64,000 bases of DNA from Phycisphaeraceae bacterium (GTDB taxonomy: Bacteria > Planctomycetota > Phycisphaerae > Phycisphaerales > Phycisphaeraceae). The position numbers and the translations under genes are program-made. Where the stretch lies: the NCBI GenBank assembly GCA_963674705.1, contig OY771506.1, positions 1,216,001 to 1,280,000 on the forward strand. The letters are read 5' to 3'. Below are positions 1-64,000 of this stretch, piece by piece (positions within the stretch are counted from its first letter, which is position 1; each line of letters starts with the position of its first letter). The notes under the pieces were generated by a model. That model did not search any database and was not told the DNA's origin. It saw only the letters and a list, made by a program, of their open reading frames with translations.

Positions 1-212
1 ATGATTTGCAGGGCCATTACCGTAGCTTCATACGGCAGCCGCTTCAGATTGCTCATTTTGATCGTTTTATAAACCACCGATATCCCCGCCACCAAGGGAA
101 TCAACAGCAGAATCCAATACTTATCCAGCGGGATCGGCTCCATGAAGGGGCGGAAACCCAGGGTCAGGGTGCTACTCAAAGCCGCCAAGCTTAGGCCGAA
201 GAATCCGATCAT
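1..212 (-). CDS. small membrane protein, partial (runs off window start)
   Basis: Manual translation MIGFFGLSLAALSSTLTLGFRPFMEPIPLDKYWILLLIPLVAGISVVYKTIK...; ATG overlaps the TGA of the upstream gene (ATGA coupling); not in the ORF track. Confidence 0.7.
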   Translation of the reverse strand, partial: MIGFFGLSLAALSSTLTLGFRPFMEPIPLDKYWILLLIPLVAGISVVYKTIKMSNLKRLPYEATVMALQI

Positions 213-820
213 GCCGTCCCCCCGCTGGTTTCCGTGGTCTCGGTGGTCGCTGCGGCGGCCAATTCCTTGGGCCCGGGTGCCACCGGAGCGGGCTTACGCG
301 ATCGTACGGTCGGGTCCTGGTAGAGCACGTCCAAGATGGCCAGCAGGTTCAGCATGCCCGCCAGGGCGGTGTAGAGCACGCCCTGCTCATGGATGTGGCC
401 GTAGCTGGGCTTGAAGGGGATCACGTCCGCATCAGGCCGTGGGGGGGCGGCATTGGGCCCCTCCAGCGAGGTGTGCCACTTCTCGACCAGGATGGACGGG
501 GCGATCAGCATCTGGCCGACATACCAGATCGGGTGGGCTTTTCGGTCGAATATGCTGACCCCGCCGATAAAAAAGCCCCCCAGCCACAGGAAGTTGATGC
601 TCAGGAACAGGATAATGGCCCGCTGCCGCTGGCCCAGCAGCCAATGGCCTAATCCGGGCACCAGCCAGGCCGCGATTGCACCGGCGACGTGCCACCGTGG
701 GCTTACGTTTGTATCAGCCAATTCCACGACTCCTGAGTGGTCGGTTTGGGGTGGGTATGACGTCTGGGCAAAAGTTTCCGCGCCCACCCTGCCGATGAGC
801 ATTGACAAACCCCACGGCAA
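209..820 (-). CDS. DUF6677-like planctomycete membrane protein (start uncertain)
   Basis: AWLVPGLGH motif, TM segments, C-terminal G-x-LYTALAGMLNLLAILD. Confidence 0.7.
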   Translation of the reverse strand: MPWGLSMLIGRVGAETFAQTSYPPQTDHSGVVELADTNVSPRWHVAGAIAAWLVPGLGHWLLGQRQRAIILFLSINFLWLGGFFIGGVSIFDRKAHPIWYVGQMLIAPSILVEKWHTSLEGPNAAPPRPDADVIPFKPSYGHIHEQGVLYTALAGMLNLLAILDVLYQDPTVRSRKPAPVAPGPKELAAAATTETTETSGGTA

Positions 821-919
821 AGATAGTTTAACCGCCAGAAGGGCACCCGGCCACCAATGCCCGACCTGGACCTGATGTTACTAACCGGCCGGATTTGAAG
901 CTGGGATTAGGAGATCGTG

Positions 920-1165
920 ATGCTTGACCAACTGACAGATCTTGCCGATGTACTGATTGAGTCCGAAGCCGGTTATCCATTCGACTCGCAGCCCGCCACC
1001 GCCTGTCCGGTGAAGGCGTACGACGATGACGAGATGGAGGACGACGACTTTCTGGACGATGATGAAGATGACGACTTCGACGATGACGACGATGACTTCT
1101 TCGACGACGACGAAGAAGACGATCTGTTCGATGACGACGAAGATCTGCTGGACGAAGAAGATTAG
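920..1165 (+). CDS. small, extremely acidic (Asp/Glu-rich) protein
   Basis: AGGAG RBS at 909-913; C-terminal half is D/E runs punctuated by F/L. Confidence 0.7.
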   Translation: MLDQLTDLADVLIESEAGYPFDSQPATACPVKAYDDDEMEDDDFLDDDEDDDFDDDDDDFFDDDEEDDLFDDDEDLLDEED

Positions 1166-1224
1166 CTATAGGCCGACGGGATATGTTCGCTCCTGTCCGC
1201 CGAGGTGCTGACAGGAGTAAGATC

Positions 1225-1641
1225 ATGCCCGATTCTTCCAAGCAACCATCGCAAGGCCAGGACCCCCAGGATGAACGCCGAGGCAAGGGACCGGACCGCA
1301 GGCAGTCCGTAGTCGACCTGCGCCCGCCCGGTACCGGTCTGGAACGACGGCGGGGCCCCGGACGTCGACGCAGTGACTTCATGAAGGCGGCCGAAGAAGG
1401 CGAGATGACCCAGGAGCAGTTCCTGTTCATCAAGGCCATCGATGCCTACAAACGTGTCAACGATAAACCCTTCCCGACCTGGACCGAGGTGCTGGAAGTT
1501 ATCCGCAAACTCGGCTACCGCAAGACAACCGAGTCGATTCTGCAACTGGACGCTGCCGAAGACTGGACCGAACCCGCCGACGCCCCGGCGTTCCCGCCGT
1601 CAAACGATTACGACGACGATGACATCGAAGATGCGGCGTGA
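1225..1641 (+). CDS. planctomycete-type hypothetical protein with Arg-rich ERR/DRR repeats
   Basis: AGGAG RBS; ERRxxxxDRR...ERRRGPGRRR followed by FIKAIDAYKRVNDKPFPTWTEVLEVIRKLGY helical domain. Confidence 0.8.
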   Translation: MPDSSKQPSQGQDPQDERRGKGPDRRQSVVDLRPPGTGLERRRGPGRRRSDFMKAAEEGEMTQEQFLFIKAIDAYKRVNDKPFPTWTEVLEVIRKLGYRKTTESILQLDAAEDWTEPADAPAFPPSNDYDDDDIEDAA

Positions 1642-1688
1642 TTCATTGCCATTGGCAGCGAACAAAGAACACGACCACTTGGATACAA

Positions 1689-1715
1689 GCCCTCGGCAAA
1701 AGCCGGGGGTTTTTT
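1689..1715 (+). terminator. intrinsic terminator
   Basis: ccctcggc-aaaa-gccggggg hairpin followed by T-tract. Confidence 0.8.
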
Positions 1716-1954
1716 ATTCGTGTCATTTATTCAATGACAAACAGACATAATCACGCACGCCGCACCGAACCGCCGCCGTTTTCCTGCGTATTAAGGGTGA
1801 CAACGATGGTGACAGACGAGTCGTCAACACTAATGCAAGGCACTCGCACACCGGTTTGTCTGACGGGGGACACACACTATTCGGTGGGCCGGCTTCCAGG
1901 GGCGCGTGTGGCGCCCCGGCCGACCGCCCTCGATTACCTGGAAAGGAGACCGTC

Positions 1955-2047
1955 ATGCTCAGACACTTCATGGTACGTGACTGCTGCGTATCCGACGTGA
2001 TGGTTGCGTCGGTAACCGAGGCGGTTTGGGTAGTCGTAGTCGACTAA
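1955..2047 (+). CDS. 30-aa Val-rich small ORF (MLRHFMVRDCCVSDVMVASVTEAVWVVVVD)
   Basis: Strong AAGGAG RBS at 1943-1948 upstream of ATG; embedded in a hairpin-rich region. Confidence 0.5.
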   Translation: MLRHFMVRDCCVSDVMVASVTEAVWVVVVD

Positions 2048-2178
2048 CCACCGATGTCTGCACGGGGTCTTTAGCTCGAAACGAGCGACGCGGCAGCGAC
2101 TCATCGGAGGGATGAGCCCCTACGGCAAGTCTTGTACCACCCGAATTACCATACACCATCAACACAAGACCACCCCAC

Positions 2179-2215
2179 ACAGGGCCTGTGCATCGTTGTG
2201 CAGGTTCTGTTTTTA
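2179..2215 (+). terminator. intrinsic terminator
   Basis: acagggcctg...caggttctgt stem (two G-U pairs) followed by T-tract. Confidence 0.6.
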
Positions 2216-2321
2216 TATTTCAATACAACTCCAATCCCCACAGAAGGTCTGCCGTTATAGCGGTCAATGCGGTATCCTGTTGGGTGTTACTTAAAACGGT
2301 CCAACACAGGAGCCACGTCCG

Positions 2322-4163
2322 ATGCGACACATGCTTTTGATAGTAGCTCTGACATTGTTTACTCACATGACCGCATACGCGCAGGAAGTTCAGATGACAG
2401 GCGACAGGATGCTGGAAACGCTGCGATCGGGACACCCGAGATTATTCGTTGATGATGCAACATGGGACCGTATCCGGGAACGACGGAAAGTTGATTCAAA
2501 CTTTGACGCATTGGTCACCGGCATCGAGGCGGACGCGGCGGCGGTGCTCGAAACCGGGCCGGTCGTGTATCAGAAAACCGGCCTGAGGTTGCTTCATGTA
2601 TCTCGTGAAGCGTTAAGGCGGATCCTGCTCCTGGCATTTGTCTACAACCTCAACGGTGACGACGCGTATCTACAACGGGCCGAAGCCGAGATGCGCTCGG
2701 TGATGGCGTTCAAAGACTGGAACCCCTCGCACTTCCTGGATGTCGGGGAGATGGCTGCTGCGGTGGCGATCGGATACGACTGGCTGTACGACGGGCTCGA
2801 TCCCGCCTTCCGCGATGAGGTACGCGCGACGCTCTGGGACAAAGCATTGACGTATCCGTTCGATCCGCAGTGGACCAAGCGTTTATGGTGGATGCGCGGT
2901 GAAAACAATTGGAACTCGGTCTGTTACGGCGGGCTGACGATGGCGATGCTGGTCGTTGCCGAGGATGATCCGGCTCGTGCAGCCGAATGGCTTGAAATGG
3001 TCCGCAAAGGCAACCCGCTCGCGCTGGCCGAATACACGCCGGATGGTGTATACCCCGAGGGGCCGGGCTACTGGACGTACGGCACGTCGTACCAGGTGAT
3101 GCTGATCGCGGCGCTGGAGTCGGCGCTGGGCGATGACATGGGCCTGTGTGATCCGCCCGGATTCATGCAGACGGGGGCATATCCTTTGCAGGTGCTCGGG
3201 CCAACGGGCCTGTCGTACAACTATTCGGATGGCGGCGCCGGGCGCAGGATGGACCCGGCCTTGTTCTGGTTCGCGCAGCGCACCGACACACCCGCGCTCG
3301 TTGCCAAAGAGATACCACGCGATTGGTCGAGCACGGGCAAGGGTCGAGAACGACTGCTGCCATTGGCTGCGGTGTGGTGGTCGATGATGGGCCCGGTCGA
3401 CGATATCTCGATCGATCTGCCTCGCTACTGGCAAGGCCGAGGCAAACAGCCGATCGCGATCTTCCGCAGTTCGTGGACGGACCCCGATGCGCTGTTCCTG
3501 GCGACCAAGGGCGGCAGCGCCTCGCTCAACCACGGCCACATGGACGCCGGTTCGTTTGTGCTTGAAGCCAACGGCGTTCGCTGGGCTGCTGACCTGGGCG
3601 CACAAAACTACAACAGCCTGGAATCGCGAGGTATTGACCTGTGGAACAAAAAGCAGGACAGCGATCGTTGGCGCATCTATCGCATCGGCCCGTTCAGCCA
3701 TAACACGCTGACGATCGACGGCAAGTTACATCGTGTAGAGGGGCACGCGCCGATGATCGCGTTTTCCGATGATCAAAAATCACCCGGTGTGCGTTATGAC
3801 TTGTCGGAAGTGTTTGAAGGCGATACCGAGCGCGTGCTGCGTGCTTTTGAATACGACGAGAACAACAAGACTGTGATCGTCAACGACATATTATCCGGCC
3901 TGAAACCCGGCGCGGTAGTTCGTTGGGCAATGATGACACCTGCGGAGATTGAGTTGAACGGCACGTCGGCTCAATTAACTAAAGATAGCCATACACTCGC
4001 CGCTCGAATACTCGAACCTGACGCTGCGGTATTCGAGTCGATGTCTGCGGCGCCCCCTGCTGACTACGATGCACCAAACGATGGGTATCAACTATTGATT
4101 GTGAACATTCCTTCGCCGGAATCGGGAAAGATGGTGATCAGGATCAGTTTACAGGTTGAGTGA
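2322..4163 (+). CDS. heparinase II/III-family polysaccharide lyase, secreted
   Basis: Signal peptide; WNPSHFLD, NNWN, YPEGPGYWTYG and HGHMDAGSF motifs. Confidence 0.85.
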   Translation: MRHMLLIVALTLFTHMTAYAQEVQMTGDRMLETLRSGHPRLFVDDATWDRIRERRKVDSNFDALVTGIEADAAAVLETGPVVYQKTGLRLLHVSREALRRILLLAFVYNLNGDDAYLQRAEAEMRSVMAFKDWNPSHFLDVGEMAAAVAIGYDWLYDGLDPAFRDEVRATLWDKALTYPFDPQWTKRLWWMRGENNWNSVCYGGLTMAMLVVAEDDPARAAEWLEMVRKGNPLALAEYTPDGVYPEGPGYWTYGTSYQVMLIAALESALGDDMGLCDPPGFMQTGAYPLQVLGPTGLSYNYSDGGAGRRMDPALFWFAQRTDTPALVAKEIPRDWSSTGKGRERLLPLAAVWWSMMGPVDDISIDLPRYWQGRGKQPIAIFRSSWTDPDALFLATKGGSASLNHGHMDAGSFVLEANGVRWAADLGAQNYNSLESRGIDLWNKKQDSDRWRIYRIGPFSHNTLTIDGKLHRVEGHAPMIAFSDDQKSPGVRYDLSEVFEGDTERVLRAFEYDENNKTVIVNDILSGLKPGAVVRWAMMTPAEIELNGTSAQLTKDSHTLAARILEPDAAVFESMSAAPPADYDAPNDGYQLLIVNIPSPESGKMVIRISLQVE

Positions 4164-4179
4164 CTAAGTCAGGTTGAAC

Positions 4180-4623
4180 CTATTCGGGTGGCCCCACGTT
4201 TACCACCCCCCAGTACAGGCTCAGGTCGTGCACCATCGCCTGAAAGCCGTTGCTGCTGATCGGCTTGACGACGTAGCTGTTGGCGTTATGCATATAAGCC
4301 TTCGCTCGATCCGATTCGGATTCGGATGTTGTCAGAACGACAACGGGGATGCTGTGCAGTGACGGATCGGACTTGATTATTTTAAGCACCTCGTGCCCGT
4401 CGACTTTAGGCAGCTTCAGGTCGAGCAGGATGATGTCCGGCCTGGTGCTGTTGTCGGTGTACTCGCCACGCATGTAAAGATAGTCAAGCGCTGCCTGGCC
4501 ATCCTTGACCCGATCGACGGTGTTGATGATACGGTTGGACTTCAGATTCCGATTGATCAGGAAGGCGTGATCATCATCATCCTCGACCAACAGCATGTGT
4601 ATGAGATTTGCTTTTACATTCAT
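4180..4623 (-). CDS. single-domain response regulator (Rcp1-like)
   Basis: LLVEDD, PDIILLDLKLPKVDG, VVLTTS, ANSYVVKP, C-terminal YW. Confidence 0.9.
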   Translation of the reverse strand: MNVKANLIHMLLVEDDDDHAFLINRNLKSNRIINTVDRVKDGQAALDYLYMRGEYTDNSTRPDIILLDLKLPKVDGHEVLKIIKSDPSLHSIPVVVLTTSESESDRAKAYMHNANSYVVKPISSNGFQAMVHDLSLYWGVVNVGPPE

Positions 4624-5351
4624 CTGGCCGCGTCCAATCGTAAGTGATGTGCAGATGAGGCGGTTTATGCTATCGGGATAGTATAAACCACAAATGATCG
4701 GGCTTGCATGTGTTTTTATTCATGCTGTCGACAGAACTTCTTATTCCGCCCGGCTAGCCCGTACGCCGTCGAAGCTCAACACCAAGTGTAATCTGATTGT
4801 TTGTTCAGCGCCTGAAGTACGCCATTATTGATTTATCTGCTGCACGTGTGTTTAAGGCAAAGGTTGTTCTGGCTTAGACTTGGGCAACGAAATCTGTGAT
4901 CGGTTCTTGTGTCCCAACACCATCTTGTCAATGTCATCTCGTGATGCAGTGAGGATCGGTCCTCTGGCTTTTAATCACGCTCGAATGAACACATTGATTG
5001 TTCCAAAGCAAACATTGAGCAACACCAGTTATCCCCACCACGCCATCTTCGGCTCAAACATTGTTGCGGGGCCACGAGCCAACAGGTTTGACCTCTATCA
5101 CGATTATGCAAATCGGCATTGCCGAGGTTAGCCTTGGTATCCCGATTTTAGCAGACACCGGTATCCTCAGAAATCTTTCCGAATCCTTACACGCACCACC
5201 ATTGTCATACGCCACCAACTTCATCAATCTTCTTTCGCCAAGAATTCACGTCGACCGATTAGCTGGCCGCAACCTGCCGATAGGCACCAAGTGATGGATT
5301 GCTGGCGGTAGCTTTCATTACGTGTTGCATCAAGTGCAAACGAGGCGGACT

Positions 5352-6932
5352 ATGTCGGGACCTTTACACGTCACAGAGTTCATCATCATCGACGATGATG
5401 ATGATCAGGCTAGCCTCTTCGAGCGCGCACTACGCAAGGGTAACTATCTGTCTACTCAAAACGGGCAAGCGGTAGCTATCCGAAAATTCGACAATCCGAC
5501 GGAAGCAATCACGGAATTGCCGACCGAAGGGCCCGTCGTCGTCATCTGCGATTACAACCTCAGTGAATCCACAGGACTCGACTGGTTACCCCATCTTGTT
5601 AAAGAAGGCCTCGGCCCCGTCATTATGGCTAGTTCACAAGGCGACGAACGGATCGCGTCCGAAGCCTTCAAGGCAGGCGCCAGTGATTACCTGGTGAAAA
5701 TGGATGTCTTCCAGGACCCGACCATCCTGCACCGGGCTATCCGTGAAGGATTACTGCAATACAAGCTGGAACGCAGTAACCATGATCTGTCACGCAAACT
5801 TAAAAACGCCAACATCGCACTGCAATCCAAGAACGAGCGCCTGCATGAGCTGACCGAGACCGCCCATCGTTTTGTCGAAGATGTCGCTCATGAATTCCGT
5901 ACACCCCTTACCGTTATCAAGGAGTTCGCCTCTTTAATCAAAGACGGGCTGGGTGGGGAAGTAACCGACCGACAGGTTGAGTTCCTGGGGCATATCGAAA
6001 CCAGTGTGACCAGCCTGGCTAACCTGGTGGACGATTTTCTTGATACCAGCAAACTGCGCGCAAAGCTGATGCGTGTTGATCGCCGCGAGCATGCGGTTGA
6101 AGAGCTGTTTGGCTCGATCCGTGCCGTATTAAACACACGCGCGGCATCAAAATCGATCCGGTTTACCGAATACATACAACCAGACCTGCCTCATGTGTTC
6201 TGCGACCGCGAAAAGGCTGGGCGCGTCATCATCAATCTTGCGATAAACGCCTTCAAATTCTCCGCGGACAACGGCGAAGTCGAACTGTGGGCCAGAAAGC
6301 ATTCGGACGGTGGTGTCGAGATCGGTGTAACCGATCACGGCCCGGGGATCACCGAAGACGATCTGGCCAAGCTGGGCAACCGCTTGACACAGACCGGCGC
6401 AGGGCAGCGCTGCAGCGTGAAAGGTTTTGGCCTCGGTCTGAATATCGCGATGGACCTGGTGCGCGTGAACCTGGGAAGCATGAATGTCAGCAGCCGCTAC
6501 GGAGAAGGAAGTACGTTTGCTTTTACACTGCCGCGTTGCGACCGTGCGGATATCCTTGACCATTACTTCGACACGGTTACCCAGCAATCACCGGAATTGA
6601 GTTCAACGGTCCTTCAGGCAATCCCAATCGATCAAAACGTAGATATGGAGAAAGCCCGGCAGTTCCTGGCAAGCAATTGCCAGTCTTTCGACCTGTTGTT
6701 GCCCGACTCGGACGGCCGATCGGTTGTGCTGGTCGGAACCACCAACGAGCCGGACAGTTGGGTGCGTTCGCTGCAGAAGCACATCGAGCAATCTCGTTCG
6801 CAGATGAAGATCGATAGTTTCGGCGTAGATATGAACATCCGCTGGGTCGGCACGTGGTCAACCCCTCAGTCAAGAAGTGCGATCGTTACCAGTGTCACAC
6901 AATTACTTCAAGGAGTGCGTAACTGTGCCTGA
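5352..6932 (+). CDS. cytoplasmic hybrid histidine kinase (REC-coiled coil-HisKA-HATPase plus C-terminal extension)
   Basis: N-terminal REC; VAHEFRTPL H-box; NLAINAFKF N-box; DHGPGI and GFGLGL G-boxes; no TM segment. Confidence 0.9.
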   Translation: MSGPLHVTEFIIIDDDDDQASLFERALRKGNYLSTQNGQAVAIRKFDNPTEAITELPTEGPVVVICDYNLSESTGLDWLPHLVKEGLGPVIMASSQGDERIASEAFKAGASDYLVKMDVFQDPTILHRAIREGLLQYKLERSNHDLSRKLKNANIALQSKNERLHELTETAHRFVEDVAHEFRTPLTVIKEFASLIKDGLGGEVTDRQVEFLGHIETSVTSLANLVDDFLDTSKLRAKLMRVDRREHAVEELFGSIRAVLNTRAASKSIRFTEYIQPDLPHVFCDREKAGRVIINLAINAFKFSADNGEVELWARKHSDGGVEIGVTDHGPGITEDDLAKLGNRLTQTGAGQRCSVKGFGLGLNIAMDLVRVNLGSMNVSSRYGEGSTFAFTLPRCDRADILDHYFDTVTQQSPELSSTVLQAIPIDQNVDMEKARQFLASNCQSFDLLLPDSDGRSVVLVGTTNEPDSWVRSLQKHIEQSRSQMKIDSFGVDMNIRWVGTWSTPQSRSAIVTSVTQLLQGVRNCA

Positions 6933-7311
6933 TTGTAAGGTCCTGATCATCGAAGATGAGGTTGCGATCGCCACCGCGCTGGAAGTGCGCCTTTCGGCCA
7001 TGGGGTATCAGACAATGGCCGCTCACGACGCGCGTTCCGGGATGACCGCGGCCTCAACATTCCAGCCCGATGTTCTGATCCTGGATATCCGGCTTCCCGA
7101 TCTGGACGGCATCGAGGTCTGCCGCAGGATCAAGGAAGACCCGGACCTCCAGACCATACAAGTTGTGTTGCTTTCGGCGAATATCAACGATGTTTCACGT
7201 GGCGAGGCCGAGGACGCCGGTGCGTTCGCCTGCCTCGCTAAACCCTATGAGATCCAGGATGTGGTTGCCGCGATCGAAGCGGCCGCCTCCTACAGTACGA
7301 CCGAGGCATAA
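6925..7311 (+). CDS. single-domain response regulator
   Basis: AAGGAG then GTG overlapping the kinase stop; IIEDE, LDIRLPDLDG, KP motifs. Confidence 0.9.
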   Translation: MPDCKVLIIEDEVAIATALEVRLSAMGYQTMAAHDARSGMTAASTFQPDVLILDIRLPDLDGIEVCRRIKEDPDLQTIQVVLLSANINDVSRGEAEDAGAFACLAKPYEIQDVVAAIEAAASYSTTEA

Positions 7312-7322
7312 CGGAGCGTCCC

Positions 7323-7709
7323 ATGGAATATGAACACACGCCAACCGTCCTGATCATCGATAACGATGAGGGGTTACTCAAAGCTATCTCCACGCGCATC
7401 GAAATGATGGGCTATCGATGCATCACCGCCGGCACCGGGGCGCAGGGCATGAGCGAGTTTGAAGCCGACCGTATCGACCTGGTCATCACGGATATGAACA
7501 TGCCTTCCCTTGACGGGATGGGCGTTATCCAGCAGATCCGCAATCAGTGCGATACACCGATCATCGTGGTCACCGGCTTCAAGCAGGCATACGTATCAGC
7601 CCTGAGTGAAATGCACGATATCCAGATCCTTGAAAAACCGTTCCACAGCCAGGACCTGATGGACGCGGTGGAGTCTGAGATCTTTCTCAGACAGGCCAGG
7701 GCCGCTTGA
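7323..7709 (+). CDS. single-domain response regulator
   Basis: IIDND, TDMNMPSLDG, VVTG, EKPF motifs. Confidence 0.9.
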   Translation: MEYEHTPTVLIIDNDEGLLKAISTRIEMMGYRCITAGTGAQGMSEFEADRIDLVITDMNMPSLDGMGVIQQIRNQCDTPIIVVTGFKQAYVSALSEMHDIQILEKPFHSQDLMDAVESEIFLRQARAA

Positions 7710-7775
7710 CGTTAATCACATAACCAACCCACGTGCACTGCTACTCAAATCGCACATTGACTTCGGAGACAAACC

Positions 7776-8162
7776 ATGGCTCGAAAACCACGAATCCTAT
7801 TGGCAGACGATGACAGGCCTTTGCTTGAAGCGATCAAGGTGCGCCTGGAAGCCTTGAACGTAGAAATCATCACCGCAACCGACGGCTACACCAGCCTGTC
7901 CAAGGCCATCGAGGAAAAACCCGACCTCCTGATCCTGGACGTCAACATGCCGGCCGGCGACGGCTTCAGCGTACAGGAACGCTTGGCCAGCGCGTCAAAG
8001 GAAATGGGTAGCGTCCCGGTGATCTACCTGACCGGCGATCAATCAGAACGACTCGACAAGATCGCCAGTGAACTCGGCGCGTTCGCCGTCCACCACAAAC
8101 CCTTCAAGATCCAGGACCTGGTCGTAAGTATCCACGACGCGCTGTTGCCCAAGGCCGCGTAG
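7776..8162 (+). CDS. single-domain response regulator
   Basis: LADDD, LDVNMPAGDG, YLTG, HKPF motifs. Confidence 0.9.
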   Translation: MARKPRILLADDDRPLLEAIKVRLEALNVEIITATDGYTSLSKAIEEKPDLLILDVNMPAGDGFSVQERLASASKEMGSVPVIYLTGDQSERLDKIASELGAFAVHHKPFKIQDLVVSIHDALLPKAA

Positions 8163-8188
8163 CCCCAAGCCTGCAGCACAATAGTACT

Positions 8189-8236
8189 TAAGCCCCGACC
8201 AAAGCCTCCGGACTCTGGCCGGGCTTTTTTTGTTTT
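8189..8236 (+). terminator. intrinsic terminator between convergent genes
   Basis: aagccc...gggctt stem followed by long T-tract. Confidence 0.65.
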
Positions 8237-11200
8237 AATGACGGCGGTAAGCAAACGTGAGCCCTAGCGCCAGCAACACAAACGTGGTCGGCTCGGGGAT
8301 ATTCGCGTTCGACCCTGGCGGCGTGCCCGCGTTCCAATTAGCTAACACGATATCCAGATCGTCCAGCCCGACGTAACCATCACCCGATGGATCTGCACGC
8401 GAGTCGCTAGGCGGAACGCTCTGGTTCCAGTTTGCCAGCACGATGTCCAGATCGTCCAGCCCGACGAAACCATCGCTGTTCAGGTCGCCCAGGATGGCGG
8501 TGAAGTTGGCGAGGATGATCTGCATATCTTCGAAACCTGTCGTGCCGTCGTTGTTCATGTCGCCCGTGGCCCAGCCGGTCCCGGTCACGCCGTTGTATTG
8601 CATCGCGATATCCAGGTCCTGCTGATCGACATCGCCGTCCAGGTCCACATCGCCGTACGTCGTTTTGAAGATGTTTTCCAGCAACACGACTTCATCATCA
8701 CTGTCGGTGAGGCCGTTGACATCAAGGTCATAAAGCCAGTCTGTCGAGCCGAACTGTAGACGCAGCATATCGATGTCGCTTGCATCGGTCAGGCTGTCGT
8801 TGTTCAGATCGCCCCGGCCAAGCAGCACCTGCTCGAAGGCGTCCATCGTGGATTGATCCGCCCCACCGCTGAGAAGTTCATCTTCAAGCGCGAACAGGTC
8901 GCGGTTGTCCACCAGCCCGTCGCCAGTGACATCCGCTGCGGCGTGGAACTTGTCGTTCTGGCTGTAGAGGATGTCTTCAAATCCGCCCGGCGCAGCCGTC
9001 AGATCGCTCGGCGATAGAACATTGTCGGAATTAAGATCGCCGAAACCCGCGCCGTTTGCGCCGCTCGTGTACATACCGGCGAAGCGTTGAATGTTGTACG
9101 TGCCTGTGGATTCAACCGTCAGCAGTGTGATGACATGGTTGCCATCTTTCACGTTGAGGAACTCACGCCGGAACAGATCGCGATCGATCTGGAGCGTGGC
9201 GTTTTGTGAAGGATTGATGTCGAGGATGTCTTCTTCGCTTATATTAGCAGGCAAGTCGATGTAAACGAAGATCGCCGCCGCGGTCAGATCGACACTGCTC
9301 ATGACAAGGTCCATGTCGCCTGTGCCGCCGCCGTTCAATTCAAAACTGTCGATCGCGGATTCCGGCGGCAAAAGATCGATGTAGACCACGCGTTTCTGAT
9401 CGTCATAGATCGCCGGGCCGGAATCACGATGGCGGAACGTTCGGCCGGTGATGTAGTGATAGCCCTCGGATAACTGCGTGGCGTCGATAACCTGTTCGTA
9501 TACACCCGTGCCCGTGCCGATGTTTGTTCCCGAACCGTTGTCGATGTAGCCGGGCGTGTTGGTGGTCAGGAACCTCTCGAACCCGTAGACGACTGATCCG
9601 GGTGTGACAAAGTCCACGGCCCCATTTCCGTTGGCGTCATACCCTTCATCAATCTTGAACGCGGCGAAGTCGCCGTCGGCATCGTAATCTCGCCAACCGT
9701 CAGGCAGCGTCACAGCACTGCTGTCCAGCCGGATCGTAAAGGTGCTCGATTTAATGACATCAACATCGCCGATCACCGCGGTTGCGCTCGTGGATGCGGA
9801 GCCCACGCCTGCATCCGTACTGTCGACATTGGTCAGGCTCATGCTGACTTCGGGCGCCGCCAGGCCGTAGATCACGTAACCCTTGCCATGCGTAGCATTC
9901 GCCGGGATTTTGATTGTGACCTGTCCGCTGCCGTCCACGACGATCGTATTGGGGATGTTGTCACCAGGATCGATATTGACATCATCCGCGTTGCCGGTCA
10001 GCTCAACCAGGTGTACACCGGGTTCAAAACCGGTCTGCACGCCGCTGCGCGTTTCGATGTAGTTATCAAGCCGGCTACTCAAACCAATGATCGCGGAGTT
10101 CTCTCGTTCGTAGATGTAGATGTTGGAAAATCCACTGGGATTGAACGCATCATCGAGCCAGCGTTCATGGAAGTCGCCCCGGCCGTGTGAGTTTCGGATA
10201 TCCAGCAGCGTGGTGATCGTGTCGGAACTGTACCCGCCGAGCGCATCATCGCGCCCATCATTGGGGAATTCTCGCCCTCCACCGAATTCTTCGGCGTTGT
10301 GATAAACGATGGCTTGGCCCGGCAGCATGAGTGTGTAGGCATAAGCGACGTTTTCAAGATAAGGGAACCCACCGGCAAGATCATCATGGCTGCCGACAAA
10401 ACTCACGCCTTGGCTGCCGTTGCGCAGCCCGTCGTCGGCCAAGTCCTGCCCGGCATTGCGGATGTTGTGCCAGTTATTCGCGTAGCCGTTACCCGTGAGG
10501 TTGTTCCGCAACGCGAAGAACAATGAGAAGTCCAGCGCGTCGCGGTTACCTTGAACCTCGTTGTCCGAAGTATCGATGCCGTACTGATTCGTTAACCCGC
10601 GATTGATGTATGTCTGAACCGTCCCGGTATTGCCGTCGAGCACTTCGCTGAACGAGTAGATCGGCTTGATCGTTCCATCGTGCTGGATCGTGTTGCTCGC
10701 CGCGTATACCGCCTGGTCCAGCATGTCGAGCGTGGATTCGGGGAAGTGTTTGGCCGCGTCGATACGGAAACCGTCCACACCGATGACCTGGATCATCCAT
10801 TGCGAGTACCGCATGAGCATCTGCTCAGCCGTCTCGACGGTCGCGTCGCCGGCCATCGGGTCGGACGTGTTGAAGTTATATCGCGTGATCAGGTATTCAC
10901 CCGGCCCCGGATCGACATCCAGCACGGTGCCGGGCGAATCCAGGTCCGGGTAGTACTGGGCGTTGGATGCGGTCGGGACATTCGCGATGCGGCCAAACGC
11001 GGGCGTCGTTCCTGCCGGGATGTTGTTCGGATCATCCGGATCGACAGGATGCCGAATGTAAGCGATCGTTTTTTCCTGTGCGATGTCGATCAAACCCGAG
11101 AGCCGGCCGTTCAGATCACCCGATTCATATGCACCGTGAAAGTCGCCATCAACATCACCATCCGTTGATAACACGAAACCGGGGTACCCGCCGGCATCCA

Positions 11201-11654
11201 GGAAGGAGTTGCTGCCGTCGTAGGTCGACAGGTCGCTGAAGCCGTTGTGGTTCAGGATCAGGTCGGTGTAGACACTGATACCGGCGTTGTGTGCCGATTC
11301 GATCGCGGTCTTCAAACCCGTTTCTGTGCCGTATCCCGTGGACCGGTTTTCATCACCCAGGTCGAAACGATCGTACACGTCGTAGCCTACCGACTGATCG
11401 CCCGAATCCGCACGTCCCGGCGGGGGCAGCCAGATCGCGCCGTAACCGGCGTAGAACATATCGACGGACCGCTGCTCAACCGTTTCCCACGAGGCATCAA
11501 AGATCTGGAGTATGGTCGTCTGCGAAACATCCTCGGCATGAGTAAGCGTCGGACACAGACAGCACACCATGGCCGCTATCGCGCCAGTGATAAGCCGCTC
11601 GCGTCTGGATGATGTTGTGATGTTGATCGAACGCTTCTCCACCGCTTGGTGCAT
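8235..11654 (-). CDS. secreted GH13 alpha-amylase-family enzyme with dockerin-like Ca-binding repeats and PEP-CTERM sorting signal
   Basis: Signal peptide; GYDVYDRFDLG, GFRIDAAKH, FSEVLD, FVGSHDD catalytic motifs; about eight GDxNxDG repeats; C-terminal IPEP + TM + RRH. Confidence 0.9.
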   Translation of the reverse strand: MHQAVEKRSINITTSSRRERLITGAIAAMVCCLCPTLTHAEDVSQTTILQIFDASWETVEQRSVDMFYAGYGAIWLPPPGRADSGDQSVGYDVYDRFDLGDENRSTGYGTETGLKTAIESAHNAGISVYTDLILNHNGFSDLSTYDGSNSFLDAGGYPGFVLSTDGDVDGDFHGAYESGDLNGRLSGLIDIAQEKTIAYIRHPVDPDDPNNIPAGTTPAFGRIANVPTASNAQYYPDLDSPGTVLDVDPGPGEYLITRYNFNTSDPMAGDATVETAEQMLMRYSQWMIQVIGVDGFRIDAAKHFPESTLDMLDQAVYAASNTIQHDGTIKPIYSFSEVLDGNTGTVQTYINRGLTNQYGIDTSDNEVQGNRDALDFSLFFALRNNLTGNGYANNWHNIRNAGQDLADDGLRNGSQGVSFVGSHDDLAGGFPYLENVAYAYTLMLPGQAIVYHNAEEFGGGREFPNDGRDDALGGYSSDTITTLLDIRNSHGRGDFHERWLDDAFNPSGFSNIYIYERENSAIIGLSSRLDNYIETRSGVQTGFEPGVHLVELTGNADDVNIDPGDNIPNTIVVDGSGQVTIKIPANATHGKGYVIYGLAAPEVSMSLTNVDSTDAGVGSASTSATAVIGDVDVIKSSTFTIRLDSSAVTLPDGWRDYDADGDFAAFKIDEGYDANGNGAVDFVTPGSVVYGFERFLTTNTPGYIDNGSGTNIGTGTGVYEQVIDATQLSEGYHYITGRTFRHRDSGPAIYDDQKRVVYIDLLPPESAIDSFELNGGGTGDMDLVMSSVDLTAAAIFVYIDLPANISEEDILDINPSQNATLQIDRDLFRREFLNVKDGNHVITLLTVESTGTYNIQRFAGMYTSGANGAGFGDLNSDNVLSPSDLTAAPGGFEDILYSQNDKFHAAADVTGDGLVDNRDLFALEDELLSGGADQSTMDAFEQVLLGRGDLNNDSLTDASDIDMLRLQFGSTDWLYDLDVNGLTDSDDEVVLLENIFKTTYGDVDLDGDVDQQDLDIAMQYNGVTGTGWATGDMNNDGTTGFEDMQIILANFTAILGDLNSDGFVGLDDLDIVLANWNQSVPPSDSRADPSGDGYVGLDDLDIVLANWNAGTPPGSNANIPEPTTFVLLALGLTFAYRRH

Positions 11655-11861
11655 GTTTCACTCCTGACTCATGCCGATCTCAAGTAGGCCGATCGCGCGA
11701 CGACGGGGCGATCAACCTGTTTTCCAGAGCTTGATACACCGGTCCACACGCATGAAGGGCCATCGCAATCAGCTCGTTGTTGAAAACCACGGCACGGCGG
11801 TCAGGCCGCGCCGCGGGAGGAATGTCACACACGATGGATCAATGGTCCATCGAACCCATCA

Positions 11862-12830
11862 TCAGCGGCGGCGAAGCATCGCCAGTGCACCCAGACCGAG
11901 CAGCGCCATGCTGGCCGGTTCGGGGATCACAAAGTACTGATCACCCGCGTACTGGTTGAAGTTGATGCCGGCCAGGTTGCCGGTGAAGTTGCCGCCACCA
12001 TCGCCACCGAGGTTGCCCTGCGGGGGGGTAAGCCCGCCGAGGACCTGGTTGGAGTGGTAGTTGTTGTCGCCGTTGCCGTAGACAGCGTGGATCTTGATGT
12101 CGCCACCGGTGTAGCCGAGGTCGGCCAGTGCGATGGAGAATTCAAGACCGGTGGTTACAGCAGCGGCCGCGACGGGATCAGAAGCCTGATCGCCACCGAT
12201 GACACCGGCGATGTTGGTGTTGTTGAAGCCGAAGTACACGTCACTGGTCAGGAACGTACCGGCATCAGCGCCGGTGGTGGCGGTGCCGCCGGCCAGGACC
12301 GTGCCGGTCTGAACACCGGTTCCCACACCGGTGTCTGCGGCGCCGTAGTTACCGAGTTCCGCGCCCGGGGTGCTGTTTGAGCGATCGACGACGTCCATCT
12401 CAAATGCGCCACCGTTCCAGCGACCAAACAGGTGGTAGTCAGCCTCGAAGCCTGTATCAAAGGTCAGGCCGCCGAAGTTCGACGAGACGTCGGAGAAGTC
12501 GTAGGCCAGTGAGCCGTCGAGGGTGTTCTCGCCGCCGGCCTTCGAGTCGATGAAGACGCTGACCTTGTTGAAGTTGGGCTCGATGTTGCCTGTGAGCATG
12601 ACGTACAACCGGCCGCCGCTGATCACCGCATAGCCTGCGTCCAGTTCACCGCCACCGCCGGCGCCCATCCCGGTCGGGTCGCTGGCGTCACCGAACTGTG
12701 TCTGTACGGTCTGCACCGCCAACGCGGAGCCATAACCCGCATCGACCGTGCCGTCGACCACAATCGCTTGCGCGTTGCCGGCCACTGCCAACAACGCTGC
12801 GGTCGAAAATGCTGTTACGTAGCCTTTCAT
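11862..12830 (-). CDS. PEP-CTERM surface protein, Gly/aromatic-rich, no catalytic motif recognised
   Basis: Signal peptide (AQA); C-terminal IPEPASMALLGLGALAMLRRR; AGGAGG RBS. Confidence 0.9.
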   Translation of the reverse strand: MKGYVTAFSTAALLAVAGNAQAIVVDGTVDAGYGSALAVQTVQTQFGDASDPTGMGAGGGGELDAGYAVISGGRLYVMLTGNIEPNFNKVSVFIDSKAGGENTLDGSLAYDFSDVSSNFGGLTFDTGFEADYHLFGRWNGGAFEMDVVDRSNSTPGAELGNYGAADTGVGTGVQTGTVLAGGTATTGADAGTFLTSDVYFGFNNTNIAGVIGGDQASDPVAAAAVTTGLEFSIALADLGYTGGDIKIHAVYGNGDNNYHSNQVLGGLTPPQGNLGGDGGGNFTGNLAGINFNQYAGDQYFVIPEPASMALLGLGALAMLRRR

Positions 12831-12939
12831 ACCATCCTCCTTTTAAAGTGATTATAAATGCGTCTCACGTGTTAAAGGCCCGGCAAGTTCGCCGAACCAT
12901 CTGGTTCAGTAATGGTGTTGACTGGTTTTCTCGACTTGC

Positions 12940-13380
12940 TTAACCGTTTTAATCTGTTTCCCAAATAATAGTCCCGCGAAGGACGGTTGTCTTCGGAAGC
13001 GTGTGGGGGATGCATCGCAGAAAGGTGTTTATTTTCTCCTGGCCCGCCCAGCCTCCAAGCGATACGGGTTCTCCTCCGTTGCTGAATATACCCTCAAGCC
13101 GTTTCATGTCAAGCATATATCCCGTATTATCGCTGTAAATGTCATTATCACAAACGTTTTCAATGCAAACAGCTATGCCGGCAAACATCACACATATTAG
13201 TACAATGTTAGGTATTTTTCACCACCTGGCCGTCGGCCTGTTTTTTACTGTCGCACACAAACCACGAATTGGACTACATTAATCTGCATCTGCCACTGGT
13301 TTTTCTCACTTCTTTCGTCCATACTTACTTGACGCTGTTCAACGATCCGTTAAACTGTTTAAGCAGTTAACGGTTTAGCA
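12940..13380. promoter_or_regulatory. divergent AT-rich promoter region with candidate LacI-family operators
   Basis: CG-centred AAC-GTT-type pseudo-palindromes: ttaaccgttttaa (~12940), acaaacgttttca (~13150), ttaaactgtttaa (~13350), ttaacggttta (~13367). Confidence 0.4.
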
Positions 13381-13422
13381 GCCGTTGCGGGGGCCTTGGA
13401 GGTTTTGTACAACCCGGATGCG

Positions 13423-14556
13423 ATGGATATGCCCGACAGTCAGGCTGACATGCTGAATGAACTGGTAGCCAAGCCAGATACACCCGGACAAGTCCGTGGC
13501 CGTCAAGGCAATGGCTCGCGAGCCGGTGGCGCTCGCCGCGTCTCTATGCGCGAGGTCGCACAGCAGGCCAGCGTCTCTGTCGCCACCGTCTCCATGGTCC
13601 TCAACGACAATCCTCGCATCAGCAAGGCCACCCAGATCAAAGTCCGCCGGATCATCGACAAGCTGGGCTATCGGCCGAACCGACTCGCTCAGAGCCTCTC
13701 CAGCCAATACACACGCGTCCTGGCAGTGCTTTTGCCACCGCTTCGCCACGCCTTCAGCGACCCTTACTTCGGCGAACTGCTCAGCGGTATCTGCGACCGT
13801 GCCGACAAGCTCGGCCACAAGATCATGCTCGAAAGCGCCAAGCCCGACTTCCTGCGCGAACGCAAGCACATGGAACTGTTCGAACGCCGCTTCGTTGATG
13901 GCATGTTCTGCCTCGGCGTCAACGACCGCCATCACTGGGTCCGCGACTTCTCTGATGCGGGCTTCCCGATGCTCTGCGTCAATAACTACTTCCCCGAACT
14001 CAACCTCGACTATGTCGTCGCGGATTACCGCAGCGGTGCTGAGCAGGTCATGAACGTTCTGCTGCAGCTTGGTCATAAGCAGATCGCCCTGATCAACGGC
14101 GCCCCCGAAGCCCAGACCGCTCGTGACGTCTTGGAGGTTTACACCGCTCGGATGCAGGATGCCGGCCTGGAATGTGACACAAGCTGGACCGCTGACGGCC
14201 GATTCACAGAGGAAGGCGGCGCCGCGGCGCTTAACGAAATAATCGACAGGCACCCCGACGTCTCCGCAATCTTTGCCGGCAACGACAAAATGGCTCTCGG
14301 TGCCATGCACCAGCTTGTCGAACGCGGCCGGCGCGTACCCGGCGACGTCTCGGTTGTTGGTTTCGATGATATTCAGCAGATGGCGTTCGTGAACCCGAGC
14401 CTGACCACTGTTCACCTGCCGCTTTACGAGGTAGGTGCCCGGGCTTGCGAACTACTGGTCCAACGCATCCGCGGCAAGACGGAAAACGTCGCCGAACGGC
14501 TGGCGACGCACCTGGTCCTGCGTGACTCGACGTCCATCGTCCCCGGCAGACGTTAG
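13423..14556 (+). CDS. LacI-family transcriptional regulator (start uncertain)
   Basis: SMREVAQQASVSVATVSMVLN HTH, LGYRPN, NDKMALG, VVGFDD, PSLTTV. Confidence 0.95.
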   Translation: MDMPDSQADMLNELVAKPDTPGQVRGRQGNGSRAGGARRVSMREVAQQASVSVATVSMVLNDNPRISKATQIKVRRIIDKLGYRPNRLAQSLSSQYTRVLAVLLPPLRHAFSDPYFGELLSGICDRADKLGHKIMLESAKPDFLRERKHMELFERRFVDGMFCLGVNDRHHWVRDFSDAGFPMLCVNNYFPELNLDYVVADYRSGAEQVMNVLLQLGHKQIALINGAPEAQTARDVLEVYTARMQDAGLECDTSWTADGRFTEEGGAAALNEIIDRHPDVSAIFAGNDKMALGAMHQLVERGRRVPGDVSVVGFDDIQQMAFVNPSLTTVHLPLYEVGARACELLVQRIRGKTENVAERLATHLVLRDSTSIVPGRR

Positions 14557-14661
14557 ACCGAACTGCGTTTCAACTTTTGATCCATGGGTTGTGGTCCGGG
14601 TCGACACGTTCGTGTCCGATCCATCAGCACCACCCGATTCAGGGAAAGGCGAGGCAACTTG

Positions 14662-17595
14662 ATGATACGGCGTGCACTCCTGGCTTGGTTGGGTGTGTGG
14701 CTGTTGTGTTGCGCAGCCGTCAGCGCGGAATTCAAACCCCCCGCGCTCACTGAAGGCAAGACCGCTGAAGACTTCGGCGGCAAGACCGTTCTGATCGTCC
14801 ACTACCGCCGAGACGCTGCGGACTACGCCGGTTGGAACCTCTGGGCGTGGCACGGGCAGGCCGAAGGCGCCGCCTATGACTTCACCGGTTCGGACGACTA
14901 CGGCCTCTACGCCGTCGCCGTCTACGAAGAGCCCCAACAAAAGATCGGCTTCATCATCCGACGAGGTGACTGGCTCGAAAAAGATGTTGATGAGGACCGG
15001 ATGGTCGAAGCCAACGCCGACGGTATCGCCGAGATATGGGTCCGTCAGGACCGGCTATCTTTTGATACGACCCCCCCACTGATCGATGAAGTCCAAAACG
15101 TCAAACCGGCGGGCCAATCCGGTGACCTCGATCAACTGGACTTCCCGTCTATCGCCCCACCCTCGGCCGAGGCGGTTGGGGCTGAGGGTGTTGTGATCTT
15201 GCACTACCATCGGCCGGACGGCCGATACGACGAGTGGAATGCCTGGGTCTGGGCGGAAGGCAACCAGGGCGGAGCTTATCCTATGCAAGGCAGGGATAAC
15301 TTCGGCGTGTACGCCCAGGTTTTACTCAATGAGCCGGCAGATCGTGTAGGCTTTATCATCCGCCATGGTGATTGGCAGGAACGAGAGGGCGACCAGGATC
15401 GTTTTGTATCCTTAAACGCCTCGGGGGTGGCGGAAGTGTGGATTTTGGCCGGTGAGGAACGTGTGTATATGGACCCCGCGAACCTGGAATTTTCATTACG
15501 TATTCAACGGGCATTGCTTGACGCTCCGGACAAGCTGTACGTCCGCTTGAACCGTCCGGCCAAGGCCGACCAACTCAGCGACCCGCCCGGTTGGATCGAA
15601 GCCGACGGCAAACGTTACCCGGTCGGCGAACTGCGGACCCTGGGGCACGGCGAGGCCGGCTCACGTGACCTGATGATCACCCTCACCGAGCCGATCGCAC
15701 TCGACGCGGTTTCACGTTCGATGATACTCACGCTGCCGGGGCTCGAACCAGCCATCGTCTACGCTCGTGATATTCTCACGGATAAAGCCTTCCACGATCT
15801 CGGCGCCACACTCGGCAGCGATCACACGCCACAAGCCACCGCATTCGCGACATGGTCACCTGTCGCGGATCAGGTTGAACTGCTGCTGTACAAGTCGGCG
15901 GACGATACCGAGCCTTACGAAGTCCACGACATGCACAAAGGCACCGGTTCGGTCTGGCGCACGCGCGTAGAGGGCGATCTGGACGGTGTGTATTACCTCT
16001 ACCGGTTCACATCCTACGATGAAGTCCGCGAGGTCCCGGATATCTACTGCAAGGCCGCGACCAGCGACAGCAGTCGTTCGATGGTCATCAACCTCGACCG
16101 CACCGATCCGCCCGGCTGGGATGAAGATAAGTCACCTACGCCCGCAAGCCCGACGGATGAAGTCATCTACGAAATCCACGTGCGTGACTACTCGATCGCA
16201 GACAAGTCCTGCCCACCCGAGCAGCGCGGCAAGTACCTGGGGCTGATACATAAAAACGATGCCGAACTTGCCACGGGTATTTCACATCTCAAGCAACTCG
16301 GCGTAACGACCGTGCACCTGCTGCCCGTGCAGGACTTCACCGCCACGATGGATGAATACAACTGGGGCTACTGGACCGCCCTGTTCAACGTGCCCGAAGC
16401 GCAGTATTCGACCGACTACGACGACCCGGCCCAGGCGATCAAAGACTTCAAGACAATGGTCAAGGGGCTGCACGATGCGGGTATCCGTGTTGTGATGGAT
16501 GTGGTGTACAACCACACGAGTTCGTCCTTCGCCGCCTCGCCATTCGATCAGACCGTGCCGTGGTATTACTTCCGCACGACGCCGGGCGGACGGCTGCGTA
16601 ACGAATCAGGTACGGGCAACGCCATCGCAGACGAACGTCCGATGGTCCGCAAGTACATCGTGGATTCGTTGGTTTACTGGGTCGAGGAATACCACATCGA
16701 CGGCTTCCGTTTCGACCTGCTGGGCATGACCCATAAGGAAACTGTCGAGAAGATCGAAAGAACGCTGCACGAGATACGCCCGGACATCCTGATCTACGGC
16801 GAACCCTGGACCGGCGGCGGCCCGACCTACTTCCCCAAAGGCGCGCAGAAGAAAATGCACGTCGCCGTCTTCAACGACCACTTCCGCAACGCCATCCGCG
16901 GCGACCTCGACGGTGTCGCGCAGGGCTTTGCCATGGGCGGCGGACACGATCGCGAAATCCGTAACGGCCTCGCCGGTGCGATCGACGACTTCGCCGAAAA
17001 CCCCACCGAAACCATCAACTACGTCTCCGCGCACGACAACCGCACGCTCTGGGATAAACTCACGCACACACTTCCGGATGCGGACGATGCTACAAAACGT
17101 GACATACAAAAGCTCTCGCTCGGTCTGGTCCTGACCGCACAAGGCATCCCCTTCCTGCATGGCGGCAGCGACTTCTGCCGAACCAAACTCGGCAACCACA
17201 ACTCCTACAACGCCGGCGACGCGGTCAACAGGTTCGACTGGCAACGCAAGGCCGAGTACCGCGATGTCTTCGACTATGTCAGCGGCCTGATCACGTTGCG
17301 CCGCGAACACCCCGCGTTCCGCATGACCCAACGCAAACAGATCCGCAAACACATGAACTTCCACGACGGGCCCGGCCCGGTCTGGTATGAACTTGATGGC
17401 GCCGCGGTGGGCGACTCATGGCCTGCCATCATCGCGGCATACAACGGCTCGGTGGACCCGCAGTCGATCAAACTGCCCGAAGGTACATGGAAGATTGTTG
17501 TCAACCACGAACGGGCCGGCGTCGAAACACTCGGTGAAACCTCCGGCAAAGTCGAACTGCCCCCCCACTCCATGATGGTGCTCTATCGTGATTGA
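14662..17595 (+). CDS. pulA: type I pullulanase (GH13) with two N-terminal CBM41/PUD domains
   Basis: Signal peptide; two HYxR-D--Y--WNxW...GFIIR repeats; YNWGY, GFRFDL, YGEPW, NYVSAHDN. Confidence 0.9.
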   Translation: MIRRALLAWLGVWLLCCAAVSAEFKPPALTEGKTAEDFGGKTVLIVHYRRDAADYAGWNLWAWHGQAEGAAYDFTGSDDYGLYAVAVYEEPQQKIGFIIRRGDWLEKDVDEDRMVEANADGIAEIWVRQDRLSFDTTPPLIDEVQNVKPAGQSGDLDQLDFPSIAPPSAEAVGAEGVVILHYHRPDGRYDEWNAWVWAEGNQGGAYPMQGRDNFGVYAQVLLNEPADRVGFIIRHGDWQEREGDQDRFVSLNASGVAEVWILAGEERVYMDPANLEFSLRIQRALLDAPDKLYVRLNRPAKADQLSDPPGWIEADGKRYPVGELRTLGHGEAGSRDLMITLTEPIALDAVSRSMILTLPGLEPAIVYARDILTDKAFHDLGATLGSDHTPQATAFATWSPVADQVELLLYKSADDTEPYEVHDMHKGTGSVWRTRVEGDLDGVYYLYRFTSYDEVREVPDIYCKAATSDSSRSMVINLDRTDPPGWDEDKSPTPASPTDEVIYEIHVRDYSIADKSCPPEQRGKYLGLIHKNDAELATGISHLKQLGVTTVHLLPVQDFTATMDEYNWGYWTALFNVPEAQYSTDYDDPAQAIKDFKTMVKGLHDAGIRVVMDVVYNHTSSSFAASPFDQTVPWYYFRTTPGGRLRNESGTGNAIADERPMVRKYIVDSLVYWVEEYHIDGFRFDLLGMTHKETVEKIERTLHEIRPDILIYGEPWTGGGPTYFPKGAQKKMHVAVFNDHFRNAIRGDLDGVAQGFAMGGGHDREIRNGLAGAIDDFAENPTETINYVSAHDNRTLWDKLTHTLPDADDATKRDIQKLSLGLVLTAQGIPFLHGGSDFCRTKLGNHNSYNAGDAVNRFDWQRKAEYRDVFDYVSGLITLRREHPAFRMTQRKQIRKHMNFHDGPGPVWYELDGAAVGDSWPAIIAAYNGSVDPQSIKLPEGTWKIVVNHERAGVETLGETSGKVELPPHSMMVLYRD

Positions 17596-17645
17596 TCGGG
17601 ATGTGCGCAACGAGATTGTGACTGACTGATGGAGCACGAACAGCC

Positions 17646-20408
17646 ATGCTGATGACGGTTCGCCAAAGCGCTCGCAAGTTGAAGCGATTAAACACGATCG
17701 TGCTGCTTTGCATGATCGGTTTGTCGCTGGCCGCGTGCGCGTCGGCGATGCGCGTCTCAAAACAGCACACGCTCTCTTTAAATGAATCAGACGCGCCACC
17801 CGCGCTGCGAATGATTCCAACCGAAACCGAAAACGGCCTCGTTTATCGCTATCGCTTCCAGGATCTGGACAAATCAACATGGGTTGGCGTACGCACGGAC
17901 ACCGGCATAGATAAGCTTCTCCTCAAGCCTGTCCATGGCAGTGCAATTGTTGAGTATCGACCCGACACAGATGAATTGCTGCAACTCTCAGGTACGTGGC
18001 ATCTGTTTGAATACAAGCCCGCCGATGATGTTGAACCACAAACGGTTCACCTGGCCGGTTCTTTCAACGGCTGGTCGACCCACGCGCTACCGATGTTCAA
18101 CCGTGGCGATGATGTTTACCTCGCCCTGTTGAAACTGCCCGAGGGTGTGCACTGGTACAAGTTTGTCGTCAACGGCGGCACGTGGATCAACGACCCGGCC
18201 AGCGACAAGGAATTCGAGCAGCCGGATGGGAACTACGGCGTGAACTCCGCGGTGCTCGTCGGTGTCGATGCCCGTCACCTGCCTGCGCCGCAGCCGAACC
18301 ACATCGAAGCCTCGGCGGTTATTCATGATCCGGGCGATGTCCCAGACCGGGCGGCGGCTTCGCAATCACTATTGCGTCTGAGTATCCGTGTGCAGGCCGG
18401 CGATGTGGATCGCGTGTCGGCGCTCGTCGCGGCCGGCGACACGAAAGATTGGCAACACTACACGCTGCAACCCTGCGGCGAACAGGTCGGCCTCGAACGT
18501 TACGGCGCATTGATCCAGGTCGACGACCGACCGGTCAGCTACCTCTTCGAGTTGGTCGATGGCGACTTTACCCAATACCGCTCTGCCGACGGCCTCTTTG
18601 ACTCACTCGAACAGGCAAAACATTCCGCCTATACCTGCAAGATGTTGCCGTCCTTCGTCACGCCTGATTGGGCGAAGGATGCAGTGTGGTACCAGGTTTT
18701 CCCCGAACGCTTCCGCAATGGCGAAACATCCAACGACCCGCCGGACATGCAGCGGTGGCAGGCCGACTGGTGGGCCACATTGCCCGGCGAGGTTGAAGGC
18801 GAAGAAAACTTCTACCGCGGCCACGGTAACGTCTGGCGCAGACGCTTCGGCGGCGACATCCAGGGCGCTCGCGAAGCACTGCCCTACCTGCGCAAACTCG
18901 GTGTCAACACGCTCTACTTCAACCCGCTCTTTGAAGCCCGGAGCATGCACAAGTACGACACCAGCGACTTCCGCCACATCGACGACAACTTCACACTCAA
19001 GTATGACCCCGCCATCCTCGAAAACGAAACCGACGACCCCGCCACCTGGGTCTGGACGCCCGGCGATCAACTCTTCCTCGACTTCATCGAAGAAGCACAC
19101 CGCCAGGGATTCAAAGTCGTCATAGACGGCGTCTTCAATCACGTCGGCGAATGGCACTACGCGTTCCGCGATGTTTTAGAGAACGGCAAAGACTCTCGCT
19201 ACGCCGACTGGTTCGAGATCATCGACTGGGGCGATGGCGGCGAACCCGGCAAGCCCGGCGGCATCCAGTGGCGCGGCTGGGATCGCGACAATGGCCAACT
19301 GCCGTTACTGAAAAAAGACCCGGTGCATGGCCTGGCCGACGGCCCGCGTCAACACATCTTCGATATCACAACGCGGTGGATGGCGCCCAACGGCGATCCG
19401 TCCAAGGGTATCGACGGCTGGCGCCTCGACGTCGCGCCCGATATCCCGCACCCCTTCTGGATCGAGTGGCGCAAACACGTCAAGTCCATCAATCCCGATG
19501 CCATCATCACCGGCGAGGTCTGGACGTGGGCGCAGCCCTGGCTCGAAGGCGATCAGTTCGATGCGGTGATGAACTACCAGTTCGCCATCCCCGCGCAGGA
19601 CTTCTTCGTCGATGTGAAAACGTGCATTAGTCCAAGTGAGTTTTCTGCGCTGCTCAATCAGTTGGTCTATGCCTACCCGTTGCAGGCCGCGCTGGTCATG
19701 CAGAACATGCTCGACAGCCACGACACCGACCGCCTTGCATCCATGTTCGTCAATCCCGACCGCGGTTACGACACCACCAACCGCATGCAGGATACCGGCC
19801 CCGACTACAGCCTCGATAAACCCAACACCGAGCAACGCAAGCGCATGAAGCAGCAGCTCGTCTGCCAGATGACATTTGTCGGCGCTCCGATGATCTACTA
19901 CGGCACGGAAGCCGGCATGTGGGGCCCGGATGATCCCTCCAACCGCATGCCCATGATATGGCAGGACCTGATGCCTTACGACGATCCGAACGTCACCTTC
20001 GACCAGGACCTGTTCGATTGGTATCAGCGCCTGATCGCTCTTCGCCACGGTCTGCCCCCGCTGCGCCGCGGCTTCTTCCGCACACTCATCGCGGATGATG
20101 AAACCGGCGTTCTGGCTTACGCCCGCGACCTCGACAACGACCACGTCTACATCGTCCTTAACCGCTCGGCTGAGTCGCGGCAGGTTACGCTGAACCTCGC
20201 CGCGAATGGTGAGGGCGTGCAGCTGATCGACTGGCTCGATCCCACCCAGGCCCACATTGTGCCGGCCGACCCCGCCGACCCGACCGCGCGGCCGAAGCTG
20301 ATTGTGAACGAAGACAACGGCGATAAACTTATATATAACAGCACCGTTATACTTACGCTCCCGGCCTACGGGTCGGCGGTACTGTCAGACAGGCAGCAGA
20401 TGAGATAA
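17646..20408 (+). CDS. GH13 neopullulanase/cyclomaltodextrinase-like enzyme with CBM48-like domain, possible lipoprotein
   Basis: LAAC lipobox-like; LAGSFNGW...YKFVVNG; WYQVFPERF, HKYDT, DGVFNH, GWRLDV, GEVW, DSHD. Confidence 0.9.
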   Translation: MLMTVRQSARKLKRLNTIVLLCMIGLSLAACASAMRVSKQHTLSLNESDAPPALRMIPTETENGLVYRYRFQDLDKSTWVGVRTDTGIDKLLLKPVHGSAIVEYRPDTDELLQLSGTWHLFEYKPADDVEPQTVHLAGSFNGWSTHALPMFNRGDDVYLALLKLPEGVHWYKFVVNGGTWINDPASDKEFEQPDGNYGVNSAVLVGVDARHLPAPQPNHIEASAVIHDPGDVPDRAAASQSLLRLSIRVQAGDVDRVSALVAAGDTKDWQHYTLQPCGEQVGLERYGALIQVDDRPVSYLFELVDGDFTQYRSADGLFDSLEQAKHSAYTCKMLPSFVTPDWAKDAVWYQVFPERFRNGETSNDPPDMQRWQADWWATLPGEVEGEENFYRGHGNVWRRRFGGDIQGAREALPYLRKLGVNTLYFNPLFEARSMHKYDTSDFRHIDDNFTLKYDPAILENETDDPATWVWTPGDQLFLDFIEEAHRQGFKVVIDGVFNHVGEWHYAFRDVLENGKDSRYADWFEIIDWGDGGEPGKPGGIQWRGWDRDNGQLPLLKKDPVHGLADGPRQHIFDITTRWMAPNGDPSKGIDGWRLDVAPDIPHPFWIEWRKHVKSINPDAIITGEVWTWAQPWLEGDQFDAVMNYQFAIPAQDFFVDVKTCISPSEFSALLNQLVYAYPLQAALVMQNMLDSHDTDRLASMFVNPDRGYDTTNRMQDTGPDYSLDKPNTEQRKRMKQQLVCQMTFVGAPMIYYGTEAGMWGPDDPSNRMPMIWQDLMPYDDPNVTFDQDLFDWYQRLIALRHGLPPLRRGFFRTLIADDETGVLAYARDLDNDHVYIVLNRSAESRQVTLNLAANGEGVQLIDWLDPTQAHIVPADPADPTARPKLIVNEDNGDKLIYNSTVILTLPAYGSAVLSDRQQMR

Positions 20409-20521
20409 ATCCCCGCCAGCAGGCTCCAGGCACGGTTGGTGGTAGAAAAATATAGCAAATATGCTATAGTAAACAAAATCAGACCCACCGCTCGCATGCG
20501 GCACCTTTGGAGGTAAACACC

Positions 20522-22981
20522 ATGACCCTGGCCCGCGTACTTCGATGGCTCCTGGCCTTCGCGGCGGCGCTGGTCATCGTCTGGTCGTTCTTCGACGTCG
20601 GCATCCGGGCCGTCAAACGCTGGGACCTCACCAACAGCGACACACGTACCGAACTGACCATCCTCCACTGGGGCGACAACGACGAAATCGAGATCGTCCA
20701 GAAACTCGTCGACCAGTTCGAGGCCGAGCACCCGGATATCAAGATCAACCGGCTGCACGCTTCGGACTACATGACCAAGCTCAACACCATGTTTGCTGCG
20801 GGCGATCCGCCGGACCTGTTCTACCTTCCAGCAGAAGAAGTGCCCAAGATGGCGGGCATGGGACTGCTCGCCCCGATCGACGACCGCATCGATCAGGATG
20901 TTAAAGAAACCGGCAACGACTGGATCAGCGACTTCTTCCCTGTCATCGTCAACGCCTACCGCTTCCAGGACGGTGTCATCGGCGAGGGGCCTCTCTACGG
21001 CATCCCTAAAGACTTCACGCCCATGGTCATGTACGCCAACCTCCAGCTCTTCCAAAGGGCCGGCGTCAAAGTGCCATACGACGGCTGGACGTGGGATGAG
21101 TTCGAAGAGGACATGAAGAAGATCAGCGCCCTGGAAGACCCCAACGGCAAGGTCTACGGCTCGGTCATCGCAAGCTGGGCGCTGGTCCTCCGTGACATCG
21201 TCTGGTCGCATGGCGGGGACTACTTCAATGGCAGCGACTTCGAAGACGTCACCGTCGATGAACCCGAAGCCGTCGCCGCCCTCGAACGCATCCGCCGGAT
21301 GCGCTTTGTTGATAAGACCGCCTACAACGCATCCAGCGGCGACGCACAGGGCCTCGGTGAACAGGAGTTCTACACCGGCCGCGTCGGTGTCGTCGGACCG
21401 ATCGGTCGATGGAAGACGCCTCGCTTCCGCTCGATCGACAGCTTCGACTGGGATGTCGTTCCCATGCCGCACACGCCCGGCGTACCTCGTGCTACCGCGA
21501 TCGCGACCACTGCATGGTCCATGTCGTCTACTACGGAACACCCGGATGAAGCCTTCGAGTTATTGAAGTTCCTCTGCGGGCCCGACGGCCAGGTACTCAC
21601 CGCCCAGTCCGGCCTCGCCGTGCCTTGCATCCGCTCGGTTGCGGAAAGCGATGACTTCCTTCAACTCAACCAGCGCCCCGCCAACGCGAAACTTTTCGTC
21701 GACTTGATCGACGTCAGCCGACTCGGGCAGTTGCCTGCTGAATCCGAGTTTGTCCGCATCCTTCAGGACGAGACCGAACGCGCGATCCGTTTGAATCAGA
21801 AAACACCGCAGCAGGCCGCGAAAGATATCCAGTCGCGCTGGCTCGAGGAATTGAAGTCGCCGTTGCGTAACCGCTCTTATCCGAAGATGCCCTGGAAGAT
21901 CGTGACATCTTCCGCGGCGGGGCTGCTTTTCGTAGCCATCGTCGTCTTGTTCCTCTGGTTGCGTCGCGAAAAACTCGGCGCGATCGATCGTGCTCAAGAA
22001 CGTGCGGGCTGGATATTTATCTCGCCTTGGATCATCGGCTTCCTGCTCTTGACCTTCGGCCCGATGCTGATATCGCTGCTGCTGGCGCTTTCGCGCTGGA
22101 CGAGTATGCAGCCATTACACGAAGCCGAATTCGTCGGCCTGGCGAACTTCGGCCACATGGTCAACTACGACTCCAACTTCCTTACCAGTGTGTGGGTCAC
22201 CACCTATTACGCACTGCTGGCCGTGCCGTTCGGCCAGGTACTGGCGTTACTCGTTGCTGTGCTGATGAACCAGAAAGTCCGCGGCATCGCGGTCTACCGC
22301 ACCATCTTCTTCGTCCCCTCCGTCGTCTCCGGCGTCGCGCTGGCGACGTTGTGGGTGATGATGTTCGATGACCAGAAAGGCATCATCAACCGGATACTGG
22401 CACCGTTTTGTGGGGTGATTAATAGTCCGGGTTGGATTCGATCCTATTTTGATTTAAGCAAAGATGCACTAGAACAGTTGTGGTACTGGGGCATTGGCCC
22501 ACACAATCCAGTTCATATCGCCCCCCCCGACTGGTTCGGCCAGGATGCGCAATACTTCGCGATCCCCGCATACGTCATCATGGCCCTGTGGGGCGTCGGC
22601 GCCGGCATGGTGATCTACCTTGCGGGCCTCAAGGGCATCCCCGAATCGCTCTACGAAGCCGCGACCATCGACGGGGCCGGCCGCATGCGTGCGTTTTTCA
22701 ATGTCACGCTCCCGCAGCTATCGCCGTTGATCTTCTTCAACCTCGTCATGGGCATCATTGGTTCGTTCCAGGTTTTCACGCAGGTCTACGTCATGACTAA
22801 CGGCGGACCCGGCAACGCAACACTCGTCTACGTCCTGAAGCTCTACCGCGAAGCCTTCGAATACCACAAGATGGGTTACGCCTCCGCGATGGCGTGGGTC
22901 CTGTTCCTTGTTCTGCTTGTACTCACCCTCTTCGTCGTCAAGACAAGCAAGAGCTGGGTCCATTATGAGGGGCTCAAATAA
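20522..22981 (+). CDS. fused sugar ABC substrate-binding protein plus MalF-type permease
   Basis: SBP_bac_1-type N-terminal two-thirds (AAGDPPDLFY, LYGIPKDFT); C-terminal TMs with EAA loop LYEAATIDGAG. Confidence 0.9.
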   Translation: MTLARVLRWLLAFAAALVIVWSFFDVGIRAVKRWDLTNSDTRTELTILHWGDNDEIEIVQKLVDQFEAEHPDIKINRLHASDYMTKLNTMFAAGDPPDLFYLPAEEVPKMAGMGLLAPIDDRIDQDVKETGNDWISDFFPVIVNAYRFQDGVIGEGPLYGIPKDFTPMVMYANLQLFQRAGVKVPYDGWTWDEFEEDMKKISALEDPNGKVYGSVIASWALVLRDIVWSHGGDYFNGSDFEDVTVDEPEAVAALERIRRMRFVDKTAYNASSGDAQGLGEQEFYTGRVGVVGPIGRWKTPRFRSIDSFDWDVVPMPHTPGVPRATAIATTAWSMSSTTEHPDEAFELLKFLCGPDGQVLTAQSGLAVPCIRSVAESDDFLQLNQRPANAKLFVDLIDVSRLGQLPAESEFVRILQDETERAIRLNQKTPQQAAKDIQSRWLEELKSPLRNRSYPKMPWKIVTSSAAGLLFVAIVVLFLWLRREKLGAIDRAQERAGWIFISPWIIGFLLLTFGPMLISLLLALSRWTSMQPLHEAEFVGLANFGHMVNYDSNFLTSVWVTTYYALLAVPFGQVLALLVAVLMNQKVRGIAVYRTIFFVPSVVSGVALATLWVMMFDDQKGIINRILAPFCGVINSPGWIRSYFDLSKDALEQLWYWGIGPHNPVHIAPPDWFGQDAQYFAIPAYVIMALWGVGAGMVIYLAGLKGIPESLYEAATIDGAGRMRAFFNVTLPQLSPLIFFNLVMGIIGSFQVFTQVYVMTNGGPGNATLVYVLKLYREAFEYHKMGYASAMAWVLFLVLLVLTLFVVKTSKSWVHYEGLK

Positions 22982-22982
22982 A

Positions 22983-24065
22983 ATGGCGAATGACGAAGCA
23001 CGAATGTCGAAAGAATGTCCAAATGATGAAAATCAAATGGCGGTAGAGTCGGCTCATTCGTCATTCGAGCCCCGCTCCCGCAGGCGCCCCGACGGTCATA
23101 CCATTCTGGTCTATTCCCTGCTCTTCTTCGGCGCTTTCCTGCTGCTGGTCCCGTTCTACTGGATGATCTCTAACAGCCTGAAGACCGAAGCCGAAGCAAG
23201 CAAGATCCCGCCGACGCTGCTGCCCATGGCGTCCTACATCAATGTTGAAGGTGAATCCATCGAAGTCGCGCTCGGCGAAAAGTTCGACGACGGCACGATC
23301 CGCGTCACACTCAAAGCAGGCGAAAACGATCCTCGCACGGGTAGCGAATACATCGTTCAGGAATCGGACATCGAGCGTAAACTCACACCGCGCTGGGAGA
23401 ACTACCCCAACTCGCTGAAGCACATGAAGTTCACGAACGCCTTGGCGAACACCACCGTCATCACCGTGCTCTGCGTGATCGGTCAGATCCTCTCATCGAG
23501 CCTCGTTGGCTTCGGCTTTGCACGATTCCGTTTCCGCGGACGTAACTTCCTGTTCATGTTGATGCTTTCGACGATGATGCTCCCGCCGCAGGTCAGCATG
23601 ATCCCGCTGTTTATCATCTTCCGTCATCTGGGCATGATCGATTCGATCTGGCCGCTGGTCATCCCGATGTGGTTGGGTTCGCCGTTCTACGTCTTCATGT
23701 TCCGCCAGTTCTTCACGCAGGTCCCCGAAGAATTGGTCGAAGCGGCGCGCATCGACGGCGCGGGCAACCGGAAGATCTACTGGTGGCTGATGCTGCCGCT
23801 ATCCGGCCCCGTCATCGCGATCGTCGCGATCTACACGTTCATGTTTACGTGGAACGACTTCCTCGGCCCGCTGATCTACCTCAACAGCCCCGAGAACCGC
23901 ACACTCACCCTCGCGCTCAACGCATTCAACGGCCAGTACGGCACCACCAGCGTGCAACTGCTCATGGCCGCAAGCTTCGTCACCATGCTCCCCTGCATCC
24001 TCCTGTTCTTCGCCGCCCAACGCTACTTCGTGCAGAGCACCGCAAGCAGCGGGTTGAAGGGCTGA
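22983..24065 (+). CDS. sugar ABC permease (MalG-type)
   Basis: EAARIDGA loop, WNDFLGPLIYL; starts immediately after the upstream stop. Confidence 0.92.
   Translation: MANDEARMSKECPNDENQMAVESAHSSFEPRSRRRPDGHTILVYSLLFFGAFLLLVPFYWMISNSLKTEAEASKIPPTLLPMASYINVEGESIEVALGEKFDDGTIRVTLKAGENDPRTGSEYIVQESDIERKLTPRWENYPNSLKHMKFTNALANTTVITVLCVIGQILSSSLVGFGFARFRFRGRNFLFMLMLSTMMLPPQVSMIPLFIIFRHLGMIDSIWPLVIPMWLGSPFYVFMFRQFFTQVPEELVEAARIDGAGNRKIYWWLMLPLSGPVIAIVAIYTFMFTWNDFLGPLIYLNSPENRTLTLALNAFNGQYGTTSVQLLMAASFVTMLPCILLFFAAQRYFVQSTASSGLKG
22987..23067. repeat. heptamer-like inverted repeat inside permease N-terminus
   Basis: cgaatgacgaa ... ttcgtcattcg arms with internal (c)gaatg repeats. Confidence 0.65.
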
Positions 24066-24211
24066 TGCGCTCTGCGCTCAGCGCGGGTCTCCCGCCCCCG
24101 CCGTAAAACATGACCGAAGGTCTCCATGGCTCAAGAACCGCGCCGAGCCAAGAAAAACCTTTACATGTAACCCGCCGCCCCATACCATCGTATGAGTTGG
24201 CGGGAGCTTTC

Positions 24212-25846
24212 ATGCGCACTGATTGTTTACGAATCCACCGTATTTTTCGGCACACCGTGCTATGCATGGTTTGTCTGCTGTGCATGTCAACACCGCTGCA
24301 TGCCGACGACACACTCACCGATCACCAGCTGGCACGCCACGTCCTGACACGCATGGGATTCGGCCCGGCGCCCGGTGAAGTCGACAAGGTTGTCGAAATC
24401 GGCTGGGAAACCTGGGTCCGCCAGCAACTTGATCCGGATTCGATCGACAACGATGCATGCAATGATTACGTCCGCAAACACTATCCATCGTTAACCATGA
24501 CGATGGACCAGGTGTTCTACGAATATCAGCCCGCATACGAAAACAATCCGCCGACTCAGGACGAGATCAGGAAACGCAATGAGCTGCGCTATAAACTCAA
24601 CCGCGAGTTGACTGCTTCAGTTCTCTATCGTGCGACGCACAGCGAATGCCGCTTTGAAGAAGTCATGGCCGAGTTCTGGCGCAACCACTTCAATATCGAT
24701 CAGAACAAAGATGAGGTGCAATACCTCGCCGCCAACTACGAGCAGACGGTGATCCGCCGACACATGTTCGGCAAGTTCTCCAACATGCTGCTCGCCTCCG
24801 CACGCCACCCGGCGATGCTCATCTACCTCGACAACGATGTCAGCCAGAAACCATTGAGCGAACGCGAACAGAGCCTGATGACACGCTTCGAGAGCAAGCG
24901 TTACCAGCCGCGCATCGTCCAGTCACTCGGCCGACAACGCGGGCTCAACGAAAACTACGCTCGCGAGGTGATGGAACTGCATACGCTCGGCGTCGACAAC
25001 GAAAACCGTAAGGGCGGCTACTCTCAGCACGACGTCACCGAGTTGGCACGCCTACTCACAGGCTGGACGGCCGGGCGGACCGGCGAATCCATGACCATGA
25101 TGAGCGACGGCGCAGGCTACGGCTTCCGCTTCCGCCCGGAAGTCCACGACGACAAACCCAAGAACGTCCTCGGCATGTATTTTGACGGTGACGAGGGCGA
25201 GGCCGGCGGCGTACGCTTCCTCAAAGCACTCGGTGAACACAAACAGACCGCACGCTTCATGTCTTTCAAACTCTGCCGATACCTTATCTGTGACGATCCA
25301 CCTGAAAAACTCGTCGATCACATCGCGCAAGTATTCGAAGAAACCGACGGCGACCTGACACGCGTCTACGAAGCGATCCTCTTCAGTGATGCATTCAAAG
25401 ACCCCGCCAACTACCGCGCCAAGTTCCGCACGCCTTTCGAGTTTGTCATCGCTTCATTGCGTGCAACCGATGCGCAGGTGACGAACTACAACGGCACACG
25501 CGAAGCGCTTCGCCGGATGGGTCAGCCCGTGTATAGCTGCGTCGATCCGACCGGTTACGCCGACACCGCCGAGGCATGGCTCGACCCCGGCGTGTTGATG
25601 TATCGCTGGGACTTCGCCCTGCGACTTGCCGAGGACAGACTCGCCGGCGTGAAACTGCCCAAGACATTCTTCAGTGATTTGAAAGCCGATGACCCCGCCA
25701 TCCTGAAACGCACGCTTGCTGAAAAACTCTTAGGCGGCAGCGACATCAACGGCTGGGATGACCTGGAAAATGCGTTGGGTGATAAACCAGAAGCCAAGAA
25801 TGCCACGGGCCTGGTGCTTGGCTCACCGATGTTTCAGCAGCAGTAG
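24212..25846 (+). CDS. DUF1800 family protein, secreted
   Basis: RMGFG, FWRNHFN, HPAMLIYLDN, NENYAREVMELHTLG, SPMFQ. Confidence 0.9.
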   Translation: MRTDCLRIHRIFRHTVLCMVCLLCMSTPLHADDTLTDHQLARHVLTRMGFGPAPGEVDKVVEIGWETWVRQQLDPDSIDNDACNDYVRKHYPSLTMTMDQVFYEYQPAYENNPPTQDEIRKRNELRYKLNRELTASVLYRATHSECRFEEVMAEFWRNHFNIDQNKDEVQYLAANYEQTVIRRHMFGKFSNMLLASARHPAMLIYLDNDVSQKPLSEREQSLMTRFESKRYQPRIVQSLGRQRGLNENYAREVMELHTLGVDNENRKGGYSQHDVTELARLLTGWTAGRTGESMTMMSDGAGYGFRFRPEVHDDKPKNVLGMYFDGDEGEAGGVRFLKALGEHKQTARFMSFKLCRYLICDDPPEKLVDHIAQVFEETDGDLTRVYEAILFSDAFKDPANYRAKFRTPFEFVIASLRATDAQVTNYNGTREALRRMGQPVYSCVDPTGYADTAEAWLDPGVLMYRWDFALRLAEDRLAGVKLPKTFFSDLKADDPAILKRTLAEKLLGGSDINGWDDLENALGDKPEAKNATGLVLGSPMFQQQ

Positions 25847-25873
25847 AATGAACCGCGAAGGCGCGAAGAAGTG

Positions 25874-25945
25874 AGCCGCAAATGAACGCTAATGCACGCA
25901 AATGTTGAATCCCTTATTCGCGTCCATTAGCGTTCATTCGCGGCT
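25874..25945. repeat. nonamer-periodic inverted repeat (AGCCGC-headed)
   Basis: agccgcaaatgaacgctaatgcacgcaaat / attcgcgtccattagcgttcattcgcggct. Confidence 0.8.
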
Positions 25946-25961
25946 AAAAATCGGAGTTCAC

Positions 25962-27263
25962 ATGCCATCAACACGCAGGCAATTCATGAAGACCACCGGC
26001 TCGCTCGCCTTGGGCGCTGCCGGGCTCGGTACGTTCGGGCCGTACAACGTCTTCGGCGCAAACGCCGCCGAGGCTGCCGGCAAACCGACACTCGTCGTGC
26101 TCTACCTGCGCGGCGGATCCGATCCGCTTAGCACGCTTATCCCCTACGGCGACCAAACGTACTACAACCTCCGCCCCACCATCGCCATCCCCGCACCCGG
26201 CGAATCAAACAACAATCAATCCGTCATCGCCTTCAGCCGTTACTTCGGTTTTCATCCGTCCATGGCAGGCCTCGCACGGCTGTACAAAAAGAAACTCATG
26301 GCCGCAGTCGTCAACGCGGGTTCCACACACCCGACGCGCAGCCACTTCGACGCACAGGACTTCATGGAACGCGCCGCCCCCGGGATCAAGAGCGTCACCG
26401 AAGGTTGGCTCAACCGTTATCTCTATCTTACCAAGTCCACCAACGACTCCGACCTGCGCGCGGTTACTTTCCAGCCCGTGCTCCCCCGCAGCATGCGAGG
26501 CCAATACCCCGCCCTTGCCGTGCCCGATCCAGAAGCACAAAAAGCCGCCAGCGCATTTGCGAGCCTCTACGGCTGTGATGATGAAAAAGACACAGCCAAG
26601 GATCAGACACCCGCCACCGATCAAACAACCGACGCGCCATCCACCGGCCAACAACGCATCGTCGAAGCCGGCTCACTTGGCATCACGCGCCTCAACCGTC
26701 TCAACGAGGTACTCAACAACGAAGCGTACAACACCACGGCCAAATACCCCGAGACGAACCTCGGCAGACAGTTCCGCGATGTGGCGCGGCTCATCAAAGC
26801 AGGCGTCGGCCTGGAAGTTACGGCAATCGATTACAACGGCTGGGACCACCACGCCATGCAGGGCGGCAGCGCCGGCGTCTTCGGCCAGATGATGGGCAAC
26901 GTCTCGCAGTCCATCGAAGCGTTCGTCGAAGATATCGGCCCGGCGATCGACCGCACGGTCGTCATGACCATGAGCGAGTTCGGCCGAACCGCGCGCGAAA
27001 ACGGCAACAGCGGTTCGGATCACGGCCACGGCGGATACATGCTGCTGGTCGGCGGGCCCATCAACGGCGGCAAGGTCTTCGGCAAGTGGACCGGCCTCGG
27101 CAGCCGCAACCTCTACGAAGGGCGCGACCTGCCCGTATACACCGACTTCCGCGACGTCTTCGCCGAAGTCCTCGCCGGGCTCTACGGCTTCCAGGCCGAC
27201 AGCCACCAGTTCTTCCCCGAATATGATGCCAACGACAAACCCATGGGGCTCATCAAATCCTAA
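25962..27263 (+). CDS. DUF1501 family protein, Tat-exported
   Basis: TRRQFMK Tat motif; LRGGSD, RSHFDAQD, GWDHH, SEFGRT..EN...GSDHG. Confidence 0.92.
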   Translation: MPSTRRQFMKTTGSLALGAAGLGTFGPYNVFGANAAEAAGKPTLVVLYLRGGSDPLSTLIPYGDQTYYNLRPTIAIPAPGESNNNQSVIAFSRYFGFHPSMAGLARLYKKKLMAAVVNAGSTHPTRSHFDAQDFMERAAPGIKSVTEGWLNRYLYLTKSTNDSDLRAVTFQPVLPRSMRGQYPALAVPDPEAQKAASAFASLYGCDDEKDTAKDQTPATDQTTDAPSTGQQRIVEAGSLGITRLNRLNEVLNNEAYNTTAKYPETNLGRQFRDVARLIKAGVGLEVTAIDYNGWDHHAMQGGSAGVFGQMMGNVSQSIEAFVEDIGPAIDRTVVMTMSEFGRTARENGNSGSDHGHGGYMLLVGGPINGGKVFGKWTGLGSRNLYEGRDLPVYTDFRDVFAEVLAGLYGFQADSHQFFPEYDANDKPMGLIKS

Positions 27264-27458
27264 TTTTCTGACGCCGCCTCTAAGAATATTGTTTGAAGAT
27301 GGTTATGGTTGTATTACTGTTCTGATGGCGGATAAACTTCCATTACGCGCTTGACCGCGAATCATAAACACCGACACTGTAAGGCTCTGTCGTCATGCCG
27401 TGTCTGTGGCTGACGTGCGTACGAATGGTTACATATCCAAGCTGACGAGGTTTCTGCA

Positions 27459-28538
27459 ATGACCGAATCCCAACAAGACGGCGCGAAAGGACAAAAGATT
27501 TCAATGGCACGGCTGATGGTAAGCATCATTGTTGTGATCATCATCGCGATCGTTGCGTTCCAGATCGGTAAGCAACGCTTGCCACAGGTCGATGCTTCAC
27601 GAACCAAAAAGATCTTCGGCCTCAGCGACCCGCACCCGCGCGAAATGGCCGAGGGCCTGACCGATGCCGACGGCGATCTCGTCGCTGATCCACCCGCCGA
27701 ACAAACCAAGTGGATCGACCCGCAGGCTCTGCTTTTCTCCTTCGTCGCTTCGCCCGAAGCCGAGAAGTCTGAACAGGCCTGGCAGCCGTTGGTCGAGCAC
27801 CTCGCGCAGGTGACAGGCAAGCCCGTGCAGTACATCCGTTTTGAAAATGCGCCCGATCAACTCAAAGCCATCGAAGAAGGACGCCTGCACATCACCGCGA
27901 TCAACACCGGCAACATCCCCGAAGCCGTCGCGTCCTGTGGTTTCGTCCCTATCGCCACACCGGCGGTCGGTGAGCAGAAACAAACCTACACCATGAAGAT
28001 CATCGTCCCGGCCAACAGCCCTATCAAGAAGCCGGAAGACCTCAAGGGGAAGGAAATCGCCTTCACCACCGCCGGGTCCAACTCCGGCTGCAAGGCCCCG
28101 ATGGAAGTGCTGCTGCGCCAGTTCAAGCTCAACCCGGACGCCGACTACCACTTCATCTTCTCGCGCGGCCACGAACAATCCATCAAGGGGATCGCCGAAG
28201 GCAAGTACCAGGCAGCCGCCGTCGCCAGCGACCTGCTGGACCAGGCCGTCGCCGCCGGTGACATCGAAGAGTCGGCCTTCAACACGATCTACACCTCCGA
28301 GCACTTCCCGCCGCTCGCGATGGGGTACGTCTACAACCTCAAACCCGAACTGGCAGACAAGATCAAGTCCGCCATCATGGACTTCAACCCGCAAGGCACC
28401 TCCGCCGCCTCGCAACTGACCGGAGACGTCACCGGCTTCGCACCCGTCTCCTACAAAGACGACTGGGCGCTGGTCCGCCGCATCGACGAATCCTTCCGCC
28501 CCGCAGCAGGCAAAGCGACGGAAGAGGACAAAAGCTGA
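27459..28538 (+). CDS. phosphate/phosphite/phosphonate ABC substrate-binding protein (PhnD family), orphan
   Basis: N-terminal TM; DADGDLVADPP; SNSG motif; HEQSIKGI. Confidence 0.8.
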   Translation: MTESQQDGAKGQKISMARLMVSIIVVIIIAIVAFQIGKQRLPQVDASRTKKIFGLSDPHPREMAEGLTDADGDLVADPPAEQTKWIDPQALLFSFVASPEAEKSEQAWQPLVEHLAQVTGKPVQYIRFENAPDQLKAIEEGRLHITAINTGNIPEAVASCGFVPIATPAVGEQKQTYTMKIIVPANSPIKKPEDLKGKEIAFTTAGSNSGCKAPMEVLLRQFKLNPDADYHFIFSRGHEQSIKGIAEGKYQAAAVASDLLDQAVAAGDIEESAFNTIYTSEHFPPLAMGYVYNLKPELADKIKSAIMDFNPQGTSAASQLTGDVTGFAPVSYKDDWALVRRIDESFRPAAGKATEEDKS

Positions 28539-28559
28539 ATCTCAATTACCGAACACCCA

Positions 28560-28634
28560 ATAGCCGCGACCTGCCAGGTCGCGCGCCTGTTAGTCAATAG
28601 ATCAACGTCGCGCACGCTGGCAGCGTGCGGCTAT
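28560..28634. repeat. REP doublet (REPIN-like) of the RAYT2-associated family
   Basis: atagccgcgacctgccaggtcgcgcg inverted to cgcgcacgctggcagcgtgcggctat; the latter is identical to copies at 52576 and 53268. Confidence 0.85.
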
Positions 28635-28657
28635 AAGGCGTGCATCGATAGGTCTAT

Positions 28658-31600
28658 TCACGCCCCGACGTGCTCTTCCATCGGCGGGCAGGTACAGACC
28701 AGGTGGCGGTCGCCGTACGGATTGTCTACGCGCCCGACGGGCGGCCAATATTTGTATTCGCGCAAGCGGTCAACAGGATACGCACCCAGGCTGCGCGGGT
28801 ACGTGTGTGGCCAATGGTCACCACTCACCGCTTCCGCGGTATGTGGGGCGTGCTTCAGCGGGTTGTCATCCTGATCGAGTTCGCCCGATTCGATCTTGCG
28901 GATTTCATCGCGGATTGAAATCAACGCATCACACAACCGGTCCAACTCCGCTTTCGATTCGCTTTCTGTCGGCTCGATCATCAACGTGCCCGCGACGGGC
29001 CAGCTCATCGTTGGGCTGTGGAAACCGTAATCCATCAGGCGCTTGGCGATGTCTTCGACGCGCACATGCGCCGACTTCTCGAACGGCCGACAGTCGATGA
29101 TAAATTCGTGCGCGACGCGCCCATTCTCGCCGGTATACAAAACGTCGTAATGGCCACGCAGCCGCGCCGCCATGTAGTTCGCGTTAAGGATCGCGCCCTC
29201 GGTCGCCTGCTTCAAACCGTCGCCGCCCATCATCGCGATGTACATCCACGAGATCGGCAAAATCGATGCACTGCCATACATCGCGGCGCTGACGGGCATG
29301 TCACCGGTTAACGGATCGCCCGGCAAGAACGGCGCAAGCGCCTCTGTACATGCGATCGGCCCCATGCCCGGCCCGCCCCCGCCGTGCGGGATGCAGAACG
29401 TCTTGTGCAGGTTCAGGTGACACACATCCGCGCCGATATCACCGGGCCTGCACAGCCCGACCTGCGCGTTCATGTTCGCACCGTCCATGTAAACCATCCC
29501 GCCGTTGTCGTGGATGATCTTGCAGACTTCCTTGATGGTTGTCTCGAACACGCCGTGCGTCGAAGGATACGTGATCATCAGCGCGGCGAGTTTGTCTTTG
29601 TGCTCTTCCGCCTTAGCTCGCAGGTCGTCGACATCGATGTCGCCGTTATCCTTGCAGTTAACTGCCACAACGCGCATCCCCGCGATCACCGCGGATGCCG
29701 GGTTTGTCCCGTGCGCGCTGACGGGAATCAAGCAGATATCGCGTACCGCCTGGTTGTTTGCACCGTCTCCCGATGGCTTGTCTCGCCCATCCGCTATCCG
29801 CGATCCACCATCCGCCATTGCTTTGGCTTCGTGATACCGACGGATCGAAAGCAGCCCCGCGTATTCGCCCTGCGAGCCGGCGTTTGGCTGCAGCGATACC
29901 GCAGCAAAGCCGGTGATCTCCGCAAGCCACATCTCAAGATCAGCGAACAGCTTCGCATAACCCCCCGCCTGATTCTTCGGCGCAAACGGATGCAGGTTCG
30001 CAAACTCCGGCCACGTGATGGGAAGCATCTCGCTCGCCGCGTTCAGCTTCATCGTGCACGAACCCAGCGGGATCATACTGTTCGCCAGGGTGATGTCCTT
30101 TGAAGCAAGGCGCGTCGTGTAACGCAGGAATTCGTGTTCAGCGTGGTATTGGTTGAAGACCGGGTGCGTGAGGATCGGCGAGGTGCGCTTTTGAAATACA
30201 GTCGATCCCGAGTTCGCTTGTTTCACAAGCCCGAGAACATATGCGCGATGCGCATCCGAATCCCAGAATTGTCTTGTGGGAATATCGCCCATGAATCTGG
30301 GTCGTCCGAATTTGTCCAGGGATCGAGCCAGATGTTCTTTTGCTTCTTGACGCGCTTCTTCTACTCCCGGGTCGGGGTGGGTGCCTTTGTTAAAGTAAAG
30401 GATCAGGTCATTGATGACACGAGCGTCGGATAATTCATCAAATGTGATCGCTACACATCGTGGATTGACTTCTCGAACAAGTATCCCCGAAGGCAACGCA
30501 AGCTGGTCCACGACCAGGTTGGCTGTGGTCGGTGATTCGATGTGGATTCTAACTGTGTCGAAAAACTCGCCCGGCTCAACTTTGTACCCAAGCTGTTCCA
30601 TGCCCAGTGCAAATGCGCGGGCATATTGATGCACACGTGTTGCAATCCGCGTCAACCCCTCAGGCCCGTGATACACCGCGTACATCCCCGCAATCACCGC
30701 AAGCAACACCTGTGCGGTGCATATATTCGATGTCGCGCGATCTCGCTTGATGTGTTGTTCACGTGTCTGGATCGCGAGTCGATACGCCGGGTTGCCGTGT
30801 GCATCTTTGGATACGCCGACGATACGCCCGGGCATCTTGCGTGCGTGTTGTTCATGTGTTGCCATGTACGCCGCGTGCGGTCCGCCGAAACCCATCGGGA
30901 CGCCGAACCGCTGCGTGCTGCCGATCGCGATGTCCGCCCCCCACTCGCCCGGCGGCTTGAGCAACACCAGCGACAAAATATCGCACGCCGCCACCAGCAG
31001 CCCCCCCGCCTCATGCACCTTCTCCGCCAACGGGACATAATCCTCAACCCGCCCATCCGTCGTCGGATACTGCACCAACACCCCGCACGCATCGGTAAAG
31101 CCCACGTTTTCAAAACGTGCGTTTTGCACGCGCACTTCTACCCCCATTGTCATCGCGCGCGTCTTCACCACCGCGATCGTCTGCGGATGACAATCATCGG
31201 CCACATAGAAAACAGGCTTCTTGTGTCGCGCGATCGCGTGACACATCGCCATCGCCTCCGCCGCCGCCGTCGCCTCATCCAAGAGCGACGCATTCGCCAA
31301 AGGCAACCCCGTCAGGTCGCTGACCATCGTCTGGAAGTTCAGGAGCGCTTCGAGCCGGCCCTGGCTGATCTCAGGCTGGTACGGCGTGTAGGCCGTGTAC
31401 CAGAGCGGGTTCTCTAAAATGTTCCGCAGGATCGGCGCGGGCGTGATCGTGCCGTGATACCCCATCCCGATCATCGACCGGGCGATCGTGTTCGAACCGG
31501 CGATCGCTTTCAACTGCGCCAACGCCTCATCTTCGCGCATCGGCTCGCCGAGCTTCAGCGGCTCTTTTAAGCGGATATCCTTCGGCACGGTCTGGTCGAT

Positions 31601-31741
31601 CAGTTCATCGATCGATGCGCAACCGATCTGCTCTAGCATCAGCTTGCGGTCATCAGCGCTCGGACCGATGTGCCGGTGTGCGAACGGATTGCTTTGTTCG
31701 GTTGGGTTTTGCGGATGGGTGGAATCGGGCTTGTTGGCCAT
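28658..31741 (-). CDS. gcvP: glycine dehydrogenase (decarboxylating), glycine cleavage P protein (start uncertain)
   Basis: [45 protein letters not shown]-lysine motif. Confidence 0.97.
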
Positions 31742-31894
31742 GGGCGTCATGCTTTGGCTCATTTGTGAAAATAGCCTGTTGGGGGATTGTTGGGGGGTGT
31801 GTCTCCGACACGCTTGGTTCAGTCTATGGCCAGCCCGGTATCGAATCAACGCACCCCCACCTGCTCGACACCAGACCCCCGACTCACCTGTCGC

Positions 31895-32413
31895 TTAGCC
31901 ATCCACCGGCTCACTCGGCGTATCCAGCACCCGTTGCATCAGGCACAGGTCAAGCCACCTGCCGAACTTGAACCCGACTTGCGGGATCGTCGCCACGTTT
32001 CTGAATCCGTACTTTTCGTGCATCCGGATGCTGGCCGTATTCTGTGAATCGATCACCCCGATCAGCGTGTGAAACTGCTGCGCCTTCGCCCGGATCACGA
32101 GTTCTTCCAGCAGTCGCTTGCCCAGCCCCTGCCTGCGAAAGCCTTCCGCGACATAGATCGAATGCTCGATCGTGTACTTGTATGCCGGGAACGGGCGGAA
32201 TCGGCCGTAGCTGCCGAACCCCATCAGTTCCCCCTCATCCGTGATAAGCCCGATGACGGGAAAGCCGTCCCGCTGCTTGCCCGCGAACCACTCGCCGATC
32301 ATCTCGGGCGTCCGGGGTTTGTAGTCATAGACAGCCGTGGATTTTACGATCGCGTCATTGAAAATAGCACGGATCGCTTCACAATATTCGGGGCCGCAAT
32401 CGATCAACTTCAT
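31895..32413 (-). CDS. GNAT N-acetyltransferase (phosphinothricin/methionine sulfoximine acetyltransferase type)
   Basis: YKYTIEHSIYV, RRQGLGK, N.ASIRMHEKYGF, VGFKFGRWLD. Confidence 0.9.
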   Translation of the reverse strand: MKLIDCGPEYCEAIRAIFNDAIVKSTAVYDYKPRTPEMIGEWFAGKQRDGFPVIGLITDEGELMGFGSYGRFRPFPAYKYTIEHSIYVAEGFRRQGLGKRLLEELVIRAKAQQFHTLIGVIDSQNTASIRMHEKYGFRNVATIPQVGFKFGRWLDLCLMQRVLDTPSEPVDG

Positions 32414-32569
32414 CGCCCGAGCATACCGCCGTCCACGCCCCGAGCCAAGCCCCCGAATTGAACGGGGAATGAAACGAACCTGCTGTAAATCAGGCGTTAC
32501 ATCATTGAAAAATACTCAAGCTAGAATGTCCGGGTTATCCCCAGATGACTGTTCAGAGGATGGCTGAAT

Positions 32570-34507
32570 ATGATGAATGTTCGTACAGAGAGGCTCACGG
32601 ATTCAGCGGGCCAGGATTACGCCTACCGACCCGTGCCGTTCACATCCGTCGATATCAACGACGCGTTCTGGCGGCCGCGCCTCGAAACCAACCGCAAGGC
32701 CACCATCCCCTTTGCTTTCAAACACTGCGAAACCACCGGCCGGATCGATAACTTCCGCATCGCCGCCGGCGAAGTCAAAGGCGAGTGGAAAGGGATTTAC
32801 GGCTTCGACGATACCGATGTCACCAAGATCATCGAAGGCGCTTCCTACAGCCTGCACGTTCAGCCCGACCCCAGGCTCGACGCCTACCTCGATAAGATCA
32901 TCAGCTACATCGCCGCCGCGCAGGAACCCGACGGCTACCTCTACACGCTCTACACCGCACGCGATACGTCCGACCGCTTCGGCACAATTGTCTGCGGGCC
33001 CAAGCAAGATCGCTGGGATAATCTCGAATGGTCGCACGAGTTCTACAACGCGGGCCACATGTTCGAAGCAGGCGTCGCACACTACCTCGCCACCGGAAAA
33101 CGCAGCTTGCTTGATGTCTGCATCAAGAACGCCGATCTCATCTACGACACCTTTGCCGATGATGACAAGATCGACATACCCGGCCACCAGGAAATCGAAC
33201 TCGGGCTCATCAAGCTCTACCGCGTCACCGGTGATGCAAAGTATCTCGAGCTGACGAAGAAGCTGCTCGATCGCCGCGGCCGCAACGCCGACAAACGCAA
33301 ACTCTTCGGGGAATACGCACAAGACCATGTACCCGTCACCGAGCAATCCGAAGCCGTGGGCCATGCCGTGCGCGCCAACTATATGTACGCATCCATGGCC
33401 GACATCGCCGCGCTTACCGGCAACGCCGATTACTTAAGCGCTATCGACCGCATCTGGGAAAACGTCGCCGCGCACAAGCTCTACCTCACCGGAGGCACCG
33501 GCGCACTTCATCAGGGCGAGGCCTACGGCAAGAACGACGAGCTGCCCAACCTCACCGCCTACGCCGAAACCTGCGCCGCCATCGCCAACGTCTACTGGAA
33601 CCACCGCATGTTCTGCCTGCACGGCGACGCGAAGTACATCGACGTCATGGAACGCTCCTTGTACAACGGCGTCATCAGCGGCGTCGCGCTCGATGGCAAA
33701 TCCTTCTTCTACCCCAACCCGCTGGCAAGCAAAGGTGAAGAAGAACGCAGCCCGTGGTTCGGCTGCGCCTGCTGCCCGAGCAACATGACGCGCTTCATCG
33801 CTTCCGTCGGCGGGTACATGTACGCCGTGCGCGACAACACGATTTATGTAAACCTCTTCGCACAAGGCGATGCGGCTGTCAACGTTGCCGATCAAACCAT
33901 CAAAATCGAGCAGCAGACCAACTACCCGTGGGACGGCAAGGTCACGATCACTGTAACCCCCGAACGCGCAGGCGAAACTTTCACGATCCGCCTGCGCATC
34001 CCCGGCTGGGCTCGCAATGAAGTCGTCGCAAGCGATCTCTATCAGTTCGCCGATGAATGCAGCGAAACACCAACCGTCAAAGTCAACGATGAACCGATCA
34101 CGATCAATGGCAAACTAGAAAACGGTTACCTTGCTATCGAACGCAATTGGCAAGTCGGCGACACGATCACGCTCGACCTGCCGATGCCGGCCCGCCGCGT
34201 ACTGACGCACGAACGTGTCCAAGCCAACCGCGGCCGCGCCGCGCTGCAACGTGGCCCACTTGTCTATTGCGTTGAACACCCGGACGTCCCGGAAGGTAAA
34301 GTCCTCAACCTCGTCCTGCCCGACGATGCAAAACTCGGCACCCGTTTCCAAGACGACCTGCTCGGTGGCGTTCAGATAATCACCACGACTGCTGAAGACC
34401 AGCCCCCCATCACCGCCATCCCCTACTACGCCTGGGCCCACCGCGGCAAGGGCGAAATGACCGTCTGGATCCCCCGCTCAAAACAAGCCATCGAACCACT
34501 GCTCTGA
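32570..34507 (+). CDS. GH127 beta-L-arabinofuranosidase-like glycoside hydrolase
   Basis: HEFYNAGH, GHQEIE, GHAVRA, YAETCA, CACCPSN motifs. Confidence 0.92.
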   Translation: MMNVRTERLTDSAGQDYAYRPVPFTSVDINDAFWRPRLETNRKATIPFAFKHCETTGRIDNFRIAAGEVKGEWKGIYGFDDTDVTKIIEGASYSLHVQPDPRLDAYLDKIISYIAAAQEPDGYLYTLYTARDTSDRFGTIVCGPKQDRWDNLEWSHEFYNAGHMFEAGVAHYLATGKRSLLDVCIKNADLIYDTFADDDKIDIPGHQEIELGLIKLYRVTGDAKYLELTKKLLDRRGRNADKRKLFGEYAQDHVPVTEQSEAVGHAVRANYMYASMADIAALTGNADYLSAIDRIWENVAAHKLYLTGGTGALHQGEAYGKNDELPNLTAYAETCAAIANVYWNHRMFCLHGDAKYIDVMERSLYNGVISGVALDGKSFFYPNPLASKGEEERSPWFGCACCPSNMTRFIASVGGYMYAVRDNTIYVNLFAQGDAAVNVADQTIKIEQQTNYPWDGKVTITVTPERAGETFTIRLRIPGWARNEVVASDLYQFADECSETPTVKVNDEPITINGKLENGYLAIERNWQVGDTITLDLPMPARRVLTHERVQANRGRAALQRGPLVYCVEHPDVPEGKVLNLVLPDDAKLGTRFQDDLLGGVQIITTTAEDQPPITAIPYYAWAHRGKGEMTVWIPRSKQAIEPLL

Positions 34508-34641
34508 CCCAAAACCGTACGAATAACTCTCTTCTTTCATAACTGCAGTGCGACGCACTGCAGGCAGTACACTCTGCACGTCCCCGATAAAGCCCCGCCC
34601 ATAAAAGTTGGTTTCTCCGCCCCCCTTGCTAAGCTAAAGAG

Positions 34642-36405
34642 ATGTCACAGACCAACGCCAAGCTCTCGCGCATCTTCCAGCAGATGGCGGACGTCCTCGA
34701 AGTCCTCGGGGCCAACCGTTTCAAGGTCATCGCTTTCCAGAAAGCCGCCCGCGTCTTAGGCGAACTCACCGACGACGTCGCGTCCATGGAAAGTAAAGAC
34801 CTGCGCGCTGTCGAAGGCATCGGCAAAGGCATGGCCGACCGCATCGAGGAATTCGTCGAGACCGGCGGCCTGCCCGAAGCCATCGAACTGTTCGATCAAG
34901 TCCCGCCCGGCGTTATCGAGATGCTAGACATCCCGGGCCTCGGCCCAAAGACCGTCTCCATCCTCTGGAAACAGGCGGGCCTCGAAGATATCCCTTCACT
35001 GACCAAAGCCCTCGACACCGGCGAACTCGAAGACCTCAAAGGTTTCGGCAAGAAGAAAATCGAGAACATCAAGAAGAACCTCGCCTTCGCCCAGCAGGCC
35101 GGCAAGCGCGCGAAGATCGGCCAGGCTATGCCGCTCGCCCTCTGGTTCGTCCAAGAGCTTGGCAAACTCAAACAAGTCAAACGCATCAACTACGCAGGCA
35201 GCCTCCGCCGCGGCAAGGAAACCATCGGCGACCTCGACCTGCTCGTCGAAGCCAAGCCCGCCGACGTCCCCGCCATCATGGACGCCTTCGTCAAACTTAA
35301 TGTCGTCGCGGATGTGATCGCCAAAGGCGAAACGAAAAGCTCGGTCCGCACTAATGAACAATCCGGCCAGATACAAGTCGATCTGCGTGTCGTCCCCGCC
35401 GAAAGCTACGGCGCTGCACTCATGTACTTCACCGGCAGCAAGGAACACAACGTCAAGATGCGCGAACGCGCCATCTCGATGGGCATGAAGCTAAACGAGT
35501 GGGGCCTGACCAAACAGGATGCCGACAAATCCCTTGCCGGCAAGGCCGAAGAAGACGTCTTCAAGAAACTCAAACTCGCATGGGTCCCCCCCGAGCTGCG
35601 CGAAGACCGCGGCGAAATAGCATTGGCTGAATCCTCCTACAAAGCCGGCGATGCCATCGCCGGTCCCCCGCTCGTCGAACTTGCCGACATCCGCGCCGAC
35701 CTGCACATGCACACCACCGCCAGCGACGGCACGTGGACGATTGAAGAACTCGCCCTCGCCGCCGCCGAGCGCGGCCACCACACCGTAGCCATCACCGACC
35801 ACTCAAAAGGACAGGTCCAGGCCAACGGCCTAAGCGACGCACGACTTGAAAAACACATCGTCAACATCCGCAAGGTCGCCGACAAACTCAAGGACAAGAT
35901 CACCATCCTCGCGGGCAGCGAAGTCGACATCCACGCCGACGGCACGCTCGACTACCCCGACAGCCTGCTCAAAGAACTCGACGTCGTCGTCGCCTCGCCC
36001 CACGCCGCGCTCAGCCAGGACCCCGCCAAGTGCACCAAGCGCTTCCTTAAGGCGATGGAAAATCCTTACATCACCATCATGGGCCACCCGACCGGCCGAC
36101 TCATCGGCAGACGCGAAGGCCTCAGCCCCGACATGAGCGAACTCTTCAAAGCCGCCGCCCAGCGCGACATCGCCATGGAAATCAACGCCAACCACTGGCG
36201 CCTCGACCTCCGTGACACCCACGCCCGCGCAGCCATCGCCGCCGGCGTCAAACTCTCCATCAACACCGACGCCCACGGCCCAGCCGACCTCAACCAACTC
36301 CAATACGGCATCCTCACCGCCCGCCGCGCCGGCGCAACAAAGAAAAACATCATCAACTGCATGACCAAAGCAGCGCTGGCGAAGTGGATCAAATCCCGCC
36401 GGTGA
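34642..36405 (+). CDS. polX: DNA polymerase X with C-terminal PHP exonuclease domain
   Basis: HhH motifs; GSLRRGKETIGDLD; YFTGSKEHN; DLHMHT..SDG; TDHS; NTDAH. Confidence 0.95.
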   Translation: MSQTNAKLSRIFQQMADVLEVLGANRFKVIAFQKAARVLGELTDDVASMESKDLRAVEGIGKGMADRIEEFVETGGLPEAIELFDQVPPGVIEMLDIPGLGPKTVSILWKQAGLEDIPSLTKALDTGELEDLKGFGKKKIENIKKNLAFAQQAGKRAKIGQAMPLALWFVQELGKLKQVKRINYAGSLRRGKETIGDLDLLVEAKPADVPAIMDAFVKLNVVADVIAKGETKSSVRTNEQSGQIQVDLRVVPAESYGAALMYFTGSKEHNVKMRERAISMGMKLNEWGLTKQDADKSLAGKAEEDVFKKLKLAWVPPELREDRGEIALAESSYKAGDAIAGPPLVELADIRADLHMHTTASDGTWTIEELALAAAERGHHTVAITDHSKGQVQANGLSDARLEKHIVNIRKVADKLKDKITILAGSEVDIHADGTLDYPDSLLKELDVVVASPHAALSQDPAKCTKRFLKAMENPYITIMGHPTGRLIGRREGLSPDMSELFKAAAQRDIAMEINANHWRLDLRDTHARAAIAAGVKLSINTDAHGPADLNQLQYGILTARRAGATKKNIINCMTKAALAKWIKSRR

Positions 36406-36420
36406 TGAACAAAGAAGTGG

Positions 36421-37278
36421 AACAGGGATGGACACGGATAAACACGGATGAAGAGGTGAAAACTAAAACTAGCTATTAAGTAGTTTGTCAATAAGTAGTG
36501 ATGCACCCCGTTTGTCAATGTTGTTCAGCCTACGTGGTGTAGCACCAAGATCTAGTAATAAATAAATTTGTCGATCTGTCGCTGTATATACAATATTCTT
36601 CGCAATTGCCTCCCATTTAAGTTTACGCTCAATTCTTTGGCGTTCAATATGTTCGGATCGCATTTTCTGCACGCGCAACGATTCTTCTGTTTCGCTGTAC
36701 CAATCTGTATTCCAGATTGTTGAGGCGTCAGCATGAGTATGGTGACGACATCTACCCGAAACGCTTTTGGTCATATTTGCACAACGCACTTGACCATTAT
36801 TGAAACCGATACACTGTATGGAATCTTTTAGCTTCCCGTATTTGTCTTGCGGGCCATTCAATCTCTGCCATACTACGAAGCAAATACCAACCGCCCCAAA
36901 GCGATTCGATTTCAATAGAATTTGAGCTGATCGTGTTTGGAGAAAAAAGTCCATGAAACTCTCAACCTCTTCGGGGCTGACAGATGGAGGCCGATCATAA
37001 AGATATGAAAATATATCGTCCGTACGATCTAGTCCAACAGCGGCTGACACAGTATCAAATGTAGATTGATAAACTACGACGGGGTAACCATGTACTGAAA
37101 ATTCTATAGGCACTACATCTAATAGTGCATGTGTGCCAGCATGCTTCTGCTTTCTCCATGGAAGGCGAGATAAAAACGCTTTGAACCCATGCATTTAGGA
37201 TTATCCCAAGAAACACGGATATGGATAAATTCTGTATTTCCTATGATTCATCCGTGTTCATCTGTGTTCATCCCTGTT
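36421..37278. mobile_element. nonamer inverted-repeat pair enclosing an AT-rich cargo gene (cassette-like)
   Basis: Arm 36421-36452 is the reverse complement of arm 37247-37278 with 3 mismatches. Confidence 0.6.
36469..37194 (-). CDS. AT-rich hypothetical protein with putative CCCH zinc finger and C-terminal ATxxQ..LG..K..AS.LID motif
   Basis: 241-aa ORF; C-x9-C-x10-C-x2-H; composition much more AT-rich than its neighbours. Confidence 0.7.
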   Translation of the reverse strand: MHGFKAFLSRLPWRKQKHAGTHALLDVVPIEFSVHGYPVVVYQSTFDTVSAAVGLDRTDDIFSYLYDRPPSVSPEEVESFMDFFLQTRSAQILLKSNRFGAVGICFVVWQRLNGPQDKYGKLKDSIQCIGFNNGQVRCANMTKSVSGRCRHHTHADASTIWNTDWYSETEESLRVQKMRSEHIERQRIERKLKWEAIAKNIVYTATDRQIYLLLDLGATPRRLNNIDKRGASLLIDKLLNS

Positions 37279-37287
37279 ACATACGAT

Positions 37288-38055
37288 TCACGCCCCCAAC
37301 TCAATCCGTTTCCGTATCGCCCGAAACAGCGCCGTCTGGTCGCGGGTCGGTTCCAGTTCCACGCCGTTGATCGTGATTTTCACCTGGATCGCGCGAGCGA
37401 GTCTGCGGAACAGGTCCGGGTCGAGGTCGAACGTCAGGCTTTCGTCGTCCTTGCGCATCGTGTGTTTATTTGCTACACGTGCCGTACGGGCGACAGCCTT
37501 GTACTCGGCGATCGGGACTTCGACTTTTTCACCATCGATATCGAAGGTGGCGGTTTTCGCGTTGCGGTAGACCCCGCCGGAGAAACGCGATTGGATGAAG
37601 AGCTTGATGACTTCGGGCTTTTCCTGCATCTGCTTGCCGTCAAACATATACGCCAGCGAGAACTGATGATCCGCCCCGCTGCCCTTGGCGACATGCAATA
37701 ACTCCGTGCCGCTCCGCACAACTGTTTTGCCTGTCGATTCATCGTACTTGCTGGTAAACCGCGACGCCGCAACCTCGACGCGATCGCCGCTTGGCGTCAG
37801 CCCCGCCAACTCCGTCAGCTCTTTCTTCTCAACCTCCAAATCTTCCTTGGTAACCTGCAGCTTCGCCAACTCCGCTTGCAGTTTCGCCATCTCCGCTTCG
37901 AGCTTTTCGTAATCCGACTTCACCCGCTCAAGCTCCGCGCGCAGCTCCGCGTTCTGTTTTTGTAACGCCGCCACATCGTCTGTTGTTTGTGCAAAGCTAG
38001 CCGATGCAAACAGCAGAACAATCAGGCAGCAGGAAAAAGTCAGTAGGTATCTCAT
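37288..38055 (-). CDS. secreted coiled-coil hypothetical protein
   Basis: Signal peptide (SFA-Q); heptad coiled coil in N-terminal part. Confidence 0.75.
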   Translation of the reverse strand: MRYLLTFSCCLIVLLFASASFAQTTDDVAALQKQNAELRAELERVKSDYEKLEAEMAKLQAELAKLQVTKEDLEVEKKELTELAGLTPSGDRVEVAASRFTSKYDESTGKTVVRSGTELLHVAKGSGADHQFSLAYMFDGKQMQEKPEVIKLFIQSRFSGGVYRNAKTATFDIDGEKVEVPIAEYKAVARTARVANKHTMRKDDESLTFDLDPDLFRRLARAIQVKITINGVELEPTRDQTALFRAIRKRIELGA

Positions 38056-38129
38056 GGCAGGTCCGTGGTTGGTGGTTGATCTTAAGTGTTTGTTGTTTGA
38101 TGATTGGTCTTTGATGGTTAGTTGAAGAG

Positions 38130-38165
38130 GCCCGCCCCTTCGCTTCGCTCAGGACCGGCGTTGGG
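38130..38165 (-). repeat. dispersed REP-like repeat, copy 1 (copy 2 at 50861-50896), inside degenerate heptamer arrays at ~38070-38125 and ~38200-38255
   Basis: Reverse complement cccaacgccggtcctgagcgaagcgaaggggcgggc matches 50861-50896 with 3 mismatches. Confidence 0.75.
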
Positions 38166-38256
38166 CTGCGCATCAGCGCTTCACCCTTTTTCACTTCAAC
38201 ATCCTATCCATCAACAATTCCAAATCATACATCCTCAATCATAAATCATAAATCCG

Positions 38257-38694
38257 TCACCCGTCCGGTTTCGCCTTGCCGATATCCGCTAATCCCAACG
38301 GGTCCTCCGGCACGGCAAACATACTCCGCTTCACCTTCGCCCCCTTCTGCATCACCACGTTCGGCGCGGTCAGGTCGCCGTGATAATCACACTTCGGCCC
38401 GAGCGTGACCGTCCCGCCGGAGAGCACGTGCTTAGCGTCGATGATCCCCTGGCAGTCGATCCCGCCGTGCGCCTCGATCGTTTCGACGATGAGTCGGCCA
38501 CGCTTTGCGACGGTGATCTTGCCGCAGGTCCTAAGCTCCTTGAGCGGGCCACGCAGCTTGGTGATGTGTTCGTCCCCGACCATCAGGGCCTTGTTGCAGC
38601 CCGGGCAGGATGTGGACTGGGCGCGACCGCTGACCTCGAAGCGATGTCCGCAGTGGTAACACTGAACCAGGCGTGGGCCTTGGTGTCGCGCCAT
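38257..38694 (-). CDS. bactofilin-like protein with N-terminal zinc ribbon
   Basis: CYHC...CPGC followed by beta-helical repeats (GKITV, GTVTLG, GDLTAPNVVMQKGAKV). Confidence 0.8.
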   Translation of the reverse strand: MARHQGPRLVQCYHCGHRFEVSGRAQSTSCPGCNKALMVGDEHITKLRGPLKELRTCGKITVAKRGRLIVETIEAHGGIDCQGIIDAKHVLSGGTVTLGPKCDYHGDLTAPNVVMQKGAKVKRSMFAVPEDPLGLADIGKAKPDG

Positions 38695-38802
38695 GAGTAA
38701 AACCGCGAGTGGATCTCGGGTGGTGAAGGTACGCAGTACCTAAGCGCGCAGCGGCGCGCCGTCGATCGACGGCCGATCGCACTTAGCCATTACGCATGAC
38801 GC

Positions 38803-39219
38803 TTACTTCTTGGGAGGCTGACCGCCCGGCTGCGGTTGTCCGCCTTGTGGCTGGCCGCCACCGCTCGGCGCCGCTGAACTGGGCCTGCCCGAATCCGGAC
38901 CGACGGCACACATGCCGTGGAAACTTGCCCCCTCGCTCATCACCATCTTCGCCGCGGTGATGTCGCCGCGCACGACGCCCGAGCCGTTGAGCTTGACGGT
39001 GTCCTTGGCGTTGAGGTTGCCCTCGACCAGCCCGTCGACCTGCACGCCCGCGGCGTCCACATCGGCTTTGCACTGCGCGTTCTGGCTGACCTGAAGCTCA
39101 CCCTTGCCCGTGATCTTCCCGTCGAACTTCCCGTTGATCCTGGCGGTCCGCTCGAATGTGAGCTCGCCCTTGAAGTGGCTGTCCGAGCCTACGATGGTGG
39201 TGTCGCCTGTTTCGGCCAT
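38803..39219 (-). CDS. bactofilin (CcmA family polymer-forming cytoskeletal protein)
   Basis: TIVGSDSHFKGEL...VDGLVEGNL...GDITAAKMVMSEGASFHG. Confidence 0.92.
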   Translation of the reverse strand: MAETGDTTIVGSDSHFKGELTFERTARINGKFDGKITGKGELQVSQNAQCKADVDAAGVQVDGLVEGNLNAKDTVKLNGSGVVRGDITAAKMVMSEGASFHGMCAVGPDSGRPSSAAPSGGGQPQGGQPQPGGQPPKK

Positions 39220-39512
39220 GTCTAACTCCTTGACTATAAGGGTGAAAAATACAACTAACGCAGCCGCCCACCGCGGCCACAGTGTTAACTAAGTGTAAGT
39301 CAGGTCAGGTCCTTTGGGTAGGTGCGCTAAACTGGCCCGATCAAACCCCGGCAGGGCTGTTTTCAGGCCGCCCCTCTTTCGCGGGCCCCGGGCAATCGAG
39401 ATTGAAATTAACTCGCAATACCAAAGCACTTACGGCGATTGCAGAATGCTTTTACATAAACTTCCCTCTAATATGTTGCTTCACAGGATGATTTGAACCC
39501 GAAAGGCGATCA

Positions 39513-41978
39513 ATGCCCCCCCAAGCCCTGCGTCTACCAATCACACTGCCCGAAGACCCTCGCCAACGCTCGCTCTACGCGGGCTGCCTGCAGGATCGGC
39601 TCGCCGGCCAGCGCGGCGTCCAGTCCGTCCGCCTCGTCGAAGATGAGGGCTCGGATGGCAAAACCCGCAGCGGATACATCGAACTCGACTACGACCCCCA
39701 CATCGTCAGCCTCACCCAGATCAACGGCTATCTCCGCACGGCCGACAGTTGCCTCAGCGAATCCGTCGGCCACGTCGTGATGCCCGTCGAACGCATCGTC
39801 TCGGCGCGGCACGAAAAAACCATCGAAGCCAAACTCAACCGCTTGCCCGGCGTCCGGTGCAGCGCTTCCTACACCTCGCAAACCCTGCGGATCGAATTCG
39901 ACCGCCAGCAGTGCGCCCTGCCGCAGATCGTGTTCGTGCTCGAACAGGAAGGCGTCCGCGTCCTGCCCACACGAACGCCCGGCAGCCTCAGCGTCGATCA
40001 GGATGTTAAGCAGACTGGCCCGACCGCTTCCGCTTTCCAGCCACAACAGCACGGCTGGTTCCGCTCGGCACTGCGAGAAAAAGACATCGTGCTCGCGGTG
40101 TTGGCCGGACTCTTCCTGCTGGGCGGTTTCCTCGTCCACATCACCGGCGGACCGCAGGAAATCCGCATCGCGCTGTTGCTCGTCAGTTATGTCTGTGGCG
40201 GCTTCTACCCCGCACAGGACATGATCGAAACCCTCGCCGACTTCAAACTCGATATCGACCTGCTTATGTTCGCCGCTGCTTTCGGTGCTGCGGCGCTCGG
40301 GCACTTTGAAGAAGGCGCGATGCTGTTGTTCCTGTTCAGTCTCGGTGGCGCGGGTGAAAGGCTTGCGATCAGCCGGGCGCGCGGCGCGATCAAAGCCTTG
40401 GCAGACCTCACACCACAGACCGCCATGCTCGTTCAACCTGACGGTAAGCCGCGCGAAGTCCCCGTCGAAGAATTGCGCATCGGTGACCGCGTTCTGGTTG
40501 CACCCGGTCAACGTCTGCCCGCCGACGGCAAAATCATCACGGGCGATTCCGCCATCGATCAATCTCCCATCACAGGTGAATCCGTCCCTGTCGATAAACT
40601 GCCCGGCGACAGCGTCTTTGCCGGCACGATCAACGGCGACGGCACACTCACCGTCGAAGTCGGCAAACTCGCATCCGACAACACGCTCGCCAAAGTCGTA
40701 CGCATGGTCGAAGAAGCGCAAACCACCAAGAGCCCGACACAGTTGTTTACCGACCGCGTCGAGAAGTGGTATGTCCCGCTGGTCGTGATCGCGACGGTGA
40801 TGCTGATTGTTATTCCGCCGTTAGCCGGCCTGCAACCGAGGCGCGAACACACCAGCGACTGGGCGGGCTGGTTCTACCAGGCGATGGCGTTCCTCACCGC
40901 CGCGTCTCCCTGTGCATTAGCGATCGGCACCCCGGCCGCGGTCCTCAGCGGGATCGCACGTGCGGCGCGCGAAGGCATGCTCGTTAAAGGCGGCGCACAC
41001 CTGGAAAACCTCGGCCGCGTTCGCGCGATCGCTTTCGACAAAACAGGCACACTCACCTTCGGCCGGCCCGAAGTGACGGATATCGTCCCGCTTGCAGATA
41101 ACGTTGATGAACAGCGACTGCTTTTCCTCGCCGCATCGGTCGAAGCCGGCAGCCGGCACCCGATCGCAGAAGCGATCGTGAACGCTGCTGACAACCGCTC
41201 GATCCCGCACACCATGGCGGACGACATCGACCAGACGCCCGGCATCGGCATCAGCGGCGTCGTCGATGCAGCGACCATCACCGTCGGCCGCCCCGCTTCG
41301 TTCGCCAATCCCCTGCAAGGCGTCGAACCCATGCAGCAGCGCGCGATCGATTTGGAAGATGCTGGCCGAACCGTCGTCGCGATCGCCGATGACAAACAAA
41401 TCCTCGGCATCATCGGGCTTGCAGATAAGGCCAGGCCCGAAGCGCGCGAAATGATCGCTAAACTCAAAGACTACGGCGTCAACCACACCATCATGCTCAC
41501 CGGCGACAACCAACGCACCGCCGCCGCCATCGCCAAAAACGTCGGCATCGATGAATACCTCGCAGACCTCATGCCCGAAGACAAGGTCGGGAAGGTCCGT
41601 GAACTGGACGCACGCTACACACGCGTCGCCATGGTCGGTGACGGCGTCAACGATGCACCCGCCATGGCAAATGCAACCGTCGGCATCGCGATCGGCGGCG
41701 CCGCCGGCTCCGCAAGTGATGTGGCGCTGGAAACCGCTGACATCGTCCTGCTCGCTGACAACCTCGGCAAACTCCCTGCCGCCATGAGTGTCTCGCGCTT
41801 CGCACGCAGGATCATCATCCAGAACCTGGTCATCGCGCTGGGCGTGATTATCGTCCTCGCACCGATCGCCGCGCTCGGCGGCACACCGATATCCCTGGCC
41901 GTCCTCTTCCACGAGGGATCCACCGTCCTGGTCGTCATCAACTCCCTGCGCATCCTCACACATAAAACCGATGGCTGA
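39513..41978 (+). CDS. heavy-metal P1B-type ATPase (P1B-4-like: SPC and HEGST motifs)
   Basis: TGES, SPCAL, DKTGT, HP, TGDN, GDGVNDAP, HEGST. Confidence 0.93.
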   Translation: MPPQALRLPITLPEDPRQRSLYAGCLQDRLAGQRGVQSVRLVEDEGSDGKTRSGYIELDYDPHIVSLTQINGYLRTADSCLSESVGHVVMPVERIVSARHEKTIEAKLNRLPGVRCSASYTSQTLRIEFDRQQCALPQIVFVLEQEGVRVLPTRTPGSLSVDQDVKQTGPTASAFQPQQHGWFRSALREKDIVLAVLAGLFLLGGFLVHITGGPQEIRIALLLVSYVCGGFYPAQDMIETLADFKLDIDLLMFAAAFGAAALGHFEEGAMLLFLFSLGGAGERLAISRARGAIKALADLTPQTAMLVQPDGKPREVPVEELRIGDRVLVAPGQRLPADGKIITGDSAIDQSPITGESVPVDKLPGDSVFAGTINGDGTLTVEVGKLASDNTLAKVVRMVEEAQTTKSPTQLFTDRVEKWYVPLVVIATVMLIVIPPLAGLQPRREHTSDWAGWFYQAMAFLTAASPCALAIGTPAAVLSGIARAAREGMLVKGGAHLENLGRVRAIAFDKTGTLTFGRPEVTDIVPLADNVDEQRLLFLAASVEAGSRHPIAEAIVNAADNRSIPHTMADDIDQTPGIGISGVVDAATITVGRPASFANPLQGVEPMQQRAIDLEDAGRTVVAIADDKQILGIIGLADKARPEAREMIAKLKDYGVNHTIMLTGDNQRTAAAIAKNVGIDEYLADLMPEDKVGKVRELDARYTRVAMVGDGVNDAPAMANATVGIAIGGAAGSASDVALETADIVLLADNLGKLPAAMSVSRFARRIIIQNLVIALGVIIVLAPIAALGGTPISLAVLFHEGSTVLVVINSLRILTHKTDG

Positions 41979-42091
41979 ATAGAACGGATCAACGACATGC
42001 GTAACACGATGGGTGTCACACTTTGACTCCGCAGGAGCAAAGTGTGCAAGTAACAGCACACCGCGCCGAGAGCAACACGTTACGCGCAACA

Positions 42092-42124
42092 AACAACCCG
42101 GCAGCCAACGCCGTCGGGTTGTTC
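42092..42124. terminator. hairpin between convergent genes
   Basis: aacaacccg...cgggttgtt stem. Confidence 0.45.
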
Positions 42125-42144
42125 AATGTGTGATTCAGTTACGT

Positions 42145-43518
42145 TTACTTCGCCAGCGCGCCCATCGGGTCCCACGGCGGTAGCACGATCGGTTCCAGCT
42201 CGACCGCTTCCTTCAGTTCTTCCGGCAAATGTTCGCAGTGGATCGCCACCTCGAACATGTACTCGTCGAACCACGAGTCGTTCATGATGTAGAAACCCTT
42301 CTTGCCGTTCTCATCGCCCCAACTGTTCTCGACGCGCCAACGCCGAGGCGAATCATCGTCCTTCACATCCACGCCGGTGAACAGCATCGCGTGCGTCATC
42401 AGCGTCTGATGATAGATCAAACGCTCAGCCTTGGTGTGATTGAACGGTGTCTGGTAAACGCCTTCATAATCGAACAGCTTCGCGTCCCACAGCCCGAGGT
42501 TGCGCTGCATCATCTTCCCGACGTCGCAGCCCATCCACACCGGCTCGCCACCGATGAGCGTCTTCATCGTCAGCTTCTTCATCAGGTCCATCTCGATGTT
42601 CAGGTACTTCACCGGCTTACCGCCGATGACGTTGCCCAGATGCGCAACCGTGAACGTCTTACCCATCGGGCTCGTCGGCCGCGGGTCGTGAACAAGACAG
42701 ACATATTCATCCAGCGGCAGTGTGCAATACAAATCCGCAAACTCCAGCGGCGTCAGTTCACCATCACGATGGAAACGCTTGTCTTCATCCTGCCACTGCC
42801 AGACAAACTTCTCCGGCGGCGTGCCTAAATGAATGCACAACACGCGGTACACCGCTTCGACGATCTCAAGCTTCGCCGCCGCAACTTCATTGTCCGACTT
42901 CTTGTCCGCAATCATCTTGCGAAGTTTCGCCGCACCCTGTCGCAGCACCGTTAGAAGGATGCTGTTCATACGAGGTGTGTTACCCGAGCTTTCCGTCTCC
43001 GGCATAAACGCCTTGGGGACCAGCCCGTGCTTGCGCACGATACTCACGAACATGTTCCACTGACCGCCGTCATCCAAAGGCCGATCCAGCAGGTACGCCA
43101 CCACGCGATCGTCCGCGTCTTTGTCGGCCGTAGCAATAATCTGTTCGAGGAAGTAATTCGCCCGTTCGAGCTTGTCCCAGAACAGCGTATAGTTCTGGCT
43201 GAACTCGAAGTTCTTCAGCTTCATCTTCTTCATCGCCCCGACGCGCAGCAGGTTCAACCCCGCGAACATCCAGCAGCGCCCGGACTTCTTCTGGTTCGTC
43301 ACTTCCCAGTCGTCCAGGTGATGGCTGAACGTGTGGTCCATCGTCGTGACGACTTCGCGATTCAGCGCGACTTCATCGACCGCCGTCTGCGTGACCGCGT
43401 TCTGCATCAGCCTGTTACGCGGGTCGGCCGCAAACGAGGCACGCAATTCAGACAGAGTCTTTTCATCCAGCGCCGCCTCGGCCGCGCTCACGGAAGGATC
43501 AGATGACAGGGTAGACAC
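42145..43518 (-). CDS. pepC: aminopeptidase C / bleomycin hydrolase (peptidase C1B)
   Basis: NQKKSGRCWMFA, THAM, VENSWG, PWDPMGALA. Confidence 0.95.
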   Translation of the reverse strand: MSTLSSDPSVSAAEAALDEKTLSELRASFAADPRNRLMQNAVTQTAVDEVALNREVVTTMDHTFSHHLDDWEVTNQKKSGRCWMFAGLNLLRVGAMKKMKLKNFEFSQNYTLFWDKLERANYFLEQIIATADKDADDRVVAYLLDRPLDDGGQWNMFVSIVRKHGLVPKAFMPETESSGNTPRMNSILLTVLRQGAAKLRKMIADKKSDNEVAAAKLEIVEAVYRVLCIHLGTPPEKFVWQWQDEDKRFHRDGELTPLEFADLYCTLPLDEYVCLVHDPRPTSPMGKTFTVAHLGNVIGGKPVKYLNIEMDLMKKLTMKTLIGGEPVWMGCDVGKMMQRNLGLWDAKLFDYEGVYQTPFNHTKAERLIYHQTLMTHAMLFTGVDVKDDDSPRRWRVENSWGDENGKKGFYIMNDSWFDEYMFEVAIHCEHLPEELKEAVELEPIVLPPWDPMGALAK

Positions 43519-43671
43519 GAGTTAACTCCCACTAATAGATAACAGTTTGGGCACAATATAGCCTGTTTATACAATAATTAATAGAGACGCCCCAGTTTCC
43601 GACCGAGCCCTTGTTTAATCCGACATTTTTCTCTTTCCCCCGCCCCCTGATCAAAATATAATCTCCTCACC

Positions 43672-44877
43672 ATGTCAAACGGGGAAACGCACACACCGAC
43701 GGACCTTCAGGCTTTGGAGCATTTTGTCGTGGAAAACGACGAGCTGCTGGAACTGGAAGAACGGATCGGGCGGTTCAACATCTTCGACGCCCTGCGGATC
43801 GTGGATGCCGAGATACGCCACTCCAACTTCCTGGCCTGGCTCCTGGACCCGAACGAATCGCACGGCCAGGGGCCGCTGTTCCTCAAAGCTATCTTGATGG
43901 ACCTGCTGCGGCAGAGCCCGCCCGACCTGCGCCCCTTGAGCCCCGTCCAGATCGACGGCGCTGAATTGCGGGGCGTAGACATCCGCCGCGAGTGGCGCAA
44001 CATCGACATCTTGATTACCTGCAAAGACCCGGCGTTTGTGATTGCGATCGAGAACAAGATCAAAGCGGGCAAGTACAACCCGTTCAAAGAATACGAAAAA
44101 CGCATTCAGGCCGAGTTCCGCGGCCAGCCCACCATGTTCGTCCTGCTGACCACAGACGGTTCGGAGCTTGAAGACTCGCAGTGGGTGCCCTACTCCTACG
44201 AAGACATCCACAGCGTTTTAACGCGCGTGCGCAAAACCCACGCCACCAGCATCGGCGACGACGTGCTCGCCTTCCTCGACCACTACATCCGCCTGATCGG
44301 GAGCCGCTTTATGGACGATCCGAAAATCGACGAACTGTGCCAGACGATTTATAAGAATCATCGGCGAGCAATCGAGATGATTGTTGAACGCACTAAAGCG
44401 GGTCGATCTGAATTGCTGTCCGCTATCGAGGACTTGATTCGTTCGGATGAGCAGCGTTGGGTATTCCTGAATTCGACGACTCGTAATATCGCGTTTCTAC
44501 CCAAGCGGTGGTATGAATGCGTGCCGCCCATTGGAGATAATCCCAGAAAAGACCCTCGGTCATGGTTGTATTGGGATTTGTGGTGCTATAACGGTTCATG
44601 TCGTTGGCGTCTGGTTTGTAACAAGGTTAACGACGAGTCGTTGCGCAAGAATATTGTGTCGGCTATCAGCGGTTCTCAAGCGGGATTTGGGTTGAAGGCG
44701 CGCAAACGAGATTTATCGCGTGGGTGGAACAGTCTTGGTTTACGTCTGATCGAAAAGTGGGCGGATGACGACCCAGAACCGCAAGTAATTATCCCAAAGA
44801 TAGAAAAGCTTATGGCCAAGTTGGAACAAGAGCTGGCGGGTATACCCGACGTTTTAAAGAAGATAAAGCTTGCATAA
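43672..44877 (+). CDS. PD-(D/E)XK nuclease family protein (PDDEXK_4-like)
   Basis: FNIF..EIRHSNFLAWLLDP..HG, RREW.NIDILI, IAIENKI. Confidence 0.85.
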   Translation: MSNGETHTPTDLQALEHFVVENDELLELEERIGRFNIFDALRIVDAEIRHSNFLAWLLDPNESHGQGPLFLKAILMDLLRQSPPDLRPLSPVQIDGAELRGVDIRREWRNIDILITCKDPAFVIAIENKIKAGKYNPFKEYEKRIQAEFRGQPTMFVLLTTDGSELEDSQWVPYSYEDIHSVLTRVRKTHATSIGDDVLAFLDHYIRLIGSRFMDDPKIDELCQTIYKNHRRAIEMIVERTKAGRSELLSAIEDLIRSDEQRWVFLNSTTRNIAFLPKRWYECVPPIGDNPRKDPRSWLYWDLWCYNGSCRWRLVCNKVNDESLRKNIVSAISGSQAGFGLKARKRDLSRGWNSLGLRLIEKWADDDPEPQVIIPKIEKLMAKLEQELAGIPDVLKKIKLA

Positions 44878-44885
44878 TGTTGTTC

Positions 44886-44915
44886 GCCCACGTTCGGCGA
44901 ACGTGGGCTTCGGGG
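44886..44915 (+). repeat. REP hairpin of the RAYT1 family, copy 1
   Basis: gcccacgttcg-g-cgaacgtgggc-ttcgggg. Confidence 0.85.
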
Positions 44916-44933
44916 TATTTCTTGGAGTCATTG

Positions 44934-45533
44934 ATGCCCGGGTGGAACGGCTGGTATCACTGTATGGCCAACACCTACGGCACCTGGTTGCCGGGGGACC
45001 CGCGCGGGTTTCGCACGCGCAATCACCGGGAGCACGTTGATGGTGATTACAAGAATCCGCCACCCAAAGGTAAGTACGACCAGCGGCACGAGTCAGCGAA
45101 GTCCCGGATGGATCGGGAGGCTGTCTACCTGACGCCTGAGGCGAGGCGGGTAGTGTGCGAAGAGTTGCAGGATTCACTGGTAAGACATGGTGCTGAGCCC
45201 ATCGTCATCAGTGTCAGCGTCATGCACATGCATGTCTTAGCGCGGTTCCCGCTTGAAGGGAAGCCCGCGTTCGCCGAACGTGGGCTTCGGGGCAAACCTA
45301 CATCAGCAGTGGATGATCCCGTGCGTCACATCATGGGGCTTGCCAAACAGTGGTCCGCCAAGCGTTTGATTGCTGAAAACCTCACCGCTCCCGGCGGCAT
45401 CTGGGCGGGCAAGGGGAAAATCGTTCCGATCAAAGATCGATCGCATCAAGTCCGAGTCTATCACTACATCCTCAACCACGGCCCCAAAGAAAATGCAGCG
45501 GTGTGGTGCTTTCGGGATAGTAAACACGAGTGA
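44934..45533 (+). mobile_element. REP-associated tyrosine transposase (RAYT, IS200/Y1 HUH family), RAYT1
   Basis: TYGTWLPGDPRG N-terminal motif, HMH HUH motif, W..G and YIL.H catalytic Tyr region; flanked by REP hairpins. Confidence 0.85.
45260..45292 (+). repeat. REP hairpin of the RAYT1 family, copy 2 (inside the RAYT ORF)
   Basis: gaagcccgcgttcg-c-cgaacgtgggcttc-gggg. Confidence 0.85.
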
Positions 45534-45545
45534 GTAAACAACAAA

Positions 45546-45580
45546 GAAGCCCGCGTTCGTCGAACGTGGGCTTCCGGGGG
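45546..45580 (+). repeat. REP hairpin of the RAYT1 family, copy 3
   Basis: gaagcccgcgttcg-t-cgaacgtgggcttc-cggggg. Confidence 0.85.
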
Positions 45581-45604
45581 TTTATTTTGTATTCCGTCTT
45601 TCGC

Positions 45605-47215
<1,611 letters not shown>

Positions 47216-47335
47216 TCATTGACAGGATCACCACACACCCGTTCTGCCACGATCTGGGGAATTTGATTCGTACTTGCTGGATAACGTGTTATACTCACCC
47301 AGCCCTATTGTTATCAGACGCATGGAGGCGTCCGC

Positions 47336-48526
47336 TTGACCGCGACGAATTCCTCATCCATCCAGGAAACTTCCGCCCAAGGCCAGCCCGCCGATATCGC
47401 TGCGCCTCAGCAGCACCCGCCGCAGGCTGAATCCACCCCCACCCAGCCCACGCCACAGCAGTCCGCCCAGCAGCCCCAGCCCCAGCCCCAGCCCAAGCAA
47501 CAACATGACACGCCGGCTGCCGAACCCCAACCGGTCAGCGAGCCTGTCATCACCCCCGGCATCCAGCCGACCGTTTCGCATAAAGACCCCGAGCCCACAC
47601 CGCCACCCGCCGCGCCCAAGCCGGATAACAACCGCCCGACGCGCATCATCGCCCTGATGAACCAGAAAGGCGGCGTCGGCAAAACCACCACCTGCACCAA
47701 CCTCGGCGCAGCCCTCGCCCGCATGGGCCAGCGCGTCCTCATGATCGACCTTGATCCGCAGGCCCACCTCACGCTCTCGCTCGGCGTCGACCCCGACGCG
47801 ATCGAAAAGAGCATGTACGACCTGCTCACCGATCCCACCACCACCGCACAAGAGGTCGTTCAACCCATCGGTGAAGACGGCCAACTCCAGATCCTCCCCG
47901 CCGAAGTCAACCTCGCCGGCGTCGAAGCCGAACTGGCCGACAAAGTCGTCACCGGCATGGCGCAGACGGTTTTAAAGCAGAAAGTCGCTCCGTTTGTGTC
48001 GGGTACCGGGTATCGGGTATCGGGTCTCGGAAGAGGCCAGGAACAAGACCCGAAACCCGAAGCCCGAAGCCCGAAACCCGACTACATCCTCATCGACTGC
48101 CCACCTAGCCTCGGCCTGCTCACCGTCAACGCCCTCACGCTCGCCAGCGAAGTCATCGTCCCCATGCAGGCGCACTTCCTGGCGCTGCAAGGCCTCGGCA
48201 AGCTCTTCGAAACCATCATGATGATGAAGCAGGGCATCAACCCCTCGCTCAGCGTCGCCGGCGTCGTCCTCTGCATGCACGAGGGCAACACCATCCTCGC
48301 CAACGAAGTCATCAACGATGTCAACGGCTTCCTCGAAGCCGCCCGAGGCACCGATGCCCCCTGGGCCGACGCCGTCGTCTACCACCCGCCCATCCGCCGC
48401 AACATCAAACTCGCCGAAAGCCCCAGCTTCGGCCAAAGCATCTTCGACTACGCCCCCGACTGCCACGGTGCTCAGGACTACGCCAAGCTCGCCGAGTCCG
48501 TCATCGGCCAGCGCGTCAACCAATAA
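47336..48526 (+). CDS. ParA/Soj family ATPase with Pro/Gln-rich N-terminal extension
   Basis: GGAGG RBS + TTG; NQKGGVGKTTT, DLDPQ, DCPPSLG, IRRNIKLAESPSFG. Confidence 0.92.
   Translation: MTATNSSSIQETSAQGQPADIAAPQQHPPQAESTPTQPTPQQSAQQPQPQPQPKQQHDTPAAEPQPVSEPVITPGIQPTVSHKDPEPTPPPAAPKPDNNRPTRIIALMNQKGGVGKTTTCTNLGAALARMGQRVLMIDLDPQAHLTLSLGVDPDAIEKSMYDLLTDPTTTAQEVVQPIGEDGQLQILPAEVNLAGVEAELADKVVTGMAQTVLKQKVAPFVSGTGYRVSGLGRGQEQDPKPEARSPKPDYILIDCPPSLGLLTVNALTLASEVIVPMQAHFLALQGLGKLFETIMMMKQGINPSLSVAGVVLCMHEGNTILANEVINDVNGFLEAARGTDAPWADAVVYHPPIRRNIKLAESPSFGQSIFDYAPDCHGAQDYAKLAESVIGQRVNQ
47998..48082. repeat. in-frame heptamer inverted repeat inside ParA
   Basis: (tcgggta)n arm and (acccgaa/gcccgaa)n arm. 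Confidence 0.85.
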
Positions 48527-48693
48527 ACCATCATCCGCAATCTTCACACCCCCAGGCGAGGCCGGTTCACCGGCCGTGTCTTCTAATGTTCTTCAGTCAC
48601 ACATCCTCACAAGACACACCCACGCCACTTATTCTGCCTCCCAAATCCGCACAATCTGCGAATAACCTCTGACTTGCCCAAATCACGCCCATC

Positions 48694-48723
48694 AAAAAAC
48701 CGCCCCATGGCGGGGGCGGTCTT
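48694..48723 (-). terminator. intrinsic terminator downstream of flgM
   Basis: accgcccc/ggggcggt stem with A-tract on the + strand. Confidence 0.75.
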
Positions 48724-48760
48724 TACGTAAATCAATATGTGTTTACTTCAAGGTCTTAAA

Positions 48761-49036
48761 TCACAGGATGTCTTCGATCAGGTTTTCGATCGCGGTATCG
48801 GTCTTTTCTTCGGTTTCATAGCTGCCGTCGGCGATCGAAGCCTTCACGCGGTCGATAAGTTCCTGGCGTACGTCGGGAAGCTCGGCGATCTTACTGAGAT
48901 ATTGAGCGCTGTCTGATAATTCGACCTGGTCTTCGCCCCGCTGGGCGGTCGTGGTCGAAGTCTCGGGCTTGCTCGGACGAACTCTGGGTTCGAGGGTTGT
49001 CGCGGCTGGTCGGTTGATCGGGGTTACGTCGCTCAT
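48761..49036 (-). CDS. flgM: flagellar anti-sigma-28 factor
   Basis: DQVELS..A...VRQELIDRVKASIADGSY; AGGAG RBS. Confidence 0.88.
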   Translation of the reverse strand: MSDVTPINRPAATTLEPRVRPSKPETSTTTAQRGEDQVELSDSAQYLSKIAELPDVRQELIDRVKASIADGSYETEEKTDTAIENLIEDIL

Positions 49037-49360
49037 AACTGTCTCCTAACTGACAACGGCCTGACACCTGGTCAAGGTCTGGCCGTACGGGGAACACGAT
49101 CGCAACAAGCGATGACTGGTGTGCCCTTACGCATATATTTATCGCCCAAGCCTTGAGCGCAGCTTGAAGTTATGAATCTGAGGGTGTGTTTTCGCTTAAA
49201 GACATTATAAGCAAGCGTTTAAATTAAATCACAACCCCTCAATGTCTGATAATCCACACCCCGCCTGTACTGGTACAAATGCACCCAACCTCAATCTTAT
49301 ACACAACTTATCCACACCCTGAACATTTACCTAACGACTAAAAAATACATCTAAAATAAT

Positions 49361-50227
49361 TCAAATTTCTTCGCTCAAGCCCCTTTTTATTGCCCCAATC
49401 AGCCTCGCAGCCTGCCGATTGGGCCCCACATCGTGCACACGGAACACCTGAACGCCAGCCATTGCACAATACCCCGTGACTGCGCACGTACCCCCCAATC
49501 GATCCTCTACATCCGCACCCGCATCCACCTCACCGATGAATCGCTTTCGACTCGCCCCCATCAGGATCGCATATCCCGTCGCCACAAACGCATCGATCGA
49601 CCGCAATAACGCCAGGTTGTGCTCCGTCGTCTTCCCGAAGCCGATCCCGGGGTCTAATACGATCCGCCTGCGATCCACACCCGCCCGCTGAGCCGCCTCC
49701 GCTCGAGCCAGCAGAAACTGCTTCACTTCCCCCACTACATCACCGTACTGCGGCGCATCCTGCATCGTCCCCGGCTCACCACGCATATGCATCAGCACGA
49801 TCGGCAAACCCCGCTCGGCTGCGAACGCCAGCATCTGCTCATCCTCTAGCCCCGCACTGACATCGTTCAATATCCCCGCACCCGCATCCACCGCCGCTTC
49901 CGCCACTGCAGCTCGCGTCGTATCGATACTGATCTGAACCGCTGGGTAGTCTTGATCCAGCTTCTGGCGCAACGCCCGCACGATCGGCACAACCCGCCTG
50001 ATCTGCTCATCCGCTTCAACCCGCTGCGAGCCCGGCCGAGTCGACTCACCGCCGATGTCGATGATGTCCGCTCCCTGCTTGGCCATGGCTAATCCGTGTT
50101 GCACCGCGCGCTCGGCGTCCAGATAACGGCCGCCATCAGAGAAGCTGTCCGGCGTCAGGTTCAGGATCCCCATCACCCTCGGCTCATCCAGCGACATCGT
50201 CTCATTGTTGCTCAGCAGCAGTTGCAT
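49361..50227 (-). CDS. folP: dihydropteroate synthase
   Basis: MGILNLTPDSFSDGG, GGESTRPG, DPGIGFGK, SRKRFI, RVHDV. Confidence 0.97.
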   Translation of the reverse strand: MQLLLSNNETMSLDEPRVMGILNLTPDSFSDGGRYLDAERAVQHGLAMAKQGADIIDIGGESTRPGSQRVEADEQIRRVVPIVRALRQKLDQDYPAVQISIDTTRAAVAEAAVDAGAGILNDVSAGLEDEQMLAFAAERGLPIVLMHMRGEPGTMQDAPQYGDVVGEVKQFLLARAEAAQRAGVDRRRIVLDPGIGFGKTTEHNLALLRSIDAFVATGYAILMGASRKRFIGEVDAGADVEDRLGGTCAVTGYCAMAGVQVFRVHDVGPNRQAARLIGAIKRGLSEEI

Positions 50228-50419
50228 GTGATGAGTGTATCGACTGTGACTTTTAAGACGAATCGGTCGTTATCCGATTGCGTCAGATCATCGTGGAATT
50301 TACTTAAATCACAGGGGTAAACACGTAAGTCAAACCGTTGTTTTCAATAGCGTTAGCTCGATCGTTTTTTGATGGTCAGCAGGTGTAGTTTGTCGTTTGT
50401 TTTGCCGATATAGCAGGCT

Positions 50420-50821
50420 GTGGCTCAACAACTTAAACAACCCGATCCAAGCCTGCATACAGACTTGGCCGAGTTGCTGGATCAGCTCGATCACGAATCG
50501 AACATCGATCCCTGGCAACGCATCGGCAAGCGACGTGCTATCCATGCGCCGGTCACGCTCGGTGTGATGGCGGGCGGATACAAAGCACTGTACCGCGGAT
50601 GGGCCACCGACCTCTCACCCGACGGCATAGGACTGCTGACCGAACACGATGTCCCCATGGGCGCCGTGCTCTACGTCAACCTCGAATCCGTTGCAGGCAG
50701 GTCCCTGCTGTTGCCGATCCGCATCTGCTACGTCAGCAGGCTGCTCAGCAAAACCTTCCGCGTCGGCGGCGCCTTCAGCTTCATCGACGCCGACCCCGGC
50801 AACACACGCCTCTCCGCGTGA
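50420..50821 (+). CDS. PilZ domain (c-di-GMP-binding) protein
   Basis: RxxxR (RIGKR) and DxSxxG (DLSPDG) motifs. Confidence 0.8.
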   Translation: MAQQLKQPDPSLHTDLAELLDQLDHESNIDPWQRIGKRRAIHAPVTLGVMAGGYKALYRGWATDLSPDGIGLLTEHDVPMGAVLYVNLESVAGRSLLLPIRICYVSRLLSKTFRVGGAFSFIDADPGNTRLSA

Positions 50822-50860
50822 AGTAGCTGTATCAACGTTCACAGCACACATACTTCCCCA

Positions 50861-51065
50861 CCCAACGCCGGTCCTGAGCGCAGCGAAGGTCCGGGCGGTT
50901 TGTATAAATAACCACAGAGACACAGAGAAAATACATTTTCAAAAGAGATAAACACGGATTAACACAGATAAGAAGTGTTAGTTGTTGATTGCATCACACC
51001 AGATCCTATCCGTGTTCATCTGTGTTCATCCCTGTTCCCCGTCTTCTTCTCTGTGTCTCTGTGAT
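50861..51065. repeat. stack of three repeat families: REP-like copy (50861-50896), outer nonamer IR (50911-50929/51047-51065), inner nonamer IR (50941-50970/51007-51036)
   Basis: Inner right arm atccgtgttcatctgtgttcatccctgtt is identical to 37250-37278. Confidence 0.8.
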
Positions 51066-51076
51066 TCAAACCCAAA

Positions 51077-52522
51077 CTAAACCTTCGTCTTCAACCACCC
51101 GCCATGGAAGAAACGGCCGGCAAACAATATCCCGCGCACCGCCATCTCGCCGCAGAGCCCGTACCAGATCCCGACCAGCCCAAGACCGAAGTACATCCCG
51201 AACAGGTACGCCGCCGGCAAGCGGAACACGAACAGGCTGATGTACCCGAGGATCATCGTCGACCGCGTGTCGCCTGCGCCCTTGATCGCCTGGCTGAACA
51301 CGATGTACATCGCGAAGAAAGGCTGAACCCAGCCGCAAACCCAAAGCAGTTGCGGCGTCACTTCACGATGCACCGCCACCGGCGAAACCAACGCGATCAG
51401 CTTGTCTCCCATCGTGATAAACACCACACCGCTGACCGTCATCACCGTCACCGCGATCCCGCAGCACATTAACGCCGATCGCCTCGCCATCGTCGGGTCT
51501 TCCGCGCCAAGGTACTGCCCGACCAGGATCGCCGCCGCGCCCGCCAGCGCGAAGCCCGGCAAAAAGCTCGCCGACTCGATACGCACCGCCCACATGTGCG
51601 AGCCCATCAAACCCTCGGACGATGCAAGATGGCCGATCATCAGGATCACCAGGAAGTTGCCGCCCCAGATGACGATTCCCTCTGCAAGCTGCGGTATCGC
51701 AACACGGATGATGCGCTTCGCGGTATGCCAATGCGGCTTCAGACGCGCCGGACGCAGGCGAATCAATCGCTTACCACGGAACAGAACAAACATCGTCAGC
51801 ACCGCACCGACACCCCACGCGACCGCTGTGCCCGCCGCGATCCCCGCGACGCCATGCCCGCCGATCGGTTCAGGCCCGTAAACAAACAGCAGACTCGTGC
51901 AGACGTTCACCGCGTTCACAACAACGATGACGAAGAAAGGCGTTCGCGTATCACCCGCTGCACGCAGACACGCACCGCCGACAAACAACACCGAACTCAT
52001 CGGCCCCGCCAGCGAAACGATGCGCAGATACATCGTGCCCAAATCCAGCGCCATCGCTTCCAGACCCGCCAACAACACGATCAATCTTGCCAGCGCATAG
52101 ATGATCACCGACATCCCCAGACCCATGAGGATCGCCAGTAAAATCGCCTGACCCAGTGCCGCGTTGGCTAACCGTTTGTGGCGTCCGCCGATCGCACGCG
52201 ACACCAGCGCCGACGCCCCGACGCCGACCGATCCCATCAGTAAACCCATCAGCCAGTTCACGTATCCCGCAACGCCCAACGCATCGTTCGCCGCGACCGC
52301 CAGATCCTCCGGCTTAAGCTGCGACGCCAGGTACATGTCCACCGTCCCGACCAGGAACGCCATCACCTGTTCAAGCAAAGGCCAGATCGCCAGCACCAGA
52401 ATCTGCTTGCGCAGCGACAGCCCCGCCAGCTTCCCACCCAACGCTCTGGGCACCGGCGCAGCCACCGCCACCGCTTCACTTTCAGATCCTTCATCACGGC
52501 GCATGGCGGGCATTGTAGCCAT
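51077..52522 (-). CDS. MATE family efflux transporter
   Basis: Multi-TM protein; duplicated LRAAGDTRTP / IKGAGDTRST motifs; VGQYLGA. Confidence 0.92.
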   Translation of the reverse strand: MATMPAMRRDEGSESEAVAVAAPVPRALGGKLAGLSLRKQILVLAIWPLLEQVMAFLVGTVDMYLASQLKPEDLAVAANDALGVAGYVNWLMGLLMGSVGVGASALVSRAIGGRHKRLANAALGQAILLAILMGLGMSVIIYALARLIVLLAGLEAMALDLGTMYLRIVSLAGPMSSVLFVGGACLRAAGDTRTPFFVIVVVNAVNVCTSLLFVYGPEPIGGHGVAGIAAGTAVAWGVGAVLTMFVLFRGKRLIRLRPARLKPHWHTAKRIIRVAIPQLAEGIVIWGGNFLVILMIGHLASSEGLMGSHMWAVRIESASFLPGFALAGAAAILVGQYLGAEDPTMARRSALMCCGIAVTVMTVSGVVFITMGDKLIALVSPVAVHREVTPQLLWVCGWVQPFFAMYIVFSQAIKGAGDTRSTMILGYISLFVFRLPAAYLFGMYFGLGLVGIWYGLCGEMAVRGILFAGRFFHGGWLKTKV

Positions 52523-52575
52523 GTAGAAAAATCACGCGCGTGAGCTTTCGATAAACAAACCACGCACACAAGACA

Positions 52576-52727
52576 CGCGCACGCTGGCAGCGTGCGGCTA
52601 TAAGCTCTTAGTAAACAGTACGCGTTCAGAAGCAACCAGCCGCGAGCAGCCCTGCTCGCGCGCTGAACGCCCAACAATCATTACCCGTCCCGAAGCAACC
52701 AGCCGCAGGCAGCCCCGCCTGCGCGCC
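52576..52727. repeat. left REP array of RAYT2 (three AGCCGC-stem-GCGCG hairpins)
   Basis: Hairpins at 52576-52601, 52629-52663 and 52692-52727. Confidence 0.85.
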
Positions 52728-52733
52728 AACCCT

Positions 52734-53216
52734 TCAGCAATCATTGCCCTTCCCTTCAAACCAACACACCCCCCGATGGTCGGGCAGATACACCCCCAGC
52801 AGATAATCAAAGTGCTCCTGATCCGCGACATGTTTCTGACTGCCACCACGGCCGAACCAGTGTGCTTTACGTGAATGTTCATTTAACCTGCGCGTCAGCG
52901 ATTGCTTCAGGTTCTGCCGAACATCTTTCGCGTCTTTTTCAGTCGACAAACTCACAAGTATGTGAACATGCGATGCATCGGTTGCAATCCCGTGCAGCCG
53001 CAATGATTGGTTCTCGCATGCTTCTTTAGTAATGGCGATCAGTTGTGTTTGAATCTGCGCATCAAACTTAACAACCACCTGCTGTTGTCTTTCACGATAA
53101 CGATCCGCCATCTTGATGCTTTGTGGTTGAATCCCTTTGCCCCGCTGAACGTATCCGCGCTTGCGATCGGGCATCCACGAACCATAAGCATGAAACGTGA
53201 AGAGATAAACCGGCAT
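52734..53216 (-). mobile_element. REP-associated tyrosine transposase (RAYT, Y1 HUH), RAYT2
   Basis: YLFTFHAYGSWMPD, SHVHIL HUH motif, WFGRGGS, C-terminal Tyr; REP arrays on both sides. Confidence 0.85.
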
Positions 53217-53267
53217 ATGGGGATTGTACAAAGAACGCTGCGTAGAAGGTATTTGTAATAGAAAATC

Positions 53268-53406
53268 CGCGCACGCTGGCAGCGTGCGGCTATTGGCTAT
53301 TGGTAATCAAAGTGTGTTCAGAAGCAACCAGCCGCAGGCAGCCCTGCCTGCGCGCCGACCGACCAGTAACCATTACCCGTCATGAACAACCAGCCGCGGG
53401 CAGCCC
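53268..53406. repeat. right REP array of RAYT2 (two full hairpins and one truncated)
   Basis: Hairpins at 53268-53293 and 53321-53356, half-hairpin 53384-53406; same order and spacer motifs as the left array. Confidence 0.85.
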
Positions 53407-53505
53407 GGCCAGCTTCCCGCCCAACGCTTTGGGCACGGGCGCAGCCACCGCCACCGCTTCACTTTCCGATCCTTCTTCACGGCGCATGGCGGGCATTGTA
53501 GCCAT
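53380..53505 (-). pseudogene. truncated duplicate of the MATE gene 5' end (35 codons, then runs into REP and stops)
   Basis: 53401-53522 matches 52418-52539 at 115 of 122 nt; translates MATMPAMRREEGSESEAVAVAAPVPKALGGKLAGL-PAAGCS*. Confidence 0.85.
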
Positions 53506-53668
53506 GTAGAAAAAGCACGCGCATCTGTGAGGATTGGGTAAGTAAACCACCCACTATCGGACACCGGCTATTAATGCCCGCCCTTCTGCTGTAAACGTTC
53601 GCGGAAAACAGGTCGATATCAGTCAGACGGTTCTGTTCAAACATATTAACTCTGACCAGGGGAATTCG

Positions 53669-54613
53669 ATGAGCATTTTAAAAGCGCGAACCATTCTTGC
53701 GGCCGCCATCTTTGTCATGTCCGCCGCAACTGTTCTTGCTTCCGACAACGCATCCGAGCCGGTCAATCTCGTCGGCAAACGAACTTTTACGCAGGGCGAG
53801 CTGTTCAAGATCAACGGCTCGAGAACGATTAAGAAACACATCGTCGTCACTTCGTTCGGCCGAAAGGTCGACGACAAGGTCTTGAAGATGACCTTGGAAG
53901 CCGAACTCGAAGTCTATATCGCAAAAGTCGACGAGGAAGGCGCGGTTCGGCAAGCGAAGTTTCGTATTGTGTCATGCGATGTCAAAGACGAGTACGGTCT
54001 AATGACGGCTCTGCCGCAAGGCACCGTGCTCACCGTTTCGTTGAATGACATCGGTGAATCAACCATCACAAAAGATGGCGAGTTGCTTGATGATTCGGCA
54101 GCTCAATGGGTCGATGGTTTTACCCTGTTGCTGGATAATGACCACGGTGAATACTTGAACCCTGGCCACGAAGTCAGTCCGGGTGAGTCTTGGCCGGTAG
54201 ATGCAAAACAGATCGCCGCGAAACAAAACGCATCTGAATCCAGTTTCGTGATTCATGAAAAACAGATTAAGGGTAACGTCGTGTTTGATGGCGTTCGCAA
54301 GTACCCCAACTCGCCATTGTACGAGATATCCTACCACATGGACTTGGGCGAAATCCCCTTCCCCGACTCGGCTGTGTTTGGTGGGCTGAAGGTTCAAACC
54401 AACTCTCTGAAAGTCGACAGCAAAATGTTTATACCCGCTGATAATCATTCGCCAATCGTTGGACACAAGGAATCGGCCATCAACTATCACCGGCTGGTTG
54501 ATAAGCAAGACCCCAATCGTATGGTGATTCAACAGACCTTGATACTCTCACAGCAGTATCAGCGGATGCCCGTGAACACACAGCTTGGCGCTGTTGATGA
54601 ATCACACCATTAA
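53669..54613 (+). CDS. secreted hypothetical protein
   Basis: Signal peptide (VLA-S); beta-rich; VSPGESW motif. Confidence 0.75.
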   Translation: MSILKARTILAAAIFVMSAATVLASDNASEPVNLVGKRTFTQGELFKINGSRTIKKHIVVTSFGRKVDDKVLKMTLEAELEVYIAKVDEEGAVRQAKFRIVSCDVKDEYGLMTALPQGTVLTVSLNDIGESTITKDGELLDDSAAQWVDGFTLLLDNDHGEYLNPGHEVSPGESWPVDAKQIAAKQNASESSFVIHEKQIKGNVVFDGVRKYPNSPLYEISYHMDLGEIPFPDSAVFGGLKVQTNSLKVDSKMFIPADNHSPIVGHKESAINYHRLVDKQDPNRMVIQQTLILSQQYQRMPVNTQLGAVDESHH

Positions 54614-54687
54614 ACGCATGTCATCAGGCAACAGTAGCGGGGTGCTCTATCGGCTCGTTAAGTAATCGCCCGTCAGGAAGTGTTGTG

Positions 54688-55677
54688 TTAAGCCATGGGC
54701 GGTGTTGCGCGCGACACGGTCCTGGCCACCACAGGCGGATCGATCGCCGTGGTTTCGCTTGCTTTCGGCTTCGGCGCTTTCGTGCCGACCGCCTTGGGCA
54801 TCTGATCTTCGCGCGGCATCACGATCTGTTTGGCCAGGCCCACCAGCGACAGCGCGCGGATCGTCCAGTACGTCAGGTCGAACTCATACCAGCGCAGCCC
54901 GTGTGCGGCGGAGCGAGGCAACGCGTGATGGTTGTTATGCCAGCCTTCGCCGAAGCTAAGCAGTGCAACCCACCAGAGGTTGGTCGACTTTTCGCCGGTT
55001 TCTTCGTAGTTCTGATAGCCCCACGTGTGTGCGGCGGAGTTCACGAACCACGTGATGTGGAACACCGCAACGGTGCGGAACGCAATCGCCCAGACGATCC
55101 ACGATAAACCCAGTTGCCAACCACCGATTGCAAAACCGATCGCAAACAGCAATACGGTCAACACCAACTGCGGCACGAAGAAGTAGCGGTTAAGAACGCG
55201 CTGACCTTTATCACGCAGCAGGTCTTTTGCAGCATCTTCACCGCAGATGCCTTCGAGTTTGTCGTGCAATGTCCAAAGAATGTGTGCCCACGTGAAGCCG
55301 TGCTCCGGGCTGTGCGGATCGTGATCGGTGTCAGAGTGTTTGTGATGTAAACGATGCACGCCCACCCACGTGACCGGGCCGCCTTGCCAGGCAAGACAAC
55401 CGCAAACAGTCAAGACGTACTCGAACCACTTGGGCGTCTTGAACGAACGATGTGTTAACAGGCGGTGGTAACAGAGCGTGATACCGATGCCGCCGGTGAT
55501 CCAACCGAGCAGTAGCGCCAGGATCAATCCCGACCAACTGAACAGGCTCGGAACGAACACAAACAACGCGATCAGATGCATCATGCCGATGCCGAGGATC
55601 ACCGTCCAATTCAGGTTCGCCCATTCAATCCCGCCACGACGTGGCGCGGCAGGTACATCACTATTTTGTTTGGGCAT
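54688..55677 (-). CDS. acyl-CoA (delta-9-type) fatty acid desaturase
   Basis: His boxes HRLLTH, HRLHH, HNNHH; GEGWHNNHH. Confidence 0.93.
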   Translation of the reverse strand: MPKQNSDVPAAPRRGGIEWANLNWTVILGIGMMHLIALFVFVPSLFSWSGLILALLLGWITGGIGITLCYHRLLTHRSFKTPKWFEYVLTVCGCLAWQGGPVTWVGVHRLHHKHSDTDHDPHSPEHGFTWAHILWTLHDKLEGICGEDAAKDLLRDKGQRVLNRYFFVPQLVLTVLLFAIGFAIGGWQLGLSWIVWAIAFRTVAVFHITWFVNSAAHTWGYQNYEETGEKSTNLWWVALLSFGEGWHNNHHALPRSAAHGLRWYEFDLTYWTIRALSLVGLAKQIVMPREDQMPKAVGTKAPKPKASETTAIDPPVVARTVSRATPPMA

Positions 55678-55942
55678 TCGGTTACTCTCGTCGTGGAATG
55701 GGTAGTCAATAGAGGTGGCACATGGTAGGTGCATCGGTCCGGCAATGCCAACGCCATGAACAAACATTTGCCCCTTGCGAGCTAAACCGCATGTGAGCCC
55801 GTGTCAATTGAGTACTTATGTATATAAGGACTTATCCACCGTTATATGAGCGCACATGTTCGGCGCAACCGGTGCGCATGCGCACGTAGACGGCAAGGAA
55901 TGTGTCAGATATGCGACTTTTAATCTTCAGCCGTGTGAAAAC

Positions 55943-56686
55943 CTATTTTACGACGACGTTGCGCGTCACGACCTGCGCATTTTCGCGCGACAGGCTCGGG
56001 ATCAGGGGCAGCACCGCATCGACCATCTTCTGTTCGGAGATAGCGGCACTGTTGAAGGTGACGGTGAACAAACTGGCGGACAACGGCGTGCTGGGCCAGT
56101 AGCGCTTGTAGAACGAAGCGCGGTTCTGATCGATCCGACGCACTTCCGACGCGGCGTGTTTGTGATCGCAATCAAGCGCCTTCGCCATCTGATCAATGCG
56201 ATACTCAAGCGGCGCGACGATCTGGATGTGTACGCCGCGCGGCATGTTCTGCGTGATCAGCGCGCCGCCCCGTCCGACGATGACGGCCCGGCCGCCCTGC
56301 GCCAAGCCGCGGATCGTCTCGGCGACGCGGCGGTAGACCTGCGACTCGGTTGTCTGTGCGGACAAGCCGGCGAAGACGTCATACAGCCAGGAGTGGCATT
56401 GTTCACCGAGCAGGTTGACCAGTGTCTTGTGCAGGTTGTGGTCTTGCGAGACCTTTTCGACAAGTTCCTTGTCGAATCCTGTCCAAGGCGTCTGGCCCGG
56501 TTCCGGCGGGTCCAGCACGTTGAGCCGTGTGACCAGGCCGCGCATCAGCGACCGTCCTCCGGCGCCGGCTTCCCGGCTGATAGTGATGAAGGGGGGCGAG
56601 GTTTTGGCCGTGCTGTCCACGCGTTCACCGATGTTATGGACATGAGACCGGACCGCCGCCACGATAGGGTTGAGCCTGTTCATCAC
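55943..56686 (-). CDS. cytidylate kinase-like family protein
   Basis: ITISREAGAGG, VIVGRGG, APLEYRI, D..R..FY. Confidence 0.85.
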   Translation of the reverse strand: MMNRLNPIVAAVRSHVHNIGERVDSTAKTSPPFITISREAGAGGRSLMRGLVTRLNVLDPPEPGQTPWTGFDKELVEKVSQDHNLHKTLVNLLGEQCHSWLYDVFAGLSAQTTESQVYRRVAETIRGLAQGGRAVIVGRGGALITQNMPRGVHIQIVAPLEYRIDQMAKALDCDHKHAASEVRRIDQNRASFYKRYWPSTPLSASLFTVTFNSAAISEQKMVDAVLPLIPSLSRENAQVVTRNVVVK

Positions 56687-56831
56687 ACGCTCCTTTCAGC
56701 GCTAAAGCGCCAGATATGTCGCCCAATACTCTATCGTAATTATAGATCAGGATTTTGCGTATCCAAGTGCGGGATGGAAAGTGCAGGCAGAAACTTTTGA
56801 TTAACCACCACTGTTTTGAAGAGAGGAATTA

Positions 56832-56922
56832 GCCACGAAAAGTCACAAAATGCTCAAAAGGTTGGTGGCGTTAACACGCATTAAGTGCACTGATTTTTGT
56901 GGATTTTGTGCCTTTTTGTGGC
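56832..56922. repeat. nonamer-periodic inverted repeat (GCCAC-headed)
   Basis: gccacgaaaagtcacaaaatgctcaaaa / ttttgtggattttgtgcctttttgtggc. Confidence 0.7.
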
Positions 56923-56970
56923 GGTAATCCGGGTTGGCGCCCGCGTGCTGAAGCACGCTTGCCTGGGGGG

Positions 56971-57861
56971 TTAGGCGGTATGGGCGTTGAGGAGGTTTTC
57001 GTAGGCGGTGAATGGGACTTTCTGGCTGCCCAGGGCGATGGTTTTGCGGGAGCCGTGGTAGTCGCTGCCGCCGGTGGTCAGGAGTTTGAAGCGTTGGGCG
57101 AGCTTGTTGAATTGCTCGACGTCGCTGGGGTTGTGGTCTGAGTGGCGTGACTCGATGCCATCAAGCCCGAGGCTTCTGAGTTTGGCGACGGCGTGTTCGA
57201 GCTTTTCGTGCGAGGTAAACCCGAGCTGAACGGGATGGGCGAGCACCGCCAGGCCGCCCGCCTCGTGGATGGCGTTGATCGCTTCTTCCGCTGAAAGCCG
57301 GTCTTTACGGACATAAGCCAACCCGCCCTGGCCGATGTAGCGTGAGAACGCTTCGTGAATGGACTTTACATAGCCCTTCTGCATCAGGACCTGCCCGATG
57401 TGCGGTCGGCCGACGATCAAGCCCGCTTCATTGGTTGAACCTTTAGCGCCGCCGGCGGCTTCGATGACTTCTTCGTAATCGATCTGTAAACCGAGTTCCT
57501 TGAGTTTCACGACCATGGCGGGGTTGCGCTGGGCGCGGGCTTCGCGCAGGCGCACCTCGATGGCGGCAAGATGCGATGCATCGGGTTCGATGTAATAGCC
57601 GAGGATGTGCAGCGTACCGAGGCGGTCGACCTTGTCGGGGTTGTCATAGAACAGCGACGGGTCGGCGGACAGTTCGATGCCGGGGACAGCCTTGATCTTC
57701 GCCTTTTTTGCGGCGGCGAGGAAGGCGTCGAGGCCGGCGGTGGTGTCGTGATCGGTCAGCGCGACGGCGCTGAGGCCCGCCTGCTTGGCGAGCCGTGGCA
57801 GGTCTGCGGGCGCATCGGTCCCGTCGCTGGCGGTGGAATGGGTGTGCAGGTCGCAATACAT
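56971..57861 (-). CDS. PHP domain metal-dependent phosphoesterase (TrpH/YciV-like)
   Basis: DLHTHSTASDG, LTDHD, HILGY, GRPH, LAHP, GGSDYHG. Confidence 0.92.
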   Translation of the reverse strand: MYCDLHTHSTASDGTDAPADLPRLAKQAGLSAVALTDHDTTAGLDAFLAAAKKAKIKAVPGIELSADPSLFYDNPDKVDRLGTLHILGYYIEPDASHLAAIEVRLREARAQRNPAMVVKLKELGLQIDYEEVIEAAGGAKGSTNEAGLIVGRPHIGQVLMQKGYVKSIHEAFSRYIGQGGLAYVRKDRLSAEEAINAIHEAGGLAVLAHPVQLGFTSHEKLEHAVAKLRSLGLDGIESRHSDHNPSDVEQFNKLAQRFKLLTTGGSDYHGSRKTIALGSQKVPFTAYENLLNAHTA

Positions 57862-57989
57862 ATGTCAGATAGTAGCGGGTTTTACGAGGAAGATGTAGCC
57901 GCGGATGAACAGGGATCAACGCAGAGAAAAGCGCGCCAAGCCTCAAACGGCTTAAGGTTGCAGTTACTGGGACGTGGTCGGATTGGTGA

Positions 57990-58649
57990 TTATTCTTCGG
58001 CGGGTTTGACCGGCCGTTGCACTTCACCGTAGCGCAAGAAGCTCGGGACAAACGGGCTGTTGTAACCGAGGTATCGCGGTGGGCCGTCGGCTAGCCACTT
58101 GTCGTTGTGTTGATCAAGCCATGCGTCGAGTGTGGCGAGGGTGTTGTAAAAGCGTTTGTCGTTGTAGTTGCCGCGCACGCCGATCGAGGCGTAGGTCCGG
58201 GCGGGCATGTTTTCAACCGTGACATTACCATCATCGCCGGTCTTGCCCATGTCGGGTTGGCGGTAGAGAAAAGCCATAGAAGACATCGTGTTTGTCTGCT
58301 CGTTCTGGTAGCCCATTTCCACGGGTGAGGTCATGGCGATGTCGTTGGTCTTGATATGGTTGAACAGCTGCCCGAACATCTGGTTCATCCGGCCACCTGA
58401 TTGTGACGTGTCGTCGGCGTGAACGATCGCGGCGCGCACTTGCGGGTAGTCCTTGATCTCGACCTGTCCGACGGGTGTCAGGCTGGGCCAGCCTTCTGCG
58501 AGCGGTGCTTCGTGGATCAGCCATGGCGGCTTTTGCGTGGTCTTTTCGTTGTCGGTAGCACAACCGCTAACAGCAACCACACCAAGCGTGCACCATGTCA
58601 GTATTGTTCGCAGCAGCTTGTTCTTAATATGTAGAACGGAATCGTTCAT
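57990..58649 (-). CDS. SOUL heme-binding family lipoprotein
   Basis: VSGC lipobox; F.QLFNHI, IAMTSPV, MAFLY, YNSPFVP. Confidence 0.8.
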   Translation of the reverse strand: MNDSVLHIKNKLLRTILTWCTLGVVAVSGCATDNEKTTQKPPWLIHEAPLAEGWPSLTPVGQVEIKDYPQVRAAIVHADDTSQSGGRMNQMFGQLFNHIKTNDIAMTSPVEMGYQNEQTNTMSSMAFLYRQPDMGKTGDDGNVTVENMPARTYASIGVRGNYNDKRFYNTLATLDAWLDQHNDKWLADGPPRYLGYNSPFVPSFLRYGEVQRPVKPAEE

Positions 58650-58737
58650 GACCGCGCGTCTCCTGATACTTACCCATAATTATACGTTGGGTGTGTGCGA
58701 TCGGTTTCACATCCCCGGCATAAGTTGACTGTTAAAA

Positions 58738-59643
58738 TCAGTCGACCACAAGCGTGGAACGTGTGCCTGACCGGACAAGTTCTGTAAACAGATCAGAGAG
58801 TCTGTTGGTCATCGGGCCGGCTTGTTGGGGGAAGCTGTGATTGTCGAGCTTCACGACGGGAACGAGTTCGCCCATGGTGCCGGTGACGAACACTTCGTCG
58901 GCTTTAAAGAGGTCGGCGTGCGGGATGTCGGTGACGTTGTGCGGGATGTTGTTCTGCTTACACAGTTCGAGGACGGTAGCGCGGGTGATGCCTGTGGGGC
59001 AGGCGTCGCAGGTGGAGGTCAACACGGTGCCATCCTTAACGATGAAGACGTGTGTCGCGTTGGTTTCGGCGAGGTTGCCGTTGAGATCGAGCATCAGCGC
59101 ATCGTCGACGCCGGCGGCGTTGGCTTCCAGTTTTGCGAGGATGGAGGTTAGCTGGTTGCAGGAGTGGATGACCTGGTTGAGCACGTTCGCGGGCGGTCGG
59201 CGGTGGTTGGCGGTCATCAAGGTGATGCCGGAGCGGTCATAGACCGGGGGTTTGTGCTCGGCGAGTATGAAGTAGGAACAGCCTTGGTTGTTGATGCGCG
59301 GGTCGAGGCCTGATGTATATTTAAGGCCGCGCGAGACGGTCAGGCGGATGTGGACGTTGTCGCGCATGTTGTTAGCGGCGAGCGTGGCTTTGAGTTGATC
59401 GATCAGAAGCTCATCGTCGGGAAAGCCCTGGTATTGCAGCATATTTGCGCTTTTGCGCAGGCGTGCGAGGTGTTCGGGGAGTTTGAAGATGGCGCGATCG
59501 TAGAGGCGCAGACCTTCCCAGACCGCGTCGCCGTTCTGCACAGATGAATCGAACGGGGAGACGCCCGCTTGATCGCGGTGGACGAGTTGGCCGTTGATGT
59601 TGACGATGAGGTCGCGGTTTTTTTCGTTGAAGGTTTGGAGCAT
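58738..59643 (-). CDS. class IV PLP aminotransferase (BCAT/4-amino-4-deoxychorismate lyase-like)
   Basis: GDAVWEGLR, HLARL, GITR, ADEVFVTGT; the expected PLP-lysine region reads IHSCN. Confidence 0.88.
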   Translation of the reverse strand: MLQTFNEKNRDLIVNINGQLVHRDQAGVSPFDSSVQNGDAVWEGLRLYDRAIFKLPEHLARLRKSANMLQYQGFPDDELLIDQLKATLAANNMRDNVHIRLTVSRGLKYTSGLDPRINNQGCSYFILAEHKPPVYDRSGITLMTANHRRPPANVLNQVIHSCNQLTSILAKLEANAAGVDDALMLDLNGNLAETNATHVFIVKDGTVLTSTCDACPTGITRATVLELCKQNNIPHNVTDIPHADLFKADEVFVTGTMGELVPVVKLDNHSFPQQAGPMTNRLSDLFTELVRSGTRSTLVVD

Positions 59644-59692
59644 TGTTGGTGGCTGGTGTCTGGTGGCTCGTGGCTGGTAAGAAAGACAGTGA

Positions 59693-60451
59693 TTAGTTGA
59701 TGCGGTGGTTGGCGAGTATTTGGTAGAGGGATTCGGCTTGTTCGATCAGGGGTTCGTATTGTGGGTTAACGGGCTCGGATTTTTCGGTGCGTCGGGCGAA
59801 GCCGGTAGAGGCGTTGACGTTGTCGTACCAGTGTTTGGCCCAGATGCCGTCGTAAGGTTTGGAGCCGGGCTCCCAATTGAGCATGCGCTCTGTGAACGGC
59901 AGGCCGATGTAGTCGCATAGTTTGCTCAGCACGTTGCGCGGGTTGTCGAGCACATCGTCGGTGTCGATGACGGCAGGAATCCGGCCGGTCTGCTCTTGCA
60001 CCATGCGGAAGAGTTCGACTTGTTTGGGCAGTCCGGTTTCTTCGAGCGTGAGGTCGGGGACGACCTTGACCCACGAGCGGACGACATCGCGCGGGTCGCG
60101 GATGAGAAAGACGTGTGTCGCTTTGTCGAGCCAGTCCAGGGGGACGTTTTCGATCATGTGCTGGCACATGTGTTTCTGGTAGTAGAGTTCGATACCGTCG
60201 GGCAAGGGTGCGACAAGTTCATCGGCGACCTTGCGCGGATCGTTCTCGTAATGATTGATAATTTCCTCCCGGCCGGGGTGTGTGATGTGCGGGCGCTTTA
60301 ACAGGTAGTGTGCGTAGAACGGTTCGTCGACGACCTTGGTCGCCGGGCGGTTACCGAAGGATCGCATCATGGCGGTGGAGATATTGCGCGGGCCGGACCA
60401 CATGGCCAGGTGCGAGACGTTGCTGTTTTGGGGGGTGTTCTGGTACTGCAC
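59693..60451 (-). CDS. sulfotransferase-like P-loop protein (family usually paired with class IV aminotransferases)
   Basis: MWSGPRNISTAMMRSF, DEPFY, YQKHM, FLIRDP, WAKHWY..V..STGF. Confidence 0.85.
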   Translation of the reverse strand: MQYQNTPQNSNVSHLAMWSGPRNISTAMMRSFGNRPATKVVDEPFYAHYLLKRPHITHPGREEIINHYENDPRKVADELVAPLPDGIELYYQKHMCQHMIENVPLDWLDKATHVFLIRDPRDVVRSWVKVVPDLTLEETGLPKQVELFRMVQEQTGRIPAVIDTDDVLDNPRNVLSKLCDYIGLPFTERMLNWEPGSKPYDGIWAKHWYDNVNASTGFARRTEKSEPVNPQYEPLIEQAESLYQILANHRIN

Positions 60452-60583
60452 GCAAGGCAGTATATGCGGTTGTTTGGCGGGAGGTCACGTGGGAAACGGT
60501 CCAAAGATGTAATGTGAAGTTACATGGGGGGTAACACAATGCGGCGGATATGTGGCAGTAAACTGCGGCGCTAAACGGGTGGA

Positions 60584-61165
60584 TTATGCGGCGTGTTCTT
60601 TTCGGTCGGCCTGTTCGCCTAGGCGCATGGTGGACGTGCCGATTTTTCTTCGGATGGGTTTTTGGAAGAAGGTATTGTTGGGGACCTGGACGAGGTAGTC
60701 GTCGCCGTCGCGCAGGGTGGTGAAGATGAGGTTGAAGTTGATGACCTTGCCGCCGACCTCTTCGCCGGGGAATTCGATTTCGTCGCCGATGTTGAACGGC
60801 CGGGCGATCATGAGGATGACGGAGCAGAGCGTGTTGCTGAGCACACTCCAGACGGCGACGAAGCCGATCGCGATCATGGCGAGGATGGCGGTGACGGCGG
60901 CCCAGAGGTTTTCCAGCAGGCCGAACTGCTGCGCGATCAGCAGGACGGCGATGGGGAAGATGGTCCATCGGCAGAGCTTGCGGAGGATGGTGTATGTGTT
61001 TTCCGAGAGCCTGTGTTTACTGAGCAGGCCGGCGAGGCTGCGCGTCAGCGACCAGTAGACGATCAATGCGACGACGAGCACGACCACGGCCGCGAAGAAG
61101 CGTGAAATCATGTCGGGCTTCACATCGGGGAGGGCTTCCATGAGTTGTCTGATGTATTCGGTCAT
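60584..61165 (-). CDS. small-conductance mechanosensitive channel (short MscS family)
   Basis: Three TMs; RPFNIGDEI, G.V..I.LIFTTL, VPNN. Confidence 0.85.
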   Translation of the reverse strand: MTEYIRQLMEALPDVKPDMISRFFAAVVVLVVALIVYWSLTRSLAGLLSKHRLSENTYTILRKLCRWTIFPIAVLLIAQQFGLLENLWAAVTAILAMIAIGFVAVWSVLSNTLCSVILMIARPFNIGDEIEFPGEEVGGKVINFNLIFTTLRDGDDYLVQVPNNTFFQKPIRRKIGTSTMRLGEQADRKEHAA

Positions 61166-61239
61166 AAGTTCAACTATAGGCGCAGGCGAATTGATTGCCA
61201 GCGTTGATTTTGAGTTTGGGGTTGACGGATAGGAAGTTT

Positions 61240-61312
61240 AGCCGCGAAAGGACGCTAATAGACGCGAATAATCAGAGATTTTATTTGCGTCTATTAGCAT
61301 TGATTTGCGGCT
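61240..61312. repeat. nonamer-periodic inverted repeat (same family as 25874)
   Basis: agccgcgaaaggacgctaatagacgcgaataa / ttatttgcgtctattagcattgatttgcggct. Confidence 0.8.
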
Positions 61313-61483
61313 GATTCTGGTTTGGATGGTTGTTTGTTTTGTGGAAAAAACCATCGAAAAAATCGATTTATGGTTGACTTATTCATTCATTTGATTGACA
61401 CTATTGTGTAATCGGATGACCCATCCGCTTTTCCGGGCGTTTGGGTGGATCCTGCGAGACAAATTTACTTCCGGAGAGACGCC

Positions 61484-63085
61484 ATGATCCTGCTTGATGG
61501 TTCGGTATCTGGTCTGTTCGCGTTTGTGGTTGTGTTCGCGATCGGAGCGTTGTTTTATGTGATCTGGTTTCGTGAGCGAGTGCGTTGGTCGGATCCGTTT
61601 TGCATCAAGTGTCGGTATGACTTGCGTGGCCGAGGGCCGGAGAGTATGCCGAGTTGTCCGGAATGCGGTGCGGACCTGACGCGGCCGCGTGCGGTGGGAT
61701 ACATGCAGCGCGGTCGCCGGCCGTGGCTGATCTGGGTGAGTGTGGTGATGATGATCGGGCCGACATTGCCGGTGGTTCTTGCGCCTTTGGTGCAGGTTGT
61801 GATTGAGCATGTCGTTGCCCAGCCATCGTCGCCGGGAACTCGCAGGGCCGTGGTTCAGCAGAAGCATCAAGCCGATCAGAATGATTGGGATGAACTGATT
61901 GAACGGATCGATGCCGGCACGTTGAAGGCGGACGAGGCGGAGCGTGTGGCTCTATCGTACATCGAGCAGATCCAAACGAATTCGAAAAAAGAGCGGGAAT
62001 TCAGGTTCAGGCCCGTCACGCCCAGCCAACAGAAGCCGTTTTTCCAACGCGCGTACCAGGCGGGACTGCTTAGCCGGGCCGTGCAGATCGATCTGGCTAA
62101 AGCGTTCTATGACCAGCAGGCGGTGTTGCGGCAGGTGTCGGATACACACATCCGCGAGAAGGTATTTCCACTAAGCTTTGATGTGCGTGCCGATCAAAGG
62201 CTCGAAGAGGTGCTCGGTTTACCGATCGAACGGAAGTGGGTTGTGAAGCAGGTTTCTATCGATGGCCAACCCGCGACGTTTACAGCTAATCAAAACAATC
62301 CCGCGATGTACGGGGCGATGGTTGATCTGCCGGAGTTGATTGAAGGCGAGCATGTTGTCACGACCGAGCTTGAAGGTACGTTTGTGTATGTGGACGGGGC
62401 AACAGTCAAGAATGGCGAAGCGGATGCGGCCGGCGACAATCAACCGCCTGAGGTGTTGCACCGCTGGCACACCACGGCACAGACCACACTGAAGCTTGTG
62501 GGCAAGAACCACGGCACTGTTGCGCTGTCGACGGACCCGGCACTTGATCCGGGGGAGGACGGCGTAGCGCCGGTGTATGTCGCGGTTCAACAGTTCGGGA
62601 AGATGAAACAGCTATCGGTGAAGCTGACACCAATGGGGATTTACCAGGGCGCGCTCAGTTACGATGTTTCTGTTGTGATCGAGGGCAAGCCTTACAGCGC
62701 GGGGCACTACCATTACTACCAGGTGGGGTCCAAGTCGTCGATTGGTTATGGCCCATTGATGGTTTTTCTGCCGGCGTTGGATGAATCGATCAACTCGGCC
62801 GACATCGTGCTGACGCCCAGCCCGGAGCATGCAGCCAGGTTCATGAAGGTCGATGCGATCTGGGGTAAGACAAGCACGTTTGAAAGTGTTCCCATCAAGC
62901 GTTACGACCTTCTGGAAACCGCGAACGAGCAGGAGCCGGCGGTATCTGCCGAGCAGCAGATCAGTATCGGTATGTTCCCGAATCCTGCGATGTTTAACGG
63001 GATCGTGCCGGAGGAGTTGTCACGGGCGATTGAAGCCCAGGCGGCCAAGGCCGAGGCGGCGGTGGAATCTGAAGAAGCGGAGTAG
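61484..63085 (+). CDS. planctomycete-type membrane protein with CxxC..YDLRG..CPECG zinc finger
   Basis: TM - CIKCRYDLRG..CPECG - TM - large soluble domain. Confidence 0.78.
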   Translation: MILLDGSVSGLFAFVVVFAIGALFYVIWFRERVRWSDPFCIKCRYDLRGRGPESMPSCPECGADLTRPRAVGYMQRGRRPWLIWVSVVMMIGPTLPVVLAPLVQVVIEHVVAQPSSPGTRRAVVQQKHQADQNDWDELIERIDAGTLKADEAERVALSYIEQIQTNSKKEREFRFRPVTPSQQKPFFQRAYQAGLLSRAVQIDLAKAFYDQQAVLRQVSDTHIREKVFPLSFDVRADQRLEEVLGLPIERKWVVKQVSIDGQPATFTANQNNPAMYGAMVDLPELIEGEHVVTTELEGTFVYVDGATVKNGEADAAGDNQPPEVLHRWHTTAQTTLKLVGKNHGTVALSTDPALDPGEDGVAPVYVAVQQFGKMKQLSVKLTPMGIYQGALSYDVSVVIEGKPYSAGHYHYYQVGSKSSIGYGPLMVFLPALDESINSADIVLTPSPEHAARFMKVDAIWGKTSTFESVPIKRYDLLETANEQEPAVSAEQQISIGMFPNPAMFNGIVPEELSRAIEAQAAKAEAAVESEEAE

Positions 63086-63105
63086 GTAAGCCTGGCGTGG
63101 TGTAT

Positions 63106-63504
63106 TTAGTCAGCGCGACGCCAGCGTCCCCATTTGGTATGTGTCATGTAGGTGCGGCGGTCGCCTTGTTCATCGATCAGGGACAGGTTGTTATCGCTCA
63201 TGACATACACGGCCCCGCAATGACGACAACAGTAATGATATTCTTTGGTATTTTGTGCTTCTGGTATTGCTTTGTCAGTTGGAACGAAGTCATAGTCGCA
63301 CCGGCCACAGGCGCACTTCGGCAAGTCGGGACGCCAGAGCGTGAAGAGTTTTACGGTTATCCCAAGTAGAACAAGAGGCGCAAAAACAGCAGCCAACCCA
63401 ATGGAAGCGCCCAGGTACCAGGTTCCGCCCAGCCACCATGAAACGGCTGCCCCGATCAGGGCAAAGAGGATCATGATGAGGGGCAGTATGCTGCTGAGGT
63501 TCAT
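63106..63504 (-). CDS. hypothetical two-TM protein with Cys-rich C-terminus
   Basis: Two hydrophobic helices, then CACG...CRHCG. Confidence 0.65.
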   Translation of the reverse strand: MNLSSILPLIMILFALIGAAVSWWLGGTWYLGASIGLAAVFAPLVLLGITVKLFTLWRPDLPKCACGRCDYDFVPTDKAIPEAQNTKEYHYCCRHCGAVYVMSDNNLSLIDEQGDRRTYMTHTKWGRWRRAD

Positions 63505-63880
63505 GCTTTATGCTTTGTGTTATTCAGGGGCCGCTAAAGGCTGACCGTCAAAATCATACCACCCCATGCTTTGATTTGAGTTGGTGATGGAAACGATGTC
63601 TGCTCAGGCGACACGTTAGGCTGATGTTGTCTGTCTGGTTGTCGTTGTAAGACGTGGCACGCAATACCATGTTTGCTGATTGGCTTGATAGGTTTGGGAA
63701 TCCTCTTGGTATTCGTGAGTGCGGTTGGTAGGATGGAGTGACATCTGCAAGGGTCACCGCCGTGCGTTGTACATCGCGTTATCAACTTTCGCGAACGCCG
63801 AGCGGTGATCGGGGAGGCCGCCGACCTGTCTCGGTAACCAGTCGGACTTCCGTCTCACACCACAACGAGGAGAGAAAGCC

Positions 63881-64000
63881 ATGCGTCAGAATTTGGGCGG
63901 GATTGTTGCTGTGTTTGTTGCCGGGTTGTTTTGTATCACATTGATGCTGCCAAATGGTGCTGCCAATGCTTCGGTCATTATTTATCAACAGGGGCTCAAC
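63881..64000 (+). CDS. secreted protein, partial (runs off window end)
   Basis: GAGGAG RBS; MRQNLGGIVAVFVAGLFCITLMLPNGAANA-SVIIYQQGLN signal peptide; not in the ORF track. Confidence 0.7.
   Translation, partial: MRQNLGGIVAVFVAGLFCITLMLPNGAANASVIIYQQGLN

Follow-up and report, generated by a model that had tools for sequence, protein, structure and literature searches.

Organisation of the cassette behind polX

How does a single AT-rich gene come to lie between two inverted repeat arms that the same chromosome also carries as a short doublet without a gene? The question is raised by a locus in a 64,000-nt stretch of DNA from a marine planctomycete, a Phycisphaeraceae bacterium (genome G000, contig C1, positions 1216001-1280000), which we call the window; positions marked "window" are counted within this stretch and positions marked "genome" on contig C1. 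An initial annotation had seen two 32-nt arms (window 36421-36452 and 37247-37278) around one ORF and had taken such palindromes to be landing or capture sites for single genes, integron-like in outcome and lacking attC and IntI. The arms are indeed inverted and differ at 3 of 32 positions, and the ORF between them (window 36469-37194, minus strand) encodes 241 aa at a GC content of 0.42, compared to 0.566 for the genome, with gaps of 16 and 52 nt to the arms, as described. In having terminal inverted repeats and no transposase inside, the layout resembles a MITE or mobile insertion cassette. Both arms are of a kind we call A-type and consist of three 10-nt units, the left arm (window 36420-36452, plus strand) of units at 36420-36429, 36430-36439 and 36440-36449 plus 3 nt, the right arm (window 37247-37278) on the minus strand. 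To the left the polX-PHP gene (window 34642-36405, plus strand) converges on the cassette; to the right follows a 255-aa ORF (window 37288-38055, minus strand), the first gene of a block that is inverted relative to seven congeners. No sigma-70-type promoter was found near the enclosed gene, and a comparison of the cassette and its arms with Rfam gave nothing near gathering score.

A third copy of the arm unit, overlooked in the initial annotation, lies in direct orientation at window 37211-37220 (plus strand, AAACACGGAT), 16 nt upstream of the start codon of the enclosed gene and 29 nt before the right arm. It is an exact repeat of the last unit of the left arm (36440-36449), with a chance expectation of 0.0014 in 55 nt. 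The AT-rich stretch behind it (window 37221-37249) measures 29 nt, the length of the commonest spacers of empty doublets, and without 36450-37220 the remainder would look like an ordinary empty doublet.

The enclosed gene belongs to an unnamed family, with 34 homologues among cluster representatives. The putative CCCH zinc finger is borne out by conservation, C138, C149 and H152 being invariant in 33 aligned rows and C128 kept in at least 90%, and the protein is predicted to bind zinc. The helical motif at its C-terminus is also conserved and occurs in other proteins too; the resemblance to phage- or helicase-associated domains read into this protein earlier found no support in any family or fold match. 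Pfam and NCBIfam contain no match and the Atlas no usable one. The structure model is confident (mean pLDDT 89); Foldseek found no fold match in the PDB and viral sets at E 0.001, and the best VIA fold match (Z 5.0) covers a helical piece, with the middle domain barely probed. We considered whether the protein mobilises itself and rejected this, given the missing family and fold matches and the armless homologues: the arms are absent at all five distinct homologue loci, and the same holds for five of five homologues of an unrelated 170-aa gene that is enclosed by such arms elsewhere in the genome. Both genes are thus cargo, acquired without arms in other lineages; nothing indicates that the 241-aa protein takes part in moving its gene, and its function is probably irrelevant to that movement. 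Relatives carrying the gene without arms had been named as an observation that would speak against capture. This is true of the distant homologues, which fit a captured passenger, and not of G004, the only close relative with the gene.

The arm family in the genome

A profile of three-unit arms matches 157 copies in the genome and none in a shuffled genome. When two-unit arms are allowed the number rises to 183 arms, 115 of C-type, 62 of A-type and 6 untyped. The arms are tandem 10-nt units without internal symmetry and hence not self-palindromes. Most of them (128 of 183) form 64 short inward-facing doublets, and no outward-facing pair was found within 250 nt; the two arms are typed alike in 58 doublets, mixed in 2, and in the remaining 4 one arm is untyped. 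Spacers cluster at 18-57 nt and 86-131 nt and are less conserved than the arms, and many of the longer ones contain doublets of other periodic families. Outside the 64 doublets we found no excess of direct repeats (longest direct match 3.83, compared to 4.0 in permutations), and no target-site duplication of the kind known from MITEs or MICs was seen, a test which a 2-nt duplication escapes and for which few clean empty alleles are available. The strict arm pattern is present in 39 of 144 genomes of the family. We conclude that the arms are real and non-random, and that they are REPIN/REPtron-like.

The initial annotation had predicted two classes of spacer length, empty and gene-sized, and further loaded pairs. 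The distribution is multimodal, 52 of 59 pairs measuring ≤195 nt and the remainder being gene-sized, and further loaded pairs do exist. Among the 55 arms outside the short doublets, neighbours that are 250-1500 nt apart face inward in nine cases, stand in tandem in four and never face outward, while 0.17 inward pairs would be expected from random placement. The nine inward pairs contain two GxxExxY genes, three passenger ORFs, one IS element with a DDE transposase, and in three cases no convincing gene; gene-sized pairs hold GxxExxY genes, passengers or whole IS elements inside their spacers. The three passengers (241, 170 and 185 aa) are unrelated to each other, and their GC content falls within the lowest 2.5% of genome windows. 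Among the matches listed for seven other genomes, 31 arm-bearing stretches included one GxxExxY cassette, one 295-nt pair without ORF and no passenger pair.

The empty counterpart of the cassette, at window 50941-51036, is an A-type doublet which is present also in G004. Its existence stands as annotated; its spacer, given as 36 nt, measures 38 nt between the last arm units. The reported 29-nt identity between 37250-37278 and 51008-51036 is exact, and the special link drawn from it falls away, as this 29-mer occurs four times in the genome; the right arm in G004 differs at two of its positions. The doublet is itself nested between two arms of a second periodic family, the CACAGAG type (window 50910-50927, plus strand, and 51049-51066, minus strand). 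Folded as DNA, the window doublet reaches z scores of -1.9 to -2.5.

GxxExxY nuclease genes between periodic arms

All three GxxExxY genes of G000 stand between inverted periodic arms. At genome 2217400 and 2220338 the loaded pairs contain intact genes that are clear members of the family (TIGR04256), and one of these two, at genome 2220387-2220758, has the same A-type arms as the 241-aa cassette. Five other genomes contain 23 GxxExxY genes, one of which lies at a contig edge and was excluded from scoring; the other 22 are without exception flanked by inverted periodic arms, with pair scores of 15-39, while random pairs score at most 11. Five of these 22 loci have A, A-like or C arms. On a tree of 24 GxxExxY proteins, which omits the G000 copy with a stop and the copy at the contig edge, arm labels change 11 times, compared to a shuffled mean of 18.3, and none of 200 shuffles was as low; the A-type is placed at 95/92, and C-type arms need two changes. 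The tree of 24 rows demonstrates clustering and not cause, since co-inheritance alone can give it.

We regard GxxExxY as the likely cognate gene of the arms. A capture system built on them would therefore not be free of an enzyme; the initial annotation had missed this gene. The family (PF13366, PDDEXK_3) is given as of unknown function in the accessible text of PMC3424549. Our literature search found nothing that links GxxExxY to repeats or arms, supplements and most subscription journals being outside its coverage.

Several further observations concern these genes. The third GxxExxY gene of G000 (genome 2957870-2958297) has an internal stop and CACAGAG-type arms, and the site in G004 is an empty A-type doublet. 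At genome 2218971-2219327 a four-helix-bundle gene stands in heptamer arms between two GxxExxY cassettes within 3.5 kb; G004 carries there a GxxExxY gene with arms of another family. In two cases, at genome 2217408 and at locus L036:6060-6665 of G009, the arm supplies the in-frame start codon of the adjacent ORF, which suggests that arms may help to express the genes they enclose.

Loaded and empty alleles in two close relatives

Stretches around most of the listed arms of G004 were compared with G000 by mapping their flanks. Of 73 pairs in G004, 51 have a G000 pair at the same site, 11 have none, 2 retain one arm and 9 could not be mapped. By eye, the inner DNA is clearly different in about 10 of the 51 shared doublets; an automatic count gave 17 of 51 with less than 70% spacer identity, a figure that includes two parsing errors and several borderline cases. 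Loaded and empty alleles occur at one and the same site. The 170-aa gene of G000 occupies genome 374404-375090, a site that in G004 is an empty nested doublet; the two genomes have the outer and inner arms and the flanks in common, the left junction lies directly behind an arm unit, and contigs from runs X5 (possibly the source of G004 itself) and X10 also join across the site in the empty form. A similar direct unit, with one mismatch, precedes the start of this gene by about 18 nt. Likewise, an empty doublet of G000 corresponds to a GxxExxY gene in G004; at another site it is G000 that carries such a gene, G004 showing other repeats behind a shared arm start. One 96-nt spacer occurs in both genomes at sites that are not orthologous, with 96% identity, which indicates that arm-bounded units change address. 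The 185-aa gene is a weaker case: it abuts the same right arm as the empty doublet of G004, and 3 kb of other DNA to its left also differs.

With loaded pairs and same-site swaps found elsewhere, the arms are likely landing sites for single genes, possibly driven by the GxxExxY nuclease; this much of the original proposal holds. The reading we prefer, with a probability of about 0.5, is that the arms are copies of a REPIN-like repeat, whose inner DNA varies between strains at the same site, and that the 241-aa passenger entered an existing empty doublet through a crossover at a 10-nt unit, probably triggered by GxxExxY. We infer that the nuclease recognises the arms and cuts them; through repair or strand exchange at one unit, DNA bearing a matching unit would then be brought in, and the outcome would be left arm, gene, duplicated unit, the old 29-nt spacer and right arm.

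Several observations count against this reading. A matching direct unit is missing from the 185-aa cassette, and no passenger was found at two different sites. The empty 170-aa allele of G004 is not the direct precursor of the loaded one, as its spacer differs from that remaining in G000. Moreover, spacers also receive IS630- and IS4-like elements, as judged by eye from the ORFs of these elements, and such insertions mimic loading; the gene-sized pairs of 1.2 and 1.5 kb in G004, tried as cases of gene loading, were rejected as such IS insertions.

The swaps can also be read as the work of host recombination, which would use the widely shared arms as short homology anchors, with GxxExxY being only their commonest occupant. 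In several swaps one crossover falls within an arm while the second lies in a flanking gene, several unrelated repeat families behave alike, and recent homologous exchange between G000 and G004 is common in the region (gene identities of 90-100%). REPs have been found to coincide with recombination points at O-antigen loci of E. coli, as far as the accessible text of PMC3158064 goes. We nevertheless regard this reading as rather unlikely, because the arms stay conserved despite the turnover of their spacers and because the arm type follows the nuclease tree. For RecA, moreover, arms of 20-30 nt and a duplication of 10 nt are short.

Low-GC genes and other repeat families

The placement of repeats around low-GC genes, which had been expected to be non-random, was examined in a crude set of 4221 longest non-overlapping ORFs. 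Of 76 isolated low-GC ORFs, 13 are enclosed by inverted repeats, compared to 0.33 with permuted flanks; when free space is required on both sides, 7 of 34 low-GC ORFs are bracketed versus 18 of 975 genes of normal GC content. The 13 ORFs comprise three GxxExxY genes, two four-helix-bundle-like genes, one of them confirmed as TIGR02436, and eight passengers of several repeat families. Two low-GC genes (genome 1127227-1127889 and 975750-976313) lie between direct repeat copies where G004 has one copy and no gene, and are clean insertion footprints, with repeat-gene-repeat set against a single repeat. At one further site of this set, G004 has different content between the same arms. The wider pattern supports the landing-site reading and at the same time keeps recombination by the host alive as its rival.

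A more general proposal, tentative and if anything doubtful, is that GxxExxY and the periodic arms constitute a capture system without integrase, in which hundreds of scattered empty doublets would be the attachment sites, cutting at a 10-nt unit would allow single foreign genes to enter and leave, and arms shared across lineages would act as universal adapters for gene exchange. If true, this system and its sister repeat families would account for about one sixth of the isolated foreign-looking genes in the genome.

The site behind polX in congeners

G004 carries the 241-aa cassette at 99.7% identity, arms included. We rejected this value as a special feature of the passenger, since pepC and the next gene are 99.9-100% identical. 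G000 and G004 are the only 2 of the 144 genomes of the family with the gene. In the ten congeners compared behind polX, one (G004) has the same cassette and two have empty doublets, that of G003 being A-like; G002 has a GxxExxY cassette with arms of another family, G009 another ORF, of 194 aa, with an A-type arm on its right side alone, G001, G005 and G010 armless inserted genes, and G007 and G008 nothing. Two limits of this comparison weigh against the preferred reading. The spot evidently takes genes without arms, as it did in three of the ten congeners, and in seven congeners the comparison is only half orthologous, because the block at window 37288-48526 is inverted and the junction there is polX-parA.

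No empty allele of the 241-aa locus was found, the gene being present in G004 and in the long contigs from runs X1, X3 and X5. Joints in four runs that skip 36450-37249 were considered as empty-site reads and rejected as artefacts, because they carry the spacers of other doublets, in one case that of genome 3415561; run X7 has no coverage of the gene and is shallow, so that it speaks neither way. Compared to seven congeners, G000, G004 and G009 have the block itself, which extends from the 255-aa ORF to parA, in inverted orientation; G007 shows a third arrangement, and the breakpoints of these rearrangements all lie in convergent spacers, often with periodic repeats.

The armless genes of G001, G005 and G010 suit a different history, in which the gene reached a tolerant convergent spacer by itself, doublets inserted to its left and right and their inner arms decayed, the unit at 37211 being a remnant of the right doublet. 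The right end of the cassette can be read as a short doublet that has decayed, genome 2250668-2251479 shows a gene with a doublet on either side, and MITE pairs are known to form such composites, according to the accessible part of PMC4133298. On the left side, however, the 16 nt to the stop codon leave neither room for a second arm nor a remnant of one; such a process would also yield outward-facing solo pairs, of which we observed none versus nine inward; and the 170-aa site shares its flanks and outer arms with an empty allele. This coincidence of separate insertions is distinctly unlikely in our view, and entry of the gene into an existing doublet remains the reading that we prefer.

Other repeats and Y1 genes in the window

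The window contains further repeats. Two empty doublets of a sister family with 10-nt period lie at window 25874-25945 and 61240-61312, the first with a folding z score of -7.0; arms of this type also stand on both sides of GxxExxY genes in G004 and in G009. Another high-copy palindrome is found twice, at window 38130-38165 and 50861-50896, with read depth over the former about 50 times that of its flanks. A Y1 gene (IS200/RAYT-like, window 52734-53231) with its palindromic repeats occupies window 52418-53522 and is absent from G004; in G000 it is flanked by a direct duplication of 122 nt from the start region of a MATE gene, 94% identical. Finally, a 199-aa ORF (window 44934-45533) is RAYT-like by eye and matches no family; its locus (window 44886-45586) carries three copies, one of them inside the ORF, of a palindrome that the genome contains 51 times.

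With 14 Y1 genes in the genome, the arms could be imagined as true REPs moved in trans by a RAYT/Y1 transposase that is able to sequester genes as well; cleavage and recombination of BIMEs by TnpAREP have been seen in vitro, and the authors proposed such sequestering (PMC3333891, from the part of the article accessible). This is highly improbable here, as the nearest A or C arm to any of the 14 Y1 genes (PF01797 matches) is 1859 nt away and the Y1 gene of the window is surrounded by a different repeat family, the arms bracketing GxxExxY instead.

A side observation concerns an array inside one arm pair at genome 5346902-5348174 and at the corresponding G004 locus, in which direct repeats of another family stand between single genes; both genomes have a 124-aa gene, next to which G000 carries a 100-aa gene and G004 a 180-aa gene, so that the locus resembles a cassette array, with no integrase nearby. 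An integron cassette with unusual attC sites, for which this two-gene array of changing content and the single small genes between imperfect palindromes might be quoted, can practically be dismissed: as the initial annotation had claimed for IntI, no integron integrase passes the TIGR02249 cut-off (0 of 7 matches, best stretch 77 bits against a cut-off of 265, in a genome 96.6% complete), the arms stand on both sides of the gene in inverted orientation, where an integron would have one attC behind each gene, and no attC core was seen by eye at the cassette ends.

Comparison with known systems

Integron cassettes are single small accessory genes exchanged at repeat-defined sites. The loci described here are similar in outcome, as single small accessory genes are exchanged, and differ in having no IntI above the cut-off and no attI/attC layout, with sites scattered over the genome. 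With MITEs, mobile insertion cassettes (MIC231, cited by title in PMC6542083) and TIME composites (PMC4133298), they share inverted ends around little DNA or a passenger, the transposase being absent. Unlike these, they have no excess of direct repeats outside the arms, no DDE transposase was seen with these ends, and the content changes inside fixed arms, whereas a MITE or MIC inserts as a whole.

What the locus contributes are swaps between loaded and empty forms at strain level, a direct unit at the passenger junction and genome-wide enrichment. It offers a route by which single orphan genes could enter bacterial chromosomes without integrases or transposases, gives a widespread nuclease family of unknown function a testable substrate, and permits a concrete test of a long-open question, namely what a host gains from REP-like repeats and the enzymes paired with them. 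As a tool, too, a small nuclease able to direct exchange at a 10-nt unit could be useful.

The closest resemblance is to the REPIN-RAYT, REPtron and BIME systems (PMC3116915; PMC3333891; PMC3733652), taken as the accessible texts present them. REPINs are inverted doublets with variable spacers that are moved by RAYT (PMC3116915), and for BIMEs cleavage and recombination, precise loss of the enzyme gene while its repeats stay in place, and gene sequestering, the latter as a proposal, have been described (PMC3333891); such loss and the proposed sequestering are among the points of likeness. Common to these systems and ours are many intergenic inverted doublets with conserved arms and variable spacer and, as in REPtrons, an enzyme gene flanked by the same repeats. 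Measured against the same texts, an arm here is a run of direct 10-nt units and not a self-palindrome as in REPINs, and the flanked gene encodes a PD-(D/E)XK protein, GxxExxY, and not an HUH transposase of the Y1 type; movement as a unit is reported not to occur in REPtrons, whereas GxxExxY cassettes occupy different sites in close relatives; and the repeat families here nest inside one another, unlike those of REPINs or REPtrons. The system is thus REPIN/REPtron-like and not a member of that class, its arms being no palindromes and no Y1 gene going with them.

Follow-up and report, generated by a model that had tools for sequence, protein, structure and literature searches.

A RAYT transposase locus in a Phycisphaeraceae genome, likely a recombinant of two related strains' versions of one slot

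By published accounts, RAYT transposases pass down vertically, stay fixed in place and do not move as a unit; the rescue of orphaned REPs by a regained RAYT is stated only as a theoretical possibility (accessible text of 10.1101/2021.07.10.451892). In Escherichia coli, the slot of the REPtron, a RAYT (TnpA-REP) together with its flanking REP/BIME or REPIN sequences, is polymorphic: the portion of PMC3333891 available to us records its replacement by hicAB in 24 strains and its precise excision in 7. As far as the available parts of PMC3333891 and PMC8266576 describe it, the E. coli enzyme cuts between C and T, also in inverse REPs and at distances above 400 nt, and can link sites of this kind in vitro. 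No RAYT circle appears in the accessible part of an E. coli mobilome study (10.1101/2024.07.17.603846). REPs are also known hot spots of microhomology joining. In starved E. coli, 22 of 90 novel junctions fell in REPs, 14 of them with only 5-20 bp of microhomology (consulted portion of PMC3161906). After E. coli conjugation, 56 of 60 clones of the relevant kind had duplicated part of a gene, which was read as the single crossover of a circle, and four were products of homology-facilitated illegitimate recombination (HFIR; PMC3240628, as far as accessible).

The locus described here lies in the window, by which we mean the whole 64,000-nt stretch analysed and to which plain positions refer. Direct comparison re-found the two 122-nt duplicates on which the original prediction was built (53401-53522 and 52418-52539, with seven differences), and placed them 983 nt apart. 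The minus-strand order also agrees with the one that it had claimed and, with the left-hand neighbours added, reads: a desaturase gene, a 314-aa gene on the opposite strand, the truncated duplicate (copy A), a half REP, two REPs, the RAYT, three REPs and the full MATE gene, which opens with the second duplicate (copy B). The features are as follows.

51077..52522, minus strand: MATE transporter gene, complete; 481 aa counted from the first ATG, with MRR at 52504 as the likely start; PF01554 and TIGR00797 above cut-off
52418..52539, minus strand: copy B, MATE promoter and 5' end of the full gene; private changes at 52493, 52484 and 52436; Arg26 in common with the empty-site allele
52540..52576, minus strand: module-side MATE promoter region; homologous, at 68-70% identity, to what lies upstream of copy A and of the empty site
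52576..52601, minus strand: A-type REP of the downstream array; ATAG foot, perfect stem
52636..52725, minus strand: two B-type REPs of the downstream array, in inverse orientation
52734..53216, minus strand: RAYT-like Y1 HUH transposase, 160 aa; H83-x-H85 and Y143 invariant in 29 homologues
53268..53293, minus strand: A-type REP of the upstream array
53328..53354, minus strand: B-type REP of the upstream array, in inverse orientation
53386..53406, minus strand: half B-type REP and junction; shared GGGCTG at 53406-53401; C-to-T step at 53403/53402 (in copy B, 52420/52419)
53401..53522, minus strand: copy A, truncated MATE 5' end; differs from the empty site at 53515, 53437, 53429 (Lys26, ancestral) and 53407
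53523..53668, minus strand: promoter region of copy A; 90% identity with the sister species' empty site
53669..54613, plus strand: 314-aa gene of no known family, present in this genome and the sister species alone (2 of 41 genomes); alternative cargo of the slot
54688..55767, minus strand: fatty acid desaturase, conserved left neighbour of the slot; start uncertain

MATE is 98% identical in the sister species (G004), which is represented by one contig with ~93% identity over 92.6 kb aligned. Past the MATE stop, at 50850-51060, lies a cluster of other abundant repeats whose summed contig depth is very high.

Copy A is fused to a half REP through cagccc, as had been proposed. The joint consists of GGGCTG (cagccc on the plus strand), which belongs to MATE codons 34-35 and also to the loop of the B-type REP, where it spans the hairpin loop; the REP partner is the 3' half. 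This microhomology amounts to 6 nt, or to 10 nt against one REP variant, and lies in the 3-10 bp range of HFIR joints. Homology between copies A and B runs ~38 nt further upstream, up to the REP end at 52576, with 68-70% identity (shuffle test, p 0.0002 for A versus B and 0.001 for the empty site versus B). Joining by homology on one side and by REP microhomology on the other is upheld. Two further signals were discarded. The first, hairpins that rank in the top 3% of windows for the MATE join and the top 6% for the junction product, is post hoc and weak. The second, a putative REP excision scar upstream of copy A (ATAGCCG beside GTGTC), has another base in the sister species and falls outside the local alignment.

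The seven differences between the copies comprise one upstream change (53515/52532), four synonymous ones (S13, P23, G29 and A33) and the replacements E/D10 and K/R26, numbered from the first ATG. The predicted tally of four synonymous, two conservative and one UTR change is right in its counts and probably wrong in the label UTR, since MATE likely starts at its third ATG (MRR; 52504 and 53487), which would place that site in the promoter. TACAAT lies 7 nt ahead of this ATG, and the same motif and ATG recur in the relatives whose upstream DNA was examined, making it the probable start. The TACAAT-ATG spacing is also found ahead of the RAYT and is enriched about twofold genome-wide at 6-7 nt. 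By the same token, copy A is truncated as described, and its length is probably 29 codons rather than 35.

Judged from its sequence, the transposase would work like a RAYT. It passes the PF01797 Y1_Tnp model (33 bits, cut-off 23), with Y143 as the predicted catalytic residue, and shows the broad traits of a RAYT in a REPtron: a Y1 HUH domain, recurring REPs on both sides and a single copy at a conserved locus. The A-type REP has 27 matches in this genome (G000) and its reversed control has none. Named homologues are Planctomycetota proteins, several of them labelled RayT; 61 of 401 genomes of the order carry a homologue at E 1e-25, and the other homologues in the genome itself are only 54% and 47% identical. 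The protein falls below both NCBIfam cut-offs (NF047646, 18.9 versus 80 bits; NF033573, 28 versus 55 bits). Its earlier designation as 'RAYT2', if meant as group-2 membership, finds no support, given the NF047646 score, a foot of ATAG/CCAG instead of GTAG and a short perfect stem in place of a long bulged one. An IS200/IS605 insertion sequence is rejected by the NF033573 score, the single copy and the ancestral slot. The E. coli TnpA-REP structure is absent from the eight weak PDB matches. At position 90, where Trp is otherwise near-invariant, the RAYT has Leu. Its branch, at 0.34, is longer than that of its G009 orthologue (0.16), and the protein may be relaxed or changed in specificity. The whole genome contains 14 Y1_Tnp matches above the Pfam cut-off, one of which lies inside the window.

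The best RAYT match among 41 genomes (G009, 62% identical) sits between the same desaturase and MATE, in a slot with the same REP family and an extra PRAI gene. The two RAYTs group with support 95/95 in a 51-sequence tree; together, the synteny and the tree rule out insertion of the RAYT at a new site. In G003, G008 and G010 the desaturase adjoins MATE with nothing between, and G007 has other neighbours. The sister species has the desaturase, the 314-aa gene and MATE, with neither RAYT nor REP in between, and the same empty-site joint, 52541 to 53523, occurs in runs X7 and X8 (one sample) and X9 (another study). Elsewhere, the sister species carries 24 A-type REPs and one B-type REP, of which 18 of 25 lie in alignments colinear with this genome and 16 have a full copy at the same place. 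It is without a RAYT of the clade in question, as its two RAYT matches fall in other clades. Because an orthologue occupies the same slot in G009 and the sister species has kept the REPs, we read the locus as a recombinant of two haplotypes of one slot. By this reading the slot has at least two haplotypes, a RAYT type and a 314-aa type, and the present genome carries both, fused. The RAYT being in its ancestral slot, it can at most have re-entered, as opposed to having spread to a new site.

Other RAYT loci differ between the two species as well. One RAYT (L024 in G004) forms a single clade in G004, G005, G002 and G009 and is missing here, where the counterpart (G000:C1:3774319-3774420) retains an overlap of ~100 bp, as expected for loss between direct REP repeats. 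At a third RAYT of this genome (G000:C1:2626525-2626995, L039) the G004 counterpart holds unrelated DNA. Only one of four RAYT loci is common to both sister species.

The empty site had been predicted to carry the allele of copy A. It matches copy A at three of the seven sites (repeat positions 46, 55 and 103) and the full copy at four (7, 85, 93 and 115), with no private change, and its promoter is near that of copy A (2 of 45 positions differ) and far from that of copy B (12 of 38). The empty-site allele is thus of the copy A type in the promoter and first half and of the copy B type in the second half, where the prediction fails.

The claim of two functional alleles of different descent, joined recently, fared better. 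No derived change is common to A and B (for a duplication halfway back to the species split, p 0.0016; for one at the split, 0.06). Lys26 is found in copy A and in all eight other genus members having the stretch (a count that omits G001, whose gene is cut off), and Arg in copy B and at the empty site; with Lys ancestral, one change suffices if the inner half of copy A derives from the donor. In a fragment dead since the split, ~4.7 amino-acid changes are expected at the local dS of ~0.15, whereas copy A has none besides the ancestral Lys (p 0.009, or 0.05 with Lys counted; 0.08-0.28 at dS 0.08). The near-absence of decay and the ancestral Lys together indicate that copy A is an old allele that was working until recently. 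The absence of shared derived sites and of decay rules out drift after a target-site or in-lineage duplication. The signature originally invoked, four synonymous changes among six coding ones, is weak alone (p 0.052; in the truncated copy two of three, p 0.18). Taken together, the comparisons support the view that A and B are two old working alleles, brought together recently.

The flanks of the locus look vertical in descent. Synonymous divergence from the sister species is 0.19 in the 314-aa gene, 0.148 in the desaturase and 0.145 in the 5' part of MATE, with 0.11-0.15 in three nearby genes. A breakpoint inside MATE, as anticipated, does exist at 51889 (p 0.0015), but the divergent donor tract expected on its 5' side does not; rather, the sequence on its 3' side has low divergence (dS 0.04) and an unusually close match to the sister species. 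Since 26 of 35 control stretches, intergenic DNA included, break as well, we do not regard it as diagnostic of a donor tract. The 5' part of MATE has an apparent excess of derived changes (21 versus 7), for which GC-rich outgroups may be the cause. No divergent donor tract was found in MATE or in the 314-aa gene.

The structure requires an illegitimate join plus one or more homologous crossovers, and three orders of events are possible. Tentatively, and at somewhat less than an even chance, we favour a recombinant of the 314-aa and REP-RAYT-REP versions of the slot that arose through a 983-nt circle and a single crossover. In a RAYT-carrying relative, MATE codon 35 would have been joined to the loop of the outermost REP by the six shared bases, closing a circle of 983 nt with the half REP, the RAYT, the REPs and the MATE promoter with its first codons. 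Circle DNA would then have reached a cell with the 314-aa version and recombined once within the 122-nt homology, between positions 55 and 85. The outcome would be a duplication without deletion, in which the outer half of each copy comes from the recipient and the inner half from the donor. Joining by host microhomology would be sufficient; cutting by the RAYT is possible and not needed. The full MATE gene would now use the donor promoter, and the repeats would permit renewed loss of the module.

The circle route fits the promoter, five of the seven sites, Lys/Arg26, the absence of a deletion and the background divergence of the flanks. Sites 7 and 103 would need separate changes, and the order of the seven sites is not significant, as five of seven fit in 21 of 35 orderings (hand count). 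Its polarity would rest mainly on Lys/Arg26, and mosaicism is frequent in this clade (26 of 35 stretches); seven sites are too few to decide between the possible orders of events. The donor haplotype occurs in none of 11 genus genomes, and its 26-nt pattern has no match in metagenomes (near-identical records possibly left out). The donor search yielded two distant RAYT loci and a best protein homologue of 65% (with the same proviso on near-identical records). Among the small-share runs X1 to X3, run X1 yields both a MATE fragment with exactly this genome's sequence and a RAYT module that is 2-9% different (depth 2-4; the two may or may not be linked), which fits a RAYT resident in this species better than the circle route.

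That observation bears on the nearest competitor, which we rate as less likely than the circle route, though not far behind it. Here the module and the full MATE gene would be resident, and the desaturase end, the 314-aa gene and the MATE start would have come in by HFIR, anchored by homology in the desaturase and joined by microhomology to the REP loop, so that the RAYT never moved. The variant module of X1 and the RAYT's position in its ancestral slot agree with this polarity, as does the lineage restriction of the 314-aa gene as cargo (2 of 41 genomes); the divergence of that gene, by contrast, equals background. Insertion with a small deletion is the usual product of HFIR in the accessible text of PMC3240628, and a deletion arises under this polarity only; against this, the free end had 120+ nt of near-identical MATE sequence favouring clean replacement. 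The empty-site allele would also need a separate origin as a mosaic, its crossover falling in a stretch of 30 nt. REP decay is slightly lower here (1 of 27 imperfect, versus 5 of 24 in the sister species, p 0.09), and two REP arrays found here are missing in the sister species, but that species in turn has REPs missing here. With gains, losses and decay in both lineages, we rejected REP gain or loss as a guide to polarity. Presence of the ComEC family also agrees with a resident RAYT; 10 of 14 controls have that family too.

The linear REP-RAYT-REP-MATE donor first envisaged, with its homology anchor deep in MATE, would make copy A wholly recipient and copy B wholly donor. It predicts the same end structure, could account for the breakpoint at 51889 and might have a donor of the type seen in X1. 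It is nonetheless improbable: the empty site does not carry the A allele, the 5' part of MATE is at background divergence despite a donor promoter that is 30% diverged, and Arg26 in both copy B and the empty site requires an extra event. The join also lies inside the homologous region with nothing deleted, unlike the usual HFIR. Marginally less probable still is an old duplication or hybrid in the common ancestor, from which the sister species' empty site was made later by deletion between the two repeats. A single step of this kind would explain the A-then-B empty site, the REPs kept in the sister species and the background divergence of the flanks, and loss between direct repeats is seen at RAYT locus L024. 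However, the truncated copy is almost undecayed (by the test above, p 0.009-0.05 at dS 0.15 and 0.08-0.28 at dS 0.08), and there are no shared derived changes of the kind left by gene conversion.

The integrity of the assembly was examined with short-read contigs. Contig 6 of run X4 spans 52502-53506 with 0 differences, at a depth of 8.7 versus 8.9 and 8.8 in the flanking contigs. The junction is also bridged in X5, which is from the same sample as X4, and contigs break at the 38-nt core identical in both copies. Neither an empty-site joint nor an excised form was seen in X4, X5 or X6. In X6 (52500-53840), the module and the 314-aa gene start have depth 10-12 and the MATE body 0-2. An assembly chimera of two strains, raised as a concern at the outset, or an empty-site chromosome with a free circle, is very unlikely because a short-read contig crosses the junction without differences at flank depth, the identical module sequence occurs in a second sample (X6) and the genome is one 5.5-Mb contig, even though short-read contigs cannot phase across the 38-nt core and X4 and X5 may come from the source sample itself.

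Returning to the circle route, the joint could have been made by the RAYT itself. The C-to-T step lies inside the 6-mer shared by both partners, ~110 and ~155 nt from A-type REPs, on the strand where these REPs read foot first. Catalysis of the joint by the RAYT would be compatible with these positions, though we think it doubtful; a six-base match exceeds what a RAYT-type enzyme should need, and the family is divergent, so its specificity may differ from that of E. coli. A fuller version, which strikes us as more doubtful still, is that the RAYT made two cuts between C and T, one within the outer inverse REP and one within MATE codon 35. It would thereby have excised the REPtron as a single-strand circle with the host promoter and gene start, and this captured host sequence would have served as the homing arm for re-entry into a RAYT-less relative that had kept orphan REPs. 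If true, such self-excision would make the locus a natural fossil in which a domesticated transposase had moved as a unit and rescued its population of repeats.

At 45 other RAYT loci (38 with at least 600 nt on both sides), no host gene start is repeated around the RAYT, and direct repeats of at least 40 nt across the gene all contain REPs, as judged by eye. The survey obtained loci for 30 of at least 93 places among the matches listed. Within the main texts of papers free of subscription, we found no description of a REPtron lying between two alleles of the start of a host gene. Two other places in the species pair have cargo enclosed by direct copies of the REP family seen here; REP-linked cargo exchange thus recurs, and the MATE-start footprint is single. 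One place has a second 122-nt direct pair (G000:C1:1425503-1425624 and 1426778-1426899, L137), 91% identical and 1275 nt apart, which begins at a REP of this family and includes a copy of the terminal part of a small gene; in the sister species (L138), different cargo lies between REPs matching those of L137. At the other, around 28540-28640 of the window, there is one REPIN here, and the sister species (G004 L082:1450-2240) has two near-identical direct copies around a DUF5063 gene, a difference that appears to be a REPIN-bounded gain or loss of cargo.

The locus is real, well documented and built from known processes, with one testable unusual reading. Recombination of two related strains' versions is likely, and the transposase has possibly returned to a site that it had lost. 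With an empty site in the sister species, a junction that can be dated and REP sites in common, the locus offers a usable test case for RAYT loss and regain. If ordinary recombination by the host made it, or if the RAYT stayed put throughout, the locus is a one-off hybrid in a variable slot, of modest interest.

Among known systems, IS200/IS605 peel-and-paste transposition uses a related enzyme (PF01797), and its circle junction would likewise link a site 3' of one hairpin to a site 5' of another on one strand. It differs from the present case, with its one copy at an ancestral locus, no second target site and 122-nt allele-like repeats; IS200/IS605 elements are not known to make such repeats. 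The REP rearrangement joints described in E. coli, as far as the accessible accounts go, are within-genome duplications of one allele, whereas here two alleles are joined. HFIR resembles the locus in having homology at one end and 3-10 bp of microhomology at the other, but in the accessible text of PMC3240628 it usually deletes about as much as it inserts, and the polarity first proposed deletes nothing. Single crossover of a recircularised fragment is alike in producing a 109-950 bp partial duplication of a homologous gene around an insert (same part of PMC3240628); the system described there is a plasmid construct in E. coli conjugation, and the piece here is chromosomal and bounded by REPs. 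The E. coli REPtron at yafL-fhiA shares the single Y1 HUH gene, the inverted REP pairs, the locus fixed across relatives and the dispersed cognate REPs. By contrast with that REPtron, the foot here is ATAG/CCAG instead of GTAG, and both cargoes stand side by side with a duplicated host gene start.
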